Below, in pieces: positions 1 through 20,000 of a stretch of DNA of 20,000 bases (position 1 is the first letter of the stretch; each line of letters begins with the position of its first letter). The DNA comes from an uncultured virus (IMG/VR IMGVR_UViG_3300020042_009962) (Duplodnaviria; Heunggongvirae; Uroviricota; Caudoviricetes). Under the pieces are notes generated by a model. It was not told the origin of the DNA, made no database searches, and saw only the letters and a program-made list of their open reading frames with translations. Position numbers and translations under genes: made by a program. The stretch lies in IMG/VR virus record IMGVR_UViG_3300020042_009962; one strand, written 5' to 3'.

Positions 1-2
1 AA

Positions 3-1277
3 AGCTTCTTCCCAAAGAAAATTAAGAAAGAAGTAATAGAAGAAGGGTCAAGAGGAACACCTATTCAACCATCAGGAGCTATTCCATCAAAGGATAGAGA
101 AGATTTAATGCACCTCTTTAATCAACTAAGATCAACCATTAATTCAGACAAATATATAGTAGTATTTGAGCAAGATAGAATAGGAGTATACATAAAAACG
201 TATGCAGATGTAAGCTTTGACCAAACACCTCAACAAAAGAGGTTACCAGAAGGAGTAGAGCAAGAAAAATTCGACTATACACCGTACATAGGATCTCTTT
301 TAGAGTATATGTTAGATCAGAAGATGAATATTACACCGTTACCGGAAGTAAAAATCAGATATGACGAAGAACAAGCAAACGATTTCTTCGGTAAAACAGC
401 CTACTATGATCCAAATAAGCAAGAAGTAGTATTATATGTAATGAATAGACATCCAAAAGATGTCTGTAGGTCATTCTCTCATGAGATGATTCATCATATG
501 CAAAATATAGAAGGAAGACTTCAGGGATTAGCAGCTACTACCAATACAAATGAAGACGATTACTTACAGGAAATAGAAAAAGAAGCTTACCTAAAGGGTA
601 ATATTACATTTAGAAACTGGGAAGACGGATTAAAAAATAATAAAGAGGTTATGGCAGAAGGAAGATACGATAAAATTAGTAATCAAGCATCATCAGACTT
701 GTTTAGAGGCTGGAAAGAAGCATTTGATGCAGGAGAAAAGAGTATAGGATTTGAAGAAACTTATTCAAATGGAGATGTAGAATTTGATGTAGAAGGTACT
801 TTAGTGCTAACACCAGGTACAGGTAAGATGGAAGTCTTAGAAAGTACAGGAGCAGGATTTGACGATGATGGAGATTTTATTATAGTAGATATTGCTATTG
901 ATCCAGAACTATTACCAAGCTTTTGGGAAGAGATTTCAATGACTTTAAAAGATCTTTTCAGACATGAAATTGAACACCTAACACACAATAAAGGAGGAGT
1001 ATCTACAAATCCTTCTAAAGTAATGAGAGGTGATTTAGCTAAAAGAGATAAGATAAGAGCAGGAGAAAAACCAATAGGAGATTATTTCAAGCTTAAAAAA
1101 GAAATAGACGCAAACCTACAAGGAATGTACTTTAGAGCTAAGAAAGAAAAAAGACCATTTGCAGATGTTGTAAATAGTTACTTAGATGCTCAAAACATTA
1201 CACCTCAAGAAAGAGAGGAAATACTTATACTATGGCGTAACAGACTTCCTGCACTAGGATTAAAACAAACATTCTAA
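3..1277 (+). CDS. 5'-truncated multidomain protein with two tandem zincin-like (HExxH) metallopeptidase domains
   Basis: The frame stays open from the window edge (SFFPKKIKKEVIEEGSRG...) into the track ORF at 108, so the true start is probably upstream. Motifs: SHEMIHHMQ...EKEAY (HExxH at 480-494) and RHEIEHLTH...EIDAN (963-977), each with a downstream Glu. Confidence 0.7.
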   Translation, partial: SFFPKKIKKEVIEEGSRGTPIQPSGAIPSKDREDLMHLFNQLRSTINSDKYIVVFEQDRIGVYIKTYADVSFDQTPQQKRLPEGVEQEKFDYTPYIGSLLEYMLDQKMNITPLPEVKIRYDEEQANDFFGKTAYYDPNKQEVVLYVMNRHPKDVCRSFSHEMIHHMQNIEGRLQGLAATTNTNEDDYLQEIEKEAYLKGNITFRNWEDGLKNNKEVMAEGRYDKISNQASSDLFRGWKEAFDAGEKSIGFEETYSNGDVEFDVEGTLVLTPGTGKMEVLESTGAGFDDDGDFIIVDIAIDPELLPSFWEEISMTLKDLFRHEIEHLTHNKGGVSTNPSKVMRGDLAKRDKIRAGEKPIGDYFKLKKEIDANLQGMYFRAKKEKRPFADVVNSYLDAQNITPQEREEILILWRNRLPALGLKQTF

Positions 1278-1290
1278 AAATAAAAAGGTT

Positions 1291-1878
1291 ATGGGAAATT
1301 TAATAGACTTATTACTAGAAGAATCAGACTTCATACCAAAATATCAGATATACTGTGATATGGATGGAGTATTAACAGACTTTGAAAAGAGATTTGTTAC
1401 ACTACTACAGCAAGAGGGTCCAAAATACTACTCAAAAGCAACAATTGCTCAAGTAACAAGACCTAAACACTTTGATAAACTAGAAGGAACAGAAGAGTTT
1501 TGGAAGTTTATAGATCAGTACATAGGATTAGAGTTTTGGTCAGAAATGGAATGGATGCCAAATGGTAGAGGGTTATGGAACTTCATACAACCATACGGAC
1601 CAAAGCTACTTACTTCACCGTCTGAAGACAACACCTCAAGACTTGGTAAAAGATTATGGGTAAAAGAAAACCTAGTACCTGCCCCTGAAGTCTTATTTAG
1701 GTTTGGAGATGCTAAGTCGGATTTTGCAAATGAAAATGCTATATTAATAGACGATAAGCCTTCCAACCTCGCTGCATTTTCTGCTAAAGGAGGAATAGCA
1801 ATAGAGGTAAAAGACGGAGAAATACAATCGGTTATTAATAAATTAAAACAACTTGGTTATGGGCGAGAGCTTACTTAA
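1291..1878 (+). CDS. HAD-superfamily 5'(3')-deoxyribonucleotidase (NT5C-like)
   Basis: HAD motif I IYCDMDGVLTDF, motif II LLTSP, conserved K-x-x-W (GKRLWV) and motif IV ILIDD. Confidence 0.85.
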   Translation: MGNLIDLLLEESDFIPKYQIYCDMDGVLTDFEKRFVTLLQQEGPKYYSKATIAQVTRPKHFDKLEGTEEFWKFIDQYIGLEFWSEMEWMPNGRGLWNFIQPYGPKLLTSPSEDNTSRLGKRLWVKENLVPAPEVLFRFGDAKSDFANENAILIDDKPSNLAAFSAKGGIAIEVKDGEIQSVINKLKQLGYGRELT

Positions 1879-2437
1879 AAAAGAATTCAAATCAAAAGAC
1901 GTAAATAGAGCTAGAAATTTAGTTAATAAAGACTTTAGTGCAAAAACTGTAGACGGGATAGGATACTCTAAAGCACAAGCTGCTTATAAAGAAGGAGATA
2001 TCTGGGAAGAAAGTGGAAGAACTTGGACTATTAAAGATGGATTAAGACAAAATATTACAAAATTAGACTCAGCAAAAAAAGCTTTACAAATACCTTTAGC
2101 ATGTCCAAAATGTAAAGGCACTATGAACTATTATCTTAGTCAAAAAATGTATAAGATACATAAAATGTGCTTTGATTGTGTGATTGATTATGAAGCAGAA
2201 TTAAGAAAAGCAGGCCTGTATGAATCATATGAAAAGAATATGATGCAAGGAAGTCTTAAAGCCTTTGCAAGAGATGTTGAACAGTGGGTACTGGATACAT
2301 TAGAGACAACTAATAGCTTTGTAACTGAACAAGGAGACTTAGAAGACTGGAATAGTAATGATTCAAAATTTAAAGAACAATTAAACAGTAATCTTCAAGA
2401 ATACTTAAAGCATATAAAAAGTCATATAGAAGAGTAA
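1859..2437 (+). CDS. Hypothetical protein with a CxxC...CxxC zinc finger
   Basis: CPKC...CFDC. ATG at 1859 preferred over the track's TTG at 1853; overlaps the stop of the preceding gene. Confidence 0.7.
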   Translation: MGESLLKKEFKSKDVNRARNLVNKDFSAKTVDGIGYSKAQAAYKEGDIWEESGRTWTIKDGLRQNITKLDSAKKALQIPLACPKCKGTMNYYLSQKMYKIHKMCFDCVIDYEAELRKAGLYESYEKNMMQGSLKAFARDVEQWVLDTLETTNSFVTEQGDLEDWNSNDSKFKEQLNSNLQEYLKHIKSHIEE

Positions 2438-2451
2438 TAAGTTTTTGTTAC

Positions 2452-2458
2452 TATTTAT
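2452..2458 (+). promoter_or_regulatory. TATTTAT putative late promoter motif
   Basis: Intergenic, 27 nt before ATG 2486; the same motif recurs in eight other intergenic gaps. Confidence 0.55.
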
Positions 2459-2485
2459 TTTTAAACAGTAAATAGTATTTGACTT

Positions 2486-2623
2486 ATGGCAAAAGCAGCA
2501 CAATCCTCAGTTAAAGTAGAGAGACCTAAAGTATCTAGACCTGGAGTTCATGCAAAATCTAAAACTTCAAAATTGAAGAGTTCTAAGAACTATAAAAAAC
2601 TTTATAATGGACAAGGGAAGTAG
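2486..2623 (+). CDS. Small, highly basic 45-aa protein (missing from the ORF track)
   Basis: Translated by hand: MAKAAQSSVKVERPKVSRPGVHAKSKTSKLKSSKNYKKLYNGQGK*. Fills the 2438-2606 gap, follows a TATTTAT motif and ends in Y-x-GQG-K. Confidence 0.75.
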   Translation: MAKAAQSSVKVERPKVSRPGVHAKSKTSKLKSSKNYKKLYNGQGK

Positions 2624-2846
2624 TAAAAAATTAAAACAATTACTACAAGAAGCAGATAACCCTCAAGCAGGTAAAGCAGCACCTTATGGTTCAGGATATG
2701 CAAAGGTAAAACAAGCAATTCATGAACTTGTAAAAGAAGTTCTTTCAGAAAAAGTAAAAGGCGTTGACGGTAAAGCTTGTTGGAAGGGATACAGATATGC
2801 TGGTACTAAAGATGGAAAAGACATCTGTGTAAAAATTACAAAATAA
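2607..2846 (+). CDS. Small hypothetical protein, putative internal head protein
   Basis: KLKQLLQEA and IHELVKEVLSEK segments; C-terminal CWKGY...C module. Confidence 0.65.
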   Translation: MDKGSSKKLKQLLQEADNPQAGKAAPYGSGYAKVKQAIHELVKEVLSEKVKGVDGKACWKGYRYAGTKDGKDICVKITK

Positions 2847-2847
2847 T

Positions 2848-3201
2848 ATGAAGCTACTACAACTATTAAAAGAAGCAAAAGAGGTATTAGAAGACTTCGC
2901 TAAAACCAGAGGAGAAGGTGCAGCTAAAATAGCATCAAATGCTCAAGAAAAAGGAGGACTTGCTTTACTAACCTGGCATCATTTTAAAGTAAAAGCTCCG
3001 TATTATAAAAAAGCTTCTGAAGGAAAGCTTGACATGGAACAAGCAAAGAAAGAGTTTGAAGAGACCTATAAAAAGATCTCTCTAGATATGTCTCAAATTG
3101 AATTTCAAAGAGAGGTAGGAAGACTGGAAGTATTAGGAGAATTGTTAATAAAGAAGAATAATGTCAACACTAAATACATCCATACCCCATTTCTATGCTA
3201 A
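2848..3201 (+). CDS. Hypothetical protein, putative internal head protein
   Basis: Starts MKLLQLLKEA; tightly packed behind the preceding gene. Confidence 0.7.
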   Translation: MKLLQLLKEAKEVLEDFAKTRGEGAAKIASNAQEKGGLALLTWHHFKVKAPYYKKASEGKLDMEQAKKEFEETYKKISLDMSQIEFQREVGRLEVLGELLIKKNNVNTKYIHTPFLC

Positions 3202-3805
3202 GATGAGAATAGAACATCTCTACCAGCATGACGGGAGAGAAGGTATGCAAGATGTAATAGTATTTGGAGCACAATCTGTAGGAGGAAGAGCTCTTACCTT
3301 CCATATAATGACTGATGAAGGAGCTGTTAGATCAAGAGTTCCAATTCATATGCTTGCTTGGAAAGATGATGCACCAAAAATGGCTTTAGACCATTTACAA
3401 TTATGGGATTGTTTTGGACATGAAGTATCATGCACAGTTTACGATTATTTACTCCAATCAAGAGTAAAAGCAATATTTAAAGACGGAAGTAAAGAGTGGG
3501 GTAACTATATCATGACCTTTGATTGGTATAATAATCCATATTCTAACGAACCAACACAATATAAAGCAGCACATCTAATTAAATTAGATAACGGAAACTT
3601 TACTCTTCAACCTAATAATAGATTAATGTGGAGAGATATGTCTTTTGTAACTCAACCATTCCCTGAAAAACCGGATTGGATGATTGATAATAAAGAATGG
3701 TTCTGCGAATCAGTTTCCGATAAATGGACAATGGAAAAAGGTAATGAAAATATTTACTACTACACTTTAGAAAATGAAAAAAAGTCAGATAAGAGAAATA
3801 GTTAA
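3161..3805 (+). CDS. Hypothetical phage protein (aromatic-rich, globular)
   Basis: 214-aa ORF with motifs LQLWDCF and QPNNR; resembles an uncharacterised family I recall from aquatic phages; function unknown. Confidence 0.7.
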   Translation: MSTLNTSIPHFYAKMRIEHLYQHDGREGMQDVIVFGAQSVGGRALTFHIMTDEGAVRSRVPIHMLAWKDDAPKMALDHLQLWDCFGHEVSCTVYDYLLQSRVKAIFKDGSKEWGNYIMTFDWYNNPYSNEPTQYKAAHLIKLDNGNFTLQPNNRLMWRDMSFVTQPFPEKPDWMIDNKEWFCESVSDKWTMEKGNENIYYYTLENEKKSDKRNS

Positions 3806-4319
3806 AGAAGCTATAGAAGAAAGTCTTTGGGATAACATAAATGCTAAGCGAAAAAGTGGTAGAAAACCTGCAAGAAAAGGAAGTAAAGCTTATAAAGCAG
3901 CAGTAGCAGCAGGAAAGAAGTTAATGGAATTAGATGCTTCAACACCTGCTCCTAATGAAATACCAGGAGGACTAGCTCAGCTTTCTACTATCGGAGATCT
4001 AGCTACAATGCATAATCTTCCTCTAGATCAAATTATAAAGCAGATAATAAAAGGAGTTAAAGCAGAGTCAGAACATACAACAGATTTAGATATTGCTATG
4101 GAAATAGCTTTTGATCATGTGTATGAAGATCCTAAATATTACGATAAATTAGCTAATATAGAGGAAGGTAAACACGATCCAGTAGAACCAGGTATTTTAA
4201 AAAAAAGGTTAGGTAAACTTACATGTTCGAAAGTAAGAGCAGCAAAAGCAGGACTAGAGGATAAAGGTACTCACTATGCAAAAGCATTGCAGAGATACTT
4301 AAATTACCACTGTCAGTAA
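3774..4319 (+). CDS. Mosaic hypothetical protein with a DUF5661-like domain
   Basis: GVKAESEHTTDLDIAMEIAFDHVYEDPKYYDKL resembles DUF5661 (G-x-x-x-E-x-EHT...IA-x-DH-x-x-E-x-P-x-YY); leader MKKSQIREIVKEAIEES. Confidence 0.65.
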   Translation: MKKSQIREIVKEAIEESLWDNINAKRKSGRKPARKGSKAYKAAVAAGKKLMELDASTPAPNEIPGGLAQLSTIGDLATMHNLPLDQIIKQIIKGVKAESEHTTDLDIAMEIAFDHVYEDPKYYDKLANIEEGKHDPVEPGILKKRLGKLTCSKVRAAKAGLEDKGTHYAKALQRYLNYHCQ

Positions 4320-4329
4320 GAAAATTACC

Positions 4330-4336
4330 TATTTAT
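4330..4336 (+). promoter_or_regulatory. TATTTAT putative late promoter motif
   Basis: Intergenic, 42 nt before ATG 4379. Confidence 0.5.
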
Positions 4337-4378
4337 TTGTATGTACGAGTAAAAATAACTATCTTTAGATAATATAAT

Positions 4379-5950
4379 ATGAAGAAATTAGTAAGAATAG
4401 TAGAAGCAGGAGAAAAGACAGCATTTATCCAGACTTCAAAAGGTGAGAAGAAAACGATCGAATATAAAAAAGACGATGAACTTACAGGTTTGAAAGATAA
4501 TCAAGATATTGCAAAAATTGATACTGCAGATGGTAAGAGAATAAAAGAAGAAGTAAGAAAATATACTACTCAAGAATCAGCAGCCGTAGGAAAAGTAGTA
4601 GCTAAATCTCTTGTAAAAGTTCTTAGAGCTCAAGGAGATGAAATCTCAAAGTTAAGACTTACAGGAATAGGGGTTGATAAATTTAATATCCACGTTGAAT
4701 ATGGAAATGAAAAAGGAGTAGATACTTTTAAATTTGATCTTAACCCAGAAGGAACTACTATTGTATTAGATTTAGGAAACGAGCCAGTAGAACTAGTAGA
4801 CTTCGTAATAACACAAGGAAATACTGTTTCTATGCCGACTCCTGAACTAGAAGATAAACTAAGTGATGCAATGAAAAAGTATGTAGGAGAACCTACAGAC
4901 ATCGAGTATGACAATATGGCAGCAATGCAAACACCAAGAGATCCTTCACAGTTAAGTAAGAATATTGCAGAAGACGATCACTTAGAGTCAGACGATGAAT
5001 CTTCAATGGCAAAAGCACAATTAAGATCTATTCAATCAAACGCAAGTAAGATGATGGACTTATTAGGAGATGATGATCAATTAGATGCATGGGTTCAATC
5101 TAAACTAACAAAAGCAGAAGATTACCTAGACGCAGTAGCAGGGTATACAGAATCAGAAAAGCACCAAGATCAAGAGACTAGGATAGTTGCATTAGCATTA
5201 AATGAAAAAAAAGCAACGTATTGCGGAAGATGTGGACATACCCATGTTAAAGGAACACCTTGTCCAAGACCTTTTAAAGAAGGCGTAGTAGATGAAAAAT
5301 TAGATGCAGTTGGAAAAGAGGATGACGATATTAATAATGATGGAAAGGTCGATAAGACAGATAAGTACTTAAAAAATAGAAGAAATACTATTTCTAAAAA
5401 AATAACTAAAGAGGAAATAAGAGAGTTAATGCTAGAGGCATACATAGAGGTTCTTAGAGAAGAAGAAGGAGCAGTATTAGAAACATCTACAGATCAAATA
5501 CTAGGGAAATTTCCTACAGTAAAGAAAGCAATAACATCTCTATTCACAAGAGAATATCCAGAATTTGTAACAGATGTAAGATGGGTAGCACCAAAACCTT
5601 CCACATTTGCAGTTGATCTTAAAAACGGTCAATCATTTAATTTAAAATGGATGGGTAAAGGATTTGAAGCACAAATAGAAGGTAAAAAATACTATCTAGA
5701 TACTCTACAAGACTATCAACAAGCTTTAGATAAAATAAACGATATTCTTAAAAACGGGCCAATCTCCCAAGGTGAAGAACCAGGTGGAGAAGAATTCGGA
5801 GCAGATACAGCAGCACCAGCAGGTGGAGGCGGAGGAGATTTTCCAGGCGGAGAAGCCGGAGGAGAACCAGCAGCTGAATTTGGAGCAGAAGAAACACCAG
5901 CAGGTGAAGAAGAAGCAGGAGCAGAACCAGAAACACCAGAAGCACTTTAA
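4379..5950 (+). CDS. Acidic mosaic protein, putative internal head polyprotein
   Basis: 523 aa of distinct modules: helical SMAKAQL...WVQSKL module, CGRCGHTH...C metal-binding motif, EF-hand-like [12 protein letters not shown] loop and a G/E/P/A low-complexity tail. Confidence 0.7.
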
Positions 5951-6924
5951 TGAGCGTAGTAAATAAAATAGTTGCAGAATGGGCCTTCCGTTGTAAGAAA
6001 GGATACCCAGATATGAATAATCCTACCGATATGAAAATATTGAAAGAGATCTATTCAGAATATGGCATAGTTTTAGAAGCAGAAAAAGAAGAACAGAGTA
6101 CAGATGGTGGAGTAACTCAAGAAGATCTAGCAGTATTAAGAAGTGCTTTTGAAAACATAAAAGTACCTTATTCAAAATACCTATCTATCTTTAATTATTT
6201 TGATCCAAACTCCTTAGGGACAATCTCAGAAGTACTATTAACAAAACTTCTTAATACCGTAGATAATGTACAAGCTCAACACGTAGGAGGAGCTCAAGGA
6301 CTTGCTGACATAATAATAAACGGGCATCATATCTCATTAAAAACAACTGCAAAGGGAAAACCTATAGGATTAGGTTCAGACGAAGTAAATGTTAGTCCTT
6401 CTGATTCTAAAGAAGTAGTAAATACTTTAAATACACTATATAAAGAAGACCCTACACTAAAAAATCTCACTATAAGCCAACTACAGGGGAAAATACCTGA
6501 CGAAACATACACTAATATTAATAAACGACTATCCTCTATTACTAAAAAAATAGCAGGAGAACTAAATAAAGAGGTTTTTGTATGGGTAGAGAAAGTTTAT
6601 AAGAATAAACTTCTTATGGGAATCATCATACACGTAGTAAAATACGACTACAACAAGTCATTAAATACGTTCTTACAGAGTAGGATATCAGTAACAGAAA
6701 AAGCTTGGGGAGTAGTAGATGAAGCAGGGAAAGCAATAATTAGTGCAGACACCTCAGGCAAACACCTTAATATAACACCGGAATTTGTGTACAGTAGTTC
6801 AAGAGAAACTAATATACCTGTTGATTTAGAAATAAATTTAAAATATTCATCAGAAGAAGTACAGCAAAAAGTCTCAGATAAAGTATTCAAAGCTCTTAAC
6901 ACAATCTACTCTGAACTTTTTTAG
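5950..6924 (+). CDS. Putative PD-(D/E)XK (restriction-endonuclease-like) nuclease with an N-terminal leader domain
   Basis: GTISEVLL...GLADIIINGHHISLKTT gives an E...D-x8-S-x-K arrangement. Start overlaps the upstream stop (TAATG). Confidence 0.5.
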   Translation: MSVVNKIVAEWAFRCKKGYPDMNNPTDMKILKEIYSEYGIVLEAEKEEQSTDGGVTQEDLAVLRSAFENIKVPYSKYLSIFNYFDPNSLGTISEVLLTKLLNTVDNVQAQHVGGAQGLADIIINGHHISLKTTAKGKPIGLGSDEVNVSPSDSKEVVNTLNTLYKEDPTLKNLTISQLQGKIPDETYTNINKRLSSITKKIAGELNKEVFVWVEKVYKNKLLMGIIIHVVKYDYNKSLNTFLQSRISVTEKAWGVVDEAGKAIISADTSGKHLNITPEFVYSSSRETNIPVDLEINLKYSSEEVQQKVSDKVFKALNTIYSELF

Positions 6925-6936
6925 TTAAAAACAAAC

Positions 6937-6944
6937 TATTTATA
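6937..6944 (+). promoter_or_regulatory. TATTTATA putative late promoter motif
   Basis: Intergenic, about 17 nt before ATG 6961. Confidence 0.6.
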
Positions 6945-6960
6945 AACAAAATAAACCACA

Positions 6961-8178
6961 ATGGCAGATAATTTTAACTTAAGAACATTCTTAACAGAGA
7001 ATAAACTTACAAAGAACGCACAAATCCTTAAAGAAGAAATTTCTTTTAACGGAAAACCAGTAAACGTTGGATCAGTTGAGATCGACGGAATAGATACAGA
7101 AGACTACCCAGACTTCGTAGATGCATACATTGCAGCAGCAGAGTATGAAGACGGTACTCCATTAACAGATGAAGAGTTGGTAGATTTTCAAGAAGAAAAT
7201 TACGACTTAGTAAGTCAAATGATTCACGACAATCAACTGTACTTACAGGAAAAGAAAGAAGATGGTATGGAAGAAGCATCTAGCGGGGATATGGCTTATA
7301 CTGAGAAAGTTAAAGAAACTTTAGAGGAAAGTAGATTAACTGCTAAAGAAAGAAGACTTGTTGAGATGGTACAAGATGCTTTAGGTATAGCACCACAGGC
7401 TGTAACAGAAGAAGAAGAGGGTAATACTTTCTATAGAACAGGTGAAGATGACCAAATACCAAACCCACCAGCAGAACTACACATTCCAAAAGAATTGACA
7501 TCTGAAGAAGAGATGGTTCAAGACAAACCTCTTCCAAAATATGAATCAATTGAAGAATTGATGAAAGAGATTGAACACGGAACAAACGAAGCAGCTCATA
7601 AATATAAAATGGATGAGATGAAAAGAGTTTACGAGGCTTTAGAGGCTAAAGTAGGATCTTTAGAAGAAGGAGAGCATGCAGAGCATATCGATCAAAAAGC
7701 TGTTAAGCAAATGCGTAAAGATATTGCAGCATTAAGAAAAGCAGAAGAGAAGTTACGAAAAGAATTTGATAAAAAATTCACAGGTAAAGAAAAAAAGGAA
7801 GCTCCTAAAAAAGAAAAAGAAACAGTAACTTTAGCAGAAAACACAAACACAATGGAAAATTTTAATTTAAAAAAGTTCTTGACAGAGAACAAATTGACTA
7901 CCAACTCTAGAATGTTAAATGAAGAGTTAAAATTTATAGATGCGACTGATCCGGCAAGAAACAAAGGAGGTGACCAACACCTAAAACTTTCAGACTTAGT
8001 ACCAGGAAAAACAGTAATTGCACTTAATAAACATTACAGTAATAAAGCTGAATTAGAAGATGAAGCAGGAACCTTTATAGAAGTAGACGAAAACGATTAC
8101 ATACGTTGGAAAACTAAAGACGGTAAAGAGAAAGTATGGAGATATATTGAGGATATAGCAATAATTAAAAACTTCTAA
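6961..8178 (+). CDS. Acidic coiled-coil mosaic protein with a duplicated leader; possible internal start at 7852
   Basis: MADNFNLRTFLTENKLT at the N-terminus recurs as MENFNLKKFLTENKLT at codon 298; also an EIDGIDTEDYPDFVDAYI module and a long charged helix. Confidence 0.7.
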   Translation: MADNFNLRTFLTENKLTKNAQILKEEISFNGKPVNVGSVEIDGIDTEDYPDFVDAYIAAAEYEDGTPLTDEELVDFQEENYDLVSQMIHDNQLYLQEKKEDGMEEASSGDMAYTEKVKETLEESRLTAKERRLVEMVQDALGIAPQAVTEEEEGNTFYRTGEDDQIPNPPAELHIPKELTSEEEMVQDKPLPKYESIEELMKEIEHGTNEAAHKYKMDEMKRVYEALEAKVGSLEEGEHAEHIDQKAVKQMRKDIAALRKAEEKLRKEFDKKFTGKEKKEAPKKEKETVTLAENTNTMENFNLKKFLTENKLTTNSRMLNEELKFIDATDPARNKGGDQHLKLSDLVPGKTVIALNKHYSNKAELEDEAGTFIEVDENDYIRWKTKDGKEKVWRYIEDIAIIKNF

Positions 8179-8186
8179 AACAAAAC

Positions 8187-8215
8187 AAGCCCACCCTATA
8201 AAGGTGGGTTTTTTT
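8187..8215 (+). terminator. Rho-independent terminator
   Basis: AAGCCCACC-CTATAAA-GGTGGGTTT hairpin followed by a T-run, just after stop 8178. Confidence 0.85.
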
Positions 8216-8224
8216 ATATGTGCA

Positions 8225-8232
8225 TATTTATA
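8225..8232 (+). promoter_or_regulatory. TATTTATA putative late promoter motif
   Basis: Lies between the terminator and the terL ATG (about 18 nt upstream), where a promoter is required. Confidence 0.65.
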
Positions 8233-8249
8233 ATATATAAGTATATAAT

Positions 8250-9824
8250 ATGTCACAACAAGATATTAAACAAATAGTAGCACAGGAGTATGTAAAGTGT
8301 GCAAAAGATCCTGCATACTTCATGAAGAAGTATTGCTACATTCAACATCCAACTAGAGGTAGAATCTTATTCAACCTATACCCATTCCAAGAAGGAGTAT
8401 TACATTTATTCAGAGATGAAAAGATGTTAATAACTCTAAAATCAAGACAGTTAGGAATATCTACATTAGCCTCAGCATATGCTCTATGGTTAATGATCTT
8501 CCATAAAGATAAAAACGTACTAGCACTTGCAATTACCCAAGCAACAGCTAGAAACCTTGTAACTAAAACGATTTTCATGTATGAGAATCTGCCAAAATGG
8601 TTACAACTACCTTTTACAGAGAAGAATAAATTATCTTTAAGACTTAAAAACGGTTCTAAAATAACAGCTAAATCATCTAATGCAGATGCAGCTCGTTCTG
8701 AAGCGGTATCATTATTATTAATAGATGAGGCAGCTTTTATCGATAACATTGAAGAAACCTTTACTGCAGCTCAACAAACTCTTGCTACCGGAGGTCAATG
8801 TATGGCCCTATCTACTCCAAATGGTGTAGGAAACTGGTTCCATAAAACATGGGAAAAAGCAGAAGCAGGAGAGAATGGATTTGTACCTGTTAAACTAAAA
8901 TGGGATGTGCATCCTGAGAGAGCTCAAGACTGGAGAGATGAACAATCAAGGCAGTTAGGAGAGAAAATGGCAGCACAGGAATGTGACTGTGACTTTCTAT
9001 CATCTGGAGATTCAGTAATTGAGGTTGAAAATATGGCTTTTTACGAAGAGACATATGTAAAAGAACCAATGGAAAAGAGAGGTGTAGATGGAAATCTTTG
9101 GATATGGGAATCACCTGACTATCAAAAATCTTATATGGTTGTAGCCGATGTCGCTAGAGGAGACTCTACTGACTACTCTGGCTTCCATGTCTTTGATATT
9201 GAAAGCTGTACCCAAGTAGCAGAATATAAAGGAAAGATATCTCCTAAAGAATACGGAAACGTATTGGTAGGAATAGCTACAGAGTACTGCGATGCACTTC
9301 TAGTAGTAGAGAATGCCAATATTGGATGGTCAACCATTGAACAAATACTATCCAGAGAATATAAAAACCTGTACTATTCATCAAGATCAGATAATGAGAC
9401 AGTTGAATCATATATGGCCAAATATGAAAGAGATAAATTAGTACCAGGATTTACAATGTCTCTTAAGACAAGACCATTAGTTATCGCTAAGATGACTGAG
9501 TACATACGTGAAAGATCGGTTATAGTGCAGTCTAAGAGATTGTTAGCTGAAATGAGAGTATTCATATGGAGAAATGGTAAAGCACAGGCACAGTCAGGGT
9601 ATAATGATGATTTAATTATGGCTTTTGCTACAGCTTTGTATGTTAGAGATACAGCTATCCGTATGAGACAACAAGGAATGGATCTTTCAAGAGCTACAAT
9701 GAATGCTTTTGTTGGATTGAATCAAAGAGACTCTGGCGTATATAATGTTGCTCCTATGCGTAATAATCCTTATCTTATGGAGACGCCGCATGGTCAAGAG
9801 GACTTAACCTGGCTATTAGGATAA
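8250..9824 (+). CDS. terL: Terminase large subunit (T4 gp17-like)
   Basis: Walker A KSRQLGIST, Walker B LLLIDEAAF, coupling motif STPNG, and RNase H-like nuclease acidic residues VADVARG...DYS...NDDLIMAFA. Confidence 0.96.
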   Translation: MSQQDIKQIVAQEYVKCAKDPAYFMKKYCYIQHPTRGRILFNLYPFQEGVLHLFRDEKMLITLKSRQLGISTLASAYALWLMIFHKDKNVLALAITQATARNLVTKTIFMYENLPKWLQLPFTEKNKLSLRLKNGSKITAKSSNADAARSEAVSLLLIDEAAFIDNIEETFTAAQQTLATGGQCMALSTPNGVGNWFHKTWEKAEAGENGFVPVKLKWDVHPERAQDWRDEQSRQLGEKMAAQECDCDFLSSGDSVIEVENMAFYEETYVKEPMEKRGVDGNLWIWESPDYQKSYMVVADVARGDSTDYSGFHVFDIESCTQVAEYKGKISPKEYGNVLVGIATEYCDALLVVENANIGWSTIEQILSREYKNLYYSSRSDNETVESYMAKYERDKLVPGFTMSLKTRPLVIAKMTEYIRERSVIVQSKRLLAEMRVFIWRNGKAQAQSGYNDDLIMAFATALYVRDTAIRMRQQGMDLSRATMNAFVGLNQRDSGVYNVAPMRNNPYLMETPHGQEDLTWLLG

Positions 9825-9829
9825 GTTAC

Positions 9830-9837
9830 TATTTATA
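9830..9837 (+). promoter_or_regulatory. TATTTATA putative late promoter motif
   Basis: Intergenic, about 18 nt before the portal ATG. Confidence 0.6.
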
Positions 9838-9854
9838 AATAAAACATTTTTAAA

Positions 9855-11708
9855 ATGGCAGAAAGAAATTTATTTAACTCACTTCAGAGGTTATTCTCAA
9901 CTGATATATTAGTTAGAAACATAGGAGGGGACGAGTTAAAGATTGCTGATATTAATCACATTCAATCAACAGGGAAGTATCAAACCAATTCGCTATTGGA
10001 TAGATTCTCTCGTCTTTATATTTACAATAATAAGAATATCTTTAACCCAAACCTTAATTACCAGACATTAAGGATACAACTATACTCAGATTATGAAGCA
10101 ATGGATTCCGATCCACTTATTGCTTCTACTTTAGATATACTAGCAGATGAGTCTACGCTGAAGAGTGCAATGGGAGAGGTTCTTTCAATTAAATCTACAG
10201 ATGAAAATATACAAAGAGTCCTTTATAATCTATACTACGATGTATTAAATATCGAATTTAACCTATGGTCATGGGTTAGAAATATGTGTAAGTACGGAGA
10301 CTTCTTTTTAAAATTAGAGATATCAGAAAAATTTGGAGTTTATAATGTTCTTCCTTATACAGTTTACCATATGGTACGACATGAGGGGATGGATAAAGAA
10401 GATCCAACCAAAGTAACATTCTCAATCGATCCAGACGGATTAGCTTCTTCATCAGATCCAAACTATATTCCAAATAATAGTAAATCAGTTATCGCTTTAG
10501 ATAATTACGAAGTAGCTCATTTCAGATTACTATCAGATACAAACTACCTTCCTTATGGTAGAGCTTATATTGAACCAGCTAGAAAAATTTACAAGCAATT
10601 GACTTTAATGGAGGATGCAATGTTGATTCACAGAATCATGAGAGCTCCTGAGAAGAGAATGTTCTATATTAACGTAGGATCTATTCCACCTAATGAAGTT
10701 GAGCAGTTCATGCAAAAAACAATCAACAATATTAAGAAAACTCCTTATGTAGATCCACAAACAGGTCAATATAACTTGAAATTCAACATGCAGAACATGA
10801 TGGAGGATTTCTACTTACCAGTTAGAGGAGGAGATACATCTACAAGAATTGAGACTACTAAAGGATTAGAGTATGATGGTACAAACGATATCGAATACTT
10901 AAGAGATAAAATGTTTGCTGCATTAAAAGTGCCTAAAGCATATTTTGGATTTGAAAAAGACCTTACAGGTAAAGCAACTCTTGCAGCAGAAGATATTCGT
11001 TTTGCTAGAACAGTAGAAAGAATTCAAAGAATTGTAGAAAGTGAATTAACTAAAATTGGTTTAGTACATCTATATTCACAAGGATTCGATAAAGAGTCTT
11101 TAGTAAACTTTGAAATTAAATTAACTACTCCTTCTATCATTTATGAACAAGAAAAAGTAGCACTTTGGAAAGAAAAAATTGACTTAGCAACTCAAATGCA
11201 AGCAACTAAATTATTCTCTTCAGATTACATCTACGATATGCTATTTGATATCTCAGAAGATAAGTATAACGAAATGAGAGAACTTATTAGAGAAGATGCT
11301 AAAAGAGAATTTAGAATATCTCAAATTGAAAACGAAGGAAACGATCCAGTAGCAACAGGACAATCTTTTGGAACACCTCACGATTTAGCTTCAATCTACG
11401 GAAGAGAGCAAGGTGAATTACCGGCAGGGTATGATGAAACCAAACCTGGAAGACCTAGAGAGAAAATGTCTATACTAGGTACAAATGCAGACCCTGTAGG
11501 AGGAAGAGATAGATTAGGAGTTCAAGGAATGAAAGGCGGCTTTCCAAGTGATAATGAAAATGTAAAAGAAAACATAAACAATACAATGTCAGTTTTTCTT
11601 AGAAACAAAAATATATTTATTCCTAAAAAGCAAAATATCTTTGAAGAAGAAGCAGAGAAAGAATCGGATCTCTTAAATGAAGAGAATATTAAAGATTTAG
11701 ATAATTAA
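9855..11708 (+). CDS. gp20: Portal protein (T4 gp20-like)
   Basis: LMEDAMLIHRIMRAPEKRMFYINVG, MMEDFYLPVRGG and DIEYLRDKMFAALKVPK are gp20-family signatures; follows terL. Confidence 0.93.
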   Translation: MAERNLFNSLQRLFSTDILVRNIGGDELKIADINHIQSTGKYQTNSLLDRFSRLYIYNNKNIFNPNLNYQTLRIQLYSDYEAMDSDPLIASTLDILADESTLKSAMGEVLSIKSTDENIQRVLYNLYYDVLNIEFNLWSWVRNMCKYGDFFLKLEISEKFGVYNVLPYTVYHMVRHEGMDKEDPTKVTFSIDPDGLASSSDPNYIPNNSKSVIALDNYEVAHFRLLSDTNYLPYGRAYIEPARKIYKQLTLMEDAMLIHRIMRAPEKRMFYINVGSIPPNEVEQFMQKTINNIKKTPYVDPQTGQYNLKFNMQNMMEDFYLPVRGGDTSTRIETTKGLEYDGTNDIEYLRDKMFAALKVPKAYFGFEKDLTGKATLAAEDIRFARTVERIQRIVESELTKIGLVHLYSQGFDKESLVNFEIKLTTPSIIYEQEKVALWKEKIDLATQMQATKLFSSDYIYDMLFDISEDKYNEMRELIREDAKREFRISQIENEGNDPVATGQSFGTPHDLASIYGREQGELPAGYDETKPGRPREKMSILGTNADPVGGRDRLGVQGMKGGFPSDNENVKENINNTMSVFLRNKNIFIPKKQNIFEEEAEKESDLLNEENIKDLDN

Positions 11709-11712
11709 GCAC

Positions 11713-11720
11713 TATTTATA
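11713..11720 (+). promoter_or_regulatory. TATTTATA putative late promoter motif
   Basis: Intergenic, about 18 nt before ATG 11738. Confidence 0.6.
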
Positions 11721-11737
11721 ACAAAGACATACCTAAG

Positions 11738-12592
11738 ATGCGTATTAAACACAGTAAGTATAAAAACACAGGCTTAATATTTGAACTATTAGTAAAGCAA
11801 ATAGCAGCGGATACCTTATCTAAAAGAGACTCCCCGGCATTGACAGTACTAAGAAAATTTTATACAGGAAACACAACACTAGTAAGAGAGTTTAAATTAT
11901 ACGATTTTGTACTAAAAAATAAGGGCGTAGGTCCTAAAAAAGCAGAATCAATACTTAGCACCATTGTAGAGATTTCTAGAAAACTAGATGTAAAATCTCT
12001 TAGTAAGCAAAAATATGAGCTTATAAAAGAACTTAAAAGTCATTATGACTTAGAAGAGTTCTTCTCTATTAAAATAGAGACTTACAAACCACTAGCAGCT
12101 TTGTATTGTTTAATGGAAGCACAAAATGCAGCAGGTCTTGTAGATCTAGACGTATTTGTTGATAATAAGACTACGATACTTGAACACCTAACGCAAAGTA
12201 AATCAGCAGCAGGTCAAGTAAAAAATGCTTTAATTGAAGAGTATTCTAAATATGATAAAGATTTAAGACTTTTAACATACAAGATATTACTAGAAAAATT
12301 TAATCATCAATATAAAGATTTACTTCCAGAGCAAAAAAATATTTTAAAAGAATTTATAGTATCAGTTAATTCTTCTACAAGATTAAGAAACGTAGTAAAC
12401 GAAGAAATGACTAAATTACAAGTAGAGATTTCTAAATTAAAAAAGAATATTACTGATAAAGTAGTAAAAATTAAATTAGAAGAGATTCAAAAAGTAATTG
12501 TTCCTATAAAAAATACTCAAAAAGTAGATGACAATCATTTAGTTTCATTAATGCAGTACTATGAATTAGTAAATGAGTTAAGAAATTTATGA
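11738..12592 (+). CDS. Hypothetical helical protein in the head module (possible prohead core component)
   Basis: 284-aa ORF between portal and protease; function inferred from position only. Confidence 0.65.
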   Translation: MRIKHSKYKNTGLIFELLVKQIAADTLSKRDSPALTVLRKFYTGNTTLVREFKLYDFVLKNKGVGPKKAESILSTIVEISRKLDVKSLSKQKYELIKELKSHYDLEEFFSIKIETYKPLAALYCLMEAQNAAGLVDLDVFVDNKTTILEHLTQSKSAAGQVKNALIEEYSKYDKDLRLLTYKILLEKFNHQYKDLLPEQKNILKEFIVSVNSSTRLRNVVNEEMTKLQVEISKLKKNITDKVVKIKLEEIQKVIVPIKNTQKVDDNHLVSLMQYYELVNELRNL

Positions 12593-12810
12593 AAAGATCG
12601 GCAATAGTACAAGCGGTACAGGAAGTATTAGAAGAAATGTCGACAACAGCGGGAGCTGGAGGATATCTTACAAAATATGCTTTCTCAAAAAAAGGGCAAG
12701 GTAAGAATGTAGCTACTAAGACGGCTGAAAAATTAGGTTATAAAACAGTTGAAAGACCAAAACGTCCTTCGCACACAAAAATGTTTGATTACTTAGACGA
12801 AAATAAATAA
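12589..12810 (+). CDS. Small hypothetical protein, putative internal head protein
   Basis: ATGA overlap with the upstream stop; leader MKRSAIVQAVQEVLEEM followed by a basic peptide. Confidence 0.7.
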   Translation: MKRSAIVQAVQEVLEEMSTTAGAGGYLTKYAFSKKGQGKNVATKTAEKLGYKTVERPKRPSHTKMFDYLDENK

Positions 12811-12811
12811 T

Positions 12812-13765
12812 ATGAGAACTTTACAAGAAAAATATAACGGAATTCAAGAGGGAAAATTCTCTAAAGAACATTTCTTAGCTGAAGCTAGAATGCAACTTCC
12901 AAACCTAATAACTCGTTTCAACGGGTACGATGATGCTGTTCAGATTTTAAAGAACAGGGGAATGATTCAAGAAGCTAGAGTAGAAGAAGCTAGGCTTACT
13001 AAAAACAATCTAACAGATTACAGATATAAACCAACCAACGAAATGGATAAGTATCCATACGAACAAATTCTTAGAGGAATTAGAGTTGAGTTAGAGGTAG
13101 CAGGAGTTTTTGGAACACCAACAGCAGAAGAATATGCAAAAGCATTAGCAAAAGTATCTAAAAACTTAGCAAAAGACTCAATCTTCTATACTAATCAATT
13201 AGCAGGAGTTAATCCAAAAGTAGACTTACACGACAAAATGGTTCCTGTAACAGCAAAAAATTCTGTTGACACTTTTAACGGTATGAAAAAAGCTGAACTA
13301 AAAGAAGGATTTAAAAAACTTATCAAAAAAGTATTATCTGAAGAGAAAATTGAGGTTGAAGACTACAACGGTGACGATGAGTTTGAAATGTACGGAGATG
13401 ATGAAGCAGATGATATTCCACATCCAAGAGGGTATGAAGACCAAGACGAAATCGACTACGATGATGAAAACTTCTCAGATCCTTTTATTGATGGAGATTT
13501 AGAAGAAGCCACAGATACAGAAGCTGATAAAGCTATGGTTCGTAAATTAATGACAATGTACGAAACGGAACCTTCTAAATTTGAAAGATTACATAAACAA
13601 GCTCAAACACAAGCATCTACTTCTGAGGATATTAAATTTAAACATTTATTATCTCTAATTGATAGAGCAAAAGCAGGAGCTTTACAGAGTTTATCAAATC
13701 AAGATAAACGTCAAGCTGATAGCGAAGGAATAGATGAAACAGTATCCTTAACAGATCTAATATAA
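12812..13765 (+). CDS. Acidic hypothetical protein (possible prohead core or internal protein) with a degenerate DUF5661-like segment
   Basis: RGIRVELE...KNLAKDSIFYT resembles the 3774 module; D/E-rich tract; stop overlaps the protease start (TAATG). Confidence 0.65.
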   Translation: MRTLQEKYNGIQEGKFSKEHFLAEARMQLPNLITRFNGYDDAVQILKNRGMIQEARVEEARLTKNNLTDYRYKPTNEMDKYPYEQILRGIRVELEVAGVFGTPTAEEYAKALAKVSKNLAKDSIFYTNQLAGVNPKVDLHDKMVPVTAKNSVDTFNGMKKAELKEGFKKLIKKVLSEEKIEVEDYNGDDEFEMYGDDEADDIPHPRGYEDQDEIDYDDENFSDPFIDGDLEEATDTEADKAMVRKLMTMYETEPSKFERLHKQAQTQASTSEDIKFKHLLSLIDRAKAGALQSLSNQDKRQADSEGIDETVSLTDLI

Positions 13766-14346
13766 TGAACAATCCACTATTAATAAATGTAACTCCTTTC
13801 AAAGGACTTCTTACCGAATCAAAAACCAGACCAGGGATCTTTGAGGTAACAGGTATTATGCAAAGAGCAGGAGCAAAGAATCAAAACGGAAGAATCTACA
13901 AAAGAGAAATACTTGAGGAAGAAGTAAAAAACTATGTAGAGAATTTTGTTAAAGTTGGAAATGCTTACGGAGAATTGGATCATCCAGAATCAGCAATTGT
14001 ATCTTTAAAAAATGCATCACATGTTGTAAAGGAATTATGGTGGGATGGAGATGATTTAATGGGTAAAGTAGAATTATTAAACACACCTTCAGGAAATATC
14101 GTAAAAGAAATCTTAAAAGGAGGACATACAATAGGAATATCTTCAAGAGGAACAGGATCAGTATCTCAAACAAATGAAGGAACTTTAATGGTTCAACCAG
14201 ACTTTGAATTAGTATGCTGGGATTTTGTTTCTAATCCTTCTACACAAGGAGCATTTATGAATCCAATCTCTTTAAACGAAGGAAAACAAGCAGCAGGAAA
14301 ATATGATAGATTAGATTCTATTATTAACAATATATTAAGAGCATAA
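13765..14346 (+). CDS. gp21: Prohead maturation protease (T4 gp21-like)
   Basis: NQNGRIY, GELDHP (catalytic His), GISSRGTG (catalytic Ser) and WDFVSNPST. Confidence 0.95.
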   Translation: MNNPLLINVTPFKGLLTESKTRPGIFEVTGIMQRAGAKNQNGRIYKREILEEEVKNYVENFVKVGNAYGELDHPESAIVSLKNASHVVKELWWDGDDLMGKVELLNTPSGNIVKEILKGGHTIGISSRGTGSVSQTNEGTLMVQPDFELVCWDFVSNPSTQGAFMNPISLNEGKQAAGKYDRLDSIINNILRA

Positions 14347-14585
14347 TGGAAAATAATTTCGACATACATAATTGGCAAGCTAAGCACTTATCAAAATTAA
14401 TAAAAGAAAATACAGTTCAAGAAAGTGAAGGGTACGTAGAGGTAATGGGACCTGATTTTGATCAAGCAATAAACCTACTACAATCAGCTTGGGAAGAATG
14501 GAAAAACGGACGAGCAACAGAGCCAGAAGATATTCCTCAAGCAAAACAAGACATACTAGACTACGTAGCAAGTCTTTTAAAATAA
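14346..14585 (+). CDS. Small acidic hypothetical protein, putative internal head protein
   Basis: TAATG-coupled to the protease gene; leader MENNFDIHNWQAKHLSKLIKEN resembles the 6961 and 7852 leaders. Confidence 0.7.
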   Translation: MENNFDIHNWQAKHLSKLIKENTVQESEGYVEVMGPDFDQAINLLQSAWEEWKNGRATEPEDIPQAKQDILDYVASLLK

Positions 14586-14590
14586 AACAC

Positions 14591-14617
14591 AGCCCACCCC
14601 ATAAAGGTGGGTTTTTT
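14591..14617 (+). terminator. Rho-independent terminator
   Basis: AGCCCACC-CCATAAA-GGTGGGTT plus T-run; nearly identical to 8187-8215. Confidence 0.85.
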
Positions 14618-14637
14618 ATGTTTTAAAAATATATGTA

Positions 14638-14644
14638 TATTTAT
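14638..14644 (+). promoter_or_regulatory. TATTTAT putative late promoter of the scaffold-capsid operon
   Basis: Directly after the terminator; 102 nt before ATG 14747. Confidence 0.55.
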
Positions 14645-14652
14645 TTAAGAAT

Positions 14653-14724
14653 ATATCACGACACTTATGTGATATCTACTATAAAGTAAAATATTATTAC
14701 GTCTCACATACTACAATAGACGTA
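14653..14724 (+). promoter_or_regulatory. Structured 5' leader with two 7-bp inverted repeats
   Basis: ATATCAC(14653-59)/GTGATAT(14669-75) and TACGTCT(14698-704)/AGACGTA(14718-24). Confidence 0.45.
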
Positions 14725-14746
14725 CGACAAACAAACACAAATCAAA

Positions 14747-16201
14747 ATGTCAAACAAAGATTTATTAAAGCAAGCTATTGCTGAAGCGAAAACTATTCGT
14801 GAAGCTGCAATTGCTAACGCTAAAGAAGCTTTAGAAGAAACATTAACTCCACACCTAAAAGAAATGCTTGCTCAAAAATTGCAAGAAATGGAAGATAAGG
14901 AAGATGAGGAAATGACAGAAGAAACAATCAACAACCCAGAAACAGAAACTGCACACGGTAACGTAGCAGAAGCTGAAGAAGAGGAAGAAGAGGAAAACGA
15001 AGAAGAAGCTGGCGAAGAAGAAGGTAACGAAGAAGAAGGAGAAGAGGAAGAAGTAGAAATCGAAGACATGTCTATCGAGGACTTAAAAGATCTTATCCGT
15101 GATATCGTTTCACAAGAAGTAGGTCATGACGAATCAGAAGAAGAATTACCAGGTGAAGAAGCTCCAGAAGCAGACATGGTAAGCATGGACGGTGATTCAG
15201 AAGAAATCGACATTAACGAACTATTAGCAGAGTTAAACGAAATGGACAAAGAAGAGGTTAAAGAAGGTGAATTAAACGAATTATCACCAGAGTACATCGC
15301 AGGAGCAGCACAGCTTGTTGAAATGTTTCCATTCTTAACCATGTCAAGCGCATCATTAGTTATAGGAGCTTTAGGATCAGTAGGTCTTATAGGATTTTCT
15401 GCAATTGTTTCTAAAGTACAAGATATGGCTCTAGCAGGAAAATTTGGAGCGGCAGGTAAATCTTTTGCTGAAAAATTACAAGCAGCCGGAGGAGCAGCAG
15501 CAGCAGCAACTCAACATCGTCAAAGAGAAGGAGTTGAAGAAAGTATGAAAGATAAGAAAGGTATGGAAGAGATGAGTCATGAGTCAGATAAAATAGATGA
15601 AAACATCGATATTATCTACCAACTTGTTGATGCTTTCCCATTCTTAACTCGTTCTACAGCAGAATTATTAGTTGGTACTTTAGGAGCAGTAGGTCTTACA
15701 GGATTATCGGTTATTATGGCTAAAGTACACCAAATGGCTAAAGACGGAGTTTTTGGTGAAAAAGGAAAACAAATCGGAGATAAATTAACCGATATAGGTA
15801 GTGCAGCAGCTTCTGCAAGAAACGTATCTGAAGAGTCTGAAGAATTAAACGAAGCTTTAAAGACAGTTAAAATCTTAAGAAACCAACTTCAAGAAGTTAA
15901 TCTTCTAAATGCAAAATTACTTTATGTAAATAAAGTATTCAAATCAACTAACTTATCTGAAGGTCAAAAAGTAAATGTTATCGCAGCATTTGATAAAGCC
16001 GAAACAGTTAAAGAAGTAAAATTAGTTTTCGAAACAGTTTCTAAAAATGTAGTTGCTAAACCAGCCGCATTAAAAGAGCATAGATCTTTTGCTTCTAAAG
16101 CAACAGGTAACGCACAAACAACTGCACCAAAACAGATCTTATCTGAAGTAGATGAGCAAGTTCAAAGATGGCAGAAGTTAGCAGGAATTATTAAATCATA
16201 A
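14747..16201 (+). CDS. Prohead scaffolding/core protein (gp22 position) with a hydrophobic tandem-repeat insert
   Basis: Between protease and MCP; very acidic with poly-E tracts and coiled-coil N- and C-terminal regions; C-terminus RWQKLAGIIKS. Confidence 0.75.
   Translation: MSNKDLLKQAIAEAKTIREAAIANAKEALEETLTPHLKEMLAQKLQEMEDKEDEEMTEETINNPETETAHGNVAEAEEEEEEENEEEAGEEEGNEEEGEEEEVEIEDMSIEDLKDLIRDIVSQEVGHDESEEELPGEEAPEADMVSMDGDSEEIDINELLAELNEMDKEEVKEGELNELSPEYIAGAAQLVEMFPFLTMSSASLVIGALGSVGLIGFSAIVSKVQDMALAGKFGAAGKSFAEKLQAAGGAAAAATQHRQREGVEESMKDKKGMEEMSHESDKIDENIDIIYQLVDAFPFLTRSTAELLVGTLGAVGLTGLSVIMAKVHQMAKDGVFGEKGKQIGDKLTDIGSAAASARNVSEESEELNEALKTVKILRNQLQEVNLLNAKLLYVNKVFKSTNLSEGQKVNVIAAFDKAETVKEVKLVFETVSKNVVAKPAALKEHRSFASKATGNAQTTAPKQILSEVDEQVQRWQKLAGIIKS
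15311..15817 (+). repeat. Intragenic duplication of a 66-codon hydrophobic unit (15311-15508 and 15620-15817)
   Basis: QLVEMFPFLT...GGAAAAA versus QLVDAFPFLT...GSAAASA; 36/66 identical residues, ungapped, by manual alignment. Confidence 0.9.
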
Positions 16202-16224
16202 AAATAAAAAACAAAAACAACCAA

Positions 16225-17856
16225 ATGGAATTAAATCAATTATTCGAAGGTTCAAATAATTACAAGTCATTACAAGCAGATGCTGCTCGTTTGTCTGGTA
16301 AATGGGCCAAATCAGGTTTGTTAGAAGGAATTTCTAACGAAATCGAAAGAAACAACATGGCTATGATTCTTGAGAATCAAGCAAAACAAATCGTATCTGA
16401 AAATACTACAGGTACAGGTGCAATAGGTACTTCTACAGGTGGTGCTGAACAATGGGCTGGAGTAGCTTTACCATTAGTACGTAAAGTATTCGCTCAAATC
16501 GCAGCTAAAGACTTCGTTTCTGTACAACCAATGAACCTACCTTCAGGACTTGTATTTTACTTAGACTTTAAATACGGAACAAACGCAGTAGGAAGAGCAG
16601 ACGGAGATAGCCTTTACGGTAATGTATCTGATGCTAATAACAAACTAGCAGTTGACGAAGAAGTAAACGGAGGTTTATACGGTGCAGGTCAATTTGGATA
16701 CTCAATCAACTCTGCTTCTTATGCAGGTACATTGACTACTTCAGGATCAGCTATATCTTCTTCAATCGGATACAACGACGGTCTTGCAACAGGAGATTTC
16801 TTTACACTTGCAGTAGCAACAAGTTCATTAGCAGGGTTTGACTCTAAAGGTGTTAGAGCTTTCAGATTATATTCAGCTTCTGTTAACGTAACTACTAACC
16901 CAGAATTTACATTCTTATCTTCTTCAGCAGCAGGTGAATTTGTTAAGTTCGTAGTAGCAAAAGCAGGTGATACAGCTAATGGAATTGTAGCAGTAACTAC
17001 AGGTTCATTTACAGCAGGTGTTAAATACCAAATGCAACCAACTGACAGATCAAGAGGTGACTTCGAAGACGGAGGAACTAACCCAGCAGGAAACAACAAC
17101 GGAGAAATTAAAATTCCTGAAATCAACGTATCACTTGCTTCTGAAGCAATCGTTGCTAAAACAAGAAAATTAAAAGCACAATGGACTCCAGAGTTCGCAC
17201 AAGATTTGAATGCTTATCATTCAATTGATGCTGAAGCAGAATTAACTTCATTATTATCTGAATACATCTCTATGGAGATTGACTTAGAATTAATGGATAT
17301 GTTGATCCAAGATGCAGCTACAACTGAAAGATGGTCAGCAGTTAACAACAAAAACTGGACAGGAACAGCTTGGTCTAATGCAACTTCAGATTTCTACAAC
17401 ACTCAAGGTCAATGGTTCGGAACTTTAGGTACTAAAGTACAAAAAGTATCTAACAAAATTCACCAAAAAACTTTAAGAGGTGGAGCTAACTTCTTAGTAT
17501 GTTCTCCTTCTGTAGCTACAATCTTAGAATCAATTCCAGGATATGCAGCAGATACAAATGGTGATAAAATGGACTTTGCAATGGGAGTTCAGAAAGTAGG
17601 TAACTTGAATTCTCGTTTCAGAGTTTACAAAAACCCTTACATGACTGAAAACGTAATCTTAATGGGTTACAGAGGATCTCAATTCTTGGAAACTGGTGCA
17701 GTTTATGCTCCATATATTCCATTAATCATGACTCCATTAGTGTACAATCCAACTACCTTTACACCAGTAAAAGGTATCATGACTCGTTACGCTAAGAAAA
17801 TGATCAGACCAGAATTTTACGGTAAAATCTTCGTTAGTGACGTTGCTTCTATCTAA
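16225..17856 (+). CDS. gp23: Major capsid protein (T4 gp23-like)
   Basis: VSVQPMNLPSGLVFYLDF, TRKLKAQWTPEFAQDLNAYHSIDAEAELT, YAPYIPL and GIMTRY. Confidence 0.97.
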   Translation: MELNQLFEGSNNYKSLQADAARLSGKWAKSGLLEGISNEIERNNMAMILENQAKQIVSENTTGTGAIGTSTGGAEQWAGVALPLVRKVFAQIAAKDFVSVQPMNLPSGLVFYLDFKYGTNAVGRADGDSLYGNVSDANNKLAVDEEVNGGLYGAGQFGYSINSASYAGTLTTSGSAISSSIGYNDGLATGDFFTLAVATSSLAGFDSKGVRAFRLYSASVNVTTNPEFTFLSSSAAGEFVKFVVAKAGDTANGIVAVTTGSFTAGVKYQMQPTDRSRGDFEDGGTNPAGNNNGEIKIPEINVSLASEAIVAKTRKLKAQWTPEFAQDLNAYHSIDAEAELTSLLSEYISMEIDLELMDMLIQDAATTERWSAVNNKNWTGTAWSNATSDFYNTQGQWFGTLGTKVQKVSNKIHQKTLRGGANFLVCSPSVATILESIPGYAADTNGDKMDFAMGVQKVGNLNSRFRVYKNPYMTENVILMGYRGSQFLETGAVYAPYIPLIMTPLVYNPTTFTPVKGIMTRYAKKMIRPEFYGKIFVSDVASI

Positions 17857-17878
17857 TCTACTAAAGATTAAAAATAAG

Positions 17879-17905
17879 AAAGAGAGCTTTTAGCTCTCTT
17901 TTTTT
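17879..17905 (+). terminator. Rho-independent terminator after the major capsid gene
   Basis: AAAGAGAGCT-TTT-AGCTCTCTTT plus T-run. Confidence 0.85.
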
Positions 17906-17923
17906 GTATAAGAAAGTTTTGTA

Positions 17924-17931
17924 TATTTATA
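17924..17931 (+). promoter_or_regulatory. TATTTATA putative late promoter motif
   Basis: Between the terminator and ATG 17943. Confidence 0.6.
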
Positions 17932-17942
17932 ATAAAAACGAC

Positions 17943-18215
17943 ATGAACCCATTAGACGACTTCAAACTACATACCGAGAGACTTGACTCACCGGGAGTAA
18001 GTGCAATAGCAATAACACCAAGTAACTCTGCCCTTTTAGATAAAGTTTCAAGAGCAATTTATGTTGGAGGATCAGGTAACCTTGCAGTAGAAATGCTAGG
18101 AGGACAGACTCCTATAGTATTTGTAGGAGTATCTGCAGGATGTATACTTCCAATTAGAGTAACTAAAGTACTATCTACATCTACAACTGCTACAAACTTA
18201 GTAGCACTTTACTAA
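17943..18215 (+). CDS. Head spike base protein, RcGTA Rcc01079-like
   Basis: 90 aa: SPG...AITPSNS...RAIYVGGSGNLAVEM...VFVGVSAGCILPIRVTKVLSTSTTATNLVALY matches the Rcc01079-family pattern I recall (ITP-x-D...R-x-LYVG-x-x-G...G-x-x-LP-x-R...GTTA-x-x-IVAL). Start moved from the track's TTG at 17904, which lies in the terminator, to ATG 17943. Confidence 0.8.
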   Translation: MNPLDDFKLHTERLDSPGVSAIAITPSNSALLDKVSRAIYVGGSGNLAVEMLGGQTPIVFVGVSAGCILPIRVTKVLSTSTTATNLVALY

Positions 18216-18228
18216 TACAATATAAAAT

Positions 18229-19857
18229 ATGTATATAGGAGTAGGAATACATTTACGATCACTTAAATGTTGTTGCAATCATGCAGAAGAAGGTTCGAAT
18301 ACCGTATCTGCAGCATCAAGCAGTCCAACTCTATGTATTAATACGGCTTTAACTCCTATTACTCATAATACAACAGGCGCAACAGGAATAGGAACACCAA
18401 CAGGACTTCCAGCTGGAGTAACAGCTGTATGGTCAAATAACGTAATCACAATAAGCGGGACTCCTACAGTAAGTGGGTCATTCAATTACAGTATTCCGTT
18501 AACAGGTGGAACTGGCACAGTAAACGCAACAGGAAGTATGACAGTTACTGCAGCCAATACAGTATCATCTGCTTCTAGTTCTCCAACACTTTGCATAAGT
18601 ACAGCATTAACAAATATTACTCATAACACTACCGGAGCTACAGGCATAGGAACAGCCACTGGCCTACCTTCTGGAGTAACAGCCACATGGTCAAGTAATG
18701 TTATTACTATCAGCGGTACACCAACCGCTTCAGGAACGTTTAGCTACAGCATTCCATTAACAGGTGGATGTAGTTCAGTTAACGCTACAGGTACTATTGT
18801 TGTAAACCCTGCTAATACAGTAACGTCTGCATCAAGCACACCAACACTTTGTATCAGTACAGCATTAACAAATATCACCCACAATACCACGGGCGCAACA
18901 GGTATAGGAACCCCAACTGGACTACCAACAGGAGTAACCGCTACATGGTCAGCTAATACAATCACAATAAACGGTACACCGACAGCTTCAGGAACATTTA
19001 ATTATACCATTCCATTAACTGGAGGATGCAGCAATGTAAGTGCTACAGGGACTATTACAGTTACTCCTGCTAATACAGTATCAGCAGCATCTAGTTCTCC
19101 GACAGTAATTTACAATACAGCAATGACAACTATTACCCATACTACTACAGGTGCAACTGGAATAGGAACGGTAACAGGTCTACCGACAGGTGTTACTGCT
19201 ACTTGGTCAAATAACGTAATTACTATTAGCGGTACACCAACTGATTACGAAACATTCAATTACAGTATTACACTAACAGGAGGATGTAGCGTAGTAAATG
19301 CAACAGGAACCATTAATGTTGTACCAATTAATACTACATCAGGAGCATCAAGCAGTCCAACACTTTGTATTAATACAGCTATAAACCCAGCAATAACCCA
19401 CAGTACTTCTGGAGCAACTGGAATTGGAACCCCAACAGGTTTACCTGCTGGCGTTACAGCTACTTGGTCAGCAGATGTAATTACTATAAACGGTACACCA
19501 ACAGCATCAGGAACATTTAATTACAGTATTCCATTGACTGGAGGATATGGTTCAGTAAATGCAACAGGTACAATTACAGTAACTCCTGCTAATACAGTAT
19601 CAGGGCCATCAAGTACGCCAACGCTAGAGATTTATTCAGCCTTAACACCAATTACATTTACAACAACTGGTGCAACTGGTATAACAAATATAACTGGATT
19701 ACCAGCAGGTGTATCTGCTTCATTTGCAGGAAACACTATTACAGTTGGTGGAACACCAACACAGAGTGGATCATTTAGTTACAGTATTCTACTGACAGGG
19801 GGATGTAGTGCTATAACTGGTTCAGGAGCTATAACAGTTATTCCTCAACAAGCTTAA
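18229..19857 (+). CDS. Putative head fibre/decoration protein with six Ig-like (He_PIG-type) repeats
   Basis: 23-aa N-terminus MYIGVGIHL... followed by six T/S/G-rich units of about 86 aa containing GLP-x-G-x-T...TISGTPT-x-x-G-x-F; follows the spike-base gene. Confidence 0.75.
18298..19854 (+). repeat. Six tandem coding repeats of about 258 nt
   Basis: Units start NT[VT] at 18298, 18556 and onward; strongly conserved as protein, with divergent synonymous sites. Confidence 0.92.
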
Positions 19858-19879
19858 AGTAGAAAAATAAATAATAAAC

Positions 19880-19904
19880 AGCCTAGTTTTTACTAGGCTT
19901 TTTT
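19880..19904 (+). terminator. Rho-independent terminator
   Basis: AGCCTAGT-TTTT-ACTAGGCT plus T-run after stop 19857. Confidence 0.85.
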
Positions 19905-19908
19905 CGTA

Positions 19909-19915
19909 TATTTAT
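19909..19915 (+). promoter_or_regulatory. TATTTAT putative late promoter motif
   Basis: Directly after the terminator; 24 nt before ATG 19940. Confidence 0.55.
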
Positions 19916-19939
19916 TGTAAACAAATACAGTTTATATTT

Positions 19940-20000
19940 ATGGCTTCTAACCATCACACCGATGAGGTTTTTACTCCAAAGAGAAAACCGAAAAACCCAA
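19940..20000 (+). CDS. Start of a 3'-truncated ORF (MASNHHTDEVFTPKRKPKNP...)
   Basis: ATG after a terminator and promoter motif, open to the window end; too short to assign a product. Confidence 0.55.
   Translation, partial: MASNHHTDEVFTPKRKPKNP

Follow-up and report, generated by a model that had tools for sequence, protein, structure and literature searches.

Does the scaffold of a T4-type phage head do more than help the head assemble? The usual view of scaffolds is that they assist assembly, are then disposed of and are constrained by structure alone. The question is raised by gene P0001 in the 20,000-nucleotide stretch of DNA analysed here (the window), for which the original prediction proposed an acidic scaffold that doubles as a carrier of hydrophobic peptides. 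The gene order in the window is portal, three open reading frames (ORFs), S77 protease, a 79-residue ORF, P0001 and gp23-type capsid. In T4 the order is 20-67-68-21-22-23, with gene 22 between protease and capsid, as is P0001. The neighbouring features are listed below, with a slash marking predicted cleavage points.

13765..14346, + strand: prohead serine protease (Peptidase_S77; PF03420 E=2.2e-34, phrog_207 E=1.1e-51), the presumed processing enzyme
14747..16201 (stop codon included), + strand: scaffold-position gene P0001, 484 residues (ORF list and translation)
16225..17856, + strand: gp23-type major capsid protein (PF07068 E=8.8e-81)
16390-16401: predicted capsid maturation site IVSE59/, aligned to LTE65/ of T4 gp23 (alignment A3)

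The Glu of the predicted capsid maturation site is invariant in alignment A3 (5/5). P0001 itself gave no match in Pfam or PHROGs. The T4_CASP family (PF25623) did not match P0001 at E<=10, nor its relatives P0002, P0072 and P0082 at E<=1; the positive controls were recovered with E=6.8e-89 (T4 gp22) and E=6.3e-59 (a marine T4-like scaffold). The hhalign probability for alignment A1 against T4 gp22 was 0.26%, and the NL[ST]E.QK likeness to gp22 seen there was rejected as weak and not significant. Neither alignment A2 (E<=10) nor alignment A1 (E<=1) matched any PDB sequence. Single units searched against Pfam at E<=10 gave nothing above threshold; the HrpB1_HrpK, DUF4244 and Bombinin rows lay below the cut-offs and were treated as compositional. 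Foldseek found nothing at E<=0.001 for the low-confidence model of a single unit, and the ESM Atlas gave no usable match.

P0001 can be divided into the following parts.

14747..14881, + strand: N-terminal helix, residues 1–45, with LKQAIAE/A near its start, nearly invariant in alignment A1
14882..15280, + strand: acidic region, residues 46–178, net charge −58, with two conserved islands (IEDMS.EDLKDLIRDIV and SEEIDINELLAEL)
15281..15541, + strand: hydrophobic cassette unit 1, residues 179–265
15323..15412, + strand: uncharged apolar stretch 1, residues 193–222 (30 residues), KD19 maximum 2.10
15542..15601, + strand: charged inter-unit linker, residues 266–285
15602..15832, + strand: hydrophobic cassette unit 2, residues 286–362, ending NVSE
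15665..15721, + strand: uncharged apolar stretch 2, residues 307–325 (19 residues), KD19 maximum 1.99
15833..16198, + strand: conserved C-terminal scaffold domain, residues 363–484

Relatives differ very little in the N- and C-terminal parts. The C-terminal domain is matched by 5347 proteins at E<=1e-5, and it also occurs in Microcystis phage Mel-JY01 and in a 484-kb uncultured phage, directly upstream of the capsid gene in both. The LKQAIAE/A segment resembles EQLIAE/A of T4 gp22 and the start of IPIII. The pN/pS ratio is 0.08 in the N-terminal helix, 0.21 in the C-terminal domain, 0.34 in the acidic region, 0.44 in the hydrophobic units and 0.59 in the inter-unit linker, the least conserved part of the protein. 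All secondary structure predicted for P0001 by AF2 is helical, at low confidence.

The span 15281–15832 corresponds to residues 179–362 in the translation and holds, as originally predicted, two related units (36 identities in a local alignment of 66 columns; Smith-Waterman score 173 vs 26.5 ± 4.9 for 1000 shuffles, z = 30). Both apolar strings quoted in that prediction were found, LVIGALGSVGLIGFSAIV within residues 204–222 and LLVGTLGAVGLTGLSVIM within residues 307–325. Of the Gly spacings attributed to them, the GxxG type (i,i+3) is the one seen, and since it is not that of a classical GxxxG zipper, a glycine-zipper reading of the stretches was rejected. With a Kyte-Doolittle 19-residue mean of 1.6 as membrane threshold, a heuristic only, the apolar segments of both units have the length and hydrophobicity required to span or enter a bilayer, and P0001 alone among the 21 ORFs of the window has two such peaks. 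The hydrophobicity is moderate. Net charge is 0 for unit 1 and −1 for unit 2, and −58 for the residues 46–178 upstream.

This hydrophobicity is conserved: the KD19 maximum is 1.68–2.11 in each of the 25 aligned units, even at identities as low as 27%. Residues K45, G53, G56 and G70 are invariant across the 25, and conservation is strictest in the amphipathic half of the unit (K..MA..G.FG.KG). AF2 predicts four helices per unit (pLDDT about 60–70), with the uncharged stretch broken into two short helices; confidence is low (pLDDT 61.7 and pTM 0.33 for one unit, pLDDT 51.8 for the whole of P0001).

The insert is not a universal core of the scaffold. A check of its variability among relatives showed differences in presence, copy number and kind. 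Relatives were chosen through the C-terminal domain alone (the best 120 of 5347 proteins, 95 of them complete). Among the 95 complete scaffolds of this best-120 sample, the unit is absent from 54, single in 15 and double in 26; the other middles hold at least eight unrelated cassette kinds, mostly Lys-rich and often in tandem (x2 or x3). Middle sections in the same best 120 of 5347 are 57–244 residues long and can be purely acidic, and the sister cassettes are mostly soluble and rich in Lys (K:R = 1336:218 across the 95 middles). Unit presence differs in 1700 of 3376 scaffold pairs that are at least 97% identical in their conserved ends, and changes 21 times on a 96-tip tree. Phage immuto has residues 1–~170 and ~360–484 in common with P0001, and in its middle an unrelated repeat, soluble and rich in Lys, occurs twice. 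An IMG/VR search, partly seeded in the hydrophobic unit, gave 31 loci, with the unit in 17 (twice in 14, once in 2, cut by the contig end in 1), three other cassette kinds in 11 (5, 3 and 3), no cassette in two and a broken frame in one.

By comparison of sequences, these data demonstrate that the scaffold middle is an exchangeable array of what appear to be self-contained cassettes of ~60–90 residues, separated by Glu-rich linkers. Within a head module that otherwise hardly varies, plasticity is greatest at the centre of the scaffold. Since relatives lack the ~80-residue unit or carry unrelated modules in its place, a second role is suggested for the scaffold, that of bringing small accessory proteins into the capsid. 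High diversity among close relatives, a criterion for T4-type internal proteins, is a property of the scaffold cassettes.

The hydrophobic unit is also found outside P0001-like scaffolds. It is present in proteins led by MSNYSNFDLRKFLAE, among them one encoded two genes after an S77 protease, in the scaffold's place; in proteins of 97–172 residues with a ..ESFVME leader, with one or two units each; and in 1 of 45 ORFs extracted from 48 loci of the MADNFNLR family. In proteins without the scaffold ends it is kept at 27–32% identity, with the same invariant residues and hydrophobicity. In one protein (P0104) an A-like unit is joined to a second cassette, both found in the scaffolds of another lineage. 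Several unit-bearing proteins (P0063, P0078, P0104, P0012 and P0199) have F-[ILV]-x-E leaders like those of T4 IPII and IPIII, a short motif recognised post hoc. Among the 21 window ORFs, four also have this motif within their first 30 residues (~0.8 expected); the units of P0001 have no leader of their own. No relatives of the stand-alone unit proteins P0013, P0012 and P0091 were found in the viral contigs searched. A metagenome search for such proteins gave four loci, and in L148 a tail sheath and a ClpP-type protease are the only annotated genes near the P0012-like one. P0008, in which a PF25623-type marine scaffold N-terminus precedes one unit, was set aside as a possible assembly chimera; the 60 loci of that marine scaffold include none with the unit. 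Judged from its distribution, the hydrophobic module is autonomous, and the scaffold carries modules, apparently self-contained, that also travel in other virion-module proteins. The proposal of a payload-carrying scaffold fits both the cassette variability and the presence of the unit in other carriers of the phage structural module, and to that extent it is supported.

The predicted cleavage sites are less informative. The tripeptides LNE (178), VEE (265), IDE (285), VSE (362) and LNE (369), originally proposed to bound the units, are all present. P0001 contains 82 Glu residues and 27 [LIVMF]-x-E sites, conserved ones within the units included (LVE192 and FAE242), and Glu-sites at the borders do not exceed chance in such a Glu-rich protein. 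Coincidence of unit borders with protease sites was therefore rejected as evidence, and the payload sizes of 77–87 residues given in the original prediction depend on sites no better than many others, some inside the units. The VSE/ at the end of unit 2 does match the predicted maturation site of the phage's own capsid, IVSE/.

Because Glu-sites occur throughout P0001 and some within the units are conserved, proteolysis could break up the units, and the pieces could be lost like most fragments of T4 gp22, which is cut to short pieces that exit the head according to the available part of PMC5694885. The middle would then serve assembly alone, as a tolerant spacer whose apolar helices merely promote cohesion among scaffold molecules in the core of the prohead; everything would be expelled or degraded after proteolysis, and cassette diversity would reflect functionless drift and recombination. 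The variable length and occasional purely acidic composition of the middle, the higher pN/pS of the units than of both ends and the lack of a confident AF2 fold are consistent with this explanation. A neutral spacer would, however, not be expected to keep K45, G53, F55, G56 and G70, and the unit preserves its invariant residues and hydrophobicity at 27–32% identity where the scaffold ends are missing. Moreover, the reading frame is preserved in tandem pairs and triplets of cassettes, and two carriers have cassettes in common. We regard a role in assembly alone as rather unlikely.

The exit of scaffold fragments at prohead maturation, as described for T4 in the same accessible text (PMC5694885), also allows for action in the producing cell. 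Hundreds of hydrophobic peptides per head would be set free in the cytoplasm and become embedded in the inner membrane, coupling head maturation to depolarisation, lysis timing or superinfection exclusion. The Kyte-Doolittle values of the units are of membrane grade, and the acidic carrier would keep the units inert until it is cut. Against this, no lysis genes adjoin the scaffold gene, relatives without the unit would need another clock, and units of ~8 kDa may exceed the size that can leave the shell, to judge from the retention of IPI* (PMC3012670). Such a role appears improbable.

Alternatively, the units could be released as cargo that does not act on membranes, folding into small internal proteins that are soluble, perhaps as oligomers with the apolar helices buried, and are injected like T4 IPI* to meet a host factor, for example a defence system. 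Hypervariability among near-identical carriers parallels that of the T4 internal proteins (PMC3012670, in the sections available), most sister cassettes are soluble and Lys-rich, and the strictest conservation falls in the amphipathic half. An uncharged run of 19–30 residues with KD19 of about 2, conserved in 25/25 units, is difficult to reconcile with a soluble fold; no compact fold is predicted, and the searches returned no relatives in sequence or fold. We consider soluble cargo quite unlikely.

The best explanation, to which we assign a probability of roughly 0.4 as a whole, is that P0001, in the place of gene 22 in T4, is the scaffold of a Flavobacterium myophage similar to Immutovirus and is built as a polyprotein carrier, from which the protease releases cargo modules in a fused form of T4 internal-protein delivery. 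The conserved N-terminal helix and C-terminal domain would do the scaffolding, with the cassette array between them. As modelled, P0001 carries two copies of a four-helix module with a Gly/Ala-rich uncharged helix pair at its centre, and each scaffold copy would bring two units into the prohead; in T4, gp22 is present in 576 copies. We infer cleavage by the S77 protease behind Glu residues of the linkers, at the unit borders, followed by exit of the acidic pieces from the head. The units, which are about the size of T4 IPI* (76 residues), would stay with the DNA in the virion and enter the next host alongside it, where the apolar hairpin, freed of its acidic carrier, may partition into the cytoplasmic membrane.

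In weighing the carrier explanation, gene position and protease, cassette exchange, occurrence of the module in other carriers, conserved KD19, the VSE/ and IVSE/ match and the precedents were counted in its favour. Counted against it were unit pN/pS above that of the ends and near that of the acidic region, the low-confidence AF2 fold, neutral units, moderate hydrophobicity, i,i+3 Gly spacing and internal Glu-sites.

A broader form of this idea, which we regard as unlikely, is that in a widespread aquatic family of T4-type phages the scaffold is a programmable polyprotein. Its recombination-prone cargo slot would hold interchangeable cassettes, loaded at several hundred or more copies per head and injected with the genome. 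The cassette of P0001 would then be an injected, membrane-inserting hairpin that opens or seals the inner membrane for DNA entry, depolarises the cell or blunts a membrane-based defence, and a myovirus membrane effector would be stored in the capsid rather than in the tail. If the modules are delivered cargo, they may point to a large and as yet unexplored set of effectors that phages inject, because 5347 proteins share the C-terminal domain of the carrier, and cultured Flavobacterium phages with differing cassettes would offer a tractable system for studying what contractile-tailed phages inject. If they are not, the family shows how much insertion a scaffold tolerates.

A full-text literature search, covering few subscription journals, found no paper on cassette arrays inside a scaffold and no virion data for unit-bearing phages; the available text of PMC7077304 mentions neither mass spectrometry nor a scaffold. 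The original statement that no precedent has been described is nevertheless too strong, with T4 internal proteins and their capsid targeting sequence (CTS), and SPN3US gp47, as antecedents.

Four systems can be compared with P0001. Bombinin-type precursors (PF05298) likewise hold tandem Gly-rich apolar or amphipathic peptides between acidic spacers and free them by proteolysis. The match of the two-unit protein P0012 to Bombinin (E=0.014, 15.5 bits; Pfam cut-off 21.4 bits) is probably compositional, and the likeness, without an evolutionary link, is an analogy of design only. In the giant Salmonella phage SPN3US, gp47 is a head protein processed by a T4-type prohead protease, with a predicted transmembrane helix in its mature part and a highly diverged locus; it was inferred to be an ejection protein, and contact with the host membrane was speculated upon (PMC5694885, as far as its text is available). 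Unlike the units, gp47 is a separate, large, low-copy protein with a long propeptide rather than a tandem module in a scaffold.

T4 gp22 (PF25623) shares with P0001 the order protease-scaffold-capsid, an acidic, predicted helical composition, the N-terminal ..IAE/A motif and presumed cleavage by an S77 protease. P0001 nevertheless falls outside PF25623, and gp22 (269 residues) has no comparable hydrophobic unit. Hundreds of copies of the T4 internal proteins IPI, IPII and IPIII enter the prohead by way of the scaffold core, are cut by gp21 after Glu and are injected with the DNA; these proteins are small, and highly diverse behind a conserved targeting sequence (PMC9026906 and PMC3012670, in the passages available). 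The leaders of unit-bearing sister proteins (..LRKFLAE and ..ESFVME) resemble the start of IPII and IPIII in the T4 record. T4 internal proteins are basic, whereas the units of P0001 are neutral and apolar, which places them outside a basic, DNA-associated class. Each T4 internal protein is encoded by a separate gene with a 10-residue CTS, whereas the putative cargo of P0001 is embedded in tandem within the scaffold itself; if it is delivered, phages would have a natural equivalent of the packaging by CTS or scaffold fusion that has been engineered in T4.

The head genes of the window form a T4-type module on the + strand. The features located in the window are:

1291-1878, 5'-3' deoxyribonucleotidase (phrog_2643, PF06941)
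3161-3805, protein of the PHROG 'ferredoxin' family (phrog_3704)
8250-9824, +, large terminase
9855-11708, +, T4-like portal, followed by three unannotated ORFs
13765-14346, +, Peptidase_S77 prohead protease, followed by a 79-aa ORF
14747-16201, +, P0001 (484 aa), between the 79-aa ORF and the capsid gene
16225-17856, +, gp23-type major capsid gene
17904-18215, 103-aa protein of the PHROG 'tail fiber protein' family, directly 3' of the capsid gene

Since the gene order in T4 is 20-67-68-21-22-23, P0001 lies at the position of gene 22, the scaffold. The closest named phage is Flavobacterium phage vB_FspM_immuto (Immutovirus), with ~88% DNA identity in the flanks.

The span under study, residues 179–362 of P0001, contains two related units (residues 179–265 and 286–362) that are identical in 36 of 66 aligned columns, with a score of 173 compared to 26.5 ± 4.9 for 1000 shuffles. 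The uncharged apolar stretch is 30 residues long in unit 1 (193–222) and 19 in unit 2 (307–325), with Kyte-Doolittle maxima over 19 residues (KD19, membrane threshold 1.6) of 2.10 and 1.99, respectively; two such hydrophobic peaks were found in no window ORF except P0001. Both units are neutral, and the 133 residues preceding them carry a net charge of -58. These values confirm the original prediction of two related apolar units within an acidic scaffold. It had also bounded the units by cleavage sites; x-x-E tripeptides do flank them, but carry no weight, since P0001 contains 27 [LIVMF]-x-E sites among 82 Glu, some inside unit 1 (LVE192 and FAE242, kept in 8 of 10 full-length relatives), and those at the borders are no more than chance would give.

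All structure predicted by AF2 is helical, with four helices per unit; a break at the Gly cluster divides the apolar stretch into two helices, each ~12–16 residues long. The mean pLDDT was 51.8 for the whole of P0001 (16 sequences) and 61.7, with a pTM of 0.33, for one unit (25 sequences); no confident compact fold was predicted for either, and no fold or sequence relative was found in PDB, Pfam, PHROGs or ESM Atlas.

The immuto homologue has residues 1–~170 and ~360–484 in common with P0001, and its middle is occupied by an unrelated repeat, soluble and Lys-rich, in two copies. This homologue (L001:4001-5242, MW353175) was deposited as a 'DNA polymerase phi-like protein', probably an artefact of the long acidic stretch; position and homology identify its product as a scaffold. 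In more distant homologues, from Microcystis phage Mel-JY01 and a 484-kb uncultured phage, which are located directly upstream of the capsid gene, what is retained is limited to the N-terminal helix and the last ~120 residues, and the middle is purely acidic. Among the 31 IMG/VR loci matched by P0001, in a scan partly seeded inside the unit, 17 contain the unit (14 twice, 2 once, and 1 cut by the contig end), and the other 14 comprise one broken frame, two loci without a cassette, and 5, 3 and 3 with three other kinds of cassette.

Because of this seeding, a second sample was drawn via the C-terminal domain alone, taking the best 120 (at least 81% identity in the domain) of 5347 proteins at E<=1e-5; the N-terminus is complete in 95 of them. 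Among these 95 complete scaffolds from the best 120 of 5347, 54 lack the unit, 15 contain a single copy and 26 contain two copies, and their middles, 57–244 residues long, include at least 8 further cassette kinds. These are mostly Lys-rich and helical-looking, many being arranged as tandem pairs or one triplet with (M)EEG-type linkers between. Unit presence differs in 1700 of 3376 scaffold pairs that are at least 97% identical in their ends (45 N-terminal and 55 C-terminal residues). A rapid ML tree built from the flanks, with 96 tips of which 42 carry the unit, requires 21 or more changes in presence, compared with a mean of 31.4 and a minimum of 21 for shuffled labels; since this tree is poorly resolved, the count is a rough measure only. 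Presence, copy number and kind thus vary between relatives: the scaffold middle is an exchangeable slot, and not the universal core that would have counted against the original prediction. We estimate a probability of roughly 85% that the unit is an exchangeable, autonomous cassette. A module that serves only as a spacer during assembly is another reading of this length-variable middle, and a rather unlikely one.

Only 12 of 1.84 billion representatives were matched in an exhaustive phmmer search with residues 179–362; a profile of 25 units matched 96 longer and 5 shorter proteins, including scaffolds in which the unit is single, duplicated or, in an incomplete sequence, triplicated. Besides scaffolds, the unit occurs in four further settings: (a) proteins of 200–340 aa starting MSNYSNFDLRKFLAE.., with several hydrophobic segments between EEGVEE..LNE linkers, one of which, on a short contig, is encoded two genes after an S77 protease, at the position of the scaffold; (b) P0104, which starts MSDFDLRKFLAE and combines an A-like unit with a second cassette (RPGY..KKAGKKVA..), a pair that is also present in the scaffolds of a sister lineage; (c) the MADNFNLR.FLTE family (48 loci), in a single ORF of the 45 extracted; and (d) small proteins (97–172 aa) in which the leader MKRYKIRKEQLERVVESFVME.. 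precedes one or two units, one of these proteins being encoded beside a tail-sheath gene.

Several individual loci add detail. A 171-aa ORF with two Gly-rich apolar segments (L146:1339-1854) lies between an S77 protease and a MSNYSNFDLRKF-type unit protein, so that this head module encodes several small hydrophobic proteins. P0199 is a 97-aa one-unit form, and a 172-aa protein (L148:5941-6459 and L147), consisting of the leader and two hydrophobic units, directly follows a tail-sheath gene and a 236-aa ORF on a contig that looks myoviral and carries a ClpP-type head protease. In P0008 (234 aa, from a protein collection), the first 92 residues are those of a PF25623-type marine T4-like scaffold, and they are fused to one unit and an unrelated tail; this N-terminal part is identical in many IMG/VR loci without the unit, and P0008 represents either a real inter-family cassette transfer or an assembly chimera.

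The window has its own member of the hypermodular MADNFNLR.FLTE family, a 405-aa ORF (6961-8178, +) just upstream of the large terminase. Members (24 distinct among the 45 sequences) share a conserved core, ..LTAKERRLVEMV.. and ..EHIDQKAVKQMRKDI.., and differ in their inserts and C-terminal domains. In the window ORF, the motif NF[ND]L[RK].FL.EN occurs at the N-terminus (aa 5) and again before the C-terminal domain (about aa 300); in relatives, the second copy is alternatively at the very C-terminus. The ORF could be a small terminase by position, or a head-internal protein by its leader.

The KD19 maximum is 1.68–2.11 in all 25 aligned units, with identity down to 27%, and the competing idea of a soluble effector similar to the T4 internal proteins (IPs) seems improbable. 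K45, G53, G56 and G70 are invariant in this alignment, and P17, G32, G35, A50, F55 and L66 nearly so. Pooled pN/pS is 0.44 for both units, 0.08 for the N-terminus, 0.21 for the C-terminus, 0.34 for the acidic region and 0.59 for the inter-unit linker; by these ratios, the units are under purifying selection that is looser than at the scaffold ends.

In the T4 record, IPII and IPIII start MKTYQEFIAE/A and gp22 starts MLKEQLIAE/A. The capsid targeting sequence of IPIII is reported to be its first 10 residues, with residues 4 and 7 important for targeting and 8 and 10 for processing (PMC9026906). Leaders of unit-bearing proteins (..LRKFLAE, ..ESFVME) have the same phi-x-x-F-[ILV]-x-E shape as IPII and IPIII, which is also present in window ORFs 6961 (..LRTFLTE) and 12812 (..KEHFLAE/A); the P0001 leader, ..LKQAIAE/A, has only the looser form [FLA][ILV][ATM]E, with Ala replacing Phe. 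Of the 21 window ORFs, 4 have the looser form within their first 30 residues, where ~0.8 are expected, but the pattern was defined after being seen and the enrichment is therefore a lead, not a test. In the window capsid protein, IVSE59 (16390-16401, +) aligns with the maturation site LTE65 of T4 gp23, which is cleaved after Glu65; all 5 sequences aligned have this Glu, and a 59-residue propeptide is predicted. Unit 2 likewise ends in VSE.

The 317-aa ORF 5' of the protease (12812-13765, +) starts MRTLQEKYNGIQEGKFSKEHFLAE/A, resembling the start of IPII and IPIII. Its immuto homologue (360 aa) has an extra insert of ~58 residues near the N-terminus; thus, other head-module proteins also vary by insertion.

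The analysis establishes that the carrier is conserved and has an exchangeable slot, that the apolar module is conserved as well and rides in other phage structural-module proteins, and that an S77 protease is encoded nearby. In the mechanism that we propose, each scaffold copy would enter the prohead with two units (T4 has 576 gp22 copies per head; PMC5694885), the protease would then cut the Glu-rich linkers, and the units, about equal in size to the 76-residue IPI* of T4 (PMC3012670), would stay with the DNA and be injected; freed of the acidic carrier, they would enter the membrane. The original prediction of a scaffold carrying membrane-active peptides is well supported in its carrier half by the relatives, and the other half, retention of such peptides in the mature head, is a plausible hypothesis. 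That the units are released and retained as cargo is a tentative proposal, at somewhat less than even odds, and that they act on the host membrane at infection is unlikely. Release from maturing heads might instead let them act in the producing cell, which we regard as very improbable.

Membership of P0001 in the T4 gp22 family could not be detected: PF25623 strongly matches T4 gp22 and a marine scaffold, but neither P0001 nor its relatives tested, and hhalign against T4 gp22 gave a probability of 0.26%. Other protease-processed head proteins have been described, namely the internal Dar proteins of P1 (PMC12810830) and SPN3US gp47, which has a predicted transmembrane helix and, as its authors suggest, may come into contact with the host membrane (PMC5694885). 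No description of cassette arrays inside a scaffold was found in the full-text literature searched, which covers few subscription journals. The closest known system by function is the delivery of internal proteins by T4, from which P0001 differs in having the cargo-like cassettes fused into the scaffold itself.
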